Assembly: GCA_040306945.1 (NCBI GenBank) | Contig: JAWRKM010000054.1 | Location: 3,056 to 67,055 of the forward strand | Direction of reading: 5' to 3' | From: Anaerohalosphaeraceae bacterium | GTDB lineage: Bacteria; Planctomycetota; Phycisphaerae; Sedimentisphaerales; Anaerohalosphaeraceae | Length of the DNA stretch: 64,000 nt | Shown here: positions 1 through 64,000 of the stretch, piece by piece | Position numbering within the stretch: the first letter of the stretch is position 1 | How the letters are laid out: every line of letters begins with the position of its first letter | Notes under the pieces: generated by a model | Seen by the model: the letters and a program-made list of their open reading frames with translations, nothing else | Database searches by the model: none | Told to the model about the DNA's origin: nothing | Translations under genes and position numbers: made by a program

Positions 1-2438
1 AGCTGGCCGCACAGGAAACCCGCATGGGAATCGCCGAGGACAAGGTGATTAAGAACCATTTTGCATCCGAATTTGTCTTTAACAAATTCAAAAACACGCC
101 CACCTGCGGCATCATCGAAGACGATGAGACCTTCGGCATCAAGAAGATTGCCGAACCAGTCGGGATTCTGGCGGGAATCATCCCCACAACCAACCCTACC
201 TCGACAGCCATCTTCAAGGCCCTGCTGGCATTGAAGACACGCAACGGCATCATCTTCTCACCGCACCCTCGTGCCAAACAGTGCACCATAGAAGCCGCCA
301 AAGTCGTTCTCCAGGCAGCAGTGGAGGCTGGTGCCCCGCAGGACATCATCGGATGGATCGCGGAGCCCACCGTAGAACTGAGCAATCAGTTGATGACCCA
401 TCCGCTGGTCAATATGATCCTGGCTACCGGCGGCCCGGGTATGGTCCGTGCGGCCTACTCTTCCGGCAAGCCCGCCGTGGGTGTGGGGGCAGGCAACACC
501 CCCGCCGTCATCGACGAAACTGCCGACATCCAAATGGCCGTCAACTCCATCCTGCTGAGTAAAACCTTTGACAATGGCATGATTTGTGCCTCAGAGCAGT
601 CGGTTGTCGTGGTAGAGGCTGTCTATGAACAAGTTCGCAATGAATTCCTGCGTCGCGGTTCCTATATCGTCAAAGGCAAAGAAAAGACGGCCCTCGGTCA
701 GACCATTGTCAAGGACGGCAAGCTGAATTCGGCTATCGTCGGACAATCCGCACACAAAATCGCCCAATTGGCGGGCTTCAATGTGCCGGAAGAAACCAAA
801 ATTCTGATTGCTGAAGTCGAAACCGTCGGCGTAACCGAGCCGTTCAGCTTCGAAAAACTTTCGCCAGTACTGGCGATGTACCGTGTCCCTGCATTTGAGG
901 ATGCCGTCAGGGTCGCTGCCAGACTCGTCGAGTTCGGGGGCATGGGCCACACCGCCGTGCTGTATACCGATGAAGCCAACGACAACCGCATCGAGGTCTT
1001 CGGTCGGCATCTGTCCACGGCACGCGTCCTGATTAATCAGCCCTCCAGTCATGGCGCGATTGGCGATATTTACAATTTCCGTCTGGAACCGTCGCTGACA
1101 CTCGGATGCGGAAGCTGGGGCGGCAACAGCATCTCCGAAAACGTTGGCGTCAAGCACCTGCTGAATATCAAAACCGTTTCCGAACGGCGTGAAAACATGC
1201 TGTGGTTCCGCGTCCCGCCGAAAGTCTATTTCAAACGCGGCTGCCTGCCGATTGCCCTGTCGGACCTGGCGGGCAAAAAGAAGGCTTTTATCGTGACTGA
1301 TAAGCCGCTGTTTGAACTCGGAATGACTGACAGAGTGACCCAGATCCTGGAACAAATGGGTATCGAAAGTGACATCTTCTATGAAGTCAAACCCGACCCG
1401 GATCTAAGCACAATTCACAAAGGCGTTGAGCAGATGAACGTCTTTGGGCCGGATGTAATTATCGCTCTGGGCGGCGGAAGTCCCATGGATGCGGCCAAGA
1501 TTATGTGGCTGCAATACGAACATCCCGGCGTAGAGTTTGAAGACCTCGCCATGCGGTTCATGGACATTCGCAAACGCGTATACCAGTTCCCAAAACTCGG
1601 CCAAAAGGCAATCCTCGTGGCGATTCCAACCACCTCCGGTACCGGCAGTGAAGTGACGCCGTTTGCCGTGGTTACCGATGACCAGACTGGCCGGAAGTAC
1701 CCGATTGCTGACTATGAGCTGACACCCAACATGGCAATTGTCGATTCCGAGCTGGTGATGAGCATGCCCAAGACCCTGACCGCCTATTCCGGTATTGATG
1801 CAATGACCCACGCGATTGAGGCGATTGCGGCGGTGACGGCCACCGACTATACCAACAGCCTGGCGCTGGAAGCCATTCGCATCCTGATGAAATACCTGCC
1901 GCGTGCCTACAAAAACGGCGCCAAGGATGAGCTGGCCCGCGAAAAAGTACACAACGCCGCGACGATGGCGGGAATGGCCTTCGCCAATGCCTTCCTCGGG
2001 TTGTGCCACTCAATGGCCCACAAACTGGGGGCCATGTTCCATCTGCCCCACGGCCTGGCCAATGCCCTGCTGATTAATGAGGTCATTCGCTACAATGCCA
2101 CCGACGCACCGCGCAAGCAGACGGCCTTCCCGCAGTACGAATACCCCAACGCCAAGGCCCGCTATGCCCGTATCGCCCGGTATCTGGAACTGCCCGGTGC
2201 TAACGATGACCAGCTTGTCGAAAGCCTGATCGGAGCTATCAACAAGCTCAAATACGAACTGGACATCCCAGCCTGCATCAAAAACGCCGGCGTAGACGAA
2301 AAGACATTCATGAACAGCCTTGACGAGCTTAGCGAAATGGCCTTCGACGACCAGTGTACTGGGGCTAACCCGCGATATCCCTTATTCGGCGAGATTAAAC
2401 AGTTGTATATTCAGGCGTTCAATCCTCCTAAACGCTAA
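1..2438 (+). CDS. adhE: Bifunctional acetaldehyde-CoA/alcohol dehydrogenase, 5'-truncated by the window edge
   Basis: Frame is open upstream of the Met at 24 (LAAQETRMG). ALDH motifs (TTNPTST, GVGAGN, FDNGMICASEQ, LTLGCGSWGGN) are followed by Fe-ADH motifs (GGGSPMDAAK, PTTSGTGSE, GLCHSMAHKLG). Confidence 0.97.
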   Translation, partial: LAAQETRMGIAEDKVIKNHFASEFVFNKFKNTPTCGIIEDDETFGIKKIAEPVGILAGIIPTTNPTSTAIFKALLALKTRNGIIFSPHPRAKQCTIEAAKVVLQAAVEAGAPQDIIGWIAEPTVELSNQLMTHPLVNMILATGGPGMVRAAYSSGKPAVGVGAGNTPAVIDETADIQMAVNSILLSKTFDNGMICASEQSVVVVEAVYEQVRNEFLRRGSYIVKGKEKTALGQTIVKDGKLNSAIVGQSAHKIAQLAGFNVPEETKILIAEVETVGVTEPFSFEKLSPVLAMYRVPAFEDAVRVAARLVEFGGMGHTAVLYTDEANDNRIEVFGRHLSTARVLINQPSSHGAIGDIYNFRLEPSLTLGCGSWGGNSISENVGVKHLLNIKTVSERRENMLWFRVPPKVYFKRGCLPIALSDLAGKKKAFIVTDKPLFELGMTDRVTQILEQMGIESDIFYEVKPDPDLSTIHKGVEQMNVFGPDVIIALGGGSPMDAAKIMWLQYEHPGVEFEDLAMRFMDIRKRVYQFPKLGQKAILVAIPTTSGTGSEVTPFAVVTDDQTGRKYPIADYELTPNMAIVDSELVMSMPKTLTAYSGIDAMTHAIEAIAAVTATDYTNSLALEAIRILMKYLPRAYKNGAKDELAREKVHNAATMAGMAFANAFLGLCHSMAHKLGAMFHLPHGLANALLINEVIRYNATDAPRKQTAFPQYEYPNAKARYARIARYLELPGANDDQLVESLIGAINKLKYELDIPACIKNAGVDEKTFMNSLDELSEMAFDDQCTGANPRYPLFGEIKQLYIQAFNPPKR

Positions 2439-2470
2439 CCCTTTTGGCTCTCGCCGATGTTCTATAGTAT

Positions 2471-2497
2471 GGCCGGACCTTGTGTTCGGCCTTTTTT
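2471..2497 (+). terminator. Intrinsic terminator after adhE
   Basis: Stem GGCCGGAC / GTTCGGCC (8 bp, one G-U) with 5-nt loop, followed by TTTTTT. Confidence 0.85.
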
Positions 2498-2519
2498 ATT
2501 TTGTGGCATTATGGCTTGA

Positions 2520-2528
2520 TGCTATACT
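2520..2528 (+). promoter_or_regulatory. Extended -10 promoter of the cupin gene (leaderless layout)
   Basis: TGC-TATACT ends 6 nt before ATG 2535; no Shine-Dalgarno sequence. Confidence 0.55.
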
Positions 2529-2534
2529 GCTGCA

Positions 2535-3044
2535 ATGATGAAAAGCTATACGGCACAACAGATTATTGACCACTTTGGCATGCAGCCGCTGGGACAGGAA
2601 GGCGGCTGGTTCGTGGAGACCTATCGGGCCGCCGAGAAAATCGCCAGGACCGGTCTGGACAGCCGCTATCCCGGCGACCGCTGCCACTGCACGGATATTT
2701 TGTATCTATTAACTCCGGAGTCGTCCTCGAAGATGCACCGCGTCCGCAGTGACGAAATATTCCACTATCACCTCGGCGATCCGGCCCGGATGCTGTGGCT
2801 GTGCCCGGATGGAACCAGCCGCGAAATTATTATCGGTCCCGACATCCTGCACGGCCAGCAGGTCCAGGTCATTGTCCCCCGCGGAACATGGCAGGGAGCA
2901 CGGCTTATCGACGCCGGCCGGTGGTGCCTGATGAGCTGCACCGTCGCGCCCGGATTCGAATACGAAGACTACGAGCACGGCAGACCGGAAGACTTAATCG
3001 CACGCTGGCCCCAGCGAAAAAATGATATACTGCAACTTACATAA
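2535..3044 (+). CDS. Cupin domain protein (DUF985/Cupin_5-like)
   Basis: MQPLGQEGGWFVETYR, HRVRSDEIFHYHLGDP, QVIVPRGTWQGA and MSCTVAPGFEY match the DUF985 cupin pattern. Confidence 0.85.
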   Translation: MMKSYTAQQIIDHFGMQPLGQEGGWFVETYRAAEKIARTGLDSRYPGDRCHCTDILYLLTPESSSKMHRVRSDEIFHYHLGDPARMLWLCPDGTSREIIIGPDILHGQQVQVIVPRGTWQGARLIDAGRWCLMSCTVAPGFEYEDYEHGRPEDLIARWPQRKNDILQLT

Positions 3045-3065
3045 AAACCCGACACGCTCAAGACC

Positions 3066-3761
3066 ATGGAACATAACGAATCCCAGTCAGATATTCGCAA
3101 AACACGACGGCGGTTATTAATCCGTGCAGGCCTGTTCTATGTTATCCTGGCAATGCTTCTGTTGATGCCTGCAGGGACCATTCGCTATTGGCAAGCGTGG
3201 CTTTATTATGGTTTCATTTCCATCCCGTCTTTGGCCACACTGGTGTATTTATGGAAACATGACCCCGCTCTGCTATCGCGGCGTGCCCGAAAACGCGAAA
3301 AACAAAAGACACAGCAATGGATCGTCCGGCTGATGGGCTTTCTATTTTCCGCAGGCCTGATAATTGCTGGCCTGGACCATCGCCACCAGGGGTCGGCTGT
3401 CCCGACGGCACTGGTTGTTATAGCCGATGTGTTTGTCTTTCTGGGCTATACAATGATCTTTTTCGTCTTCCGTGAAAATACCTATGCCTCACGCATCATC
3501 GAAGTCGAACAGGGACAGCAGGTCATCTCCACAGGCCCCTATGCTCTGGTTCGCCACCCGATGTATCTGGGAGCCATCGTTTTTTATCTGTTTACCCCGC
3601 TGGCACTCGGCTCCTTCTGGGCGTTAATTCCCTTTGCCCTCCTGCCGCCGTTGATCGTGTTCAGGCTCTTGCAGGAAGAAATCCTGCTGCGAGACCAGTT
3701 GCCGGGCTATCAGGACTACTGCCAAAAAACACAGTATCGCCTAATCCCGCTTATCTGGTGA
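3066..3761 (+). CDS. Isoprenylcysteine carboxyl methyltransferase (ICMT/PEMT) family membrane protein
   Basis: Several hydrophobic helices; GPYALVRHPMY motif; C-terminal EEILL...GY..Y...T.YRLIP. Confidence 0.85.
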   Translation: MEHNESQSDIRKTRRRLLIRAGLFYVILAMLLLMPAGTIRYWQAWLYYGFISIPSLATLVYLWKHDPALLSRRARKREKQKTQQWIVRLMGFLFSAGLIIAGLDHRHQGSAVPTALVVIADVFVFLGYTMIFFVFRENTYASRIIEVEQGQQVISTGPYALVRHPMYLGAIVFYLFTPLALGSFWALIPFALLPPLIVFRLLQEEILLRDQLPGYQDYCQKTQYRLIPLIW

Positions 3762-4001
3762 GCTGATTATTAGCGGAAAATGCTTGTCCCTGTCCCCAAG
3801 TAAACGCCGACCAATAATCCCATCAGCAGTTTACATAACTTATCGGGGTATTGAATAAGATACTTCAACTCTGCAAAATGGCCCCCAAAAGCGGATTATC
3901 AGAGACTGGTATGGCCCTTCAAAAAAACGAGGATATTATATAAATCTCTATGTTTGCGGGTTGTTACAGAGCAACACCAATTCAAGACAACTCTTGTCCA
4001 A

Positions 4002-4075
4002 TGGGCGATACAGGACTCGAACCTGTGACCTCACGGGTGTGATCCGTGCGCTCTAACCAACTGAGCTAAACGCCC
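4002..4075 (-). tRNA. tRNA-Val (anticodon CAC), no encoded CCA
   Basis: Minus strand folds as GGGCGTT acceptor, GCTC/GAGC D arm, CACGG-ATCACAC-CCGTG anticodon arm, ACAGG-TTCGAGT-CCTGT T arm, ATCGCCC-A. Confidence 0.95.
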
Positions 4076-4087
4076 GAAAGAAAATAA

Positions 4088-4116
4088 TTTATATAGCCAA
4101 AATCCGGCTCTGTCAA
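4088..4116 (-). promoter_or_regulatory. Sigma70-type promoter of tRNA-Val
   Basis: Minus strand TTGACA-17 bp-TATAAA directly upstream of the tRNA. Confidence 0.6.
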
Positions 4117-4191
4117 GAGGTTTGTGGACAAGGATTATAATATAGCAATTTATGCATCCTTACCCTATCCACTATCCTGGCTATTCAATCT

Positions 4192-5259
4192 TTATACATT
4201 AAAGCGGAAATTGATGATGTCACCGTCCTGAACGACATAGGCCTTGCCTTCAAGCCGCATTTTGCCGGCCGCTTTGACACTTTTTTCGTCGCCAAGCTGT
4301 TTAAGGTCGTTGTAGGCCATGGTCTCGGCACGGATGAAGCCGCGTTTGATATCACTGTGAATCTTGCCAGCGGCGTCAAGCGCCGTCGTTCCAGCGGTAA
4401 TGGGCCAGGCTCGAACTTCATCTTTGCCAACCGTCAGAAAGCTGATCAGGCCGAGGGTTTTGTAGCAACTCTGGACGAATTTGATGGAAGCCGGCTCTTT
4501 GAGACCAAGATCGGCCATGAATTCCTTACGGCTTTCCGGATCCAGGCTGGCCAGCTCGCTTTCGATTTTAGCACAAAGCTGAACAATTTCGACGCCGGGG
4601 GCAACCCTGGACAAATCAATAGGCTTGTCGATCTGGTCTTCGCCAACATTGACAACAACCATCATGGGACGCAGTGTCAGAAAGCCCAGTGGCTTAATAA
4701 TCTCCAGTTCATGATCGCTTTGGATAACGCTCCTGACAGGCTGTTCAGATTCGAGGGCTTTTTGCAGTTTCAATTGCAATTCCAGCTCAGCCTTATCCTG
4801 AGCCTGGGTCTTGGTGGGTTTGTTGACCTGTTTCTCGAGGCGTTCGATGCGGGTGGTGACCAGCTCAAGATCAGCCAGCAGGAATTCGGTGCGAAGCTCC
4901 TCGAGGTCTTTGGCTGGATCGATACGTTCACGATACGCAGGCACTGAATCATTGGCGAACGCCCTTACCACCAGCACAAACATGTCCACGGTACGGATGT
5001 TGCCGAACAACTTGCGTGCAGCGGCTCTGCCATGCTCATCCGCAAAAGATACTCCCGGCAAATCGAGACAGTCCACAGTTCCGGGGACAAGCTTGTTGGG
5101 TTGATACAGATTGTTCAGCCAATCGAGCCGCTCATCGGGTACCGGCACAATCTGTTCATGGATTTCAGTGGACCCCATCATCGCCGGGGCTTTGCCGGAA
5201 ATAGCGGATAAGATCGTACTCTTGCCGGATTGGGGCAGGCCAATTAATGCAACTTTCAT
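4192..5259 (-). CDS. ychF: YchF/Ola1-family ATPase (divergent copy)
   Basis: P-loop GLPQSGKST, PVPDERL, LISFLTVGKDEVRAW, AAGKIHSDIKRGFIRAE, EGKAYVVQDGDIINFRFNV. Confidence 0.9.
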   Translation of the reverse strand: MKVALIGLPQSGKSTILSAISGKAPAMMGSTEIHEQIVPVPDERLDWLNNLYQPNKLVPGTVDCLDLPGVSFADEHGRAAARKLFGNIRTVDMFVLVVRAFANDSVPAYRERIDPAKDLEELRTEFLLADLELVTTRIERLEKQVNKPTKTQAQDKAELELQLKLQKALESEQPVRSVIQSDHELEIIKPLGFLTLRPMMVVVNVGEDQIDKPIDLSRVAPGVEIVQLCAKIESELASLDPESRKEFMADLGLKEPASIKFVQSCYKTLGLISFLTVGKDEVRAWPITAGTTALDAAGKIHSDIKRGFIRAETMAYNDLKQLGDEKSVKAAGKMRLEGKAYVVQDGDIINFRFNV

Positions 5260-5308
5260 TCAAACTACCTCATATTGTTATCGATTTATTATTGGAAACC
5301 AAAGCTGG

Positions 5309-5845
5309 TTACAGATTGTAAACAGTATTGCCATACGCATCATACGCAACCACAGCTGGAAAATCCCTCAATGTGAGCCTGCGGACGGCTTCAGCACCCA
5401 GGTCTTCATAGGCGACCAGTTCGCTCGCGACAATGTGTTTGCTGAGCAGTGCCCCCGCCCCGCCGAGCGTGGACAAGTGAACTGCGGTGTGCTGCTGCAG
5501 AGCCTGCCGTACTTCGGAACTGCGGTAGCCTTTGCCCAACGTAGCCTTAAGGCCCTGTGAGTAGAGCATCGGACTGAAGGCGTCCATCCGGCTGGAGGTG
5601 GTCGGTCCTGCAGCTCCGATAACCTGGCCGGGCCTGGCGGGTGTCGGACCGACAAAATAGATCATCGCTCCACAAATGTCAAATGGCAATGGCTGCCCCT
5701 GCTCAATCAGGGCACATAACCGCTTATGGGCCTGATCCCGGGCAGCATAGACATAGCCGCTGATCCGGACTTCATCGCCAGCCCGCAAGGCTTTGACGTC
5801 CGCATCATCCAGTGGAGTCTGTAATTGTATGGATTTTATGGTCAT
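5309..5845 (-). CDS. Fe-S hydro-lyase (class I fumarate hydratase/tartrate dehydratase) beta subunit
   Basis: LRAGDEVRISG...ARDQAHKRL, GPTTSSRMD, LGKGYR and DFPAVVAYDAYG are typical of the TtdB/FumA C-terminal domain. Confidence 0.9.
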   Translation of the reverse strand: MTIKSIQLQTPLDDADVKALRAGDEVRISGYVYAARDQAHKRLCALIEQGQPLPFDICGAMIYFVGPTPARPGQVIGAAGPTTSSRMDAFSPMLYSQGLKATLGKGYRSSEVRQALQQHTAVHLSTLGGAGALLSKHIVASELVAYEDLGAEAVRRLTLRDFPAVVAYDAYGNTVYNL

Positions 5846-5994
5846 GGCTCAATTATTCATATTAAAGATAAAAGTTTGCGTCTATTTTAGCAAATTTTTC
5901 GCGTTTTTCGACTGAAAACTGAAGATTCTAACCTTGAAGTTGTATTTTTTGACGAATTAACCCATTTTTTTGCTCTGGACATCCCAAAACGGGT

Positions 5995-6000
5995 TATAAT
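5995..6000 (+). promoter_or_regulatory. Consensus -10 box upstream of the siroheme-synthase-like gene (leaderless layout)
   Basis: TATAAT ends 6 nt before ATG 6007; no SD; no clear -35 at 17 bp. Confidence 0.5.
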
Positions 6001-6006
6001 ATGAGT

Positions 6007-6648
6007 ATGGCTAAATATCCAATCTATCTTGAATTGTCAAACCGCCGGACGGTTGTCATAGGCGGGGGAACGGTAGCCCTGCGGAAAACACAATCACTGG
6101 TTGAAGCCGGAGCACGTGTAACAGTCGTTGCTGAACATGTACCGGCCAATATGGTATCCGCATTTAACCTGCCTAATGTGAAATTGGTTATAAGTACTTA
6201 CAGGAAAGATTATCTGGTGGGTGCGGTTTTGTGTATTGCCGCAACCAATGATATGGCAGTGAATAAACAGATCTACGCAGACTGCCAGGAACTCGAGATT
6301 TTGTGCAATGTCGTGGATCAGCCGGAGTTATGCGATTTTTACGTCCCGGCGGTGGTTAAACGGGGTAATTTACAAATTGCTATCGGGACCGACGGCAATT
6401 GTCCAGCCTATGCAGGGCATATACGGAAAAAGCTTGAGGAGCTCTTTACCGAGACCCATGGGCGGTTTGTCGAAGAATTGGAAAAAGTCCGGCGGCATGT
6501 CATCGTGGAAATCCCCAATCCTGACCATCGCAAGATTCTATTAGGCGATCTGGCCAGCGACGAATCCTTCGAATATTTCAGCGCCTATGGTGCCGAACAG
6601 TGGCACCGGCACTGCCGCGAACAAATTCATAAAATCCAGCAGAGCTAA
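6007..6648 (+). CDS. Precorrin-2 dehydrogenase/sirohydrochlorin ferrochelatase (CysG N-terminal/Met8p-like)
   Basis: YPIYLEL, VVIGGGTVALRK, CNVVDQPELCDFYVPAVVKRGNLQIAIGTDG. The ORF track starts at 6001; 6007 is preferred. Confidence 0.9.
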   Translation: MAKYPIYLELSNRRTVVIGGGTVALRKTQSLVEAGARVTVVAEHVPANMVSAFNLPNVKLVISTYRKDYLVGAVLCIAATNDMAVNKQIYADCQELEILCNVVDQPELCDFYVPAVVKRGNLQIAIGTDGNCPAYAGHIRKKLEELFTETHGRFVEELEKVRRHVIVEIPNPDHRKILLGDLASDESFEYFSAYGAEQWHRHCREQIHKIQQS

Positions 6649-6687
6649 CCGCTCAGGCCGCCCGGCCAAGGGGACCCGTCGCCTCCG

Positions 6688-7104
6688 TTATTTGGATTTT
6701 AAGATATCCCGGATTTCAGTCAGCAGCAATTCTTCTTTAGTCGGAGCCGGCGGCGGCGTCGGTTTGGCTTCTTCTTTCTTCTTAGCCATATTCATGACTT
6801 TGACCATCGCAAATACCGCAACAGCAACAATCAGAAAATTGACTATCGTATTGATAAACATCCCATAGCCCAATGTCACCGCAGCCACCTCTTTACCGGC
6901 GGCGTCTTTGGTTGCTTCCCGCAGCACAAGGCTCATCTGAGAGAAATCCATCTTGCCCAGAAGTATCCCAATGGGCGGCATCAGGATATCACTGACCAGC
7001 GAATTGACAATTTTGCCGAAAGCGGCACCAATAATGATGCCAACGGCCATGTCCATCACGTTACCGCGCATAGCAAATGTTTTGAATTCCTGCCATAAGC
7101 TCAT
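6688..7104 (-). CDS. mscL: Large-conductance mechanosensitive channel
   Basis: EFKTFAMRGNVMDMAVGIIIGAAFGKIVNSLVSD and LLTEIRDIL. Start placed at MSLWQ. Confidence 0.96.
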   Translation of the reverse strand: MSLWQEFKTFAMRGNVMDMAVGIIIGAAFGKIVNSLVSDILMPPIGILLGKMDFSQMSLVLREATKDAAGKEVAAVTLGYGMFINTIVNFLIVAVAVFAMVKVMNMAKKKEEAKPTPPPAPTKEELLLTEIRDILKSK

Positions 7105-7258
7105 AATTTGCCCTTTCAAGATAAGCGTTGTCTGGATATGCTTGATTTACACTTGTTAAATAACCCAACCTCTTAAACTGTATCCAGTGTATTCGATATT
7201 ATTCCCCTGTAAAGCCTAATTTTGGGGAAATAATCACAAGGACTGGCCGGAAAATGTC

Positions 7259-7287
7259 TTTACAAAATCCCTGTTTTTAGATATATT
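7259..7287 (+). promoter_or_regulatory. Sigma70-type promoter of tRNA-Thr
   Basis: TTTACA-17 bp-TATATT ending 10 nt before the tRNA. Confidence 0.6.
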
Positions 7288-7297
7288 AAATGTTTTC

Positions 7298-7369
7298 GCC
7301 GAGGTAGCTCAACGGTAGAGCACGGCTTTCGTAAAGCCGGGGTTGTGGGTTCAAATCCCATCTTCGGCT
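7298..7369 (+). tRNA. tRNA-Thr (anticodon CGT), no encoded CCA
   Basis: GCCGAGG/CTTCGGC acceptor, GCTC/GAGC D arm, CGGCT-TTCGTAA-AGCCG anticodon arm, GTGGG-TTCAAAT-CCCAT T arm. Confidence 0.95.
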
Positions 7370-7442
7370 TTGATAAAAGTTCGGTACTTTGAGTTCTTAG
7401 TTCATAGTAATTCCGATATCACCAGTATTTATATATATATTG

Positions 7443-8276
7443 ATGTCCCCAATTTCCCACGACAAATTAAGCATTCTTCGACAGAAATTGTCCGGCCTGA
7501 AACGTGTTTTGATCGCTTTTTCAGGCGGGGTAGATAGCAGTTTTCTGCTGAAAGTCGCCGTGGACACACTGGGGGCCTCCAATGTGCTGGCCTGTATCGG
7601 GATCAGCGGCTCGCTATCCAGCCATCAGTTGGCTCAGGCACGCGAAATTGCCCGGCTGGTTGGGTGTCGGCTGGAAGAAATTCCGGTCGATGAGATGGAG
7701 AACGACGCTTACCGGGCCAATAACGCAGACCGGTGTTTTCATTGCAAAAGCCGCTTATACAAATTATGTACTGAAAAAGCCCGGCAGGAACGATTTGAAT
7801 ATGTCCTGTGCGGGGCCAATTTTGACGACAAAGACGATTACCGCCCCGGGCACCATGCGGCGGAAGAGTTTGGGGTACTCAGCCCGCTGATGGATGCGGA
7901 GATAACCAAGACAGAAATTCGGGAATACAGCCGCCAACTGGGTCTGCCGACGGCGGACTTGCCGGCCTCACCGTGCCTGGCCAGCCGGGTGGCTTACGGA
8001 ATGGAGATAACGCCGGAAAAACTGGCCCAGGTGGAAAAGGCCGAGGAGCTGTTGCGCAGGCTGGGATTTGTGGAATTTCGGGTTCGACATCACGGGGTCA
8101 TCGCCCGGATTGAAGTCCGGCCGGACGATTTCGAGAAAATTACCAGCGAATCGGTTCGCAGGCAGATTGTGGATGAACTGAAGACCATCGGATTCAGCTA
8201 TGTCGCCCTCGATTTGCAGGGCTTCCGCAGCGGCTCGATGAACGAAGGACTGTCAACAGAGCAGAAAATGCACTAA
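7443..8276 (+). CDS. larE: LarE-family ATP-dependent sulfur transferase (PP-loop)
   Basis: PP-loop AFSGGVDS, RCFHCK, DDYRPG, SPCLASRVAYG, FRVRHHG, GFRSGSMN. Confidence 0.9.
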   Translation: MSPISHDKLSILRQKLSGLKRVLIAFSGGVDSSFLLKVAVDTLGASNVLACIGISGSLSSHQLAQAREIARLVGCRLEEIPVDEMENDAYRANNADRCFHCKSRLYKLCTEKARQERFEYVLCGANFDDKDDYRPGHHAAEEFGVLSPLMDAEITKTEIREYSRQLGLPTADLPASPCLASRVAYGMEITPEKLAQVEKAEELLRRLGFVEFRVRHHGVIARIEVRPDDFEKITSESVRRQIVDELKTIGFSYVALDLQGFRSGSMNEGLSTEQKMH

Positions 8277-8282
8277 TGCGTA

Positions 8283-8945
8283 TTACTCTTCTTGCTCTTT
8301 TGGACGGCGGCAAAAAATGGCTGTGCAGGTGTAATAAAAAATAATAGCGACTGCAAGAGGGATAATTACTCCCAGCAGGACATTTTTATCATCGCCTTGC
8401 TGCGTTGTCTTTTTCTCATATTCAAACCATGCGGCGCCAATACTGCCCCACAGGTAGAATGACAGCCATGTGAAATAGGTACGCCAGGCTGAAGCCCTTT
8501 TTGACCAGTCTTCATTCATTTGAATATTCAGCAAAAGGCTCAGTTTATATTTTATCAGATAAAAGCCGGCTCCTGCCGCGCATAATGATAGAAATTGGCC
8601 TAACAACTCAAGGCGATACACATGCTGTTTGTCGAGGGAATCGAATAGATCATTCAAGAGCACGCCGGATATAATAAACCCCAGAATTGCCACAATCCAG
8701 GCCAAATGATTCATGGCGGAGACAGATGGGCCGGTCCACATCAGATAGGCATCGCGAAGGCTAAAATAACTGAAAATAAAAAAGGGCACCGCAAAAATCA
8801 GCAGAAACAAGGATTTGCCGGATACACTGCCAAACAATGATGTTCCAGCCATCCATAACGAAATCGTCCCCAGGCTCAGCAGAGCGAAAGCAATTCCCCG
8901 GGAAATGACTTTCACCCGAAAGTTTTCCGTCAACGGCAATGTCAT
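8283..8945 (-). CDS. Hypothetical multi-pass membrane protein
   Basis: About six hydrophobic segments; SD AAGGAG precedes ATG 8945; AT-richer than its neighbours; no recognisable family. Confidence 0.6.
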   Translation of the reverse strand: MTLPLTENFRVKVISRGIAFALLSLGTISLWMAGTSLFGSVSGKSLFLLIFAVPFFIFSYFSLRDAYLMWTGPSVSAMNHLAWIVAILGFIISGVLLNDLFDSLDKQHVYRLELLGQFLSLCAAGAGFYLIKYKLSLLLNIQMNEDWSKRASAWRTYFTWLSFYLWGSIGAAWFEYEKKTTQQGDDKNVLLGVIIPLAVAIIFYYTCTAIFCRRPKEQEE

Positions 8946-8997
8946 AAGGTTCTCCTTCCCCAAAATGTCTATGCCATATCCATCACTGAGTCTTCGC

Positions 8998-10305
8998 TCA
9001 GTTGGTCAATCCTGCGATCGCCGCACCAACCAGGGTGGCGTTATCGACACAGATAATGTCGGTAAAGATGCCCTTCTTGTTTTCCAGATACTGTTTCAAG
9101 TAGAACTCGACACGAGATTTGAGGGTCTTCATATGGTAGAAGGTCGTGCCTTCCGCAACGATGCAGATGGGCCTGGACGGATCCGTCCCCTGGCCGCTCT
9201 TGATGGCCATGGACGAAAGATTGATCGCTGTGAATTTCGCCGCTCGCTCGGTCGTGCGATCGGCCAGCAGATACATCGTCAGGGTATCCGTATCGCCGCC
9301 CTGCCTGCAGATTTCAGCCAGCGTACTGCCGCCATAGGGATATATCATGAACTCATTCATGTCTTTGGTGGACAGGTCTTTGATGGCGGTCAGTTGGGAT
9401 GCGACGGCATTGCTGAACAGGCCGTCCTTGCAGGCCTTGCGGATAATATCCCGAAACAGCGGCCCCAGATAGGCTCCGGAGATCATCTTTTCAAACGGAT
9501 TGACCCCGGGGTTGGCGGTGGATTTGTCAAAAGCAATATCGAGTTTGCCGCGATGACCGCGGGCAAAGCCGCCGGATTCAGTATTGATAATCTGAGTCTT
9601 GGCCGGATCCAGGTCCTTGTTCTTGGTGATATTACAGTTTTTCTCAACATAGCAGGTGTTGGTGCCGGTACCGAGGATAAACCCGATATAACCGCTGTAC
9701 ACCTTATTTTTATACCCCATTCCCGCCAGCAGCGTAACGACAGTATCGTTGAGCAGAACGATATGCTTGTTGCCCCCCATACCCAGAGAATCCAGCGCAT
9801 GATTGAGATTTTCGCCGATGAGCTGGCCTTTGACTTCTTCGGCACGGACTTCCTTGGAAAAGCGAATCAGTCGGCCATCTTTGTTAGGATACATCTGGAC
9901 CGCATAGGAAAAACAGAAACCGATATTGCTGGAAACCTCAATGACATCACGAAAATACCCGGCCATCGTCCTGAAAAATTCCGTTTTACCCATCTCACGA
10001 TCCACCGCAGGCATCTTGAACAGTTTGAGATTTTCAATCACGGGCATTTTCTGATGGTCGAAATAAACGGTAGCGACCCGGAAATTGGTCCCGCCGGCGT
10101 CGGCAACGATAACCTTTTTATGGGTGGGGACATCGCCTTCGGCACTGATATAAGTAGGAATCATTTCAAGGCTGCTTTTCTTACCGGCCAGGCCTCGCTG
10201 CATCTCCTCCAGAAACAGCTTCACATTGGCATCCATATCCACATCCTGATAGTCCATCCCGTAACCACTCAGAAAACGAACAACATTCCGTTTGATTGTC
10301 TTCAC
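8998..10305 (-). CDS. Hexokinase (Hexokinase_1/2, eukaryote-type family)
   Basis: DAGGTNFRV, GFCFSY, LLNDTV, ILGTGTN, INTESG, EKMISGAYLG; GTG start with SD AAGGAG. Confidence 0.88.
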   Translation of the reverse strand: MKTIKRNVVRFLSGYGMDYQDVDMDANVKLFLEEMQRGLAGKKSSLEMIPTYISAEGDVPTHKKVIVADAGGTNFRVATVYFDHQKMPVIENLKLFKMPAVDREMGKTEFFRTMAGYFRDVIEVSSNIGFCFSYAVQMYPNKDGRLIRFSKEVRAEEVKGQLIGENLNHALDSLGMGGNKHIVLLNDTVVTLLAGMGYKNKVYSGYIGFILGTGTNTCYVEKNCNITKNKDLDPAKTQIINTESGGFARGHRGKLDIAFDKSTANPGVNPFEKMISGAYLGPLFRDIIRKACKDGLFSNAVASQLTAIKDLSTKDMNEFMIYPYGGSTLAEICRQGGDTDTLTMYLLADRTTERAAKFTAINLSSMAIKSGQGTDPSRPICIVAEGTTFYHMKTLKSRVEFYLKQYLENKKGIFTDIICVDNATLVGAAIAGLTN

Positions 10306-10346
10306 GGCAACTTCTCCTTATGTGGATCATAAATGCGGCTGTTCTG

Positions 10347-11330
10347 CTATTCACAATACCCGTTGGGATTGGCGGTATGGAATTTCCATGCTGACTCGAC
10401 AATCTTTTCCAGCTCCGGGTAATCGGTCTTCCAGCCCAGCACAGTGCGTGCCTTGCTTGCATCGGCAGTCAGTACCGGCGGGTCGCCGGGACGGCGTCCC
10501 GTCTCAATCACCTTAAACGCTTTGCCGGAGACCTTGCGAACACAGTCAATCACCTGACGAACCGTATAACCTTTGCCGTTGCCGAGGTTATACACCTGCT
10601 CGGTTTCTGAATCAAGCCGGGCCAGAGCCAGCAGATGGGCTTTGGCGAGGTCTTCAACGTGAATATAATCGCGGACACAAGTACCATCCGGAGTCGGATA
10701 GTCGGTGCCAAAAATCTTGATATTGTCACGTTTGCCCATAGCAGCCTGAATAATCAGCGGAATCAGGTGCGATTCAGGCTTGTGGTCTTCGCCGCGGGTG
10801 GCATTAAAGCCGGCGCCGCAGGCGTTAAAATACCGCAAGGCCGCGTAACGCAGCCGACCGGTTTGGCTCTGGAAATGGCACATCCGCTCCACCGCCCACT
10901 TGGTTTCACCATATGGATTGATGGGGCATTTGGTGGTGTCTTCCGTAATCGGAATCTGGTCGGGCATGCCATACACGGCAGCGGTACTGCTGAAGACGAA
11001 TTTCTGCACCCCCGCTGCTTCCATCGCAGCCAGAAGTGTGCGGGTTTTGCTGACGTTGTTATCATAGTATCGCAGCGGCTGTTCAACCGATTCACCCACT
11101 TCGATGAAGGCGGCAAAATGCATAACCGCTTCAATTTTGTGTTTCTTGAGCACTTCGACAGTAAAGTCGAAATCACCAAAATCGCCTTGAACGAATTCGG
11201 CTTTCTGAACCGCGGCCCTGTGGCCTTTGCTGAGATTATCCAAAACGACCGGTCTGTGTCCCTCACGACTCAGCAGTTCGGTCATGTTGCTGCCGATATA
11301 TCCGGCCCCGCCGCAAACGAGAACTTTCAT
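10347..11330 (-). CDS. galE: UDP-glucose 4-epimerase
   Basis: GGAGYIGS, HFAAFIEVGESV, YGETK (YxxxK), LRYFNACGA, GTDYPTPDGTCVRDYIHV. Confidence 0.96.
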   Translation of the reverse strand: MKVLVCGGAGYIGSNMTELLSREGHRPVVLDNLSKGHRAAVQKAEFVQGDFGDFDFTVEVLKKHKIEAVMHFAAFIEVGESVEQPLRYYDNNVSKTRTLLAAMEAAGVQKFVFSSTAAVYGMPDQIPITEDTTKCPINPYGETKWAVERMCHFQSQTGRLRYAALRYFNACGAGFNATRGEDHKPESHLIPLIIQAAMGKRDNIKIFGTDYPTPDGTCVRDYIHVEDLAKAHLLALARLDSETEQVYNLGNGKGYTVRQVIDCVRKVSGKAFKVIETGRRPGDPPVLTADASKARTVLGWKTDYPELEKIVESAWKFHTANPNGYCE

Positions 11331-11899
11331 GAACGGAGTTCCTTTTCAATTGATTTCTGGATTTGAGTTATAATTTGATACTCGAGAGCGTCATCACGTC
11401 CCAGATCAATCCATCGCATTTGTTCCAGCCGTTCCGGCTCCACTTCAAGCCGCTGTTTACTGCGATCACTGGCGGTATAAAGGGCCGGTGCGGTATTGTA
11501 GCCTCGGATGGCTTGTTCGGGCAGCGATAACCGCTGGACAAGTGTAATACATTCTACGCAGACACCATTTTGTTCCGTACGAAAGACCAGTTCCACAGAA
11601 CGCTGAAGGCTTTGCAGGTTGGCCTCGGCCGAATTATAAAAACCAACATTATCCCGGCGCCAAAACTCAAAGAACTGTTTGGCCCGAAGCGGATGGGTAC
11701 GGATGATGCCATTGTCGACATCGAATTTCTGGATTCGAAACTGCATGTCCAGCAGGACCTTTTCGGAAACCTGCATCAGCTTTTCCGTACCGATAGCGTC
11801 AAGACAGTATGGCTGGCTAAGCTGCTTGTTCTGATTTGCACAGCCAACCACAACAACCAATAAACTAACTATAATCGCCTGATAAAATCCATTTTTCAT
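11327..11899 (-). CDS. Hypothetical lipoprotein
   Basis: Signal peptide ending in lipobox-like VVG-C; 4-nt overlap with the galE start. Confidence 0.65.
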   Translation of the reverse strand: MKNGFYQAIIVSLLVVVVGCANQNKQLSQPYCLDAIGTEKLMQVSEKVLLDMQFRIQKFDVDNGIIRTHPLRAKQFFEFWRRDNVGFYNSAEANLQSLQRSVELVFRTEQNGVCVECITLVQRLSLPEQAIRGYNTAPALYTASDRSKQRLEVEPERLEQMRWIDLGRDDALEYQIITQIQKSIEKELRS

Positions 11900-11997
11900 A
11901 GTCTTATCCTATTCATCAAATTCCGGGTTATTCTATCGGCTTTTGTTGCAACTCTCAAGGCCCAAAACCCCCATTTTTATCCAGTTGAGGATAACAA

Positions 11998-12026
11998 TTT
12001 ACAATTCTTGAGTTTCGAATTAGAAT
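11998..12026 (+). promoter_or_regulatory. Sigma70-type promoter of xerD (leaderless layout)
   Basis: TTTACA-17 bp-TAGAAT ending 7 nt before ATG 12034. Confidence 0.6.
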
Positions 12027-12033
12027 TTCGGGT

Positions 12034-12972
12034 ATGCTGAACAACCAAATCATCACACTAAAAAAGAAACTGGGAACCGATGCTATTGGGGCGGAAGTCT
12101 GCCAATTTCTGGACTATTTAGCCCTGGAAGCTGGATTATCCGCCAACACCGTCCTGGCTTATGGACGCGATTTGTTGGAATTTTGCCGGTATTGTCAGGG
12201 CATCAATTTGAAAGAGATTTCGGCCCTGGAAGTAACCCATATTTATGGACATTTAAAAGCTATTAGCCGGGCAGGTAAGGTCGAAGCCTCAATCAGCCGG
12301 GCGATGGTAGCCATCAAAATGCTGTTGCGGTTCTGTCTTTCCACAGGCAAGCTAAAGGACGATTTTGTCAGCAGTCTGGAAGGCCCCAAGCTGTGGAAAC
12401 GTCTGCCCAGTGTGGCCGGATATGAGCAGATATTCAAGCTGCTGGATACTCCGGACCCGCAGGAGCCATACTATCTGCGAGATAAAGCACTGCTGGAGGT
12501 ATTGTATGCAACAGGTGCGAGGGCCTCGGAAGTCGTCAATCTGAAGATTCGAGACGTCAATATCAAGGTCGGATATGTCCGATGCTTTGGTAAAGGAAGT
12601 AAAGAACGAATTGTACCGCTGGGAACAGTGGCTGGGCAGGCCATCCAGCAATATCTGGATAATCTTCGCCCAGCTTTAGAAAAACCCAAAAGCCCCGAAA
12701 ACCTGTTTTTGACCCGGACCGGGCGAGCGATGGACCGGATTGATTTGTGGCGAATCGTAAAACGGCACGCCCTGCGGGCAGGAATGCCCAAGACCATGAC
12801 AGTCCACACGCTGAGGCATTGCTTTGCCACGCATCTGCTATCGGGTGGAGTCGATTTGCGTTCTCTGCAGGAGATGCTGGGGCATGCCGATATTCGTACG
12901 ACCCAGATTTATACCCATGTGGACAACGACCGGCTTCGCAAGATACACAAAAAATTCCACCCCAGACCGTAA
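12034..12972 (+). CDS. xerD: Site-specific tyrosine recombinase XerD
   Basis: SANTVLAYGRDL, LEVLYATGARASE, GKGSKERIVP, HTLRHCFATHLL, QEMLGHADIRTTQIYTHV (R-H-R-H-Y catalytic set). Confidence 0.9.
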   Translation: MLNNQIITLKKKLGTDAIGAEVCQFLDYLALEAGLSANTVLAYGRDLLEFCRYCQGINLKEISALEVTHIYGHLKAISRAGKVEASISRAMVAIKMLLRFCLSTGKLKDDFVSSLEGPKLWKRLPSVAGYEQIFKLLDTPDPQEPYYLRDKALLEVLYATGARASEVVNLKIRDVNIKVGYVRCFGKGSKERIVPLGTVAGQAIQQYLDNLRPALEKPKSPENLFLTRTGRAMDRIDLWRIVKRHALRAGMPKTMTVHTLRHCFATHLLSGGVDLRSLQEMLGHADIRTTQIYTHVDNDRLRKIHKKFHPRP

Positions 12973-12974
12973 AC

Positions 12975-13763
12975 TTATCTCGATTCAGCGATTTGTCCCA
13001 CGTGGTCCAGCACAAGGCTGGGGCGATAAGCATAGCGTTCTATATCTTCTTTTTTGGTAATCCCGCTGAGAACAAGGACTGTTTCGATTTCCGATTCTAT
13101 CCCGGCAATAATATCCGTATCCATACGGTCCCCCACAATAACCGTTTCTTCACGTCGAACATTGAGCTTCTTAAGGGAATGCCGCATAATCAACGGATTA
13201 GGCTTGCCGATGAAATAGGCCTGACGCCCCGTGGAAAGCTCGATAGGGGAAATCAACGCCCGGCAGGCGGGAACAATCCCCTTTTCACCCGGGCCGGTAA
13301 CATCAGGATTAGTGCCAATGAGCCGGGCGCCACGAAGAACACAGCGTATGGCAGTTTCAATTTTATCATACGTATAATGGGAGGTCTCGCCAAAAACAAC
13401 ATAATCGGGACTCTCGCTGTCAAATTGCATTCCTCCTTCCCGTAAGGCTTCCATTAAACCCGTTTCGCCAATGGCATAGACTTTGGCACCTGGGGACTGG
13501 CTTCGCAGAAAACTGGCAGTGGCGATGGCGCTGGTCATAAAGTGATCCGGCCCAACCGAAATCCCCATCCCGGCCAGACGGTCAGAAAGCTGCTGCGGGG
13601 TCCGCTCGGAACTGTTGGTCAGAAACAAAAAAGGTTTCTCATTTTTCTTAAGCCAATTGATAAAAGGCTTGGCACCAGGCAAGACTTTCCTGCCATGATA
13701 AATTACGCCATCCATATCACAGATAAAGGCTCGTTTATTCCGAATTTTCTCAAGCATGGTCAT
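12975..13763 (-). CDS. HAD-IIA family hydrolase (NagD-like)
   Basis: DMDGVIY, LTNSS, GKPNP, VGDRMDTDIIAG. Confidence 0.92.
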   Translation of the reverse strand: MTMLEKIRNKRAFICDMDGVIYHGRKVLPGAKPFINWLKKNEKPFLFLTNSSERTPQQLSDRLAGMGISVGPDHFMTSAIATASFLRSQSPGAKVYAIGETGLMEALREGGMQFDSESPDYVVFGETSHYTYDKIETAIRCVLRGARLIGTNPDVTGPGEKGIVPACRALISPIELSTGRQAYFIGKPNPLIMRHSLKKLNVRREETVIVGDRMDTDIIAGIESEIETVLVLSGITKKEDIERYAYRPSLVLDHVGQIAESR

Positions 13764-13959
13764 CGCATCGGATTCCTTTCTTTTTAGTGCCAGAGAATTA
13801 TACCCGGATAAGCAATCTTTTCATATCTTTTAGAGCTGGCAATCTGAATTCGCTATAATATATGGTTTTTAATTTACACGCATTATTGTTCCGCTATTCA
13901 CATTATACAACAATAAATCTATTTATTGCTCCAAAAAAGATTGTTATTGGTGATATTTG

Positions 13960-13988
13960 TTGCATTAATTTGAACAGCCTTTTATAAT
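13960..13988 (+). promoter_or_regulatory. Sigma70-type promoter of the hydG-aspA-hydF-hydE operon
   Basis: TTGCAT-17 bp-TATAAT within a 360-bp AT-rich intergenic region. Confidence 0.6.
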
Positions 13989-14126
13989 ATGGCGTAAAAT
14001 ATGAAAAGATGGTTGGATTTTCATCGGTCTTCAATGGATAATAAAAGAGCAGCAAGCAAATCGCGAATTTATGATTTGCAGCCTGCTCTTTATTTTTAAT
14101 TTGTGCTTTTTTGGAGATGATAAGAA

Positions 14127-15521
14127 ATGAACGGACAATCGGATTTTATTCAGGATTCAGTCATTGAACAGACGCTAAGCCATGCGGTTCGCAAAGACCG
14201 GGCGGCAGTCGAAGATGTTTTATCTAAAGCATTGGAAATGAAGGGGTTAAATTTGCCGGATATCGCAGTGCTTTCAACCATCAGTGATCCGGAATTACTG
14301 GCCAAACTGTTTGATGCAGCCAAGAAGGTCAAAGAAACCATTTATGGACGTCGTCTGGTATTGTTTGCTCCTTTATATATTTCCAACCTCTGTAGCAACG
14401 AATGTTTATATTGTGCATTCAGAGCTCGAAATAAAGAGATTAAAAGAAGAGCTCTGACCCAGCCTGAAATATACAGGGAAGTCGAAGAACTGGTGAAACA
14501 AGGTCACAAACGTGTCCTTCTGGTGGCCGGAGAAAGTTATCCCAAAGAAGGTTTTTCATATGTTTTGAAGTCGATTGAGACGATTTACTCCGTCAAAGTC
14601 GGGCCGGGTGAAATCCGCCGGGTCAATGTAAATGTGGCACCGTTGACACTGGAAGAATTTAAGCAGCTCAAAGCGGCCAAGATTGGAACGTATCAATTGT
14701 TCCAGGAGACTTACCATCGACAAACCTATAAGAGTGTACATTTAGGTGGAAAGAAAGTCGATTATGACTGGCGAGTGTCTGCGATGGACCGTGCGATGGA
14801 GGCAGGCATCGACGACGTAGGGATTGGTGTCTTGTTTGGTCTGTGCGACTGGCGTTATGAACTCCTGGCCCTGATGCAGCATATCCATCATCTGGAAGCC
14901 AAATTTGGCGTTGGCCCGCACACTATCAGCGTACCGCGACTCGAGCCGGCCACTGGGTCGGACATGGCCAGTCACCCGCCAAAACCGGTCGAAGATATCG
15001 AGTTTCGCAAAATTGTTGCCATTCTGCGGCTGGCAGTACCCTATACGGGCATTATTATGTCCACTCGCGAAAATCCAAATATGCGGCGTGAAACCTTTGC
15101 CCTGGGCGTATCTCAAATATCGGCAGGCTCCCGCACCAATCCCGGCGGCTATGTTGAGGGCAAGGACGTGCTGGATGAGGCACAGTTTTCGCTGGGTGAC
15201 CACCGTGGGTTGGATGAGGTCATTCGGGACATTACAGAATTAGGCTATATTCCCTCTTTTTGTACAGGATGCTATCGCCTCGGCAGGACCGGACAGGACT
15301 TTATGGATATGGCCAAGCCGGGCTTGATCAAAGAACACTGCGACCCAAACGCCCTATCAACATTTTTGGAATACTTGCAGGACTACGCATCGGAAGCCAC
15401 AAAGCAGGCTGGGTTGAAATTGATCGAAAAAACCTTAAACAGCATGGATGACAAACCCCGAATGCGCAGCACAAAAATGCTCGAAGCGGTTCGATCCGGC
15501 AAGCGGGACGTCTATTGCTGA
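14127..15521 (+). CDS. hydG: [FeFe]-hydrogenase H-cluster radical SAM maturase HydG
   Basis: FAPLYISNLCSNECLYC (CxxxCxxC), GPHTISVPR, C-terminal FCTGCYR...HCDPNA auxiliary-cluster cysteines. Confidence 0.96.
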   Translation: MNGQSDFIQDSVIEQTLSHAVRKDRAAVEDVLSKALEMKGLNLPDIAVLSTISDPELLAKLFDAAKKVKETIYGRRLVLFAPLYISNLCSNECLYCAFRARNKEIKRRALTQPEIYREVEELVKQGHKRVLLVAGESYPKEGFSYVLKSIETIYSVKVGPGEIRRVNVNVAPLTLEEFKQLKAAKIGTYQLFQETYHRQTYKSVHLGGKKVDYDWRVSAMDRAMEAGIDDVGIGVLFGLCDWRYELLALMQHIHHLEAKFGVGPHTISVPRLEPATGSDMASHPPKPVEDIEFRKIVAILRLAVPYTGIIMSTRENPNMRRETFALGVSQISAGSRTNPGGYVEGKDVLDEAQFSLGDHRGLDEVIRDITELGYIPSFCTGCYRLGRTGQDFMDMAKPGLIKEHCDPNALSTFLEYLQDYASEATKQAGLKLIEKTLNSMDDKPRMRSTKMLEAVRSGKRDVYC

Positions 15522-15522
15522 T

Positions 15523-16968
15523 ATGGCCCAGAGATATCGATCAGAACAGGATTTGCTGGGGCGAATGGACATCCCGGCAGAGGTACTGTACGGAATTCAT
15601 ACCGTACGGGCAATGGAGAATTTCCCCTATTCGTCCCGGCCGGTACCGTCTGGATTAATTCGTGCGTATGGGGTAGTCAAGCAGGCCTGTATCCAGACCT
15701 GCCTTGAGCTTGGTGAATGGGCCGACGAGCCCGCCAAAGGCGATGCGATGGTACGAGCCTGCGCCCAGATGGCTGCGGGTTTGCTTGATGAACATATCCG
15801 GGTGGATTTGTTTCAGGGTGGAGCAGGAACGAGTCTGAATATGAATGTTAACGAAGTCCTGGCTAACCGGGCACTGCAAATCCTGAATCTGCCGCTGGGC
15901 AGCTATGACCGCGTTCATCCGCTGGAAGATATCAATCGCTATCAATCGACCAATGATACGTTCCCGACAGCGCTGCGTGTAGCAGCAATTCAATCAATCC
16001 AGCAACTTGAAAAAGTTCTGGTTGCCCTGCAGGAAACATTTCAGACCAAGGAAAAAGAGTTTGCCAATGTAGTCAAAATCGGACGAACGGAATACCAGGA
16101 TGCCGTACTGACCACTCTCGGGCGGGAAATGTCAGCGTATGCAGAAGCCATCAACCGAGACCGCTGGCGTGTCTATAAATGTGTTGAACGGCTGCGGGTT
16201 GTGAATCTGGGCGGAACGGCAATCGGTTCGGGACTATCGGCACCGCGGGACTATATTTTCCGGGTAACAGAGACCTTGCGGGACTTGACTGGGCTGGGAC
16301 TGGCGAGGGCCGAAAACCTGATTGATGCCACACAAAATGCAGATGTGTTTGTGGAGGTGTCGGGGATCTTAAAGGCCTGCGCCAGTTCACTGTTGAAAAT
16401 CAGCGGCGACTTGCGGCTTTTGTCCAGCGGACCCGCCGGAGGGCTGCGAGAAATCACCCTGCCGCCGCGACAGGCCGGCTCATCCATTATGCCCGGCAAG
16501 GTCAATCCGGTAATTCCCGAATCGGTCAGCCAGGCGGCGATGCAGGTCCTGGGCAATGATGTGGTGATTGCCCAGGCATGTTCGGCAGGCAACCTTGAGT
16601 TGAATGCCTTTTTGCCAGTGATTGCAGCAAATTTGCTGGAAAGTATTGAATTGCTGACGGTAGCCAGCGATATATTACGAAAGTATTGTGTAGAAGGCAT
16701 CGAGGCCAATCGCGAGCAATGCAGGCAATATGTGGAAAATGCCACGGCAGTGGTTACTGCCCTGCTGCCTCAGCTCGGGTACGATATCTGTGCCCGGATT
16801 GCCAAAGAATCAGAAACGACCGGGAAATCCATTCGTCAGCTTGTAACAGAACAACACCTGCTGACAGAGCAGGAATTTGAGGCCATAATCAGCCCTGAGG
16901 CCGTCTGTCGGTTAGGGCACCCCAAAAAGCAAACAAAATCTAAAAACCATGGATCAGACAACACCTAA
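15523..16968 (+). CDS. aspA: Aspartate ammonia-lyase
   Basis: QGGAGTSLNMNVNEV, QSTNDTFPTA, KIGRTEYQDA, GSSIMPGKVNPVIPE (SS loop), GNLELN. Start placed 1 nt after the hydG stop. Confidence 0.88.
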   Translation: MAQRYRSEQDLLGRMDIPAEVLYGIHTVRAMENFPYSSRPVPSGLIRAYGVVKQACIQTCLELGEWADEPAKGDAMVRACAQMAAGLLDEHIRVDLFQGGAGTSLNMNVNEVLANRALQILNLPLGSYDRVHPLEDINRYQSTNDTFPTALRVAAIQSIQQLEKVLVALQETFQTKEKEFANVVKIGRTEYQDAVLTTLGREMSAYAEAINRDRWRVYKCVERLRVVNLGGTAIGSGLSAPRDYIFRVTETLRDLTGLGLARAENLIDATQNADVFVEVSGILKACASSLLKISGDLRLLSSGPAGGLREITLPPRQAGSSIMPGKVNPVIPESVSQAAMQVLGNDVVIAQACSAGNLELNAFLPVIAANLLESIELLTVASDILRKYCVEGIEANREQCRQYVENATAVVTALLPQLGYDICARIAKESETTGKSIRQLVTEQHLLTEQEFEAIISPEAVCRLGHPKKQTKSKNHGSDNT

Positions 16969-18193
16969 AAGCTTACGTCTTCATATTGGGCTGTTCGGCA
17001 GGCGCAATGTCGGCAAATCCAGTCTCCTGAATGCAATTGTCGGACAAGATGTATCGATTGTATCCGAACATGCGGGAACAACGACCGACCCGGTGGAAAA
17101 GCCGATGGAACTGCTGCCGCTGGGGCCGGTGGTGTTTATTGATACGGCCGGGGTGGATGATGAGGGGGCCCTGGGACAATTGCGTATTGCCCGGACGCGC
17201 AAGGTTTTTGAACGGACTGATTTGGCAGTGATCGTCAGCGATGGCTTGTGGGGGGGCTTTGAAGAGACGATTGCCAGCCAGCTTGCTGAACTAAAAATAC
17301 CCTATATCGCCCTGTTTAATAAGGTTGACCAGATTCGCCCGGAACAGCAGATTATCGATTCTTTACAGAATAAAAAGGTGCCGACACTTTTAGTCAGTGC
17401 CAAACAAAAACAGGGACTAACAGAATTTCGGCAGGCGCTGCTGGATAACGCCCCAGCCGAATTTGTCGAAAATCCGGCGATTGTTGCCGACCTGGTCGGG
17501 CCAGGACAAACGGCGATTCTGGTGGTTCCGATTGATAAAGAGGCCCCCAAGGGCCGGCTGATTCTGCCGCAGGTCCAGACAATCCGGGATTTACTGGATG
17601 GGGATGCCTGCTGTCTGGTGGTCAAAGAGCGGGAATTACGAGCGGCAATCGATAATCTCAAACAGCCACCGAAGCTGGTAGTAACCGATTCGCAGGCGTT
17701 TTTGAAAGTGGCCGCGGATACACCAAAATCTGTGCTAATGACCAGCTTTTCGATTTTGTTCGCCCGATTCAAAGGCGACCTTGTAACGCAGACACTCGGA
17801 GCGATGGCTGTCGATACCCTGAAAGCCGGGGATCCGGTTCTGATTGCCGAGGCATGCAGCCATCATCCGATTGGTGAAGATATTGGCCGTGTCAAAATTC
17901 CTCGCTGGCTGACACAGTATGTCGGGGGCAAGCTCGATTTTACGATTTTGGCCGGACGGGACTGGCCGGAGGATATCAGCAAGTATAAACTGATTATTCA
18001 CTGCGGCGCCTGCATGTGGAACCGGCGTCAGATGCTCTCGCGGCTGCTGGAATGCCGCAAGGCGGGTGTGCCGATTACAAATTATGGGCTGGTAATAGCC
18101 TACAGCCTGGGTATTTTTGAGCGTGCTCTGGAGCCATTCCCGGCGGCACGTGAAGTATATCGCCAATTGAAACAGAAAGAACAATCATCATAA
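16949..18193 (+). CDS. hydF: [FeFe]-hydrogenase maturation GTPase HydF
   Basis: GRRNVGKSS, GTTTDPV, DTAG, NKVD, EACSHH, HCGACM. Confidence 0.96.
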   Translation: MDQTTPKSLRLHIGLFGRRNVGKSSLLNAIVGQDVSIVSEHAGTTTDPVEKPMELLPLGPVVFIDTAGVDDEGALGQLRIARTRKVFERTDLAVIVSDGLWGGFEETIASQLAELKIPYIALFNKVDQIRPEQQIIDSLQNKKVPTLLVSAKQKQGLTEFRQALLDNAPAEFVENPAIVADLVGPGQTAILVVPIDKEAPKGRLILPQVQTIRDLLDGDACCLVVKERELRAAIDNLKQPPKLVVTDSQAFLKVAADTPKSVLMTSFSILFARFKGDLVTQTLGAMAVDTLKAGDPVLIAEACSHHPIGEDIGRVKIPRWLTQYVGGKLDFTILAGRDWPEDISKYKLIIHCGACMWNRRQMLSRLLECRKAGVPITNYGLVIAYSLGIFERALEPFPAAREVYRQLKQKEQSS

Positions 18194-19245
18194 TGGAACC
18201 GATCACTTTGCATGAAATAGAACACTGGCTTAGAGAAACCAGCGAAAAGGCCCTTGAGACGCTCTGGGCACGAGCGGATCAAGTACGCAAAGCCACAGTT
18301 GGCGACGAGGTACATCTGCGCGGCCTGATTGAAATTTCCAATCACTGTGTACGCAGGTGCGCCTATTGCGGGCTGGCTGCAGGCAATCGAACCATCGAAC
18401 GCTATCGGATGACGCGGGAGGAGATTTTAGAGTGTGCGATGAAGGCCGTGCGGCTGGGCTATGGTACTGTGGTCATGCAGGCCGGTGAAGATTATGGGAT
18501 CGCCGCCGACTGGCTGGCTGAAGTTATTCGAGAAATCAAAACACAAACGCCGCTGGCTGTAACGCTGAGCCTGGGCGAAAGACCCTACGACGAATTGAAA
18601 CTCTGGAAACAGGCTGGGGCAGATCGTTACCTGCTGCGATTTGAGACCTCCGATTCGCATTTATATGAATTAATTCACCCCTCGCTGCCGGGGAAAAAAT
18701 CCGATCGATTTGAAATCCTGCGGCAGCTTCAGGAACTGGGGTACGAGGCAGGCAGCGGCGTGATGATTGGTATTCCCGGCCAGACATACACAATCCTGGC
18801 CCAAGATATCCAGATATTTAGTACGATGGATTTGGACATGATAGGGGTGGGGCCCTTTATTCCCAGTCCAAATACGCCTTTGGGACGTGGTGAAATCCAT
18901 TTTGATATTGATCCGGCCCAACAGGTTCCGAACACGGAATTAATGACCTATAAGGTAGTCGCCCTGACGCGGCTTGTCCGTCCGGATGCCAATATCCCCA
19001 GCACGACCGCACTTGCAACGATCAATAAGGAAAGCGGGCGGGAATTAGGACTAATGCGTGGAGCCAATGTTGTGATGCCGAATTTGACTCCGGTGCAATA
19101 CCGTGAAAAATATGAGATTTATCCTGGAAAAGCCTGCATTAATGAGACAGCAGAGCAATGCAATGGCTGTTTGCGGGGTCGAATTGCTTCTATTGGCAGA
19201 ACCGTTGGAACTGGGCCAGGCGGAAGACATATAAGACCCAAATAG
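18193..19245 (+). CDS. hydE: [FeFe]-hydrogenase radical SAM maturase HydE
   Basis: GLIEISNHCVRRCAYC, GVGPFIP, NIPSTTAL, GANVVMPNLTP, YEIYPGK. Confidence 0.95.
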   Translation: MEPITLHEIEHWLRETSEKALETLWARADQVRKATVGDEVHLRGLIEISNHCVRRCAYCGLAAGNRTIERYRMTREEILECAMKAVRLGYGTVVMQAGEDYGIAADWLAEVIREIKTQTPLAVTLSLGERPYDELKLWKQAGADRYLLRFETSDSHLYELIHPSLPGKKSDRFEILRQLQELGYEAGSGVMIGIPGQTYTILAQDIQIFSTMDLDMIGVGPFIPSPNTPLGRGEIHFDIDPAQQVPNTELMTYKVVALTRLVRPDANIPSTTALATINKESGRELGLMRGANVVMPNLTPVQYREKYEIYPGKACINETAEQCNGCLRGRIASIGRTVGTGPGGRHIRPK

Positions 19246-19357
19246 CCTTGATTCTCAACTCAGAAAACTAAGATTTTATAACACCAACACAATTTATTGT
19301 GACACACAACACATTAAATAATATGCATATTCACTATTCATAGTATTTTTTAAAATA

Positions 19358-19375
19358 TGGTGATTTTTTTCACAA
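19358..19375. promoter_or_regulatory. Rex operator candidate
   Basis: TGGTGAT-TTTT-TTCACAA matches the Rex consensus TTGTGAA-N4-TTCACAA at 12 of 14 positions and lies 8 bp upstream of the rex -35. Confidence 0.7.
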
Positions 19376-19383
19376 AATTAGGG

Positions 19384-19412
19384 TTGACATCTTTCAAGAA
19401 ATGATATATATT
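19384..19412 (+). promoter_or_regulatory. Sigma70-type promoter of the rex-hydCBA-hydS operon
   Basis: TTGACA-17 bp-TATATT. Confidence 0.7.
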
Positions 19413-19438
19413 TATCGATATAATGGTATCGATAACAT

Positions 19439-20095
19439 ATGCTCATAGATGGAGAACCAAAATTGAAAGAGTTAACCAGTGTATCTGTTCCAACGGTGCG
19501 ACGCTTACCACTGTATATGACTATTCTCAAAGAGATCGAGTCGTCCAGTGAGCACGTCAGCAGCACCCTGATTGCAGACCGCCTCGGTCTGGAACAAATC
19601 CAGGTTCGCAAGGATTTGGCCGGGATTGGGGTTACTGGTCAGCCTGCAGTCGGATTTAATGTCCGCGAACTGATCGGTGCCATTGAACGCCTGCTGGGGT
19701 GGGACAATATGCGGGATGCGATTCTTGTCGGGGCCGGCAATCTGGGACAAGCCTTGCTGGGATATGATGGGTTTGCCCGTTATGGCTTGAATATCGTTGC
19801 CGCTTTTGATTCCAACCCTGAAATTATCGGAATGAAAATTCACGGCAAACCCGTGTTTGATATCGAATTGCTTTCTTCTCTGACGGAGCGGATGCATATT
19901 CAAATCGGCATTCTGACAGTCCCGGGTAAAGTGGCTCAGCCGGTTGCCGATATGCTGATAAAGGCCGGCATTCACGCAATATGGAATTTCACGCCGGTAA
20001 AACTCAATGTGAGTGATAATACCATCGTGGAACAGGTTGATCTGGCGGCAAGTCTGGCGGTCTTATCCAGCAAATTAAAGGCAGCAAACAAATAA
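19439..20095 (+). CDS. rex: Redox-sensing transcriptional repressor Rex
   Basis: PTVRRLPLY, winged-HTH QVRKDL, Rossmann VGAGNLGQAL, AIWNFTP. Confidence 0.95.
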   Translation: MLIDGEPKLKELTSVSVPTVRRLPLYMTILKEIESSSEHVSSTLIADRLGLEQIQVRKDLAGIGVTGQPAVGFNVRELIGAIERLLGWDNMRDAILVGAGNLGQALLGYDGFARYGLNIVAAFDSNPEIIGMKIHGKPVFDIELLSSLTERMHIQIGILTVPGKVAQPVADMLIKAGIHAIWNFTPVKLNVSDNTIVEQVDLAASLAVLSSKLKAANK

Positions 20096-20182
20096 CATAC
20101 AGGTATATCTTTATACTGTTCTGAATCTGAATACGAATGATAGCTGACAACGCTCAGCGTCTATAGATAGAAAGGGATAATC

Positions 20183-20692
20183 ATGTGTTCATCGTGTTGT
20201 AATGCTCAGCAGGAGCAGGTTCGGCGGTTTGAAAAAGTATGCCGAATTCTTGACAAACATCAGCATAATCCGTCACGGCTGATTCCGATTCTGCAGGAAG
20301 TCCAGAAAGAATACCGGTATTTACCTGAAGAGGTGATGGCATTTATTGCAACCTCGCTGGGTGTATCCCCTGCCAAGGTGTACGGGGTCGCCAGCTTCTA
20401 TGCCAATTTTGCCCTCAAACCCAAGGGCAAGTATGTTATTCATATCTGTGAGGGCACAGCCTGCCATGTCAAAGGCTCCGGCAAGATTAAAGACGCCTTG
20501 TTCAAAAAACTGAATGTCACAGCGGAAAATAATACGACAACAGATATGCTGTTCACGGTTCAGCCGGTGTCATGCCTGGGAGCCTGCGGACTGGCCCCGG
20601 TCATGACAGTCAATGAAGAAGTGCATGGCCAGGTCACGCCCGAAGCGGCGGTGGCCATTGTCGATGAAATCATCAAAAAGGAACGAAACTAA
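20183..20692 (+). CDS. hydC: [FeFe]-hydrogenase gamma subunit (NuoE-like, [2Fe-2S])
   Basis: LIPILQEVQKEYRYLP, ICEGTACHVKG, VSCLGACGLAP. Confidence 0.93.
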   Translation: MCSSCCNAQQEQVRRFEKVCRILDKHQHNPSRLIPILQEVQKEYRYLPEEVMAFIATSLGVSPAKVYGVASFYANFALKPKGKYVIHICEGTACHVKGSGKIKDALFKKLNVTAENNTTTDMLFTVQPVSCLGACGLAPVMTVNEEVHGQVTPEAAVAIVDEIIKKERN

Positions 20693-22587
20693 TGCTTACT
20701 GATATGCAAAGTCTGGAACAGATTAAAGAGGGTTATGACAAGGCGGCCCAGCCTATCCAGCATCGTATTATCGTCTGTGCGGGTACCGGTTGTGTCGCGA
20801 ATGGCTCATTGAAGGTTTTTGAAGCCCTGAAAAAAGAAGTCCAAGCCAACGGACTGACCGCAGTTGTGGCACTGGAGGAATGCAATGAAGGCCAGATTCA
20901 TCTGAGCAAGAGCGGCTGCCAGGGATTCTGCCAGATGGGTCCGCTGGTCACGATTGAACCGGAAGGTATCCTTTATGTGAAAGTCAAGGTTGAGGATGCA
21001 GCCGAAATCATTAAGACCACACTCATTGATAAAAGCAAGGTCGAACGGCTGCTGTATGTCGATCCGGCACACGGCCAGGTCTGTCATACGCAAAAAGAGA
21101 TCCCCTTCTATGCCCAGCAAAAACGCATCGAGCTGGGAGATTGCGGCTATATTGATCCGGAGGATATCCGGGAATATATCGCCCGAGGCGGCTATCAGGC
21201 GGCTCGCCGGGCTTATACCAAGATGACGGCCCAGCAGGTCTGCGAAGAAATTACGGCGTCGGGCTTGCGAGGACGCGGCGGCGGCGGTTTTCCCACAGGG
21301 AAAAAGTGGGCACTGACCCTGCAGCAGAAATCCGACAAAAAATATGTCGTTTGCAATGGTGACGAAGGTGATCCGGGTGCTTTTATGGATCGCAGTCTGA
21401 TGGAAGGCAACCCGCACCGCGTGCTGGAAGGTATTATGATTGCCGGTCGTGCAATCGAAGCGGACTATGCATATGTATATGTTCGGGCGGAATACCCGCT
21501 GGCCGTGGAACGGGTACGCAAGGCTGTGGAGGATGCACGTGCGTTGGGCATCCTGGGAGCCGATGTATTCGGCAGCGGTATGGCTTTTGACTGTGAGGTC
21601 ATGGAAGGTGCCGGCGCATTTGTCTGCGGCGAAGAGACTGCTTTGATGGCCTCGATTGAAGGCCAGCGAGGAATGCCGCGTCCCAAACCCCCGTTCCCCG
21701 CACAATCTGGATTGTGGGGCAAACCCACTGTGATTAACAACGTAGAAACCCTGGCCTGTGTCCCGTTGATCATCACCAACGGGCCAGGCTGGTATCGTGA
21801 GTGCGGCACGCAAGGTTCACCGGGAACCAAAACCTTTGCCCTGACCGGCCATGTGGCCAATACGGGACTGATTGAGGTTCCGTTTGGTTCGACACTGCGA
21901 CAAATCGTGTTTGATATTGGCGGCGGCGTAACCGATGCGACCGGTGAAATTGACCCGGATGCCTTCAAGGCCGTTCAGATTGGCGGACCATCCGGCGGGT
22001 GTCTGACTAAAGAGCACCTCGATTATCCTCTGGATTTCGACACGGTCAAAAAGATTGGGGCCATGGTCGGTTCCGGCGGTCTGGTGGTGATGAATAACAA
22101 GACCTGCATGGTGCAGATCGCCCACTTTTTCATGCGGTTTACACAAAATGAATCGTGCGGCAAATGCATCCCCTGCCGGGAAGGCACCAAACAAATGCTG
22201 CTGCTGCTGGAACAGATTATGGAAGGCAAGGGCACTGCCAAGACACTGGATACCCTCCAGACGCTGGCCGAAGCCGTCCAGAAAGGCTCTCTGTGCGGGC
22301 TGGGCAAAACGGCCCCCAACCCGGTATTGAGCACGCTGAATTATTTCCGGCATGAATACGAAGCGCATATTTTCCAGAAACGCTGCCCTGCCGGTGCGTG
22401 CAAGGCGCTGGCGATACCGGAAATTGTAGCCGAATTGTGCAAAGGCTGCGGATTATGTGCCAAGAAGTGTCCTGTCGGGGCAATCACAGGCGAACGGAAA
22501 CAACCTCATAAAATTGACGCGGATAAATGCATACGCTGCGGCGCCTGTGCCCAGGCCTGCAAGTTTAACGCGGTTGCTGGAGTATAA
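20692..22587 (+). CDS. hydB: [FeFe]-hydrogenase beta subunit (NuoF-like; FMN/NADH, extra Fe-S)
   Basis: N-terminal CAGTGC...GCQGFC domain, GLRGRGGGGFPTG, DEGDPGAFMDR, GAGAFVCGEET, ESCGKCIPCREG, C-terminal 2x[4Fe-4S] (CKGCGLCAKKCP, CIRCGACAQACK). Confidence 0.94.
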   Translation: MLTDMQSLEQIKEGYDKAAQPIQHRIIVCAGTGCVANGSLKVFEALKKEVQANGLTAVVALEECNEGQIHLSKSGCQGFCQMGPLVTIEPEGILYVKVKVEDAAEIIKTTLIDKSKVERLLYVDPAHGQVCHTQKEIPFYAQQKRIELGDCGYIDPEDIREYIARGGYQAARRAYTKMTAQQVCEEITASGLRGRGGGGFPTGKKWALTLQQKSDKKYVVCNGDEGDPGAFMDRSLMEGNPHRVLEGIMIAGRAIEADYAYVYVRAEYPLAVERVRKAVEDARALGILGADVFGSGMAFDCEVMEGAGAFVCGEETALMASIEGQRGMPRPKPPFPAQSGLWGKPTVINNVETLACVPLIITNGPGWYRECGTQGSPGTKTFALTGHVANTGLIEVPFGSTLRQIVFDIGGGVTDATGEIDPDAFKAVQIGGPSGGCLTKEHLDYPLDFDTVKKIGAMVGSGGLVVMNNKTCMVQIAHFFMRFTQNESCGKCIPCREGTKQMLLLLEQIMEGKGTAKTLDTLQTLAEAVQKGSLCGLGKTAPNPVLSTLNYFRHEYEAHIFQKRCPAGACKALAIPEIVAELCKGCGLCAKKCPVGAITGERKQPHKIDADKCIRCGACAQACKFNAVAGV

Positions 22588-22589
22588 TC

Positions 22590-24608
22590 ATGAATACCAA
22601 TGGAACCAATGAACAGATCATTCTGAACGGTCAGCCGGTTGCTATCAACGGGCAAAAGAATCTGCTGGAGCTGATTCGATCAACAGGCATTGAACTGCCG
22701 ACGTTCTGCTATCATTCAAAATTAAGCGTTTATGGCGCCTGCCGGCTTTGCATCGTGGAAATAGACGGCATGGGCATCGTAACCTCGTGCAGCACAGTGC
22801 CGACTCCCGGCATGGTCGTGCGTACACATACCGACCAGCTTCGCAAGATGCGGCGGGTGTTTCTGGAATTGCTGCTGGCCAACCACCACCAGAGCTGTAC
22901 CACGTGTGATAAATCCGACGCCTGCAAGCTGCAGGAACTGGCCCGGCAGATGGGTGTGACGGAGGTGCGATTCCCGTCGATTCCCAAACATATGCAGGCC
23001 GATACCTCCAGTCCCTCGCTGGTACGTGATCCGAATAAATGCATTCTCTGCGGCGACTGCGTCCGGGCATGCAGCGAAATTCAGGGTATTGGTGCAATTG
23101 ACTTTGCCGGCCGCGGTGCCAACACCGTCGTTGCTCCGGCGTTCAATAAAGAGCTGGGGCAAGTTGATTGCGTCAACTGCGGCCTTTGTGCCAGCGTCTG
23201 CCCCACCGGCGCGATTGTTCCCAAGAGCGAAATTGAGGAGGTTTGGAGAGCCGTTAATGACCCGAATGTGACTGTCGTTGCTCAGATTGCCCCGGCGGTG
23301 CGTGTTGCCCTCGGCGAAATGTTCGGACTGGAACCCGGAGTGGCTACGACCGGGCGTATTGTCGCTGCTCTGAAAAAAATCGGGTTTGACAAAGTATATG
23401 ATACCAGCTTTGCTGCCGACTTGACGGTGCTGGAAGAAGCGACAGAATTTATGGAACGCAAGACTCTCGGCAAGAAGCTGCCGCTGTTTACCTCCTGCTG
23501 CCCAGGCTGGGTCAAGTATGCCGAGCAGTATTATCCCGAACTGCTGCCGAATCTGTCGAGCTGCCGCAGCCCGCAGCAGATGTTCGGTTCATTAGCCAAG
23601 ACCACCCTGCCGGAACAATTAAAGATCAAGCCGGAACAACTGTATGTGGTATCGATTATGCCCTGTACGGCCAAAAAATTCGAGGCCAAACGTCCTGAAT
23701 TTCGTGGTCCGGCCGGTGCTGATGTTGATGCGGTCCTGACAACCCAGGAACTGGGCAAGATGATTAAGCAGGCCGGTATTCAATTCCATAAACTGACTCC
23801 CGAATCGCTCGATATGCCGATGGGCTTTAAGACCGGTGCCGGCGTGATTTTCGGCACCACCGGCGGCGTCAGCGAGGCGGTCTTGCGATATGCCTATGAG
23901 AAACTGACCGGGACACGGCTGGAAAATCCTGATTTCACCGAGGTCCGCGGCAACACCGGTATCCTCAGCAAGACGTTGCGAATCGGCGACATTTATCTGA
24001 AGCTGGCGATTGTGCACAGCCTGTCCAATGCCCGCAAGATTGCCGACCAGGTCAAGGCTGGTAATTGCGATTATGATTTGATTGAAGTGATGGCTTGTCC
24101 GGGCGGATGCGTTGCCGGGGCCGGTCAGCCGGTCTGTGAAGGCAGCGAGGTCATCCAGCAGCGTGCCAAAGGACTTTATGAAGCCGATAAGACTCTCCAG
24201 CTTCATAAGTCGCAGGATAATCCCTATATTCAGCAGTGCTACCAGACGACTCTGGAAAAACCCGGCAGCCATAAGGCTCATGAGATTCTGCATACTGAAT
24301 ACAACAGCCGCAAACGGCTGTGCGGCAGTGCCATCAACCTGTCGGAAGGCAATGGTGACGGCAAGCTGAATGTATCGGTCTGCGTGGGAACCGGCTGTTA
24401 CCTCCGCGGCTCTCAGACGCTGCTGACGCAACTGCTGGATACGGCCCATACCAAAGGCATCAATGATAAGCTGCACATCAAGGCGACATTCTGCTTTGAG
24501 GCATGCACTAAAGGACCAACTGTCAAAATCGGCGATACGATTCTGCATAAATGCGACCTGAAAACGGCAACCCGAGAGATCGATAACCAGTTAAATGTCC
24601 GTGCCTGA
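22590..24608 (+). CDS. hydA: Group A3 [FeFe]-hydrogenase catalytic subunit with C-terminal thioredoxin-like [2Fe-2S] domain
   Basis: H-cluster motifs TSCCPGW, MPCTAKKFE, EVMACPGGC; N-terminal [2Fe-2S], His-ligated [4Fe-4S] and 2x[4Fe-4S]; C-terminal CVGTGC...FCFEAC. Confidence 0.96.
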   Translation: MNTNGTNEQIILNGQPVAINGQKNLLELIRSTGIELPTFCYHSKLSVYGACRLCIVEIDGMGIVTSCSTVPTPGMVVRTHTDQLRKMRRVFLELLLANHHQSCTTCDKSDACKLQELARQMGVTEVRFPSIPKHMQADTSSPSLVRDPNKCILCGDCVRACSEIQGIGAIDFAGRGANTVVAPAFNKELGQVDCVNCGLCASVCPTGAIVPKSEIEEVWRAVNDPNVTVVAQIAPAVRVALGEMFGLEPGVATTGRIVAALKKIGFDKVYDTSFAADLTVLEEATEFMERKTLGKKLPLFTSCCPGWVKYAEQYYPELLPNLSSCRSPQQMFGSLAKTTLPEQLKIKPEQLYVVSIMPCTAKKFEAKRPEFRGPAGADVDAVLTTQELGKMIKQAGIQFHKLTPESLDMPMGFKTGAGVIFGTTGGVSEAVLRYAYEKLTGTRLENPDFTEVRGNTGILSKTLRIGDIYLKLAIVHSLSNARKIADQVKAGNCDYDLIEVMACPGGCVAGAGQPVCEGSEVIQQRAKGLYEADKTLQLHKSQDNPYIQQCYQTTLEKPGSHKAHEILHTEYNSRKRLCGSAINLSEGNGDGKLNVSVCVGTGCYLRGSQTLLTQLLDTAHTKGINDKLHIKATFCFEACTKGPTVKIGDTILHKCDLKTATREIDNQLNVRA

Positions 24609-24739
24609 TGTTGATACTCACCCGGTTTGATTATACCGCGAACAAAAAAGCAAGTGGTTGAAGCTGCTGGTTTTTGGCCGCGACGAAATGGGACATTACA
24701 AGTTGAATCAGTATATTATTGTGGTAAGGAACTCGAACC

Positions 24740-26482
24740 ATGCAGACGCCCAATCAAGTCGTGTTTACGAATAAAGCCCGATGTCGGGACTGCTACCGGT
24801 GCATTCGCATCTGTCCGGTCCACGCCATCGGGATCCGTGATGGGCAGGCGTATGTCGACCCGCAAAAATGCATCTGCTGCGGGACCTGCATTCGAGAATG
24901 TCCCCAAAAAGCCAAGGTTTTTCGCAACGATGTGGAAATGGTTCGGGATTTACTGCATCAGGGCGGACCGGTTGCCGTAACAATGGCCCCGTCGTTTGCT
25001 GCATTTTTCCAGCCCTGGCAGCAGAAGCGTCTGCCCAGCGCGCTGCGCAAACTTGGATTTGCATTTGTCGCCGAAACCTCCGTCGGAGCGTATCCGGTGG
25101 CTCAGGCGACACGCCAGCATTTTGAGCAGTGCCAGCAGGGAGCCTGCATCAGTACGGCGTGCCCTGCTGTGGTGGGATTTATCGAACGGCTGCAGCCGCA
25201 ACTGGCCGCCAATCTGGCACAGGTGGTTTCACCGATGATTGCCCACGGCCGTATGCTCAAGATTAAACTGGGGCTAGGGACCAAAGTGGTTTTCATCGGT
25301 CCCTGTGTAGCCAAAAAGGCCGAGGCGGACCGCTATCCGGACAAACCCATTGATGCAGTACTAACGTTTCAGGAATTGGAAGAATGGTTTGAATCAGACC
25401 ATCTCAATCTGGCCAACCTGGAAGAAAGTCCGTTTGATCAACAGCCCGCCGGATGGGCAAGATTGTTTGCCCTGGCCGGGGGAGCCCTGAAAACAGCTTC
25501 GGAAAATACCGATATGCTGGCCGAGAACACCCTGGCCATGAGCGGCGTTGAGGAAATTCGGGAATGGATCGCCTCCTGCGGAGATGGGAAAGGACAGCAT
25601 GTTCTGGTCGAACCACTGTTTTGCCGACAGGGCTGTATTAACGGCCCGGCCGTGCCTCAAGAAACACTTCCGGTATTCCAGCGTCGCAAAGCCGTGCTGG
25701 ACTATGCGGCCAATTTGCCCGGACAGGAATCCATTGAAGCGATTCCTGCAGGCATTACCGAAAAGCCATATCGACTCCATCCCGTGGCTGAGGAGCCAAT
25801 CAACGAGGAAGTCATCCGGATTATTCTGGAAATGAGCGGCAAAAAGGATCCTTCCGACCAGTTGAATTGCGGAGCATGCGGATACTCGACTTGCCGTCAG
25901 CAGGCCATTGCTGTCTTTCGCCAGATGGCCGAGCCGGAGATGTGCATTCCCTTTATGCGACGACTGGCTGAGCAGAAGACCGATAAGATTATCGACACCA
26001 GCCCCAACGGGATTGTCATTCTGGATGAACATCTCAACATTCTGAACATGAACCCCTCGTTTCGACGAATGTTCATGTGTTCAACGGCTTTATGTGGCAA
26101 GCATATCTCAACACTGATCGACCCGGATACCTTTGAAAAAGTCGCCAGCGGTCAGAAAGAGCGGCTGCAAGCCCTCATTGAACATAAAAAATACGGTTTG
26201 GTCTGTCATCAGATCGTGTACGCCCTGCCGCAGGAAAAGCAATATGTCGGAATTTTTGTGGACATGACACAAAGTCTGGCCGAACGTAAACAGCTTGATG
26301 AGCTGCGCAGCCAGACCCTTCAGCAGGCCCAGAATCTGCTGAGCCACCAGATCGACATGGCTCGCCGGATTGCCCAGTTTCTTGGCGAAAGCTCCGCGCA
26401 GGGACAGCGGCTGGTGGACAATCTGATGCAGATGGCCCAGGAAAAGAATCCGCCGCGAAAACCGCTGGCACCCGAACAATGA
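24740..26482 (+). CDS. hydS: Group C sensory [FeFe]-hydrogenase with PAS domain (HydS/HfsB-like)
   Basis: 2x[4Fe-4S] N-terminus, altered H-cluster motifs (STACP, GPCVAKKAE, LFCRQGCING), NCGACGYSTC...MCIP FeS domain, PAS (IIDTSPNGIVILD...MNPSF). Confidence 0.9.
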   Translation: MQTPNQVVFTNKARCRDCYRCIRICPVHAIGIRDGQAYVDPQKCICCGTCIRECPQKAKVFRNDVEMVRDLLHQGGPVAVTMAPSFAAFFQPWQQKRLPSALRKLGFAFVAETSVGAYPVAQATRQHFEQCQQGACISTACPAVVGFIERLQPQLAANLAQVVSPMIAHGRMLKIKLGLGTKVVFIGPCVAKKAEADRYPDKPIDAVLTFQELEEWFESDHLNLANLEESPFDQQPAGWARLFALAGGALKTASENTDMLAENTLAMSGVEEIREWIASCGDGKGQHVLVEPLFCRQGCINGPAVPQETLPVFQRRKAVLDYAANLPGQESIEAIPAGITEKPYRLHPVAEEPINEEVIRIILEMSGKKDPSDQLNCGACGYSTCRQQAIAVFRQMAEPEMCIPFMRRLAEQKTDKIIDTSPNGIVILDEHLNILNMNPSFRRMFMCSTALCGKHISTLIDPDTFEKVASGQKERLQALIEHKKYGLVCHQIVYALPQEKQYVGIFVDMTQSLAERKQLDELRSQTLQQAQNLLSHQIDMARRIAQFLGESSAQGQRLVDNLMQMAQEKNPPRKPLAPEQ

Positions 26483-27633
26483 AATCCGGATACCTGCATA
26501 TCGACATTTTGTCCCGGCAGATGCCCAAGCGTTTTGATGATGTTTGCGGCGATGCCATCCTGCAATGGCGCACTGAAGAAGCGACCACAATCCTGTTGTG
26601 CGATGGGGTCGGCTCCGGCTCCTCGGCCCATATTGCAGCCACACTGTGCACTTCCACGTTCAAGGGATTGCTGGATAACGGATTTTCCTTTCGTCAGGCG
26701 TTTCAGATTGTCGTCAAGACGCTGGAACAATGGAAGGACCCGCAAATGCCGTATTGTGCGATCAGTGCGGCTCGCATTCTGAATGATGGCCAGACCACGG
26801 TTCTGGCTTATGAAGCCCCGGCTCCTGTTTTGGTCGGCCAGGGAATCGCCACGGTCCTGCCGCAAAAACCGTTCCTCATGGAAGGAGCGATAGCTCATGA
26901 ATATAGCTGTTATCTGATTGCCGGAGAAGGAATCGTACTCTTCAGCGACGGCATCAGCCAGGCGGGTTTAGGCAGAGAATTGATCGGCGGCTGGGGCAGT
27001 GAACGGGTTGCCGATTATCTGAGTCGTCTGATTGCCGATCACACCCCTGCGGCGGAGTACTGTGACAGGATTCTTGAGAAAGCCTGTGATTTATCCGGCG
27101 GCCAGTCGCACGATGACGCCACGGTAATTTATGCCCGATGCCGGCCGGGACGGACAGTGACTATTCTGACCGGCCCCCCTTCGGAGCCGGCCAAAGATGC
27201 AGTCGTCGTCCGACGTTTTCTGCAATCCGCAGGTGCCAAGGTGGTTTGCGGTGCAACGACCGCTGCAGTTGTTGCCCGCGAAGGAAATAAAACCCTGGAA
27301 ATGGAAGACATGCCATCCAGTCTGGTCGCTCCCCCGCGATATTATATGGAAGGAATTGACCTGGCTACAGAAGGAGCGGTCACTTTAAATCAGCTTTGCA
27401 ACATATTGGATATCACGGAACCGAAATTTGAAGAGACCAATTCTGTGACCGAACTGTATGACCTCCTCATGGATGCAGACCGCATCGAGTTTTTGATGGG
27501 CAACCGGAAAAATCCAGGCTCCGGCGGCATTACCTTCTGCCAGAAAGGCATTCTAACCCGCGAAAAGATTGTCCCTATCCTGGCTGATAAACTCCGGGCT
27601 AAAGGCAAACTGGTCGTCATCCATCCTTTTTAA
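26479..27633 (+). CDS. SpoIIE/PP2C-family Ser/Thr phosphatase (HfsC-like)
   Basis: LCDGVGSG, FSDGISQAG, DDATV metal-binding motifs; ATGA overlap with hydS. Confidence 0.9.
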   Translation: MKSGYLHIDILSRQMPKRFDDVCGDAILQWRTEEATTILLCDGVGSGSSAHIAATLCTSTFKGLLDNGFSFRQAFQIVVKTLEQWKDPQMPYCAISAARILNDGQTTVLAYEAPAPVLVGQGIATVLPQKPFLMEGAIAHEYSCYLIAGEGIVLFSDGISQAGLGRELIGGWGSERVADYLSRLIADHTPAAEYCDRILEKACDLSGGQSHDDATVIYARCRPGRTVTILTGPPSEPAKDAVVVRRFLQSAGAKVVCGATTAAVVAREGNKTLEMEDMPSSLVAPPRYYMEGIDLATEGAVTLNQLCNILDITEPKFEETNSVTELYDLLMDADRIEFLMGNRKNPGSGGITFCQKGILTREKIVPILADKLRAKGKLVVIHPF

Positions 27634-27649
27634 AACAGTGCCGCAGGCC

Positions 27650-30007
27650 TTAAAATGGCCATGTCCAGTTGCGTATTTCGGGCATATCTTCGCCATGTTC
27701 ATAGATGTAATGCTTATGCTCAATGCGCTTATCCCGCATCTGCTGGCGTAGATAAGCGGCCTTGACTGCCAGGCCGGGCACACGATCAATCACATCCATC
27801 ACAAGATGATACCGGTCAAGGTCATTCAAAACGACCATATCAAATGGCGTGGTGGTGGTCCCTTCTTCCTTATATCCCCGAACGTGCAGATTATCGTGAT
27901 TTGTACGTCGATAGGTCAGCCGATGAATCAGCCACGGATAACCGTGATAGGCAAAGATGATCGGCTTATCGACCGTAAACAGGGCGTCGAATTGTTTGTC
28001 TGAAAGCCCATGGGGATGCTCCTCTTTCTGCTGGAGGGTCATCAGATCAACGACATTGATGACTCGAACACGCAACTCAGGAAGCTGTTTTCGCAAAATT
28101 GACGCAGCCGCCAGGATTTCAAGGGTCGGAATATCGCCGGCACAGGCCAGAACCACATCCGGCTCGCCGCCGCGGTCGTTACTGGCCCATTCCCAGATGC
28201 CGATCCCGGCGGTACAGTGCTTGATCGCCGCATCCATATCCAGATACTGCAACGCCGGCTGCTTGCCTGCAACAATGACATTGACGTAATTGCGGCTGCG
28301 GAGACAATGGTCGGTAACTGACAGCAGGGTATTGGCATCGGGCGGCAGATAGACTCGAACGATATCTGCCTTTTTGTTTACTACGTGATCGATGAATCCA
28401 GGGTCCTGATGACTAAAACCATTGTGATCCTGCCGCCAAACATGCGAGGTCAGCAGGTAATTCAGCGAGGCAATAGAACGCCGCCACGGAATCTGGCTGC
28501 GCGTTACCTTAAGCCACTTGGCATGCTGGTTGAACATGGAATCCACCAGGTGGATAAAGGCTTCGTAACAGGAGAACAGCCCATGTCTTCCGGTCAGAAG
28601 ATACCCTTCCAGCCAGCCCTGGCAGGTGTGTTCGCTGAGAATTTCCATCACCCGTCCGTCGGGACCTAAATGTTCATCGGTTGGAAGCTGGTCGGCCACC
28701 CAGGTTTTATCCGTAACTTCAAAAGTCGCCCCGAGACGGTTGGAGGCGGTCTCATCCGGCCCAAACAATCGGAAATTGTCGGGGTTATTTTTCATGATAT
28801 CCCGAACAAAGGCACCCATGACCCGTGTAGCTTCAGCGGTAACGTTGCCGGGTCTGGGTACTTTGACTGCATACGCCTTAAAGTCCGGCATCCTGAGGTC
28901 TTTGAGCAGGATTCCGCCGTTGGCGTGCGGATTGGCTCCCATTCGCCTTGCCCCTTTGGGGGCCAATGCCGCCAGTTCAGACTTAAACCGGCCCTCGGAA
29001 TCAAATAATTCTCTGGGCTTATAACTTTTCATCCATTTTTCTAACAGGCGAATGTGAGATTTTTTTTCCGCCAGCTCTGAAAACGGTACCTGATGCGACC
29101 GCCAGGTACCCTCGACTGGCTTTCCATCCACGATACGCGGGCCGGTCCAGCCCTTGGGGGTACGAAACACAATCATCGGCCACAGAGGACGTTTAATCGC
29201 TTTCTTACTGCGGGCCTCGGTTTGTATTCGGCGGATTTCAGCAATAATCTTGTCAAGTGTTTCGGCCATCAGCGGGTGGAGTTTTTTTGGGTCGGAACCC
29301 TCGACAAAATAAGGCTTATAGCCGTACCCCCTGAACAGGTCCTGCAATTCCAGCTTGCTGATCCGGGCCAGCAGCGTGGGATTATTAATCTTATAGCCAT
29401 TCAAATGCAGAATCGGCAGGACAGCCCCGTCGCGGGCGGGGTTGAGAAATTTATTGGAATGCCAGGAAGCCGCCAGCGGCCCGGTTTCGGCTTCCCCATC
29501 GCCGACCACACAGGCGGCAATCAGGTCCGGATTATCAAACACCGCCCCATAAGCATGAGAAATGGCATACCCAAGCTCTCCCCCCTCGTGAATGGAGCCG
29601 GGTGTTTCCGGGGCAACATGGCTGGGGATGCCGCCGGGAAACGAAAACTGCTTAAAAAGCTTTTTCATCCCCTGTTCATCCTGTGTCACGGCCGGATAGA
29701 ATTCTGTATAAGTACCCTCCAGATAGGTATTGGCCACCATGGCCGGACCGCCGTGGCCGGGTCCTGCAATATAAATCATATTCAGGTCGTATTTGTCTAT
29801 AATCCGATTCAGGTGGACATAGATGAAGTTCAATCCCGGCGTCGTACCCCAATGCCCAAGCAGACGAGGCTTGATATGCTTGATAGACAGCGGCTTTTTG
29901 AGTAAGGGATTATCATATAAGTAAATCTGTCCGACGGAGAGATAATTTGCTGCACGCCAGTATGCATCCAGTCGTTTCTGTTCTGCTGCCGTTAATGCCG
30001 TGGCCAT
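27650..30007 (-). CDS. xfp: Phosphoketolase (XFP family)
   Basis: [32 protein letters not shown] motif [24 protein letters not shown]. Confidence 0.96.
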
Positions 30008-30090
30008 ATAGACTCCTTTCCATACACCTGAAACTGGTTATGCTGCAATTCCAGGAATCCATATTAGACCGTATTCCAAAGCAGTACAAG

Positions 30091-30127
30091 AAAAAAATCG
30101 CCCTTCTGATTGCTGCAATCAGGATTT
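30091..30127 (-). terminator. Terminator-like hairpin overlapping the ldhA stop
   Basis: Minus strand AAATC-CTGATTG-CAG-CAATCAG-aagggc-GATTT followed by a T run. Confidence 0.5.
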
Positions 30128-31156
30128 AATGCGACTGACGACCGCATTTTTGTGGGAGACCATGTTCTGGCAAAGAACGGCATTCTGGCAGCGGCCCTGC
30201 TCGAATTCACGGATATTGGACAGCGTCGTTTCAGCAATCGCAGTCAGGGCATTATGGGTGAAAAAGGCCTGATGCCCGGTAATGATGACATTGGGAAACA
30301 TCAATAACCGAGCAAAGACATCATCCTGAATAATCTGGTTGGACAAATCCTCAAAGAATAAATCGCCTTCTTCCTCATAGACATCCAGGCCAAGATAGCC
30401 AATCCGTTCGGTTTTGAGTCCCTCAATGACGGCCTTGGTATCGATCAGTGCTCCTCTGCTGGTATTGATCAGCATCACACAATCCTGCATTTTACCGATA
30501 GACTCAGCATTAATCAGATGATAGGTCTGCGGGGTCAATGGGCAGTGCAGGGTAATAATCCGGCATGTCCTGTACAATTCATCGAGCGATACATACCTGA
30601 CACCCAGCTTCAGGCAGTCCGGATTCGGATGAACATCATAGGCGTATAAATCGCACCCGAAGCCATGCAGTATCCGGGCCACAAGGGCACCAATTTTACC
30701 CGTGCCGACAATGCCCACCGGCGTCTGGTACATATCAAAACCCAGCAGGCCCTCCAGCGAAAAATTACCCTCGCGAACTCGGGCGTGGGCCTTATGCGTA
30801 CGACGATTCAGGGCCAGCATCAGTGCGATGGTGTGCTCGGCCACAGCATAAGGTGAATAGGCAGGAACGCGGACCACCGAAAGCCCCAGTTTCTCGGCCG
30901 TATCCAGTTCCACGTTATTGAATCCGGCACATCGCAGAGCAATCAGCCGAACTCCCAGCTCTGCCAGGCGGGTCAATACCACAGCATCCAGAACATCATT
31001 GACAAACACGCAGACAACCTGACAGCCCTTGGCAAGTTCAACCGTATCAGGCCCCAGCCGCTGTTCCAAATAGATTATTTCATGGCCGAAAGCTTTATTG
31101 GCCATCTCAAAATATCGCTGCGTATAGGGTTTATTGCTGTATAATGCGATCTTCAT
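30119..31156 (-). CDS. ldhA: D-lactate dehydrogenase (D-2-hydroxyacid dehydrogenase)
   Basis: [51 protein letters not shown]. Start placed at MKIALY with SD GAGG. Confidence 0.93.
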
Positions 31157-31185
31157 TGCTGCACCTCTGCTGTTGATACGTTTGA

Positions 31186-31221
31186 TAATACTATTTGTTC
31201 TTGTAATACTATTTGTTCTTG
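31186..31221. repeat. Perfect 2x18-bp tandem repeat upstream of ldhA
   Basis: TAATACTATTTGTTCTTG at 31186-31203 and again at 31204-31221. Confidence 0.95.
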
Positions 31222-31273
31222 CTGGCAGCGATCGGACTCGCAAATAGCTTTGTGTATCTGACCTGACAGTGGA

Positions 31274-32728
31274 TTACAGTTTTTCTATGTTCTTTTTTCC
31301 ATAAGTTGCACCACGATCCGGCGGCATGGACCGATGCCATTGGATCACCGCTTTGGTCAGCCGTTCTACCCGTTCCGGATGCTCAGATGCCACGTTACGC
31401 TTTTCAGCCGGGTCGGCTGCAAGATGGTACAATTCAGCATTTGATCCGTCATACTCACAGAGCAGCTTCCATTCGCCCTCACGCACGGCAAGATCAGGGA
31501 GGTCATCAATTCCGAAGATTGCATCCCGATCCGGAGGCCGACGGAAAAACACCGGCCCCTTGCGTGATCGCTCCGACCGACCCGTCAGCACATCCTCCAC
31601 CGGCTGACCGTCAAACTGAACAGTCTGCGGCACCTTAACCCCGGCGATGGCCAGCAGGGACGGAACCAGGTCGATTGCCGCCATAAATGATGTCCGGTTG
31701 ACCGTCCCCGCCTTTTTTGACTCAATGAGTCCAGGCCCCCACACAATCAGCGGTGAGCGAATCCCCCCTTCGTACAGCATGGCCTTCAGACCCCGCAGCG
31801 GTCCGGCGATACCGGCCCCCTGCTCTGGTCCGTTATCCGAACAGAAGACGATAAGGGTATTATTCCGCAACTCCTCGTCCCGGCGAATGGTGTCGAACAG
31901 GACGCCAAGCTGTCGATCCATGGTATCCAGGACACTGTTGTAGAGCGTCCGCTTCTTGCCGTCCCCCCGCTTGTCCTCAGGCGGAAAAAAAGGAGAATGA
32001 ACATCATCTGGCCAGAGATTGATGTAAAAGGGCTTCTTGTCGGCGCGGGCTTTTTCGATAAAGTGAATCGCAGCCGCAACAAACGATTCGGTGACTTTGG
32101 AGCGGTCCTGCCAGGTAATGGGGCCGTGTCCAAGTGTATCGGAGCCAAGGGCATATTTATGGGGACCTTTGCCGTCATAAGAGTCGCACAGCGGCAGAAC
32201 ACGGGGCCCCAGTCCCTCGAAGTTGGTCAGTGACTCATCAAAGCCATATTGACTGATGAGCGGAGCCTCACCAATATCACGCTGGCCGCCCATGTGCCAT
32301 TTGCCAAAATGGCCCGTTGCATAACCGGCTTCCTTCAGAAAACGCGCCAGCATCGGTGCGGCAGGGTCGAGCCAATGGGCGATGCCGCGTTTCTCATTTT
32401 CCGCACGGTCGCTCAGGTAAGAGCCAATGCGCCAGCGCTGCGGGTATTGTCCGGTGGAGATAGCCACGCGGGAAGGCGAACAGATCGGAGAATTCACATA
32501 AAACTGTTCGAAACGAATCCCCTCGCTCGCAAGACGGTCAATATTTACAGTCGTGACGTCCCGCCCCCCAAAACAGGACAGATCCCCCCATCCCATATCA
32601 TCAATAAACACAACAACAATATTCGGATGGACCGCCTTCGGTTCGTCAGCCCGCAGCATGCTGACACCACCGCCAACTGCCGCAACAGCAGTACCCATCC
32701 ATTTCATAAAGTCTCTTCTGGAATACAC
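31274..32728 (-). CDS. Formylglycine-dependent sulfatase with Tat signal
   Basis: SRRDFMK Tat motif, PNIVVVFIDDMGWGD, CSPSR, FGKWHMG, FCSDNGP, YEGGIRSP. Confidence 0.93.
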   Translation of the reverse strand: MYSRRDFMKWMGTAVAAVGGGVSMLRADEPKAVHPNIVVVFIDDMGWGDLSCFGGRDVTTVNIDRLASEGIRFEQFYVNSPICSPSRVAISTGQYPQRWRIGSYLSDRAENEKRGIAHWLDPAAPMLARFLKEAGYATGHFGKWHMGGQRDIGEAPLISQYGFDESLTNFEGLGPRVLPLCDSYDGKGPHKYALGSDTLGHGPITWQDRSKVTESFVAAAIHFIEKARADKKPFYINLWPDDVHSPFFPPEDKRGDGKKRTLYNSVLDTMDRQLGVLFDTIRRDEELRNNTLIVFCSDNGPEQGAGIAGPLRGLKAMLYEGGIRSPLIVWGPGLIESKKAGTVNRTSFMAAIDLVPSLLAIAGVKVPQTVQFDGQPVEDVLTGRSERSRKGPVFFRRPPDRDAIFGIDDLPDLAVREGEWKLLCEYDGSNAELYHLAADPAEKRNVASEHPERVERLTKAVIQWHRSMPPDRGATYGKKNIEKL

Positions 32729-32911
32729 GGGATCACAATGTCCTTTCTCTGCCTCACAGACAGGATTATTCTATGAGCAAAATCAGCTTCAGGTGAATAT
32801 CTCTTCCTGCTATACCTATATACCTAACGAAATGGCCCATGAGGCTCTATACAACCATTATGCATATTTGACTGGGGACCGCAATTTTTTACACAAAAAA
32901 TATTTTTAGGA

Positions 32912-32940
32912 TTGACCTGAAATACAAATTGATGTATAGT
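32912..32940 (+). promoter_or_regulatory. trp operon promoter
   Basis: TTGACC-17 bp-TATAGT preceded by an A/T tract; ends 7 nt before the leader ATG. Confidence 0.75.
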
Positions 32941-32947
32941 TGTTTCT

Positions 32948-33007
32948 ATGAATAGAAACAATACAAATAAAATCGTATCTTTTGGTTGGTGGCGCCCTGT
33001 TGGATAG
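32948..33007 (+). CDS. trpL: trp leader peptide MNRNNTNKIVSFGWWRPVG
   Basis: 19-codon ORF with tandem TGG TGG codons between the promoter and the attenuator hairpins. Confidence 0.88.
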   Translation: MNRNNTNKIVSFGWWRPVG

Positions 33008-33051
33008 GCCGACAGGATCCGAAGTTTCTATAGTCTATAACATGAAATAAC

Positions 33052-33089
33052 GACCTGAAGGCTCGAAAATAGCATTCAGGTCTTTTTTT
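33052..33089 (+). terminator. trp attenuator terminator
   Basis: GACCTGAA/TTCAGGTC stem with inner GCT/AGC pairs and 7 T, ending 38 nt before trpE. Confidence 0.88.
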
Positions 33090-33127
33090 ATTAATACCCA
33101 ATTGACATTACTCACAAGGTCTTGATT

Positions 33128-34759
33128 ATGAACGAATTACAAAAACGCATTCACCAGGCTCGGCCGGGACAAATCATCCCCATTGTGCGTGAAATCGACA
33201 TCCGATGTCCGGTAGAATACTTTGCCCGGCTGACTGATTATGGCCGGCGTAAACCGTGCTGCCTGTTTGAATCAAGAGATTATTTGTCCGGAAGCGGATC
33301 GGGTGAATTAACCTTTGCCACAGCACTGCCCGCCCTTTACTTAACCGGCAATGGGACCCACTTTCGGATCGAAGCATTAACTCCTGCAGGGAAGCGAATT
33401 TTGAGGTATCTGGCTTCAAACCCAAGACGCTTCTCTTTTTGCGACATGGTGTCGTACGAACAGGATCGGATTGTCGGATCATTTAGTCTGCCACAGCAAA
33501 CCCTCGATGAACAAAGTCGCCTGAAAAGCACCAATCAGATGGACGTCATTCGAGCCGTAGCATTTGCTTTTGAGCTGGCCAGCAAACCTTTCCGCATCAC
33601 CTGCGGACTGCTGGGGGCCTTGAGCTATGATTTTATCGATCAATTTGAAAAACTGCCGGCAAGCCGCTGTGACATCCTGGAAAATCCCGATTACGAGCTG
33701 TATTTTGCCGACAACATCTTCCTGATGGACCATAAAAAAGGACAGGGTTTTGTTGTCGTTAACGCCGTAGTCACCAATGGCGACCGGGACCAGATATATC
33801 AGGAAGCCATGGATACCTTTGATTTTTATACCAATCGAATACACCAGGAAATGCCGCAGCCCAAGCCTTGCACGGCTTCCCTGCCCGGTCCCACTACCGA
33901 CACCTCGCAGCAAGATTATGAAAATATGGTACTCCAGGCCAAACAGCACATTCTGGATGGCGATATCTTTCAGGTGGTTCTGAGTCGGACGCATATTGAA
34001 CCCTGCCCTGCCGAGGCGCTGGATGTCTATCGCAAGCTGCGAAAGCTCAATCCGTCTCCTTATATGTTTTATCTGAATACGGACAATACCGTACTGATGG
34101 GAGCCAGCCCGGAATTGAATCTGCGAGTCAGCGGTTCATCAGAACGCGTTGTGGAGATCCGCCCGATTGCCGGCACCAAACCCCGCGGTCGGGTAAACAA
34201 CAAAATTGATCCCGATATGGATATGCGGTATGAAGCCGAGCTGAAACTGGACCGCAAGGAACTGGCCGAACATATGATGCTGGTCGATCTGGCCCGCAAT
34301 GATATCGCCCGCGTTTCCAACCCCGGCAGTCGGGCTGTCAACGAGATGCTGACGGTGGAAAAATATGAATCTGTAATGCACTTGGTCAGTAATGTACGCG
34401 GGATTCTCCGCAAAGACCTCGATGCCCTCAGCGCCTATCTGGCCACTATGAATATGGGAACCCTGACGGGGGCGCCGAAAATCGAAGCCATGAAAATCAT
34501 TCGCAATCTGGAACATACCAAACGGGGCTATTACGGCGGTGCCGTGATGTATCTGACCGTGGATGGTCAGTTTGACAGTTGCATCACGATACGCAGTATG
34601 CAGATACGCGACCACAAGGCCTATATCCGGGCCGGTGCGGGAATCGTTCATGACAGCGTCCCCAAAACCGAATATGAAGAGACCGTTCACAAAGCCGGCT
34701 CATGTCTAAAGGCCATTCGCAGTGCCGTCGAAGACATCGCAAAACCGCACAAACAATAA
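33128..34759 (+). CDS. trpE: Anthranilate synthase component I
   Basis: LFES, GDIFQVVLS, NPSPYM, RPIAGT, EHMMLVDLARND, GTLTGAPKIEAM, QAG-like RAGAGIV. Start ATG 33128 after AAGG. Confidence 0.95.
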   Translation: MNELQKRIHQARPGQIIPIVREIDIRCPVEYFARLTDYGRRKPCCLFESRDYLSGSGSGELTFATALPALYLTGNGTHFRIEALTPAGKRILRYLASNPRRFSFCDMVSYEQDRIVGSFSLPQQTLDEQSRLKSTNQMDVIRAVAFAFELASKPFRITCGLLGALSYDFIDQFEKLPASRCDILENPDYELYFADNIFLMDHKKGQGFVVVNAVVTNGDRDQIYQEAMDTFDFYTNRIHQEMPQPKPCTASLPGPTTDTSQQDYENMVLQAKQHILDGDIFQVVLSRTHIEPCPAEALDVYRKLRKLNPSPYMFYLNTDNTVLMGASPELNLRVSGSSERVVEIRPIAGTKPRGRVNNKIDPDMDMRYEAELKLDRKELAEHMMLVDLARNDIARVSNPGSRAVNEMLTVEKYESVMHLVSNVRGILRKDLDALSAYLATMNMGTLTGAPKIEAMKIIRNLEHTKRGYYGGAVMYLTVDGQFDSCITIRSMQIRDHKAYIRAGAGIVHDSVPKTEYEETVHKAGSCLKAIRSAVEDIAKPHKQ

Positions 34760-34769
34760 GGAAATCCCA

Positions 34770-35375
34770 ATGGAAAAACCAACTGTTCGAGTCCTGTTTA
34801 TTGATAACTTTGATTCGTTCACCTATAATCTGGTGGATGAATTCGCGAAGCGACACTGTCCAACCAAAGTCTATCGGGCCGATACACCACTGGAAGAACT
34901 CAAGAAGGCTGCGCAGGAGTTTGGAGCTCAATTGCTGGTCCTGTCGCCAGGGCCGGGTAATCCCGACACTGCCGGAGTAACACTGTCAGCAATTGACGCC
35001 TTCAAAGGACAATTGCCTATTTTAGGTGTCTGCCTGGGTCATCAGGCAATCGTCCAGTATTTCGGCGGCGTCATCAGCCATGCCCCCGAAGTCATGCACG
35101 GCAAACCGTCGCGCATCACCCACAATGGGCGTGGACTTTTTGAGGGCCTTGAAAATCCCCTGCAGGTTGGACGCTATCACAGTCTTGCTGCGGTAAAAAT
35201 GCCGGACTGTCTGGAAACCACCGCAGAATTCGAGGGAATTATCATGGGAGCCAATCATAAAACATTGCCGATTTATGGTGTCCAGTTCCACCCGGAAAGC
35301 ATTTTAACTCCAACCGGTGGACGTATTATCGAAAACATGCTGGCGATTGCCTCAGCGTTTAAACAAAATCAATAA
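34770..35375 (+). CDS. trpG: Anthranilate synthase component II (glutamine amidotransferase)
   Basis: IDNFDSFTYNL, LSPGPG, GVCLGHQ, RYHSL, GVQFHPES. Confidence 0.95.
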   Translation: MEKPTVRVLFIDNFDSFTYNLVDEFAKRHCPTKVYRADTPLEELKKAAQEFGAQLLVLSPGPGNPDTAGVTLSAIDAFKGQLPILGVCLGHQAIVQYFGGVISHAPEVMHGKPSRITHNGRGLFEGLENPLQVGRYHSLAAVKMPDCLETTAEFEGIIMGANHKTLPIYGVQFHPESILTPTGGRIIENMLAIASAFKQNQ

Positions 35376-35393
35376 ATTTACGGAGCCTCCAAG

Positions 35394-36410
35394 ATGAAAA
35401 AGATTACCGAATATCTCGAGATTATTCTGGAAGGAAAAGACCTGAGTTTTGAACAGGCCCAGACCCTGCTGGATATCATTTTCACCGGCGAGGTTCCTCA
35501 GCTGCAGATTGCAGCCTTTCTGGCGGCCATGCGGGTCAAAAAAGCCGCCGTCAGTGAACTGGCCGGGCTGGCTTCTTCCCTGCGAAATCACGCCATCAAG
35601 GTCGAAACCGGCCTGGATAATCTGGTGGATACCTGCGGCACAGGCGGTGCCGCGATGAAAACCTTCAACATCTCCACAGCCGCCGCGCTGGTGGCGGCCG
35701 GAGCGGGGGTATATGTTGCCAAACACGGCAATCGCGCCATCACCAGCACCTGCGGCTCTGCCGACGTCCTGACGGCCTTAGGTGTCAATATCGCTCCCGG
35801 GCCGGACAAAGTCGCCCAGTGCATTCGTCAGGCACATATCGGTTTTATGTTTGCACCTCAGTTTCACCCGGCCATGAAGCATGTCCAGCCGGTGCGGCAA
35901 TCTCTGGATTTTCGAACTGCCTTTAATATCCTTGGCCCGCTGGCCAATCCGGCCGGGGCCACCGCCCAGGTCATGGGGGTCTCGGATGAATCTCTGATGC
36001 CCCGCATCGCCGAGACACTGAAGGTTCTGGGGGTCAAGCGAGCCATCGTGGTTCATAGTTGCGGCCTGGATGAAATCAGCACGATGAGCCCCAGCAATAT
36101 CATTCACTTAGAAAATGGACAGTTCCGCAATGAATGCCTCGACCCGGTTTATCTGGGCATCCCCCGAGCAGATTATAATGACCTGATCGGCGGCGAAGCG
36201 GAAACCAACGCCCGCATCGTCAGAGATATTATTACCGGCTGCCAGAACGGGCCGCGAAAAGATATTGTGGTATTAAACGCCGCAGCGGCTATAATGGTGG
36301 CAGGTCTGGCAAAAGATTTTGCCGAAGGTATTGAGCTGGCCGATCGAGCCATCCACAGCGGGTCGGCAGCCAAATGCCTGGAACAATTAATTGCTATCAG
36401 CAACAGTTGA
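35394..36410 (+). CDS. trpD: Anthranilate phosphoribosyltransferase
   Basis: DTCGTGG, FNISTAA, KHGNRAITSTCGSAD, RTAFNILGPLANP, LDEIS. Confidence 0.96.
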   Translation: MKKITEYLEIILEGKDLSFEQAQTLLDIIFTGEVPQLQIAAFLAAMRVKKAAVSELAGLASSLRNHAIKVETGLDNLVDTCGTGGAAMKTFNISTAAALVAAGAGVYVAKHGNRAITSTCGSADVLTALGVNIAPGPDKVAQCIRQAHIGFMFAPQFHPAMKHVQPVRQSLDFRTAFNILGPLANPAGATAQVMGVSDESLMPRIAETLKVLGVKRAIVVHSCGLDEISTMSPSNIIHLENGQFRNECLDPVYLGIPRADYNDLIGGEAETNARIVRDIITGCQNGPRKDIVVLNAAAAIMVAGLAKDFAEGIELADRAIHSGSAAKCLEQLIAISNS

Positions 36411-36432
36411 ATACTCAGGAGACAGCGGCATT

Positions 36433-37071
36433 ATGTTATCAATCAAAGTCAAAATCTGCGGTATCACCAACAGTGAGGATGCTCTTGCGGCAGTGGATCT
36501 GGGGGCGGATATGCTGGGCTTTAATTTCTATGAAAAAAGTCCTCGCTATATCCCTTATGAAAAGGCCATTGATATTATTAAAAAAATACCAACCTCCATT
36601 GACACCGTCGGAGTATTTGTCAACCCCACACCCACGGAATTAAAACGAATTGTCGAAGGAGGCTTCTTAAACTGGATTCAGCTTCATGGTGACGAAACAC
36701 CGGAGTTTTGCCGTTCATTGACCTGGACAAATGCCCGCCTGATTAAGGCCATCCGCGTCAGAACCGCTGAGGATATCCAGAAAGCCTATCAATATCCCGT
36801 CGATGCGATTATGCTGGATTCTTATGATAAGAATCTATATGGCGGGACCGGCAAACCCTTTGACTGGTCGCTGATTGGAAACCTGCATCGCAGATTATTT
36901 CTGGCCGGCGGAATCAATCCCGACAATGCAGTCCAGGCCATCCAGATAGGCATTTATTGCATTGACGTCTGCAGCGGCATAGAATCCGCCCCCGGCAAAA
37001 AAGATCATATCAAAATGAAACAATTATTTGACAACATTCATCAGGCCACAGGCTGGAAGGTACGAGCATGA
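36433..37071 (+). CDS. trpF: Phosphoribosylanthranilate isomerase
   Basis: [49 protein letters not shown]. Confidence 0.95.
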
Positions 37072-38246
37072 AACACAACGGACGATTTGGCCAATTCGGA
37101 GGCTTTTATGTGCCGGAAGTGCTGATTCCGGCTCTGGAGGAAATCGAACAGGCGTTTGATCGATTTCAAAACGACCCGCAATTTGTAGCCGACCTGAATA
37201 ATCTCTATACCAATTATGCCGGCAGGCCCTCCCCCCTGTATTATGCCAGACGCTTCAGCGAGTATGTGGGATTTCAGGTGTACATCAAACGCGAAGACCT
37301 GCTGCATGGCGGTGCACACAAGATTAACAACACCCTGGGCCAGGGGCTGTTGGCTCAATATATGGGCAAAAAGAAGCTGATTGCTGAGACCGGTGCCGGC
37401 CAGCACGGCCTGGCCACCGCAACCGTCGGGGCCTTATTCGGCATGGAAACCAAAATTTTCATGGGAGCTATTGATGTCGAGCGGCAAAGCCTCAATGTCC
37501 ATAAAATGAAACTGCTGGGAGCAGAAGTGATCCCCGTTCGCGGCGGAACCTGCACTCTCAAAGATGCCATCAACGACGCCCTGCGGTACTGGACATCCCA
37601 TGTCGAGGATACCTTCTATCTGTTCGGCACTGCAGGAGGCCCTCATCCCTACCCCACCATTGTCAAGCATTTTCAGTCCCCCATCGGCAAGGAAGCACGC
37701 CGGCAATGCCTTGATCAGATTGGTAAATTGCCGGACATGGTCGTAGCCTGTGTCGGCGGCGGTTCCAATGCCATCGGCATCTTTAACGGCTTCATCCCCG
37801 ACAACACGGTTCAATTAATTGGTGTTGAGGGTGGCGGTAAAGGCATTTCGACCGGTCATCATTGTGCCACCCTGTGTACAGGCACAGTGGGAGTCCTTCA
37901 CGGAGCCAAAACCTATCTGCTCCAGGACGAAAACGGCCAGATTCACGAAACCGAATGCATCTCCGCCGGCCTGGATTACCCCGGCGTCGGCCCCGAACAC
38001 GCTTATCTTAAGGATATGGGGCGTGCCCGCTATGTCCATGTCTCCGATGAACAGGTTCTGGACGCCTTTTTCCTATTGACACGTCTGGAGGGCATTCTGC
38101 CAGCACTGGAAAGCGCCCATGCCCTGGCCTGGGTCAGTGAACAAAAAGGCAAATACCCCAGTCAAACCGTGGTCGTCGTGAATTTGTCTGGCCGCGGCGA
38201 TAAAGACATCGGTATCGTGGAACAACATCGACCTTTGAATAAATAA
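37068..38246 (+). CDS. trpB: Tryptophan synthase beta subunit
   Basis: [55 protein letters not shown]. Confidence 0.97.
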
Positions 38247-38255
38247 GGCACGTTT

Positions 38256-39053
38256 ATGATTTCATACAAAACCATTTTCAATCAATTAAACAGGACAGCA
38301 CTGATCCCCTTTTTTGTACTCGGCGATCCGGACGAAAAAACCAGTCTGGATTTAATTAAAACAGCCATTGACGTGGGAGCGGATATTCTTGAGCTGGGAA
38401 TTCCCTTTTCAGACCCCATTGCCGACGGCCCGACTATCCAGAAAGCCGATATTCGAGCTTTACAGGCAGGCATGACACCCCGCAAAGCCCTCGATTTGAT
38501 CGCTCAAATCACCGCTTATAAAGCCATCCCTATAGGATTACTGGTTTACTATAACCTGATTTACCATTATGGTGTGGAGGCGTTTTTCAAAGACTTCAAA
38601 CAGGCCGGCGGGACCAGTGTCCTGGTCGCAGACATCAGCATTGATGATGCTGACGAAATCACCCCTGCCGCCCTGTCTGCAGGACTGGAAACCGTTTTTA
38701 TGGTAACCCCCAATACCCCCGATCACCGACTGCAGCAAATTGCAGACAAAACCACCGGATTTATCTATACCGTCTCCCTGCTGGGCACAACCGGACAGCG
38801 GAATACCTTGTCCGGTGCAGTCAGGCCTCTTGTTGCCAAACTCAAGGCCATCACGGATAAACCGATTTGTGTCGGCTTCGGCATCAGTTCCGCCGACCAT
38901 GCCGCTCAGGTTGCTTCGGCCGGGGCCGACGGCGTGATTATCGGCTCCCGCGTGGTGAAAATTATCGAAGACAACCTTGACAATCCTCAGACTATGAAAC
39001 ATCAGGTTGCAGCGTTTATCGCTTCGGTTCAGACAGCACTCCAAAAAGCATAA
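38256..39053 (+). CDS. trpA: Tryptophan synthase alpha subunit
   Basis: ELGIPFSDPIADGPTIQ, GTTG, VGFGIS, GADGVIIGS. Confidence 0.96.
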   Translation: MISYKTIFNQLNRTALIPFFVLGDPDEKTSLDLIKTAIDVGADILELGIPFSDPIADGPTIQKADIRALQAGMTPRKALDLIAQITAYKAIPIGLLVYYNLIYHYGVEAFFKDFKQAGGTSVLVADISIDDADEITPAALSAGLETVFMVTPNTPDHRLQQIADKTTGFIYTVSLLGTTGQRNTLSGAVRPLVAKLKAITDKPICVGFGISSADHAAQVASAGADGVIIGSRVVKIIEDNLDNPQTMKHQVAAFIASVQTALQKA

Positions 39054-39075
39054 ACCCAAAACCCTCTTTCATCCC

Positions 39076-39114
39076 AATAAAAAACGGCCGCCTCAGCAGT
39101 CCTGGGCGGCCGTT
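39076..39114 (-). terminator. GC-rich hairpin between convergent trpA and the Arg-rich gene
   Basis: AACGGCCGCC/GGCGGCCGTT stem with an A-run on its left, which is the U-tract for the minus strand. Confidence 0.8.
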
Positions 39115-39135
39115 GGTGTGATGCCTTGTTCAGCC

Positions 39136-39480
39136 TTAAACGTGAACCGGCTGCTCCTTATCCTGTTTGCGAAAGGATTCCAGGGATTGCGGTTCTGCAA
39201 CCTTGCGATAGCCCAGCGCCTTGATCACTTCCAGCACTTCTGTCCAGGCGGGAAAGGGACGCTGGTTGGCCCGTTTATACTGGTCAATGGCCATCAGAAA
39301 TTCGAACTGTTCTTCCGTCATTTCGCCTTCTTCGGCACTGCGTCGCTCTTCGGTCCGACGATGACCAGGACCTCTGCGACGATCCAGCCCAAGACGGCGA
39401 TCCACTACATTTTTCCTGCGTTCAATAAATCCGCGACGTTCTTCCTGATCGCCGGTCGTCGTGTTTTTTTGTTCTGTCAT
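39136..39480 (-). CDS. Hypothetical protein with six (E/D/H)RR repeats and a small C-terminal helical domain
   Basis: EERR-IERR-VDRR-LDRR-GHRR-EERR followed by EMTEEQFEFLMAIDQYK...FPAWTEVLEVIKALGYRK. Confidence 0.8.
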   Translation of the reverse strand: MTEQKNTTTGDQEERRGFIERRKNVVDRRLGLDRRRGPGHRRTEERRSAEEGEMTEEQFEFLMAIDQYKRANQRPFPAWTEVLEVIKALGYRKVAEPQSLESFRKQDKEQPVHV

Positions 39481-39521
39481 TCTGCACCCGTAGTTAAAGG
39501 TTCCTGATTTTCAAAAACGTA

Positions 39522-39833
39522 TTAGTCTTCATCATCCCACTGTTCACTGGTCTGGCTATCGGAACCAAAGACCATATCAAAGAAATCATCACAGGCAGCC
39601 TGGCGAGCCAGAAACGTATACGCCTGTTCAAGAAACTCCTCCGGCACCATGACGGCAACCTCAGCCATAGGCATCTTTTTTGTGTCCGAAAGCGGCTCAA
39701 TCGCCGCCGGAATGCTGTTTTCAAGTAACTGTCGCTTATATTGTTCAGCCAGCTCCATATCTTCGGCAAACGCCACCGTGACTAAATTTTTGAGGTCCGG
39801 CGGGGTCTCCAGCAGTTTTTTGGGTCTTCCCAT
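39522..39833 (-). CDS. DUF2007-like (putative signal-transducing) small protein with acidic tail
   Basis: LVTVAFAED...LAEQYKRQLLENSIPA...VAVMVPEEFLEQA fits the DUF2007 pattern; ends SEQWDDED. Start placed at MGRPKK. Confidence 0.65.
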   Translation of the reverse strand: MGRPKKLLETPPDLKNLVTVAFAEDMELAEQYKRQLLENSIPAAIEPLSDTKKMPMAEVAVMVPEEFLEQAYTFLARQAACDDFFDMVFGSDSQTSEQWDDED

Positions 39834-40141
39834 AATCCAGCCTTTCTTGACTTCTGAGGCCTCAATACAACGCATCAGACGCAGGTTGTTTCGGTCATTT
39901 CGGGGAACGAGTTAACGTGAAACAGGCTTGCGGAATCAAAATTCACGGGCAAAACACCAAAAACAGCTTCGCAAAATTCATACTTTGCGGTTATACGGCC
40001 TCCGAATGCAAAATTTTGTGTTTTTTTCAAATTTTTTTGTTGCTTTTCACCGTCAAGATTTACAAAATACCCACGAGGATTGCGTTTTACGCCTAAATCA
40101 GGCGATATTATTGGAACCACTTAACATGGAGGTAAACACAA

Positions 40142-40357
40142 ATGGCAAAGAAGAAAGCCGCAGCAAAGAGCGCCAAGAAAGAAAAAGAAATGCTGATCGT
40201 CGCCAGCAAAGTCAAGGCCTATGTCAAAAGCAAAGGCATGATGACCTCTTCGGAAGCACTCCCGGCGCTGAATGATTGCATCTACGCGATGCTGGATGCC
40301 GCTCTGGCTCGCACTGAAGCCAACAAACGCAGCACGCTGAAACCCCAGGACCTCTAA
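40142..40357 (+). CDS. Bacterial histone-fold protein with Lys/Ala-rich N-terminal tail
   Basis: SD GGAGG. The core LIVASKVKAYVKSKG-MMTSSEA...A..RTEANKRSTLKPQDL has the histone RxTxxxxD motif and resembles the Bdellovibrio histone Bd0055/HBb (LVVTSKVKKLIKEKG...RKTVMARD). Confidence 0.85.
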   Translation: MAKKKAAAKSAKKEKEMLIVASKVKAYVKSKGMMTSSEALPALNDCIYAMLDAALARTEANKRSTLKPQDL

Positions 40358-40409
40358 TTGGGGATTCGACGACCCTGCCTTGAGTGGCTCGTCAGACATG
40401 ACTCAACAG

Positions 40410-40444
40410 AAAAAGACCGTTTCAAAAGAAACGGTCTTTTTTTT
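40410..40444. terminator. Strong (bidirectional-type) intrinsic terminator after the histone gene
   Basis: AAAAAGACCGTTTC-AAAA-GAAACGGTCTTTTT followed by further T. Confidence 0.9.
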
Positions 40445-40472
40445 CTAAAAGAACTTCACCACAGCAAAGCCT

Positions 40473-40502
40473 TAATGTATATATAATATTATATATACAT
40501 TA
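40473..40502. repeat. Perfect 30-bp spacerless AT-rich palindrome
   Basis: TAATGTATATATAAT followed immediately by its exact reverse complement ATTATATATACATTA. Confidence 0.95.
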
Positions 40503-40701
40503 CCTTTTAATATAGAATTTACTTCTCTTGCTCTGATTCAATCATTTCGTATTTTTTCATAAAAAATTTATAGACGCTTCATCAAACCATCTTTATAATA
40601 ATAGAATTAAAAATAAAGATGACATTTTATGTCTTAAGCTCTGGCTGAAAAATGGAATTTTCACATAAACATAAAGCATTGAGGCGAATCGGGGTTAAGC
40701 T

Positions 40702-42054
40702 ATGAAAGTGTTCATGCTCGGCTGGGAGTTTCCACCGTTTATCAGCGGTGGCCTTGGAACAGCTTGTCACGGATTGACTAGGGCGATGAGCGATCTGGGC
40801 GTGGAAGTTGTCTTCGTTCTTCCAAAACCATTTCAGCAAACCGCGAGCAACCATGTACGCATGCTGACGCCTTTGCAGGTCAAACCGCAAACGGGAACAT
40901 CCACCCAAATTGCAACCAGTTTTACTCAAAAAGAGCTCAAACATGTAACATTCCATGCCATTAACTCGGCTCTGCAGCCCTATGCTACACCACAGATGTA
41001 TCAGCAGCAAATTGAACAGCTCATCCATCAGAAGGTCACGCAGGAGCAGCTCAAAGCCATCGGCGGTATGGATGAGATCTGTCACTGGCTCAGCCAGGAA
41101 CCCACGGTCATGGGACAGCCCGGCAATTACAGCGGCGATATGTACACCGAAGTCCATCGCTATGCTGCCTCGGCCGTTCGGCTGGCCATGCAGGAACAAT
41201 TTGATGTCATTCATGCTCACGACTGGATGACTTATCCGGCCGGCATTGCCGTTGCCGCATTCACCGGAAAACCCCTGGTTATCCATGTCCACTCGACGGA
41301 ATATGACCGCAGCGGCGAGCATGTCAATCCGATGATTTACGATATCGAACGCCGGGGAATGCACGCCGCCCGGAAGATTATTGCCGTAAGCCACATGACC
41401 CGAAATATCATTTTGGCTCGTTATGGCATTACCGGGGACAAGGTAGAAGTTGTCTACAATGGTGTCGAACGCAACGGAGACGCCTCGCAATACAACAAAA
41501 TGGGCATTCGCAGCGACGAAAAGATCGTCCTGTTCCTCGGACGCATTACCATGCAGAAAGGTCCGGAATATTTTCTGATGTCTGCTCGTAAAGTCCTTGA
41601 GGTCATGGATAATGTCAAGTTCGTCATGGCCGGTTCCGGCGATATGATGCACCGAATGATCGAAATGGCCGCACAAATGGGCATCGGTGACAAAGTCTTG
41701 TTTACCGGTTTCCTCCACGGCAAAGACGTCCAGAAAGTCTTCCAGATGGCTGATCTGTATGTCATGCCCTCCGTATCGGAGCCTTTTGGAATTGCTCCAC
41801 TGGAAGCCCTCAATTATGATGTGCCCGTGCTCATCAGCAAGCAAAGTGGTGTCGCTGAAGTGCTGCATCACGTATTAAAGGTTGATTTCTGGGACATCAA
41901 CGAAATGGCCAACAAGATTATCGCAGTGCTCAAATATCCCCCCCTGCAGCTGACCCTGCGTGAGCACGGCAATTTCGAGGTTCGCAAGCTGCGATGGTCC
42001 GATGCCGCGAGGAAATGTATAAAAGTCTATCAGGAAATGACGCAGGGCGCTTAA
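40702..42054 (+). CDS. GT4-family glycosyltransferase (glycogen synthase-like)
   Basis: MLGWEFPPFISGGLG, IHAHDWMT, FLGRITMQKGPEYF, MPSVSEPFGIAPLEA. Confidence 0.9.
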   Translation: MKVFMLGWEFPPFISGGLGTACHGLTRAMSDLGVEVVFVLPKPFQQTASNHVRMLTPLQVKPQTGTSTQIATSFTQKELKHVTFHAINSALQPYATPQMYQQQIEQLIHQKVTQEQLKAIGGMDEICHWLSQEPTVMGQPGNYSGDMYTEVHRYAASAVRLAMQEQFDVIHAHDWMTYPAGIAVAAFTGKPLVIHVHSTEYDRSGEHVNPMIYDIERRGMHAARKIIAVSHMTRNIILARYGITGDKVEVVYNGVERNGDASQYNKMGIRSDEKIVLFLGRITMQKGPEYFLMSARKVLEVMDNVKFVMAGSGDMMHRMIEMAAQMGIGDKVLFTGFLHGKDVQKVFQMADLYVMPSVSEPFGIAPLEALNYDVPVLISKQSGVAEVLHHVLKVDFWDINEMANKIIAVLKYPPLQLTLREHGNFEVRKLRWSDAARKCIKVYQEMTQGA

Positions 42055-42081
42055 TCGCTTTGCTGAACAATAAGGATTGTT

Positions 42082-43299
42082 ATGCCGTCGGTTTGTTTCT
42101 ACTTTCAAGTTCATCAGCCTTTTCGACTCAGACATTATACGGTATTCGATAAAACACCGAATTATTTCGATGATTTTCGTAATGCATCTATCTGTCGTAA
42201 AGTAGCCAATAAATGTTATTTGCCTACCAACCGGCTCTTGCTGGACATCATCCGTCGGTACGAAGGACGGTTTAAAATCGCTTTCAGCCTGACCGGAGTG
42301 GTGCTTGAACAATTTCAGCAGTTTTGTCCTGAGGTCATGAGTACCTTTGATGCCCTGGCACAGACCGGCTGTGTGGAATTTCTGGCGGAAACCTATTATC
42401 ATAGCCTCAGTTTTCTGTACTCCCGCCAGGAATTCATTGAGCAGGTCAACATGCAGATGCAGTTGATCCAAAAACTGTTCGGACAGACACCCCGGGTCTT
42501 TCGCAATACCGAGCTGATTTACAACAATCAGCTTGCCGAGACTATTGAGGCCATGGGGAAATTTGATGCCGTAATCACTGAAGGTGCCGACCATGTCCTG
42601 GGCCATCGCAACAGCAATTTTGTCTATCGCCCGCCGAACTGCAGGCATCTCAAGCTGCTGCTGAAAAATTATTCGCTCAGTGACGATATCGCATTTCGAT
42701 TCAGTAACCGCCAGTGGAATGAATATCCCCTGATGGCCAACAAATTTGCATCGTGGGTCAACCGCATCAACGGCAACGGTCAGGTCGTCAATCTCTTTAT
42801 GGACTACGAAACCTTCGGTGAGCACCAGTGGCAGGATACCGGGATATTCGATTTCATGGCCCATCTGCCCCGGGAAGTCCTCAGTCATCAGGACAATGAT
42901 TTCAAGACACCCAGTGAAGTGGCAGATACCTACCCGGCTATGGACGTCGTCGATGTCCCGCATATCATCAGTTGGGCTGATACCGAACGGGATTTGTCAG
43001 CCTGGCTTGGCAACGCCATGCAGTCCAATGCCCTCCATGAGGTCTATCGTCTCGAAAAGATGGTCAAGCAGACACGGGACGATCAGCTTCTGGCAGACTG
43101 GAGAAAGCTGCAAACCTCGGATCATTTTTATTATATGTGCACCAAATACTTTGCCGACGGTGATGTGCACAAGTATTTCAACCCCTATGATTCGCCATAC
43201 GATTCCTATATCAATTATATGAACGTCCTGAATAATCTCAAGGCTCGCTGTGAACAAGCCTTGCCGGGTCAGACGGCACAAAAGGATTCATCTCAATAG
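42082..43299 (+). CDS. GH57-family alpha-amylase
   Basis: YFQVHQP (CSR1), ETYYHSL, FRNTELIY (catalytic Glu), SDDIAFRF (catalytic Asp), SWADTERDLSAWLGN. Confidence 0.92.
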   Translation: MPSVCFYFQVHQPFRLRHYTVFDKTPNYFDDFRNASICRKVANKCYLPTNRLLLDIIRRYEGRFKIAFSLTGVVLEQFQQFCPEVMSTFDALAQTGCVEFLAETYYHSLSFLYSRQEFIEQVNMQMQLIQKLFGQTPRVFRNTELIYNNQLAETIEAMGKFDAVITEGADHVLGHRNSNFVYRPPNCRHLKLLLKNYSLSDDIAFRFSNRQWNEYPLMANKFASWVNRINGNGQVVNLFMDYETFGEHQWQDTGIFDFMAHLPREVLSHQDNDFKTPSEVADTYPAMDVVDVPHIISWADTERDLSAWLGNAMQSNALHEVYRLEKMVKQTRDDQLLADWRKLQTSDHFYYMCTKYFADGDVHKYFNPYDSPYDSYINYMNVLNNLKARCEQALPGQTAQKDSSQ

Positions 43300-43336
43300 C
43301 GACAAGGGTTGACCCGTGAACCGAGTTTCTGAATTT

Positions 43337-45364
43337 ATGGCTCATACCAACAAACACCTGCAAGGGACGACGATTCAGTTTAACCTTAAAAACGCTCCAC
43401 TGGAGCTTTTAGTGGAGCGAGAATGGCTGCTGACCAACAGTCGGGCTGGCTTTTCAAGCAGCACCCTGGCCGGCTGCAATACCCGCCGCTATCACGCCCT
43501 GCTGATTGGGTCCCGTACTCCCCCGGCCAACCGCATTAAAGCCCTGGCGACCTGCCTGGAAACCTTGCTTCGAAGCAACGGCCAGGAATTTTCTTTTAGT
43601 TGTTTTGAGTTCGATAAGGCATTTCACCCCCAGGGATATCAATATCTGACCGCATTTCGAAAAGATATCGGCGTTCACTGGGATTACCGTATGGGGTTTG
43701 CCGCATTGACCCGGTCTTTATACCTTCTGCCTGACAGCGACACGATAGCGTTGAGCTATCATTTTACCGAAGTCAAAGAGCCATTTGATTTTTCCATCAG
43801 GCCGTTTGCCTCCATGCAAGACTTTCATAGCCTCCAGAATGAATCTTCCCATCTTTATTCCCTGTGGAATGACCAGGAAATCATTGTTCAAAATGACAGT
43901 CCCCATCATGGTAAGCTGCTGTTGTATTGTGATTCAACTCGGTTTGAACAGCAGCCCCAGTGGTGGCGACGGTTCTTCTATCGTCAGGAACAGCGTCGCG
44001 GGCAGGATTGCTTTGAAGACCTCTGGTCGCCGGGCATCTTTACACGGCGAATCGAAAAACCCTGCCGACTGACATTCTGGGCATCATTGGCCGATGAGAT
44101 GGAACCCAATAACAATCTGGATCAAATAGATCTTGATATTGTCATCGACAGTCTGTCGCTTAAGCACAAGGAGTGGCTCAAAAAAGCCGACACCACTGAA
44201 CCTGTCTGCAGCCAGCTGTTCATTTCCGCCGGCCAGTTTGTGGTGGAGCGAAATATCGGCGATCGCCCAACGCCAACAATCATTGCCGGTTATCCGTGGT
44301 TCCTTGACTGGGGCAGGGACACTTTTATTGCTCTGGAAGGTCTGTGCCTGTGTACTGGACAATATCTGACCGCTGCCGGCGTGCTGCAAACCTTTGCCAA
44401 AGCTGTCAGTGAAGGCATGATTCCGAACCGTTTTGACGATTATGGTCATGGCGCTCATTATAACAGCGTCGATGCATCACTGTGGTTTGTCCATGCCGCC
44501 TTTGCCTATTTACGAACTACCGACGATCGCCAGACATTCAGCGGCAAACTCCTTCCTGCCATTAAATGGATCGTAGACTCCTATCGGCGAGGAACACGCT
44601 TTGACATTCATGCCGATAAAGACAGCCTGATATCTGCCGGCAACGCCGATACCCAGCTGACCTGGATGGACGCTAAATGCAACGGGGTTGTATTTACACC
44701 CCGCTATGGCAAGGCCGTCGAAATTAACGCGCTGTGGTATAATGCCCTGCGGAATCTGGAATGGTATTATCAAGACAAAAATATTGAGCAGACCGCCTTC
44801 TATCACTCTCTGGCCGAAGAGGTTCACAAAAACTTTCCCAGGGTCTTCTGGAATGAAAAATACAATTGCCTGTTCGACTGTGTCCTGCCGGATGGCACCG
44901 AAGACACCAGTATTCGACCCAATCAAATCCTGGCCGTCAGCCTGCCCTATTCACCTTTGACCAGGTCGCAACAGCAAAAAGTCGTTCAAGTGGTGCAAGA
45001 CCATCTTCTGACCCCATACGGCCTGCGAAGTCTCAGCCCCACCGACAGCCGATATGCCCCACGTTACGAAGGCGGCCCCTACGAACGGGATTCAGCCTAT
45101 CACCAGGGAACCGTCTGGGCATGGCTGATCGGACCTTTTATCGAAGCCTATTTACGGATTAACAACTTCACGCCGGAAACCAAACGCCAGGCCAGTCTTT
45201 TTCTTGAACCGCTTCTGACGCATTTTATCGAGGATGGCTGTATCGGCAGTATCAGCGAGGTCTTTGACGGCGACCCGCCCCAGAAACCCAAAGGCTGCTT
45301 TGCCCAGGCATGGAGTGTTGCCGAAGTCCTGCGTGCCTGGATGCTGATTCATAAAGGCAAATAA
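43337..45364 (+). CDS. Glycogen debranching enzyme (amylo-alpha-1,6-glucosidase, GDE_N + GDE_C)
   Basis: REWLLTN...NTRRYHALL, IAGYPWFLDWGRDT, QLTWMDAK, RPNQILA, YHQGTVWAW, AQAWSVAE. A GTG start at 43316 is also possible. Confidence 0.92.
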   Translation: MAHTNKHLQGTTIQFNLKNAPLELLVEREWLLTNSRAGFSSSTLAGCNTRRYHALLIGSRTPPANRIKALATCLETLLRSNGQEFSFSCFEFDKAFHPQGYQYLTAFRKDIGVHWDYRMGFAALTRSLYLLPDSDTIALSYHFTEVKEPFDFSIRPFASMQDFHSLQNESSHLYSLWNDQEIIVQNDSPHHGKLLLYCDSTRFEQQPQWWRRFFYRQEQRRGQDCFEDLWSPGIFTRRIEKPCRLTFWASLADEMEPNNNLDQIDLDIVIDSLSLKHKEWLKKADTTEPVCSQLFISAGQFVVERNIGDRPTPTIIAGYPWFLDWGRDTFIALEGLCLCTGQYLTAAGVLQTFAKAVSEGMIPNRFDDYGHGAHYNSVDASLWFVHAAFAYLRTTDDRQTFSGKLLPAIKWIVDSYRRGTRFDIHADKDSLISAGNADTQLTWMDAKCNGVVFTPRYGKAVEINALWYNALRNLEWYYQDKNIEQTAFYHSLAEEVHKNFPRVFWNEKYNCLFDCVLPDGTEDTSIRPNQILAVSLPYSPLTRSQQQKVVQVVQDHLLTPYGLRSLSPTDSRYAPRYEGGPYERDSAYHQGTVWAWLIGPFIEAYLRINNFTPETKRQASLFLEPLLTHFIEDGCIGSISEVFDGDPPQKPKGCFAQAWSVAEVLRAWMLIHKGK

Positions 45365-45408
45365 TCTCTCGTGCAGTGGGCCTTTGCCGGATGGCTATGG
45401 AACTGACA

Positions 45409-46311
45409 TTAAGCCTCGGATGAATTACCTGTGGGGTGTTCTGGTATATTAGTATCACCGAACTGACGGTATTTTCGATCCATTAAAAAATAAATTTTCT
45501 TAAACACATCAGACGGCAGCCTTTTTCGCAGCATCGCTCGAGCCTGCCCCACAGAGGTTCGCTGGGTTAAATGAGTAATCACAATATACCGGTTATTCAT
45601 TCGCTCCAGCAGCGGCCCGAATTCATCAATATGCATATGACGACCGGCATCGGCCCGATCGGTATGTTCATCTTCAAAAAAAGTGCACTCCGCAATCAGA
45701 ATCTGGCTATTGGCAACATAGTCCAGTTGCGAAAAATCCACATATGAGGTGTCCCCTAGATACGTAACAATCGGAATTTCCAGCGGGCTGTCGATTGAAA
45801 CGCCTTTCTTTTTGAGTTGCACCAGCTGCGGCCCGCTGAGGTCATGATACTCCGGCCTGAGTTTTTTCCGTCGTTCAATCACACAAAAACCGATAGATTC
45901 CCGCGTGTGTTTGGTTGGAAATGCACGCACAAACAGATTGGGTTTAACCTTATATTCATCGCCCGGCCGCATCGGGACCAGTTGTGCCGGTATCCGGCTG
46001 CCATCCAGACGCCCCCAGGCCTGCAAAATCTGGTTCAGGGAATCGATCGTATTCGGCGGTGTCAACACCACCCCCGGGGTCATCTTCAAAAAATTCCGAT
46101 GCGACAGGTAATACGCTATCCCCGCCGCGTGATCCATGTGGCCATGCGTCAACAGGATGTTTTGAATCGGAATTATCTGGTCCGGTGCCTTGCCGATATC
46201 AAAGCACACATCCAATTGCGGCATCCCAATGACCGATTCCTCGCCGGCCACAGAATACCCCTGTAAATCAAGACCATCTAACGTTATCTGTGATAAATTA
46301 TGACTGGACAT
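45409..46311 (-). CDS. Metallo-beta-lactamase-fold nuclease, TM/plant-type tRNase Z-like
   Basis: QGYSVAGEES, THGHMDH, KKLRPEYHDLSGPQLVQLKKKG, LGDT, AECT, THL; SD GAGGTG. Confidence 0.75.
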   Translation of the reverse strand: MSSHNLSQITLDGLDLQGYSVAGEESVIGMPQLDVCFDIGKAPDQIIPIQNILLTHGHMDHAAGIAYYLSHRNFLKMTPGVVLTPPNTIDSLNQILQAWGRLDGSRIPAQLVPMRPGDEYKVKPNLFVRAFPTKHTRESIGFCVIERRKKLRPEYHDLSGPQLVQLKKKGVSIDSPLEIPIVTYLGDTSYVDFSQLDYVANSQILIAECTFFEDEHTDRADAGRHMHIDEFGPLLERMNNRYIVITHLTQRTSVGQARAMLRKRLPSDVFKKIYFLMDRKYRQFGDTNIPEHPTGNSSEA

Positions 46312-46339
46312 CTCACCTCTCAATAATAGTAATGGCCGC

Positions 46340-46368
46340 ATAGTAGGCCATCTTGCCTATCCTGTCAA
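46340..46368 (-). promoter_or_regulatory. Sigma70-type promoter of the tRNase Z-like gene
   Basis: Minus strand TTGACA-17 bp-TACTAT. Confidence 0.7.
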
Positions 46369-46381
46369 ATCTTTTTATGGC

Positions 46382-46410
46382 TTGCAGTTATCCCTGTTGT
46401 GGATTACCAT
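46382..46410 (+). promoter_or_regulatory. Sigma70-type promoter of the DUF434 gene (leaderless layout)
   Basis: TTGCAG-17 bp-TACCAT ending 6 nt before ATG 46417. Confidence 0.55.
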
Positions 46411-46416
46411 AAAACC

Positions 46417-47151
46417 ATGCCAGATACACGCTTACACAGAGGAAAAGCCCCGGAGGATGACTATTTATTCGGCCCGGAAATGATCGATTTACTGTGCCGG
46501 GCAACGACGGATTTGTCGTTATTGCTGAGCCGGGGATATGCCCTAAAAAGCTCGCTGATGCTCGTCGGCGACCGCTACAACCTGACTGCCCGGCAGCGTG
46601 TTGCTGTTGGACGCTGTGCCTGCTCCGACCAGCAGCTGGCCGGACGGAATAAAACCCAATACTCAGCAATATCTATCCAGAACAAAACCCTCTTATTGGA
46701 TGGCTACAATATTCTTATCACGCTGGAATCGGCCCTGAGCGGAGGCTATATTTTCCGGGGACGTGACGGCTGCATCCGCGACCTGGCCGGAATCCACGGA
46801 ACCTATCGCAAAGTAACCGAAACCATCCCTGCCCTTGAACTGATTGGCCAGACCTTAAAAACGCTGAATATTCAAAAAGCTGTCTGGTATCTGGATAGTC
46901 CCGTGTCCAATTCCGGGCGACTGAAAACGATCCTGGGCTCACTATTCCGAAATTATCCATTTGAAAATGAGATTCAACTGATACCCAATCCGGATAAAGA
47001 GCTCGCTGCGGCTGAGCACTGCATTGCCACCAGCGACAGTGCTATACTCGATCAGTGTCAGCCATGGTTTAATCTCAGTGCCTGCCTGATCGAACACCTT
47101 GTTCAGCAGGGCATACCAGCAGCATTGATCGACCTGTCACAGTGCGCATAA
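46417..47151 (+). CDS. DUF434 domain-containing protein
   Basis: HRGKAPED, LLSRGY, VGDRYNL..RQR, LDGYNILIT, DGCIRDLAGIHGTYR, LDSPVSNSGRL, ATSDSAILD. Confidence 0.85.
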   Translation: MPDTRLHRGKAPEDDYLFGPEMIDLLCRATTDLSLLLSRGYALKSSLMLVGDRYNLTARQRVAVGRCACSDQQLAGRNKTQYSAISIQNKTLLLDGYNILITLESALSGGYIFRGRDGCIRDLAGIHGTYRKVTETIPALELIGQTLKTLNIQKAVWYLDSPVSNSGRLKTILGSLFRNYPFENEIQLIPNPDKELAAAEHCIATSDSAILDQCQPWFNLSACLIEHLVQQGIPAALIDLSQCA

Positions 47152-47182
47152 AAAAGCCCCGAAAACCTGAGGCCTTCGGGGC
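47150..47182 (-). terminator. Terminator of the T2SS operon
   Basis: GCCCCGAA/TTCGGGGC stem with A6 on the left, which is the U-tract on the minus strand. Confidence 0.8.
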
Positions 47183-47211
47183 ATTGCAGCTTTTACCTGA
47201 AAGATGCCGGT

Positions 47212-50200
47212 TTACAAGGCATTGGGGTCGCTGAACATCTGCCTTGCTCTATCAGCCAGATCCGTAATAATTTTATCACGCAGGATGATGTTTTTATCAA
47301 TGATATCCTTGTGATCCGCGGATACTGGAATTTCTCGCCGCATCACTTCGTCAAATACATACGGCGTTACGAATACCAGCAGCTCGGTATTGGACAGGGT
47401 TGCCTTGGTATGACTAAACAAAGCCCCAAGCACCGGAATATCGCCCAGCAGCGGCACTTTATTGACAACCTGATTGTCGTTCTGGAACAGAATACCGCCC
47501 AGCATAATCGACTGACCATCAGATACAATCAGACGAGTAGTGGTATCCAGATTTTTACGGGGATACTGTCCGTTAATCAGCGTCAACAACTCCATTTCTG
47601 AGATGTTCAGATTGATGGTCATATCAACCGCCTTCTCAGGTGTGATATTGGGACGAACACGCAGTGTAATACCCACATTTTCATAGGTAAAAGTCCGGCT
47701 TGTGTTGTTCAAGTTGGAACTATCGGACTGTTCGCCTTCAATAAAGGCGACTTTTTGCCCTTTGACAAAAATCGCTTCTTCGTTATCTTTGGTCCACAGC
47801 GTAGGCTGGTTCAAGACACGACCCTGGGTCTTTTTAATTAGAAAATCCACAAGGGCATAAATGTCAATCGTGGTGTCCAGGCGTGTGCCGGTGGTGACAG
47901 TATTCGTCGAACCGCTGGCTGTCAAATTCGAAGTTGACGTCTTTTCGACATTTTGCAAAGCGTTCAGGAAGCTGATGCCATTAATCCCGGTATCGCCGAA
48001 AGCCTGAGGATTGGATGACAGCATCACACCCAGACTGCTGTTATCTTCCAGGTTGATTTCCACAATCACTACCTTGATCATCACCTGCATGCCGGGCTGG
48101 TCCAGCGACTCAATCATCCGGGTAATATCGTCCACATACTCCGCCGGGGCCATCACTAAGATCGCCTTGCTGCGCTGAACCGGCACAAAACGGACCTTGC
48201 CTATCAGATTGCTCGGAGGCAGTTGATCGGTGGTTCGCTGCTGACGGGTCCACCAGGGGGTTATCGACGATGATGACGATTCTGAGGCATTGACTGCTGC
48301 ACCCTGTTTTTCTGCATCATAACTGCTTAACCCCTTGGCCGAACGAGGAATCGTCGTCGGCGTTCCTGCTTCATTGAAGATGGAGTTCAGCTGATCGCAG
48401 AGCGATTCGCAGTCGGCATATTTGAGCACCACCACATGCGGAACCTCCCCTCGTTCCTGCCCATCAAGCTGATTGACCAGCCGCTCAATAACCTCATAGG
48501 CTTCGGGAATCTTGCTGATGACAATCAGCTTCTTGGTATCCGGCACCGGCTCAAACGTCAATAATCCGTACAACGAACCCACGATTTTTTGTTTCGATTC
48601 AACAGAATCTCCCAGCAGCATTCGCATCAGATTGCTGCTCGACCCGGTGCTGCTGCTACTGCTGTCGGAACTGAAAAGCTTATTGAGCAGTTCGGCCATT
48701 TTTACCGGGTCAGAATTCTGCAGCGTCAGAATACGGTACTGATCCTTCTGAATGTCCAGAGGAATATCCCATTCCTGCTCTATCTGCCGGGCAATTTTCT
48801 CCATATTGAGTTCCGACGCAATCACGGTCACCTGCTTTTGCGTGGGATAGGAAATCACCTTGACTTCATTTTTGGGATCTGTCCGAACCCGGCTGGTGTC
48901 ATAGTAGGCATAGGAACGACTTGTTGTAGTACTGGTCTGACTGTATAAACCTTCAATATTTTGTTTGATCTGATCCGGATCGGCATGCTTGAGCTTGAAG
49001 GTCCGTTCAACAAAATAATCCCCGCTGGGCAGGTCGATCTGGGCAATCATTTTCTCGACCATGGTACGTCCCTCTTCGTCGCCGAAGATTACAATCTGCT
49101 TGGACGCCTCAAGCCCCTCGACCACAACCGGTGCCTTGCCCTTGACCGACGGCATGTCGCGCAGGGTTCTGTTAATCATGGTAACCACTTCGCTTACGCT
49201 GGCATAAATTACCGGCACCACCGTCTGCTGGGGAGATGCAATCTCAGCCAGGTCCAGCTTCTTGACCCATTCGGCAATGCGTTTCATATCCTCTCGATTG
49301 GCCCGGGCAATAATCCACCGCTGCTTGGCAACAGGGATCAGCCGAATGGGCGTTGTCGTGCCCTGGATGACAACAGAGGTCAAGGTTTGTGTCTGTGCCC
49401 GCGATGAACTGCCGCCAGACCGTCCATAAGAAGATTGTCCCTGCTGTCCCTGCTGCGGCTGCTGAGAAGTTCCGCTGGTAGTGGTACGTGTGGCCTGCCG
49501 CTGTGCCTGGTCACTGAGTATCAGCTCCATCACGGAAACAATCTCTTCCGGATTGCCGTATTCCACTTCGAAAACCTGCTCAACCATCTGCTCGGATTCG
49601 GGAATATCCAGCTCCTTGATGATCTTTTCGATACGCAGCAGGTTATCCACCGTATCAATTATGGCAACCCGACCGGTGTTTTCATCAGCCATTGCGTACC
49701 CGTGTTCACCCACCAGCGGTTTGATCATTTCAACCAGATTGCTGGGCCTGTAATTATACATCTGGAACCACTTTTCCACCATGCTGGTCTTGTCCTGAAC
49801 CCGGGCCAGTGGTTCATCCACACCCAGGGTTGGGATCGCCCCCAGCTTGGCAGTCAATATCGGACGCAGGATAATCCGCTGTTCCCCCTGGTCAGCGATC
49901 ACACCCCGGGACTGCAATGCCATAAATATCAGTCCCAGAGCCTGGGTACGGGTCACACGCTGCGGCGAATACACCGTAATCCGAGTCTGCATCACCTCAT
50001 CAGAAGCCGGAATAATCGCTTTGCCGGTCCAGTCGCCCAGCATTTTAATAATGTTTCGCATTTCAACATTGTTGAGATTCAGCGATTCGGTCGGTTCATT
50101 GGGATCGCCCGGAGCTGTCATCGGACGAATATCAAAACCCATACCGCGGGCAAACTGCTGTCCACGCTCTATCATCCGCTGCCGCTCTTCCTGGGTCATC

Positions 50201-50466
50201 GAGGAAAAATCAAACGAAAACCCGCCCCCCTGACCGCCGCCCATCCCTCCGCCGCGACGGTTACCGCGTCCAAATCGCCCTTCTTCCATCGGACGCTGAT
50301 TCGGATCGGCCGGACGTGCCAAATTGGCGTCCTGGAACCCTCCCTCTGCTGCCGGAGCGGCTGGCGTATTAACATCCCTGACTTCGGTCTGAGTTTCTGC
50401 GATAGTGATGCAGATCAGAACAATAATGCCTGCGGCAATTCCAATACATACATTTCTCAGTTTCAA
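47212..50466 (-). CDS. gspD: Type II secretion secretin
   Basis: Signal peptide, repeated secretin N domains (LKHADP, LQNSDP, LKYAD), QVMIKVVIVE, C-terminal VPLLGDIPVLGALF...TELLVFVTP. Confidence 0.92.
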   Translation of the reverse strand: MKLRNVCIGIAAGIIVLICITIAETQTEVRDVNTPAAPAAEGGFQDANLARPADPNQRPMEEGRFGRGNRRGGGMGGGQGGGFSFDFSSMTQEERQRMIERGQQFARGMGFDIRPMTAPGDPNEPTESLNLNNVEMRNIIKMLGDWTGKAIIPASDEVMQTRITVYSPQRVTRTQALGLIFMALQSRGVIADQGEQRIILRPILTAKLGAIPTLGVDEPLARVQDKTSMVEKWFQMYNYRPSNLVEMIKPLVGEHGYAMADENTGRVAIIDTVDNLLRIEKIIKELDIPESEQMVEQVFEVEYGNPEEIVSVMELILSDQAQRQATRTTTSGTSQQPQQGQQGQSSYGRSGGSSSRAQTQTLTSVVIQGTTTPIRLIPVAKQRWIIARANREDMKRIAEWVKKLDLAEIASPQQTVVPVIYASVSEVVTMINRTLRDMPSVKGKAPVVVEGLEASKQIVIFGDEEGRTMVEKMIAQIDLPSGDYFVERTFKLKHADPDQIKQNIEGLYSQTSTTTSRSYAYYDTSRVRTDPKNEVKVISYPTQKQVTVIASELNMEKIARQIEQEWDIPLDIQKDQYRILTLQNSDPVKMAELLNKLFSSDSSSSSTGSSSNLMRMLLGDSVESKQKIVGSLYGLLTFEPVPDTKKLIVISKIPEAYEVIERLVNQLDGQERGEVPHVVVLKYADCESLCDQLNSIFNEAGTPTTIPRSAKGLSSYDAEKQGAAVNASESSSSSITPWWTRQQRTTDQLPPSNLIGKVRFVPVQRSKAILVMAPAEYVDDITRMIESLDQPGMQVMIKVVIVEINLEDNSSLGVMLSSNPQAFGDTGINGISFLNALQNVEKTSTSNLTASGSTNTVTTGTRLDTTIDIYALVDFLIKKTQGRVLNQPTLWTKDNEEAIFVKGQKVAFIEGEQSDSSNLNNTSRTFTYENVGITLRVRPNITPEKAVDMTINLNISEMELLTLINGQYPRKNLDTTTRLIVSDGQSIMLGGILFQNDNQVVNKVPLLGDIPVLGALFSHTKATLSNTELLVFVTPYVFDEVMRREIPVSADHKDIIDKNIILRDKIITDLADRARQMFSDPNAL

Positions 50467-50477
50467 GGCTTATCTCC

Positions 50478-51224
50478 TTATTGCATGGGTAGTGTACGAT
50501 TTCTTCGAAATTCTTCAAACGCTGCGCGACGCTCTTCCGGCGACATATTCATAAAACGATCCCGCATCTGCCCCAGTTCCTCATTGGACATTCTCCGGAA
50601 ATCAAAGCCCCCTCCCGGACCGCCTCCCATCATCATACCGGGAGGTCCCATACGGGGTGCTTCTGCGGAGGTCACTCCTGCAGCATCTGCAGGACGCGGT
50701 CCGGCGGACGGTTCGGCCCGGGCGGTTTCACCGCGACGGCCAAAACCTTGCCCCTGTCCCTGACTGCGACTGCCATAGTCAACCGCCACATCAAAGGGAC
50801 GCAAGACCTGTTCCTGATTTTGCCAGGATATCCTGACTTCTGTCGGGGTGATTTCCAGAATTTTGGCCCCATTGAATTCATCCCCGGTTTTCTTCCACTC
50901 CTGGCCAAATAACGCATAGTCTCCCAGAATCGCCAGGCATTGCGGAAGGGGCGGTGTTGCCGCAGGTCCGGCAAACGGGCTTCGCATGCGCATCGCTTCC
51001 AGAGTTTCATTTTTGATGGGCTTGGCTTCAGCAAACTGCTTTTCCATGACCAGATAGCGTTCAATCGCCTGGTCCACACGACCGGACAGACCAGAGACAG
51101 TAATCCCATAGGAAGCAACCACCCAGACCAGTCCTATCGCCGGGCACACCCACAGATAACGGATTACCGTTTGTCCAATACCACCGGCAAGCCAGTGTTT
51201 GATTGTATGCATTGCTCTTGTCAT
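50478..51224 (-). CDS. T2SS accessory protein (GspC-like position; TM helix, small beta domain, disordered tail)
   Basis: TM helix, then LAILGDYALF...KILEITPTEVRISWQNQEQVL (HR-like domain), then a G/M/P-rich tail; lies directly upstream of gspD. Confidence 0.55.
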   Translation of the reverse strand: MTRAMHTIKHWLAGGIGQTVIRYLWVCPAIGLVWVVASYGITVSGLSGRVDQAIERYLVMEKQFAEAKPIKNETLEAMRMRSPFAGPAATPPLPQCLAILGDYALFGQEWKKTGDEFNGAKILEITPTEVRISWQNQEQVLRPFDVAVDYGSRSQGQGQGFGRRGETARAEPSAGPRPADAAGVTSAEAPRMGPPGMMMGGGPGGGFDFRRMSNEELGQMRDRFMNMSPEERRAAFEEFRRNRTLPMQ

Positions 51225-51781
51225 AACACTTTTGCACTCCCTCGGAAGGTGGATACCGTAAAGGTGAAATCCAGTTCCTGCCGATTTCGTTCGTCCACGC
51301 GAAGCGTCAGTTCTTCAACGCCGACATAATAGGGATTCTTTTTTAATTCTTCCAGCAGCCTCATCATCGCCGGAAACTGACACCGGCCGCGGCATTGCAG
51401 CATGATAACGCTGGATGCATTGGGACCTGTCGCCGAACCCGTCTGAAACTGAAAATTCTTGACCTGAATGCCGGCCTGTTGAATCTGTTTGGTCAGCTGG
51501 TCACGCAGAAGCTGAACCTGCTTGTCCGGTTCCACCGGCATCTCCAGCACCGGCACCGCAGCAGTCAGACTCTTTAATTTCATGGCTTCCACGCTGCCTT
51601 CCTCGGCCAGCAGCATCGACAGGTTCTGACGCTGCTGTCGAAGGCGGCTACGAACCTCTCCGGCCTTCAGCAGCAGCGGCTCAGCGATCAAAAAGTAAAT
51701 CACCATCAGCCCGCCTGTCACAACACAAAACAGTGCTGTTTTTCTTTCCCGCGGATTCAGTTTGTCAAGGTATGTCATCAT
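51221..51781 (-). CDS. gspM: T2SS GspM/PilO-like protein
   Basis: LNPRERK + TM helix + coiled coil + ferredoxin-like C-terminus; position after the GspL-like gene. Confidence 0.7.
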   Translation of the reverse strand: MMTYLDKLNPRERKTALFCVVTGGLMVIYFLIAEPLLLKAGEVRSRLRQQRQNLSMLLAEEGSVEAMKLKSLTAAVPVLEMPVEPDKQVQLLRDQLTKQIQQAGIQVKNFQFQTGSATGPNASSVIMLQCRGRCQFPAMMRLLEELKKNPYYVGVEELTLRVDERNRQELDFTFTVSTFRGSAKVL

Positions 51782-53172
51782 GATCGCGTAAAATTCCTGT
51801 AAGCTAAGGTTATCGTAAACTGCACCTGACTTCGCCGTTCATCCAGCGTCGGAGAAATCAGCTTGACATCTTTGAAACAGGCCTGCTCCTGCAATTTCTT
51901 GTGGAATGCATTGACTTGTTCGAACGAACGAGCCTTGGCGGCAATTCGAACCGGCTGACCTTTCTTGAAACTGATGCTGTCCAGCAGCATGTCCCTGTCC
52001 ATGCAGCTTCCAATCGCCGCCAGCATCTCCAGCATATCCGGACGAGCCTTGGAAATACGATCACGCATTTGCTGGCGCGCCAGAATAGCCTGGCCCGTGG
52101 TGCCGTGATACTCGGTGGACAAAATCCGCTCAATCACCTCCAGTTCCCGGGCCGATGTCCAATACACCGCCCCCAGCAATAAAACCACAAAGAACACCGC
52201 AGCAGCAAGGCCTCGAACCAGTATTTTTTTATCCACTACAGCATCATCGACCGCCTCAGTCTTGGGCAGACGGATAAAATCATAGGCCGGCTCCTGCTCA
52301 TCCAGAGCCGCCATCGCAAGGCCTATGGTTTCAGGATGATTACGGATTTCCGTCAGCTTATCCCGAATCCCCAGGGCCGTAACTTTGTTGTCCGACAGAC
52401 GCCATCGCTGCACGGGCCGCCCTCCCTGGGCCAGATCCCGGCATAACGCCGCAGCAATCTCCTCTTCACCCGTGACATAAACCGGGGTGCTCTTGGGCAA
52501 TTCCATCGTATCCATCACCGCGGCCAAATCATGTGCAATCACTGTCGTCAAAGACAGGTCCTCCACATCCACCGCCGCCGCCCGCACCAGCTTTTCTCCC
52601 TCGGACACCGCCAGAATACAGCTATGCTTGCGAATCTGAATCAGGACACATTTTTCCGTCGTGCTCTCAAACACGCCCGCCCATCCCTTTACCAGACCCA
52701 CAGCATCCGGCAGAATCGATGCCACTCGCCCGGGAACCAGATTACACAATTCCTGACAATAAGTCTTCCGTACCACCGCCAGACACCCATCCTGCGTAGC
52801 ACCATCCTGTTTGACCATCCTCCAGGTAAAGGCTGCCTGGGACAATGGCATCGGCAACAAAGTCTCCGCCTGGGCATGAATGACGGCCCTCAGCCTGGCC
52901 CCTTCTACCAGGGGGGCCTTAAACGCAAAAAAGACCGTCTGGGTCGTATCTGCCCCCACACAAACCAGCGTCGTATCTTCTTCCGGGTTCGATTTGCTGC
53001 CAGACAGTTTTTCAACCTCAGACGCCAGTTTCGCCGCATCTGACACGGTCACATATCCGCTCATCCGAAAACCCGCCGCCGTTTTTTCAACCAGACTCAG
53101 AGTCCAACCTGTGTTATCCACGGCTTTCAGGATGCCAATTGCTTTGGAATATACTTTCGTCTCGTTATTCAA
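51778..53172 (-). CDS. gspL: T2SS GspL-like (PilM/PilN-type) protein
   Basis: Cytoplasmic actin-like region (AETLLPMPL), single TM helix, PilN-like periplasmic part; TTG start overlaps the gspK stop. Confidence 0.7.
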   Translation of the reverse strand: MNNETKVYSKAIGILKAVDNTGWTLSLVEKTAAGFRMSGYVTVSDAAKLASEVEKLSGSKSNPEEDTTLVCVGADTTQTVFFAFKAPLVEGARLRAVIHAQAETLLPMPLSQAAFTWRMVKQDGATQDGCLAVVRKTYCQELCNLVPGRVASILPDAVGLVKGWAGVFESTTEKCVLIQIRKHSCILAVSEGEKLVRAAAVDVEDLSLTTVIAHDLAAVMDTMELPKSTPVYVTGEEEIAAALCRDLAQGGRPVQRWRLSDNKVTALGIRDKLTEIRNHPETIGLAMAALDEQEPAYDFIRLPKTEAVDDAVVDKKILVRGLAAAVFFVVLLLGAVYWTSARELEVIERILSTEYHGTTGQAILARQQMRDRISKARPDMLEMLAAIGSCMDRDMLLDSISFKKGQPVRIAAKARSFEQVNAFHKKLQEQACFKDVKLISPTLDERRSQVQFTITLAYRNFTRS

Positions 53173-54956
53173 ATGCCTACTCCCTCGACTTGATAAAGGA
53201 TTTCTCGACCTTCCCGGTCCCGATTCACAACCATTTCTATTGTATAACTAACCCCGCTGACCGACGAGGTCGATGTTGCGCGGATCATATACACACTGGA
53301 ACGCACACAAAACAGATCGATATACTGCCGTAAAATATCCTGTGTCATCCCATCCACATTAATTAAATCCCCCACACTGGTAATTTGCCCACCCATACTG
53401 TCACGGTAATTAATAATCTTGGCCGCCAGGTCATCATTGCCGCCAAGAAAAGCACGAAGGACTTCAAAGCTGACCGTGTTGACATTGATCTGGCCGGTAA
53501 TTGTTGTATTGTTTGATACCGTAACCTGGTCCAGAATCCGACTGAATGTCGCCCAGTCCAGAGCTTGTGCCTGAACATCGGTTTGTCCGGCCGCCGGCGA
53601 AGTCACACCGCCGCGACCACCGCCCTGCATCCCGCCCCCCTGGCCCGGACGGCCCATACCCCCACCCGGACCGCCTTGACCACCAGGACCACCGCCGGGA
53701 CGTCCACCCATCCCGCCGCCCGGACCGCCACCTTGACCACCCCCCGGCCCACCACCGGGGCGACCGCCCATACCACCGCCCGGACGCCCCCCACCCATGC
53801 CGCCACCGGGACGACCGCCCCCCATTCCGCCACCCTGGCCGCCGCCAGGACCACCTTGACCGCCACCGGGACGACCACCCATTCCGCCGCCTTGACCACC
53901 ACCAGGGCGTCCCCTGCCGCCCTGGCCAGGAGCCTGCCCGCCACCTGACGATGGGCCGGACCCGGCATCCGCCGCCAGCAGGGCCGGGGAGACATTCATC
54001 ATAGAATACTGGATCATCTGCTGGTCATGCTCAGAGTAGGTCCCCGCCAAAGGCATCAGCGGCCCAATCAGACCACTGATGCGTCCCGGAGTCTGGGTGC
54101 CTGAAGAATTTCGTTGCCCGCCGCCAGTCGTTCCGCTGCCGCCTGGGGTACCACCCGTTCCACCGCTCGTTCCGGTACCGCTTGAGGTACCCAGCAGATC
54201 GGCAAGCGAACGAAATTGCCGGTTTTGCACAATCCAGCGGGCCTGTGCCTGGGTAATCGACAACTGACTAACCATGTCACTTTCGCTGGCAGAATTCACG
54301 TTAATTCGCTGATTACCGCTGGCATCAACATTATTCGTAGCCGAAAAACAGGTTAAATACCGGCTCCATCCGCCCTTGCCGAGGGTGCGGTTGTTTTCAC
54401 CATAAAATAAATCTTCGGTAACACCACGCACACGAAGGAGTTCACGCGGCGTCCTGAAATTGGCATTCCGGCACTGATATCCGATCGGAAGATTCAAATA
54501 ATAACCGCTTTCGGCTCCATTGGTTTCGGCTTCTTCATTCCGATCCCGCCAGTCAATAATGCTGTCGGCAATCGTCTCATTCATATTCTCGCTATCCAGC
54601 GCCAGCAGTTGTGCCGCAGAAGCGGTGTTGATATTCAGCTTGGAACATTCATCGGTAATCGTCACCGTATACGTCCCGCCGGTCAACATAACATTCTCCA
54701 GCTCTGTCGTGTCGATCGCCCAGTCATCCAGGAGGCTGTCGATCTCTTTGGCATCCTCTTTCAGATACGCCAGTGCGGTTTCGGCTCCGGCCCGTGCCAT
54801 CCATCGACAGCGGATTTTTTCCACCGAAGACAAACTGATGCGGCTGTCCAGACGACTGTTCTGGGCGCCAACGGCCAGAATCGCCATCATCACCACCAGC
54901 ATCCACATCACTCCGGCCAGCACGGTACCGGCTTGTTTGTCACGTTTAGACGCCAT
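53169..54956 (-). CDS. gspK: T2SS minor pseudopilin GspK with HhH motifs and Gly-rich insertions
   Basis: KQAG-TVL cleavage site (no E5), DECSKLNINTA, IIDWRD, ELLRVRGV, HhH-like INVNT...IINYR. Confidence 0.88.
   Translation of the reverse strand: MASKRDKQAGTVLAGVMWMLVVMMAILAVGAQNSRLDSRISLSSVEKIRCRWMARAGAETALAYLKEDAKEIDSLLDDWAIDTTELENVMLTGGTYTVTITDECSKLNINTASAAQLLALDSENMNETIADSIIDWRDRNEEAETNGAESGYYLNLPIGYQCRNANFRTPRELLRVRGVTEDLFYGENNRTLGKGGWSRYLTCFSATNNVDASGNQRINVNSASESDMVSQLSITQAQARWIVQNRQFRSLADLLGTSSGTGTSGGTGGTPGGSGTTGGGQRNSSGTQTPGRISGLIGPLMPLAGTYSEHDQQMIQYSMMNVSPALLAADAGSGPSSGGGQAPGQGGRGRPGGGQGGGMGGRPGGGQGGPGGGQGGGMGGGRPGGGMGGGRPGGGMGGRPGGGPGGGQGGGPGGGMGGRPGGGPGGQGGPGGGMGRPGQGGGMQGGGRGGVTSPAAGQTDVQAQALDWATFSRILDQVTVSNNTTITGQINVNTVSFEVLRAFLGGNDDLAAKIINYRDSMGGQITSVGDLINVDGMTQDILRQYIDLFCVRSSVYMIRATSTSSVSGVSYTIEMVVNRDREGREILYQVEGVGI
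53607..53965 (-). repeat. Protein-level GGGM(G)GRPGG low-complexity repeat within gspK
   Basis: Seven RPG and six GGGMG units in about 120 aa; synonymous codons differ between units. Confidence 0.9.
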
Positions 54957-54963
54957 AATTCGT

Positions 54964-55713
54964 TTATAATCCTATACTACCGCTATCCATCGTGCCACTG
55001 TCCAGGCTTCCGCTTTCGGCCTGCTCCCACTCAAAATTTGCAGCATCCACTTCGTCAGTAAACTGCCCCTGTTTGAACCCCACCGCAACCTGTCGGGAAT
55101 AAATTTTCTGCTTGAGGGTCCCGGCCTGACCGACCGCCAGATTGACTAAAACAAGCTGCGGCGGACGCATATTTTCCGATGACCACTGGTCTGTCCAGTT
55201 GCCGCTGTCAAAATACCGGACATCAAAGGCCACAATCGAACTGGCAACCACTTCCAGAATACCGCCATCGGAGGTTTCTGTCGCCGTCTGCGAATCAAGC
55301 CCGACAATCGGGCAGACACGCCGCATCAGCGTTCGAGCCTGCTTATCTTCGGTGATGAAATATTCCACTTCGTACAATTCGGACTCCGGCTGATCCAGTC
55401 GGGCCTTGATACGGCTAAACGTCCGAAAAATCAGGCGGGGCGTAGCAACCGAACCAGTCTGATCAATCAGTCCTTCGAACCGAATGGCGTTACCAAACGG
55501 ACGGACATTACTCAAATCCGTGCGCAGTTGCTCCGCCGCGTTACGCAGTTCATCCACGGTCTCACTGTGTTGATCAATCGCACTGCGGGCCGCAGTAACA
55601 CTGCGAAGACCTGACAAGGCCACCAGGGCAATAAATGCCCCCAGCGTTGCGGAAATCAGCATTTCCAGCAGCGTAAATGCTTTTCTGGAATGACTTGTCG
55701 TCTTCATCTTCAT
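54964..55713 (-). CDS. gspJ: T2SS minor pseudopilin GspJ
   Basis: SRKA-FTLLEML prepilin site; true start MKMKTT at 55713 overlaps the gspI stop (ATGA). Confidence 0.85.
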   Translation of the reverse strand: MKMKTTSHSRKAFTLLEMLISATLGAFIALVALSGLRSVTAARSAIDQHSETVDELRNAAEQLRTDLSNVRPFGNAIRFEGLIDQTGSVATPRLIFRTFSRIKARLDQPESELYEVEYFITEDKQARTLMRRVCPIVGLDSQTATETSDGGILEVVASSIVAFDVRYFDSGNWTDQWSSENMRPPQLVLVNLAVGQAGTLKQKIYSRQVAVGFKQGQFTDEVDAANFEWEQAESGSLDSGTMDSGSIGL

Positions 55714-56237
55714 CGTGTCGTCCTTGTTCCGCCGGTGGAAGTCCCGCCGGCTCCCATGGTGCCCATCGTACCGGTTGAGCCTGTTCCGGTAGCAGTGCCT
55801 GTCCCTGTTCCGGTCGTCGTGGACGGTGTTGTACTTGTACTGGCCGTCTCTGCTGCGGCACGCAGCCGGGTATCGCACTGAACCCGCCGTACACGATTTT
55901 CCGAGACCCATTCCACCGTCATCCTCAGACTGTACAGTTGTTCTATACCCAGCGGTTCCAGCACAGCCTGCCATCGCCACTGCATCCCGCTATGCGGATC
56001 ATTAATCACCCCGGACAAATTCGGATTGCTAATCAGCGATTGAATACCAATCTGGTCCAGTAGAACCATCTGACGGTCCAGCATATCCCATGCTTTTTCA
56101 TATTCCTGATGAATTCGCAGCGACGAAAGGCTCCTGGCTCCCAGAGCGCAGATGGTCACTGTAGCCGTGGCCAGCAGTCCTGCGGCAACCACCACTTCAA
56201 TCAAACTGAATCCCTTGTGTCGTCTGTTGGTCATCAT
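55710..56237 (-). CDS. gspI: T2SS minor pseudopilin GspI with Thr/Gly-rich tail
   Basis: RHKG-FSLIEVVV prepilin site; position in the cluster. Confidence 0.82.
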   Translation of the reverse strand: MMTNRRHKGFSLIEVVVAAGLLATATVTICALGARSLSSLRIHQEYEKAWDMLDRQMVLLDQIGIQSLISNPNLSGVINDPHSGMQWRWQAVLEPLGIEQLYSLRMTVEWVSENRVRRVQCDTRLRAAAETASTSTTPSTTTGTGTGTATGTGSTGTMGTMGAGGTSTGGTRTTR

Positions 56238-56824
56238 TCTTTTGAATCCAAATCCACACGTCCGGTCAGCAGTTGTTCCGCCATGCCATGCTGCATCGTA
56301 ACACGTCCGGTCTGACTCACCGTCACGTGGGCATGATGCAGCCCGTCACCCAGTTGAATCAGGCAGGCCTGTGCCCTGCCGTCCGGATAAAACAAACTCT
56401 GTGCCTGCCGGCCATCCAGACCATCCACCACAAACAGCTCCACCAGCAGTTTCTTATCCAAAGCAAGCGGACGGGTATAGGCATTCTTGAGTATCGGGCT
56501 TTCCATCTGCCCCGACAGGCTTTCCATCTGCGGTACTTCCGCCATCGAGGTGCCAGACAGCCCAGTCGGCATCGCAGCTTCCAGATAAAACAGCTGCTGG
56601 GCCTCATTCAATTTCAGAGCAACCACCGTTTGCCTTTCAATCGCCGCAATGCGGGCATACTTGGCAATCAGATAGAGCTGGCGGGTCTGATTCATCAACA
56701 CGGTCTGCGACCCCATCTTCGAGTAACGCAGCACGGAAATGGAAGCAAGGATCCCCACCAGCGCCGCAACCGCCAGCAGCTCGATCATCGTAAAAGCTGA
56801 TTGGTTTCGAGTCCTTGCCAACAT
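56234..56824 (-). CDS. gspH: T2SS minor pseudopilin GspH
   Basis: QSA-FTMIELLAV prepilin site, ARIAAI, FYPDG motif. Confidence 0.85.
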   Translation of the reverse strand: MLARTRNQSAFTMIELLAVAALVGILASISVLRYSKMGSQTVLMNQTRQLYLIAKYARIAAIERQTVVALKLNEAQQLFYLEAAMPTGLSGTSMAEVPQMESLSGQMESPILKNAYTRPLALDKKLLVELFVVDGLDGRQAQSLFYPDGRAQACLIQLGDGLHHAHVTVSQTGRVTMQHGMAEQLLTGRVDLDSKE

Positions 56825-56862
56825 ACTTGTCCTCAGGCTTCAATTCTTCATTTCAAAAGCCA

Positions 56863-57282
56863 TTAATCATTATAAATATCCGCATTATCCCCTTCACCGC
56901 CGGGCTGACCATCGGCACCGTAACTGAAAATATCATAGCTGTTCATATTCACGGTGCCCTGCTGCAGATAAAAATAGGGCCGATCCCATGGATCCAGCAG
57001 GTCGCTCTTTTTCAGATACGGCCCATCCCAGCGGTCCTGAACATCCGACGGCGGAACCAATAGCGCCTCAAGGCCTTCGGTATCTGCCGGCAGCCGACCG
57101 CAGGAATATTCAAAGCGTGCCAACGCCCCTTCAATAATGGCGATCTTGCCCTTGGCAATATCCCGCTTGGCCTTGCCCAGCCCCTTAAAGGCACGCGGCA
57201 CGACAAAAACCGCCAGCAAGGCAATAATGGTAGCCACCGCCAACAATTCAATAATCGTAAACCCTTTTCTGCTTTTCCTCAT
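56863..57282 (-). CDS. gspG: T2SS major pseudopilin GspG
   Basis: RKG-FTIIELL, EGLEALL, WDGPYL, DPWDRPYFY, SYGADGQPGGEGDNADI. An upstream ATG at 57330 is also possible. Confidence 0.94.
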   Translation of the reverse strand: MRKSRKGFTIIELLAVATIIALLAVFVVPRAFKGLGKAKRDIAKGKIAIIEGALARFEYSCGRLPADTEGLEALLVPPSDVQDRWDGPYLKKSDLLDPWDRPYFYLQQGTVNMNSYDIFSYGADGQPGGEGDNADIYND

Positions 57283-57333
57283 TGGTTTGCCTTTCTTATC
57301 CCTGTTCAACTCAAATACCTTATTCCTCATAAC

Positions 57334-58563
57334 CTATAATGCGGACGTTAAATCCATCGCCAGAATCGGCAGCAGGGTTGCTGCGATAATAAACCCAATC
57401 ACCGTCGCCAGAAGCAGAATCAATATCGTCGGCAGCAGCGACACAAATCGCACCAGCGCCGAATCCGCCTGGTCATCAAATGTATCCGCCGCCTGGAGCA
57501 GCAGTTCATCCAGCCGGCCAGTCTGTTCCCCCAGGGCAACAATCTGTACCAGAAGTTTGTCAAACATCCCGGACTGTCCCAGCGGTTCGGCCACTGAGCG
57601 GCCGCCCTTGACTTCCGCGGCCACTTTGTCAATCTGCTGCCCCAGAACCTCGTTGCCCAGCGTATCCCGAACTACCGATAATCCTTCCAGAATCGTGATC
57701 CCGCATTTGCACAACGAACCAAGCGTACGAGCGAAACGCCCCACCGCCAGAGTCCGCAGCACCTTGCCAACCATCGGGATTTTCAGTTTAAAACCGTCCC
57801 AGGCAACCCGTCCCGCCTGCGTTTCCTTCCAGCGGTTAAACGCATAAATCCCGCCTATGATCACAATCGCCAGCAGCCATCCATACACAGCCAGAAAATC
57901 ACTGACACCCAGCAGCGCCTTGGTCGGCCCAGGCAGTGATGCCTTGTCGGCTCCGATGGTGGCGATAATCTTGGGCAGCACCCAGACCAGCATAACCACC
58001 ACCGATATCAACCCGACCGCCATCACCATAATGGGATACGCTGCCGCATTTTTGATATTGGATTTGATTTTCTCTTCACGCGTCAGAAGCCGTACCAGCT
58101 GATCAAAGGTCTGATCCAGGATACCTCCGGTTTCTCCCACCCGCACCATCGAAATATACAGAGGACTGAAGACACGCGGATATTGCTCCATCGCCTCTGA
58201 CAGCGATTTGCCGGAACTGACCTGCCTGGACAGATGTTCCAGCAGGGTAATAATCGCAGGCTTGCTCTGCTGATCACGGATGATTTGCAACGCCTCCAGA
58301 ACCGGAAGACCCGCCTTCAGCGCCGTCGAAAGCTGCACTGAAAATGCCAGCACGTCCTTGCTGCTGACACGAATGCGAACCTCGCCTTCACCAGCCGATA
58401 CCGCTGCGGCCCGATGCGCTTGCCGCTGGGTTTCGTTCAGCTCCAGGGCAAAATGACCCTTTTGTGCCAGAAGCCCGATGGCCGCCTTGCGGTCCGATGC
58501 TTCGATAACGCCCTTCAGCGATTTGCCCGCTGTATCCACTGCCTTGTATTCAAATAACGACAA
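57334..58563 (-). CDS. gspF: T2SS inner membrane platform protein GspF
   Basis: QLSTALKAGLP, SMVRVGETGG, AAAYP, LGEQTGRLDELL, three TM helices. Confidence 0.94.
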   Translation of the reverse strand: MSLFEYKAVDTAGKSLKGVIEASDRKAAIGLLAQKGHFALELNETQRQAHRAAAVSAGEGEVRIRVSSKDVLAFSVQLSTALKAGLPVLEALQIIRDQQSKPAIITLLEHLSRQVSSGKSLSEAMEQYPRVFSPLYISMVRVGETGGILDQTFDQLVRLLTREEKIKSNIKNAAAYPIMVMAVGLISVVVMLVWVLPKIIATIGADKASLPGPTKALLGVSDFLAVYGWLLAIVIIGGIYAFNRWKETQAGRVAWDGFKLKIPMVGKVLRTLAVGRFARTLGSLCKCGITILEGLSVVRDTLGNEVLGQQIDKVAAEVKGGRSVAEPLGQSGMFDKLLVQIVALGEQTGRLDELLLQAADTFDDQADSALVRFVSLLPTILILLLATVIGFIIAATLLPILAMDLTSAL

Positions 58564-58599
58564 TTCCTTTGTCTCCTGTCTGGATGATTCTGAATGCGA

Positions 58600-60339
58600 C
58601 TAATCTTCTTCCACACCCTGTGTCACGCGGAGCACTTCTTCCGGCGTCGTCATCCCCGCCAGAATCTTCTCGATGCCGTCATGACGCATGGGATGATAGT
58701 CCGAGGGTGCCGCAGCCATTATCTGTTCGGTCGTCGGACGCTCGGCAATCAGCTTGCGAAGGGTTTCGGTAATCCGCAAAAATTCGAATATCCCGTTTCG
58801 CCCCCGCATTCCCGTCTGGTTGCAGTCATCGCAGCCGGTACCATGATACAACGATGCATCCGGGGGAATTGAGATGGAATTATTCAGATTGGCCAGCAGC
58901 ATCTCGTCCGGCTTATACGGCTTGCGGCAGGACGGACAAATCTTGCGAACCAGCCGCTGTGCCAGTACGCCTTCCAGAGAACTGGCCAGCAAAAACGGCT
59001 CTACCCCCATATCAATCAGACGGGTAATCGCACCCGCTGCATTATTGGTATGCAGCGTCGACAGCACAAGGTGGCCGGTCAGAGCCGCACGAATCGCAAT
59101 CTCGGCGGTTTCTTTATCACGAATTTCGCCAACCATGATAATGTTGGGATCCTGACGCAAGATATGACGCAATCCCCGCCCAAAGGTCAAACCTCGACGC
59201 GGATTGATGGGCATCTGAACCACGCCTTCCAGCTGATATTCAACCGGGTCTTCAACCGTAATAATCTTCAGCGCAGGATTATAAATATGATTCAAGGACG
59301 CATACAGCGTCGTCGTTTTACCGCTGCCTGTCGGACCGGTAACCAGAATGATTCCGTGTGTTTTGCTCAGGGCCTGAGTGAATCCCTCCAGCATCTCCGT
59401 GCTCATTCCCAAATCATGCAGAGCAATCAACGCATTGCTCCGATCCAGAATACGCATCACGACCGCTTCTCCCCATACCGACGGAACCGTCGAAACACGC
59501 AAATCCACTTTGCCCCGACCCGTACTGAACTCAATGTGCCCATCCTGCGGGATATAACGTTCCGCAATATTCATCCCGGCCATAATTTTAATACGCGAAA
59601 TAATCGCCGCCTGCAGACGTTTGGGGGAGGTTGATTTTTCTATCAGCATCCCATCAATGCGATATTTGATTTTGACCTGGTTTTCGAAAGGCTCAATATG
59701 AATATCACTGGCGCGGGATTCAATCGCCTCCAGCAAAATCAGATTCACCAGGTTGACCAGGGATGGCTCACGCGCCAGCTCATGCAGTCGTGAGGCTGTC
59801 AGCTGACCATTGGAATCTTGTTCCTCAGATTCTTCCGACGCAGATAAATTGCGAACCATCCGGGCAACATTGCTGCCGTAATAATGCTGAATCACTTTTT
59901 CCAGTTCCGACGGACGGCTGTAACATCGGCGGATCGACAGCCCCGTGATCATCCGCAAATTGCTCAATGCAACATGGTCAAAGGGATCCGACATCGCCAG
60001 GATCAGGCGTCCGTTTTCACGCCCCACCGGCAGCACATTATACTGGCTGGCCGCTTCCGCAGGCACCAGCGACAGCACATCCGGCGGGATTGTCAAACCC
60101 TCCAACTCCAGCTTCTCAATCCCTGCCTGTTCACAGAGAACCTCATTTAAAAAACGAGTGTTCAAGCCGGTAATATCCAGCAGAATCTGCCCCAGCTTAC
60201 GGGGATCGTCTTTTTGCATTTCCAGGGCCTCTGCCAACTGTTTGGAATTGATAAGGCCTTTACTGCAAAGCAATTCTCCAAGTTTTGGACGCATTATCGA
60301 AATATTCCTTTTCGCCTGTGTGTCTAAGCACGTTTCCAT
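58600..60339 (-). CDS. gspE: T2SS assembly ATPase GspE/PilB with N-terminal MshEN motifs
   Basis: Walker A GPTGSGKTTT, TVEDPVEY, LRQDPNIIMVGEIRD, HLVLSTLHTN, CxxC...CxxC zinc motif. Start is 60339 or 60294. Confidence 0.95.
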   Translation of the reverse strand: METCLDTQAKRNISIMRPKLGELLCSKGLINSKQLAEALEMQKDDPRKLGQILLDITGLNTRFLNEVLCEQAGIEKLELEGLTIPPDVLSLVPAEAASQYNVLPVGRENGRLILAMSDPFDHVALSNLRMITGLSIRRCYSRPSELEKVIQHYYGSNVARMVRNLSASEESEEQDSNGQLTASRLHELAREPSLVNLVNLILLEAIESRASDIHIEPFENQVKIKYRIDGMLIEKSTSPKRLQAAIISRIKIMAGMNIAERYIPQDGHIEFSTGRGKVDLRVSTVPSVWGEAVVMRILDRSNALIALHDLGMSTEMLEGFTQALSKTHGIILVTGPTGSGKTTTLYASLNHIYNPALKIITVEDPVEYQLEGVVQMPINPRRGLTFGRGLRHILRQDPNIIMVGEIRDKETAEIAIRAALTGHLVLSTLHTNNAAGAITRLIDMGVEPFLLASSLEGVLAQRLVRKICPSCRKPYKPDEMLLANLNNSISIPPDASLYHGTGCDDCNQTGMRGRNGIFEFLRITETLRKLIAERPTTEQIMAAAPSDYHPMRHDGIEKILAGMTTPEEVLRVTQGVEED

Positions 60340-60570
60340 CGTCAGTTTCGCCACTTTAACATTTTTGCAATTTCTTATATTTAAATAACTTACGCACTTA
60401 GTGTCAAATCCAGATGAAGCTTGTAAGCTTAGACGGACAAAGACAGAAAATTGTTTCAAAAATTTTAAAGACAGGGAAAATTTGACTTGAGGAAGAAAAG
60501 AAATGATAAAAAGCACTTAATTACAGACTATCCGAGTGTAGTATCTAAGGTATTAATCAGACAATTTCGG

Positions 60571-61200
60571 CTATATCGAATTCTCAATCACACCATGATG
60601 TTTCTGAATCGCAATACGCAATCCCGGCGCCATCGCGGCAATCGTACTCAGCTCCTCTGCGGTAAATGGTTTCTCAGCCTGCCGATAGAGCAAGACAAAA
60701 CCGACTCCTTTACCCATTTTACCGAGCGGAACTCCAGCAGCCGTAATATGCTTCAGCACCGCAGGATTCGCCTGAAGTCCCATCTCAAGCATCTGCTCCA
60801 GCGTACAAATCCGACTGCTCCGGCTGATTTCCTGGACTACAGGCATCGTAAACCACGTCTCAAAATGCCCTTTCTCGACAGCAAACTCCGATGACGAGTT
60901 GGAAGAAAAATGAATATCAAACCCTTTCGGCTCAGCCAGGAAAATCGCCACCCCCGACGCATCCAGATTTTCCCGCATAAAACTGGCCGCAGAATCCAGA
61001 ATCAATGTCAAGTCGGATAATCCCAGCAGGCTCTCATGAAACCGTAACACAAACGAAAGCGTGGCAACCTTCTGAACAAATTCACCATGCGCACCAACAA
61101 TATCTCGACATAAAATGTCTATTTTTTTGTGCTGACGCTGCTCCCGCCTGCGCAACATGCGGATCACACGTAAGGCTCGTTCATTTCGTTTGAGGTTCAA
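60571..61200 (-). CDS. Hypothetical protein: N-terminal helix plus GAF-like domain
   Basis: Basic coiled helix, then ILDSAASFMRENLDASGVAIF...AAGVPL...GFVLLYRQAEKPFTAEELSTI (GAF-type PL and F..EE pattern); TTG start after AAGGGA. Confidence 0.6.
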   Translation of the reverse strand: MNLKRNERALRVIRMLRRREQRQHKKIDILCRDIVGAHGEFVQKVATLSFVLRFHESLLGLSDLTLILDSAASFMRENLDASGVAIFLAEPKGFDIHFSSNSSSEFAVEKGHFETWFTMPVVQEISRSSRICTLEQMLEMGLQANPAVLKHITAAGVPLGKMGKGVGFVLLYRQAEKPFTAEELSTIAAMAPGLRIAIQKHHGVIENSI

Positions 61201-61326
61201 GACCGAATCCCTTAAAAAAACAGTTCTCCCAATTTATTCGGCCCTTTTCTGCCGCTTCTGAAGAAACGTTTTACAAGATTAGCAATTTCTGACCATTTCG
61301 TCCGATAATGCTTGAAACTACAAAAC

Positions 61327-62757
61327 CTACTCCAAATACACAGACTCCCCAGAGCGAATCGGGGGAATTTCCGATATTTTCCCTTGTATATCCTCTTTAA
61401 ATAGGGCAAAACTCGGTGCTATTTCCAGAATACAGTCCGGCCGCCCATCGGCTTTACGCGGCACTTTCACCCCTGCCGCTTCCAGCCAGCAAGCCGCCCG
61501 ATCAATCATCATCTGATAAGTCACCTCGGCACTATCCACCCCGGTCGCATTTTTGACAGGAGCAAATTCCTCACTTCGCAGCGTTTCCAGAATAATGGAT
61601 TGTTTGGCCATCGGCAACGCATCAAACACAAATGTTTCCAGCTTAACCCCATTGGGCTTGTCCGGATTGACCGCATTGCCCTGAGCATCGATATGCGGGA
61701 TTTTCTTGATAGCCTTGTGGAACGGCAATGCAAACCCGCCGCCGGCGTTGAGCTTTTCGATAAAGCTGACGCTAATCATATGGATTCCGATGGACCCCAA
61801 TTCAAAAACGAGCCGGCCATCGGCATTTTTGCGATGAGCCTGTTCATCCGGCAGATCGCTGTATTCAATCACCGTAACCTTGCCATCCACCAGGCAGAAA
61901 TTCCCCACCTTCTCCAGCGGTCCGGCCTTGAGCAATGCCTTGGATGACATCTCTGCTCCATCCATCGCATGCAGCCCGATAAACAGCGGATCCAGCACAT
62001 GAACCAGTGGATTATCCACCTGCCAATACGACAGGTATTCAATGCCGCGGCGTTTCATATCTGCCAGCGCCCCGCTGTCGGCCAATGCTTTCAGACTGCC
62101 CCCATGTCCGTCCGGACTGGTCGCCAACGTCCCTTTGTCTGCCAGAAATATCTTGCCGTCAAAGGCAAAATTCGGCATCGTGCCCTGAACAAAAATCACC
62201 ACATTGGATTTCTTCAAACCAAAATAACCAGCTTTCTCAAAACTGTCCACCGTGGCTTGATAATTCAGCGGGCTGGTCATCACATACCACGGAATATCCA
62301 CGTGATATCGCTTTGAGGCTGCCAGAATCGACTCGCCGAAAATCGTAAACAGCGTTTTCTTTTTGATCGGACTGGTCGGGTAATTGCCTTTGGGCCCGTC
62401 AAACCCCAGCCGCGTTCCCTGCCCGCCGGCAACAACAAAGCCTGCCGCCTTGCCTTGCCGCAGCAGCGTTTCTCCCAACTGGCGTGCCTTGGCATATTTG
62501 TCTTTCTGAGCTGCTGTCTTGGGCTGGGCAGGATAAGAAGGTGCCGGCTCAAACGAGGTGGGAATTGCAATCATTCCATCGTGTTTGACATATCGCTCAA
62601 CCCACTCGGGAATGCGGCCAAAATCCAGCTTCTCAATCTGCCCAAGCAGCGCATCCTGCTGCCGGGCATCAAGCTGGGAATAAAACGCCAGCAGGTGTTC
62701 CTGCCCAATCTGTTTACACTGTCTCAAAGCCTTATCAAATCGTGTCTGATCTGCCAT
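61327..62757 (-). CDS. UDPGP type 1 family pyrophosphorylase (UDP-GlcNAc/UDP-glucose pyrophosphorylase-like)
   Basis: VAGGQGTRLGFDGPKG, SPDGHGG, WQVDN, EKVG, VIEYSD, KLETFVFD, EFAPVKNA. Confidence 0.9.
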   Translation of the reverse strand: MADQTRFDKALRQCKQIGQEHLLAFYSQLDARQQDALLGQIEKLDFGRIPEWVERYVKHDGMIAIPTSFEPAPSYPAQPKTAAQKDKYAKARQLGETLLRQGKAAGFVVAGGQGTRLGFDGPKGNYPTSPIKKKTLFTIFGESILAASKRYHVDIPWYVMTSPLNYQATVDSFEKAGYFGLKKSNVVIFVQGTMPNFAFDGKIFLADKGTLATSPDGHGGSLKALADSGALADMKRRGIEYLSYWQVDNPLVHVLDPLFIGLHAMDGAEMSSKALLKAGPLEKVGNFCLVDGKVTVIEYSDLPDEQAHRKNADGRLVFELGSIGIHMISVSFIEKLNAGGGFALPFHKAIKKIPHIDAQGNAVNPDKPNGVKLETFVFDALPMAKQSIILETLRSEEFAPVKNATGVDSAEVTYQMMIDRAACWLEAAGVKVPRKADGRPDCILEIAPSFALFKEDIQGKISEIPPIRSGESVYLE

Positions 62758-62781
62758 ACTTCTGTTTTCCGATAATCCAAA

Positions 62782-64000
62782 CTATGATAATTTACCCGTA
62801 ATGAATGTCTTTGCAGTGCGGAGAGCCTCATCGATTTTAGACGGGTCCTTGCCGCCGGCCTGAGCAAACTGCGGACGTCCACCACCCCCGCCGCCGACAA
62901 TCGGAGCAATCTGTTTGACAATATCGCCTGCAGATATTTTTTTAATCAAATCATCCGTCACGCCGGCAAACAGCATCACTTTGCCGTCTCCGTCTGCCAT
63001 CCCCAGCACGACCACCGCCGACCCGGCTTTGGCCCGCAGACTGTCAATTAAACCGCGTGCCTGATCTGCACCCAGCGCCGGAATCGATTCAGCAACCACC
63101 ACCGTTGCTCCCTGCCTGGAAGACCTGGCCAGCAGATCGTCTGCCGAGACCTGGGCGGATGCCGCTGCTGCCGCCCCGCTTTTGAGCTGCTTGGCCAGCG
63201 ATTTATTGTCCTCCATAATTTTCGCCACCCGGGACGTAATCTGATCGGCTGGGACTTTGAGCATCCCGACCAGTTCATCTACAATTGCATTGCGGCCCAT
63301 CAAATAGTCCACCAGCTTTGTACCGGTCAATGCCGTAATACGTCGGACACCCGCCGAGACGCTTTCTTCTTTGACAATCCCAAACCCCCCGATTTCAGAT
63401 GTGTTGGACACATGCGTGCCGCCGCAAAATTCCTTGCTGAACGCCTCGCCAAAATGGTCTTTATCCGGTGCCCCGATCCCAATCACCCGGACCACATCTC
63501 CGTATTTTTCGCCAAACAGGGCCATAGCCCCCAGTTTTCTGGCCTCCTCAATCGGCAGGCTCACACACGTTACCGGCAGCCCCTCTGCTATCTTCTGATT
63601 GACCAAAGCCTGGATTTCCGCGGACTGTTCCGGCGTCAGCCCCTTGGGCCAGGTGTAATCAAACCGCAGATAATCCGGACAGACCGCACTGCCCTGTTGT
63701 TTGACCGAATCCCCCAGGACCTTTTGCAGTGCCCATTGCAGAATATGCGTTGCGGTGTGATTCTTGCGGCTGGCCTGACGGTCTTGATAAACCTGCATCG
63801 TTGCCACATCTCCCGCAGCCACTCCGCCGCGGTGCAGTCGCCCTTTATGGAGCACGCAATTGCCGACTTTTTCTGTCCCCTCAACAATAAATTCCCAGTC
63901 TTCTCCGCGAATTAGCCCCTCATCGCCAACCTGTCCGCCAGATTCGGCATAAAAACAGGTCTTGTCCAGAACCAGTGCCGCCGGTTTATGGGCATCTTCA
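62782..64000 (-). CDS. alaS: Alanyl-tRNA synthetase, 5'-truncated by the window edge
   Basis: Frame runs to the edge (FYAESGGQVGD), NHTATHIL editing motif, EFCGGTHV, GVRRITA, C-terminal GGGGGGRPQFAQAGG. Confidence 0.97.
   Translation of the reverse strand, partial: EDAHKPAALVLDKTCFYAESGGQVGDEGLIRGEDWEFIVEGTEKVGNCVLHKGRLHRGGVAAGDVATMQVYQDRQASRKNHTATHILQWALQKVLGDSVKQQGSAVCPDYLRFDYTWPKGLTPEQSAEIQALVNQKIAEGLPVTCVSLPIEEARKLGAMALFGEKYGDVVRVIGIGAPDKDHFGEAFSKEFCGGTHVSNTSEIGGFGIVKEESVSAGVRRITALTGTKLVDYLMGRNAIVDELVGMLKVPADQITSRVAKIMEDNKSLAKQLKSGAAAAASAQVSADDLLARSSRQGATVVVAESIPALGADQARGLIDSLRAKAGSAVVVLGMADGDGKVMLFAGVTDDLIKKISAGDIVKQIAPIVGGGGGGRPQFAQAGGKDPSKIDEALRTAKTFITGKLS

Follow-up and report, generated by a model that had tools for sequence, protein, structure and literature searches.

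The locus described here, a small gene in a window of 64,000 nucleotides (the whole stretch of DNA that was analysed), raises the question of which kind of bacterial histone it encodes, whether the lysine-rich stretch at the beginning of the frame belongs to the protein, and what such a tail might do on DNA. Bacterial histones are a young field, with structures for HBb and HLp only, and both of these proteins are without a basic tail. The explanation that fits best, to which we assign a probability of about 85% with the role of the tail included, is that the protein is an alpha3-truncated bacterial histone of the face-to-face (FtF) type represented by HLp, and that its translated tail would act on DNA as a flexible polycation.

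The 71-aa translation of the ORF agrees exactly with the sequence quoted in the initial annotation. The protein has 745 homologues at E<=1e-3, and homologue representatives, clustered at 50% identity, number 353 at E<=1e-3 and 47 at <=1e-10. A 92-aa ORF on the opposite strand (40121-40399) was rejected, as stops interrupt its frame in relatives. Going by the homologues and the broken antisense frame, the histone ORF is a real gene and not a chance ORF. An in-frame stop lies just two codons upstream of the ATG, the whole open frame comprising 73 aa. The upstream neighbour is divergent and the next gene on the plus strand begins 345 nt downstream of the histone gene, which is thus monocistronic, and it has the strong Shine-Dalgarno (SD) sequence and the terminator of its own that had been attributed to it beforehand (Table 1). 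The terminator, fifty bases 3' of the stop codon, consists of a 16-bp stem and U8. Its RNA fold has -20.3 kcal/mol (z = -5.8, with 0 of 200 shuffles equally stable), and congeners have a hairpin at the same position in which the stem bases are changed. A simple scanner missed this terminator because the stem takes up part of the U-run, and a comparison of it with Rfam gave sub-threshold terminator look-alikes only. Just past the terminator there is a perfect 30-bp AT-rich palindrome (TAATGTATATATAATATTATATATACATTA, 40473-40502), and this stretch is AT-rich and only loosely similar in most genomes of the same genus.

On the other side of the gene, about 40 nt before the start codon, a leader hairpin is found within a block that is conserved in congeners with different stem sequences. 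In 20 of 26 relatives, the fold of the equivalent 23-nt segment is better than that of 95% or more of its shuffles (mean -7.8 versus -2.8 kcal/mol), and the failure of RNAalifold to find anything in an ungapped leader alignment is explained by register shifts between the sequences. The hairpin might stabilise the 5'-UTR, act as an attenuator or be an element close to the promoter. With regard to expression, codon usage was compared between 29 ribosomal/translation genes on contig C73 and 1991 long ORFs, and in a genome with weak codon bias the histone gene has a CAI in the 98.6th percentile and ribosome-specific log-odds at the median. That the gene persists and has a strong SD and a terminator to itself is in keeping with a housekeeping nucleoid protein that is probably abundant.

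Table 1. Features of the histone locus and its surroundings, in positions of the window.
Feature	Position	Strand	Remarks
114-aa unannotated protein	39136-39480	-	Arg-rich N-terminal half, VDRRxGLDRRRGPGHRR; C-terminal half nearly invariant
117-aa acidic protein	39522-39875	-	divergent from histone; D/E-rich C-terminus
Leader/promoter-proximal element	40090-40117	+	hairpin CGCCT-AAATC-AGGCG (40090-40104), then ATATTATTGGAAC
Shine-Dalgarno GGAGG	40128-40132	+	9 nt 5' of ATG
Histone gene	40142..40357	+	71 codons + TAA (ORF list)
Lys/Ala-rich N-terminal tail, residues 1-16 (MAKKKAAAKSAKKEKE)	40142..40189	+	7 K, 2 E
Histone fold, residues 17-71	40190..40354	+	HLp alignment, AF2 helices, Foldseek
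Rho-independent terminator	40408-40446	+	core GACCGUUUC-AAAA-GAAACGGUC, then U8
Glycogen-type cluster	40702-45364	+	GT4/GT5 synthase-like, GH57, GDE debranching enzyme; directly 3' of histone

Downstream of the tail, the protein has the layout of a histone fold, with alpha1 at about residues 18-30, L1 at 31-36, alpha2 at 37-60 and a one-turn alpha3 at 68-70. The segment R63-S-T65-L-K-P-Q-D70 fits the RxTxxxxD motif (RD clamp), and one residue after D70 the chain ends with L71. R57, T58, N61, R63, S64, T65, P68, Q69 and D70 are invariant in an alignment of 33 homologous sequences. AF2, run with the single chain (pLDDT 72), predicts a histone fold in which the helices alpha1 and alpha2 and the one-turn alpha3 are seen; alpha1 runs on from the tail (3-30) with low confidence over the tail, which at pLDDT 58-64 has no confident structure. 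When this model was compared with the PDB by Foldseek, 9qt0_A came first, followed by four HBb chains at ranks 2-5 and then by histone folds of the MHF/TAF kind. The AF2 monomer and 9qt0_A superimpose with an rmsd of 7.8 A, a poor value that is usual for an isolated histone chain, and it is therefore the sequence evidence that carries the family assignment. The domain databases do not capture this family, with PF00125 as the sole Pfam match (E 0.02, below the cut-off) and no NCBIfam match for the histone protein, which is why homologues are named 'hypothetical protein'. The fold, the truncated alpha3 and the clamp had been recognised in the initial annotation and stand on the alignment, the helices and the Foldseek result, and its choice of Bdellovibrio Bd0055/HBb as the closest relative has to be corrected, as HLp is the nearest characterised protein.

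This correction comes from a phmmer search against all PDB chains, in which the best match is HLp (9QT0) with E 1e-19 and 36 of 59 residues identical (about 61%), and HBb/Bd0055 (8CMP, 8FVX) is weaker with E 7e-4 and about 34% identity. The match covers residues 12-70 of the query, 6-64 of the 9QT0 chain and 4-62 of HLp, the chain being numbered as HLp +2 and the present protein as HLp +8, and it reaches within one residue of both C-termini. The first bacterial FtF histone to be characterised, HLp of Leptospira perolatii, is stably tetrameric and wraps DNA over about 60 bp; its structures are PDB 9QT0, 9QT1 and 9QT2 (Hu et al., Nat Commun 2025, PMC12701072). Three of its residues, R49, N53 and R55, have been called conserved among tetrameric bacterial FtF histones (PMC12701072), and all three are kept here as R57, N61 and R63. 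In the complete tetramer network of HLp (R49, S52, N53, R55, T61, F63), which corresponds to R57, A60, N61, R63, Q69 and L71, the other three of the six positions differ (S52 to A60, T61 to Q69, F63 to L71). The RD clamp of HLp, R55/D62, is found as R63/D70. The DNA contacts A13, S14, K15, K17 and K21 of HLp correspond to A21, S22, K23, K25 and K29, and T27, G29, T56 and T57 correspond to T35, S37, S64 and T65, so that seven of nine are identical and two are replaced conservatively (G29 to S37, T56 to S64). A closed homotetramer would be expected from R57, N61 and R63 together with the 61% identity to a crystallographic tetramer.

The alternative is a dimer histone of the HBb/Bd0055 type that binds as a dimer and bends or coats DNA, with no wrapping tetramer. 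It has in its favour that HBb belongs to the same alpha3-truncated superfamily and is detected by both phmmer and Foldseek, that three of the six interface residues of HLp are substituted, and that bacterial dimer histones occur in Planctomycetota too according to the survey passages on these classes (PMC11390915). The same passages treat R48 and N52 in HMM numbering as dimer-dimer residues and define the bacterial dimer class by their absence (PMC11390915), but in the present protein the two residues are present as R57 and N61 and are invariant, whereas HBb has E and D in these columns of the phmmer alignment. As HLp is moreover closer by about 15 orders of magnitude in E, a dimer histone is quite improbable. 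A pseudodimeric DUF1931 histone (Aq_328 / 1R4V type) was also considered and rejected, as the protein is a 71-aa singlet with conserved DNA-contact residues and has no Pfam DUF1931 match; where the 9QT0 record says 'DUF1931', this is simply the depositors' name for the molecule. By the HLp match and by R57/N61/R63, the protein is best classified as a face-to-face histone.

Whether this histone has a tail at all depends on the start codon. In all 19 loci of relatives in which the gene was located, GGAGG (GGAAGG in L023) stands 7-9 nt before the ATG that opens the MAKK sequence, and most of 71 further loci have the same arrangement of GGAGG and start. If translation began at Met17, the lysine-rich stretch would be an untranslated leader and the product a tail-less histone of 55 aa, and there is indeed an ATG at codon 17, just as HLp itself has a start ambiguity with database forms of 63 aa and 77 aa. 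Such a start can hardly be believed, however, since no SD precedes Met17 (the 16 nt 5' of it are AAGAAAGAAAAAGAA-like and contain no GGAGG) and since the equivalent codon is ATG in the nearer relatives only and GTA, GTC, GTT, ACG or TCT elsewhere, the residue being V in 68 of 119 close homologues, M in 33, S in 9, P in 6, A in 2 and I in 1. In addition, the frame upstream of this position is open and Lys/Ala-rich in every relative, with an invariant MAK behind the conserved GGAGG, and the differences in tail length between congeners are in-frame indels without exception. With SD and start conserved and non-start codons at the Met17 position in relatives, we conclude that the lysine-rich tail is translated. 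The initial annotation had come to the same view from the SD at the first ATG and the lack of one at Met17, and its count of seven lysines in residues 1-16 agrees with the ORF translation.

As far as the homologous sequences tell, composition and charge of the tail are conserved and sequence and length are not. In the 119 close homologues, the extension before the L-x-V-A-S-K core has 7-25 residues (median 17), consists of lysine to 45% and of alanine to 26% (together 71%) with only 0.6% arginine, and has a net charge of +2 to +11 (median +7). MAK is the start of all 119 and MAKK of 117. With its 16-17 residues and a net charge of +5, the present tail is average for the family. The K/A composition is closer to that of the C-terminal domain of linker histone H1 than to that of an H3 or H4 tail, and it is also like that of bacterial AKKA-repeat proteins. 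In the search of representatives, tails range from none or acidic ones (Leptospira-like MSEEKEQ) to about 44 residues with charges up to about +20. Long repeat tails (MAKKAPAKKAPAKKAP..., KKKTTKKKTT...) of about 38-44 residues and up to about +20 are seen in the proteins P0124, P0159 and P0194 and at the loci L088 and L091, and long-tailed homologues, some with PAKKA-type repeats, are similar to the PAKKA/AKKA repeats found in H1-like proteins of bacteria. Within the Sedimentisphaerales clade, the conserved features are the MAKKK start and a (K/S)KE(V/M) junction, and the interior varies even within a genus. In its passages on FtF histones, the survey of Schwab et al. (Nat Commun 2024, PMC11390915) describes N-terminal tails of positive charge, without a sequence shared across bacteria, as common in bacterial FtF histones, and according to these passages most of these histones carry a basic tail (PMC11390915). 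The start and junction in the clade are a finer regularity than is given in that part of the survey.

With respect to function, we infer tetramer formation, DNA wrapping and the role of the tail by analogy. According to the homology with HLp, two handshake dimers would join via R57, N61, R63 and the C-terminal carboxylate region to form the closed tetramer, and a basic rim composed of the alpha1 N-terminus A21-S22-K23, of K25/K29 and of L1/L2 (T35, S37, S64, T65) would carry the wrapped DNA (about 60 bp in HLp). The 16-residue Lys/Ala tail of each subunit, with its net charge of +5, would start beside the DNA-contacting end of alpha1, and the four tails, with +20 per tetramer, would emerge at the 'paired ends of helices' DNA contact (A21-S22-K23). 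The tail is most likely a flexible polycation that would neutralise phosphates and bind DNA by non-specific electrostatics. It would thereby raise the affinity, or it would help to compact and possibly bridge neighbouring DNA, like the C-terminal domains of linker histones or eukaryotic tails.

The tail had been termed eukaryote-like, and this holds insofar as it is an N-terminal, basic and translated extension outside the fold, but there are no conserved modification or reader motifs beyond MAKKK and the KE junction. A regulatory platform as in H3 and H4, the lysines of which gain and lose acetyl or methyl groups and thereby tune chromatin, could be thought of in view of the 7 Lys in 16 residues and of a translated tail whose basic character persists in hundreds of homologues, and acetylation of lysines in bacterial nucleoid proteins is known in general. 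This is nevertheless improbable, as no motif is conserved beyond MAKKK, tails have anything from 7 to about 44 residues, with indels between congeners, and the conserved neighbourhood has no acetyltransferase, deacetylase or reader gene. Variation in length and sequence fits selection on bulk charge and not on specific reader or writer sites. Reading of the tails by ZZ domains has been judged unlikely for lack of a conserved tail sequence in the survey's treatment of the tails (Schwab et al., PMC11390915). A speculative and still rather unlikely extension of the polycation reading is that the Lys/Ala tail is a built-in linker-histone-like module, in which the length (7 to about 44) would set compaction or bridging by the FtF tetramer and acetylation would tune it, with the leader hairpin perhaps providing dosage feedback. 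If true, a single bacterial protein of 71 aa would unite the functions of a core histone, of an H1-like neutraliser of charge and of a modifiable tail.

The distribution of the gene has to be considered for its likely importance in the cell. The source genome (3.1 Mb, 99.8% complete) has one histone copy, and the search for a second one in it gave only a non-significant match (E 0.057). Of 41 relatives, 39 have the histone, and so do 29 of 29 high-quality genomes of the order, nearly always as a single copy. A profile search of the phylum found it in 140 of 301 genomes of Planctomycetota (about 47%) and in 97 of the 202 high-quality ones, and it was found in 0 of 10 sampled genomes of other orders of the same class. 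With such a patchy distribution, a link to the condensed nucleoids of the phylum is not established. The planctomycete host that had been supposed is confirmed by named homologues and loci in Anaerohalosphaeraceae / Sedimentisphaerales (Phycisphaerae, Planctomycetota), and according to further survey passages, bacterial FtF histones occur mostly in Spirochaetota, Planctomycetota, Bdellovibrionota and Myxococcota (Schwab et al. 2024, PMC11390915). The genome also has two genes of the HU/IHF family, and the histone therefore need not be the main nucleoid protein. A 100% identical protein is encoded by 'Anaerohalosphaeraceae bacterium U12dextr 2', a record without the label of a metagenome-assembled genome that the others bear, so that it may originate from a culture. 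Some relatives of 120-165 aa (P0137, P0141, P0149, P0151, P0173, P0174 and others) match the query in two stretches, and by their sequences they are apparently tandem doublets of FtF-type histone folds, distinct from the singlet.

The neighbourhood is well conserved, too. A block of the 114-aa protein, the 117-aa protein, the histone, GT and GH57 is kept in about 60-68 of 80 related loci, with the 114-aa/117-aa pair adjoining the histone in 67-68 of 80 (117-aa 67 of 80), GT in 64 of 80 and GH57 in 59 of 80; beyond the two small divergent genes upstream of the histone follow trpB and trpA. The 114-aa protein has 5690 homologues with a mean column identity of 75%, no match in Pfam, NCBIfam or PDB, and a poor AF2 model (pLDDT 62). 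Relatives of the 117-aa protein align from about Met14, and there is a weak DUF2007-like match (E 0.007, below the cut-off). The pair was considered as a functional partner of the histone and rejected: the 114-aa protein occurs in 128 of 301 Planctomycetota genomes, some of them without the histone, its family is present in all 10 sampled genomes of the same class that have no histone, and in the matches checked outside the order it does not lie next to the histone. We take the adjacency as synteny at the level of the order, which does not speak for a partnership.

For the knowledge of bacterial histones, the discovery value of the locus is small, and the novelty implied in the initial annotation does not hold, as earlier publications describe the family, its occurrence in Planctomycetota and the basic tails. 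Its value is that of a well-defined candidate for work on tail function, with a secure start codon, 61% identity to a solved tetramer, and a single-copy gene that no high-quality genome sampled from the order lacks. A search of the literature found no paper in which a basic-tailed bacterial histone was tested experimentally.

Among the known systems, eukaryotic core-histone N-tails, the H1 C-terminal domain and the tailed histones of Asgard share with the present protein a basic terminal extension with or beside a histone fold and likely electrostatic DNA contacts, but the present tails have no H3/H4-type motifs and almost no Arg (0.6%). Nothing points to a shared ancestry with eukaryotic tails, given how freely the present ones vary, even from one congener to another. 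HBb/Bd0055 of Bdellovibrio bacteriovorus (PDB 8CMP, 8FVX, 9EZZ), at about 34% identity, is likewise an alpha3-truncated singlet with an RD clamp, but its dimer bends or coats DNA, and it has neither the R and N tetramerisation residues nor a basic tail (Hocher 2023, Hu 2024). HLp is much more similar, with about 61% identity over the whole fold, the truncated alpha3, the RD clamp, the R/N/R residues and identical residues at 7 of 9 DNA-contact positions, and in both organisms a single-copy gene encodes a small protein of the histone fold alone. The differences from HLp concern the N-terminus, where HLp has about 9 residues before alpha1 (..NAEKDT) without net positive charge, in comparison to 17 residues with net +5 here, as well as the background of the cell, as Leptospira has no HU and the present genome two HU/IHF genes, and the gene context, which is near smc and map in Leptospira and here between two small unannotated genes and the glycogen cluster. 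The N-terminus of HLp is short, non-basic and disordered in the crystals, and for the action of a basic tail it thus offers no experimental precedent. The closest likeness is to the FtF category as it is described in the passages of Schwab et al. (2024) on tailed FtF histones, with the alpha3 family, the R/N dimer-dimer residues, Planctomycetota and the basic N-terminal tail in common and no difference in kind from what is described there. The FtF family, its presence in Planctomycetota and its common basic tails being known already, the present protein is a clean example of them.
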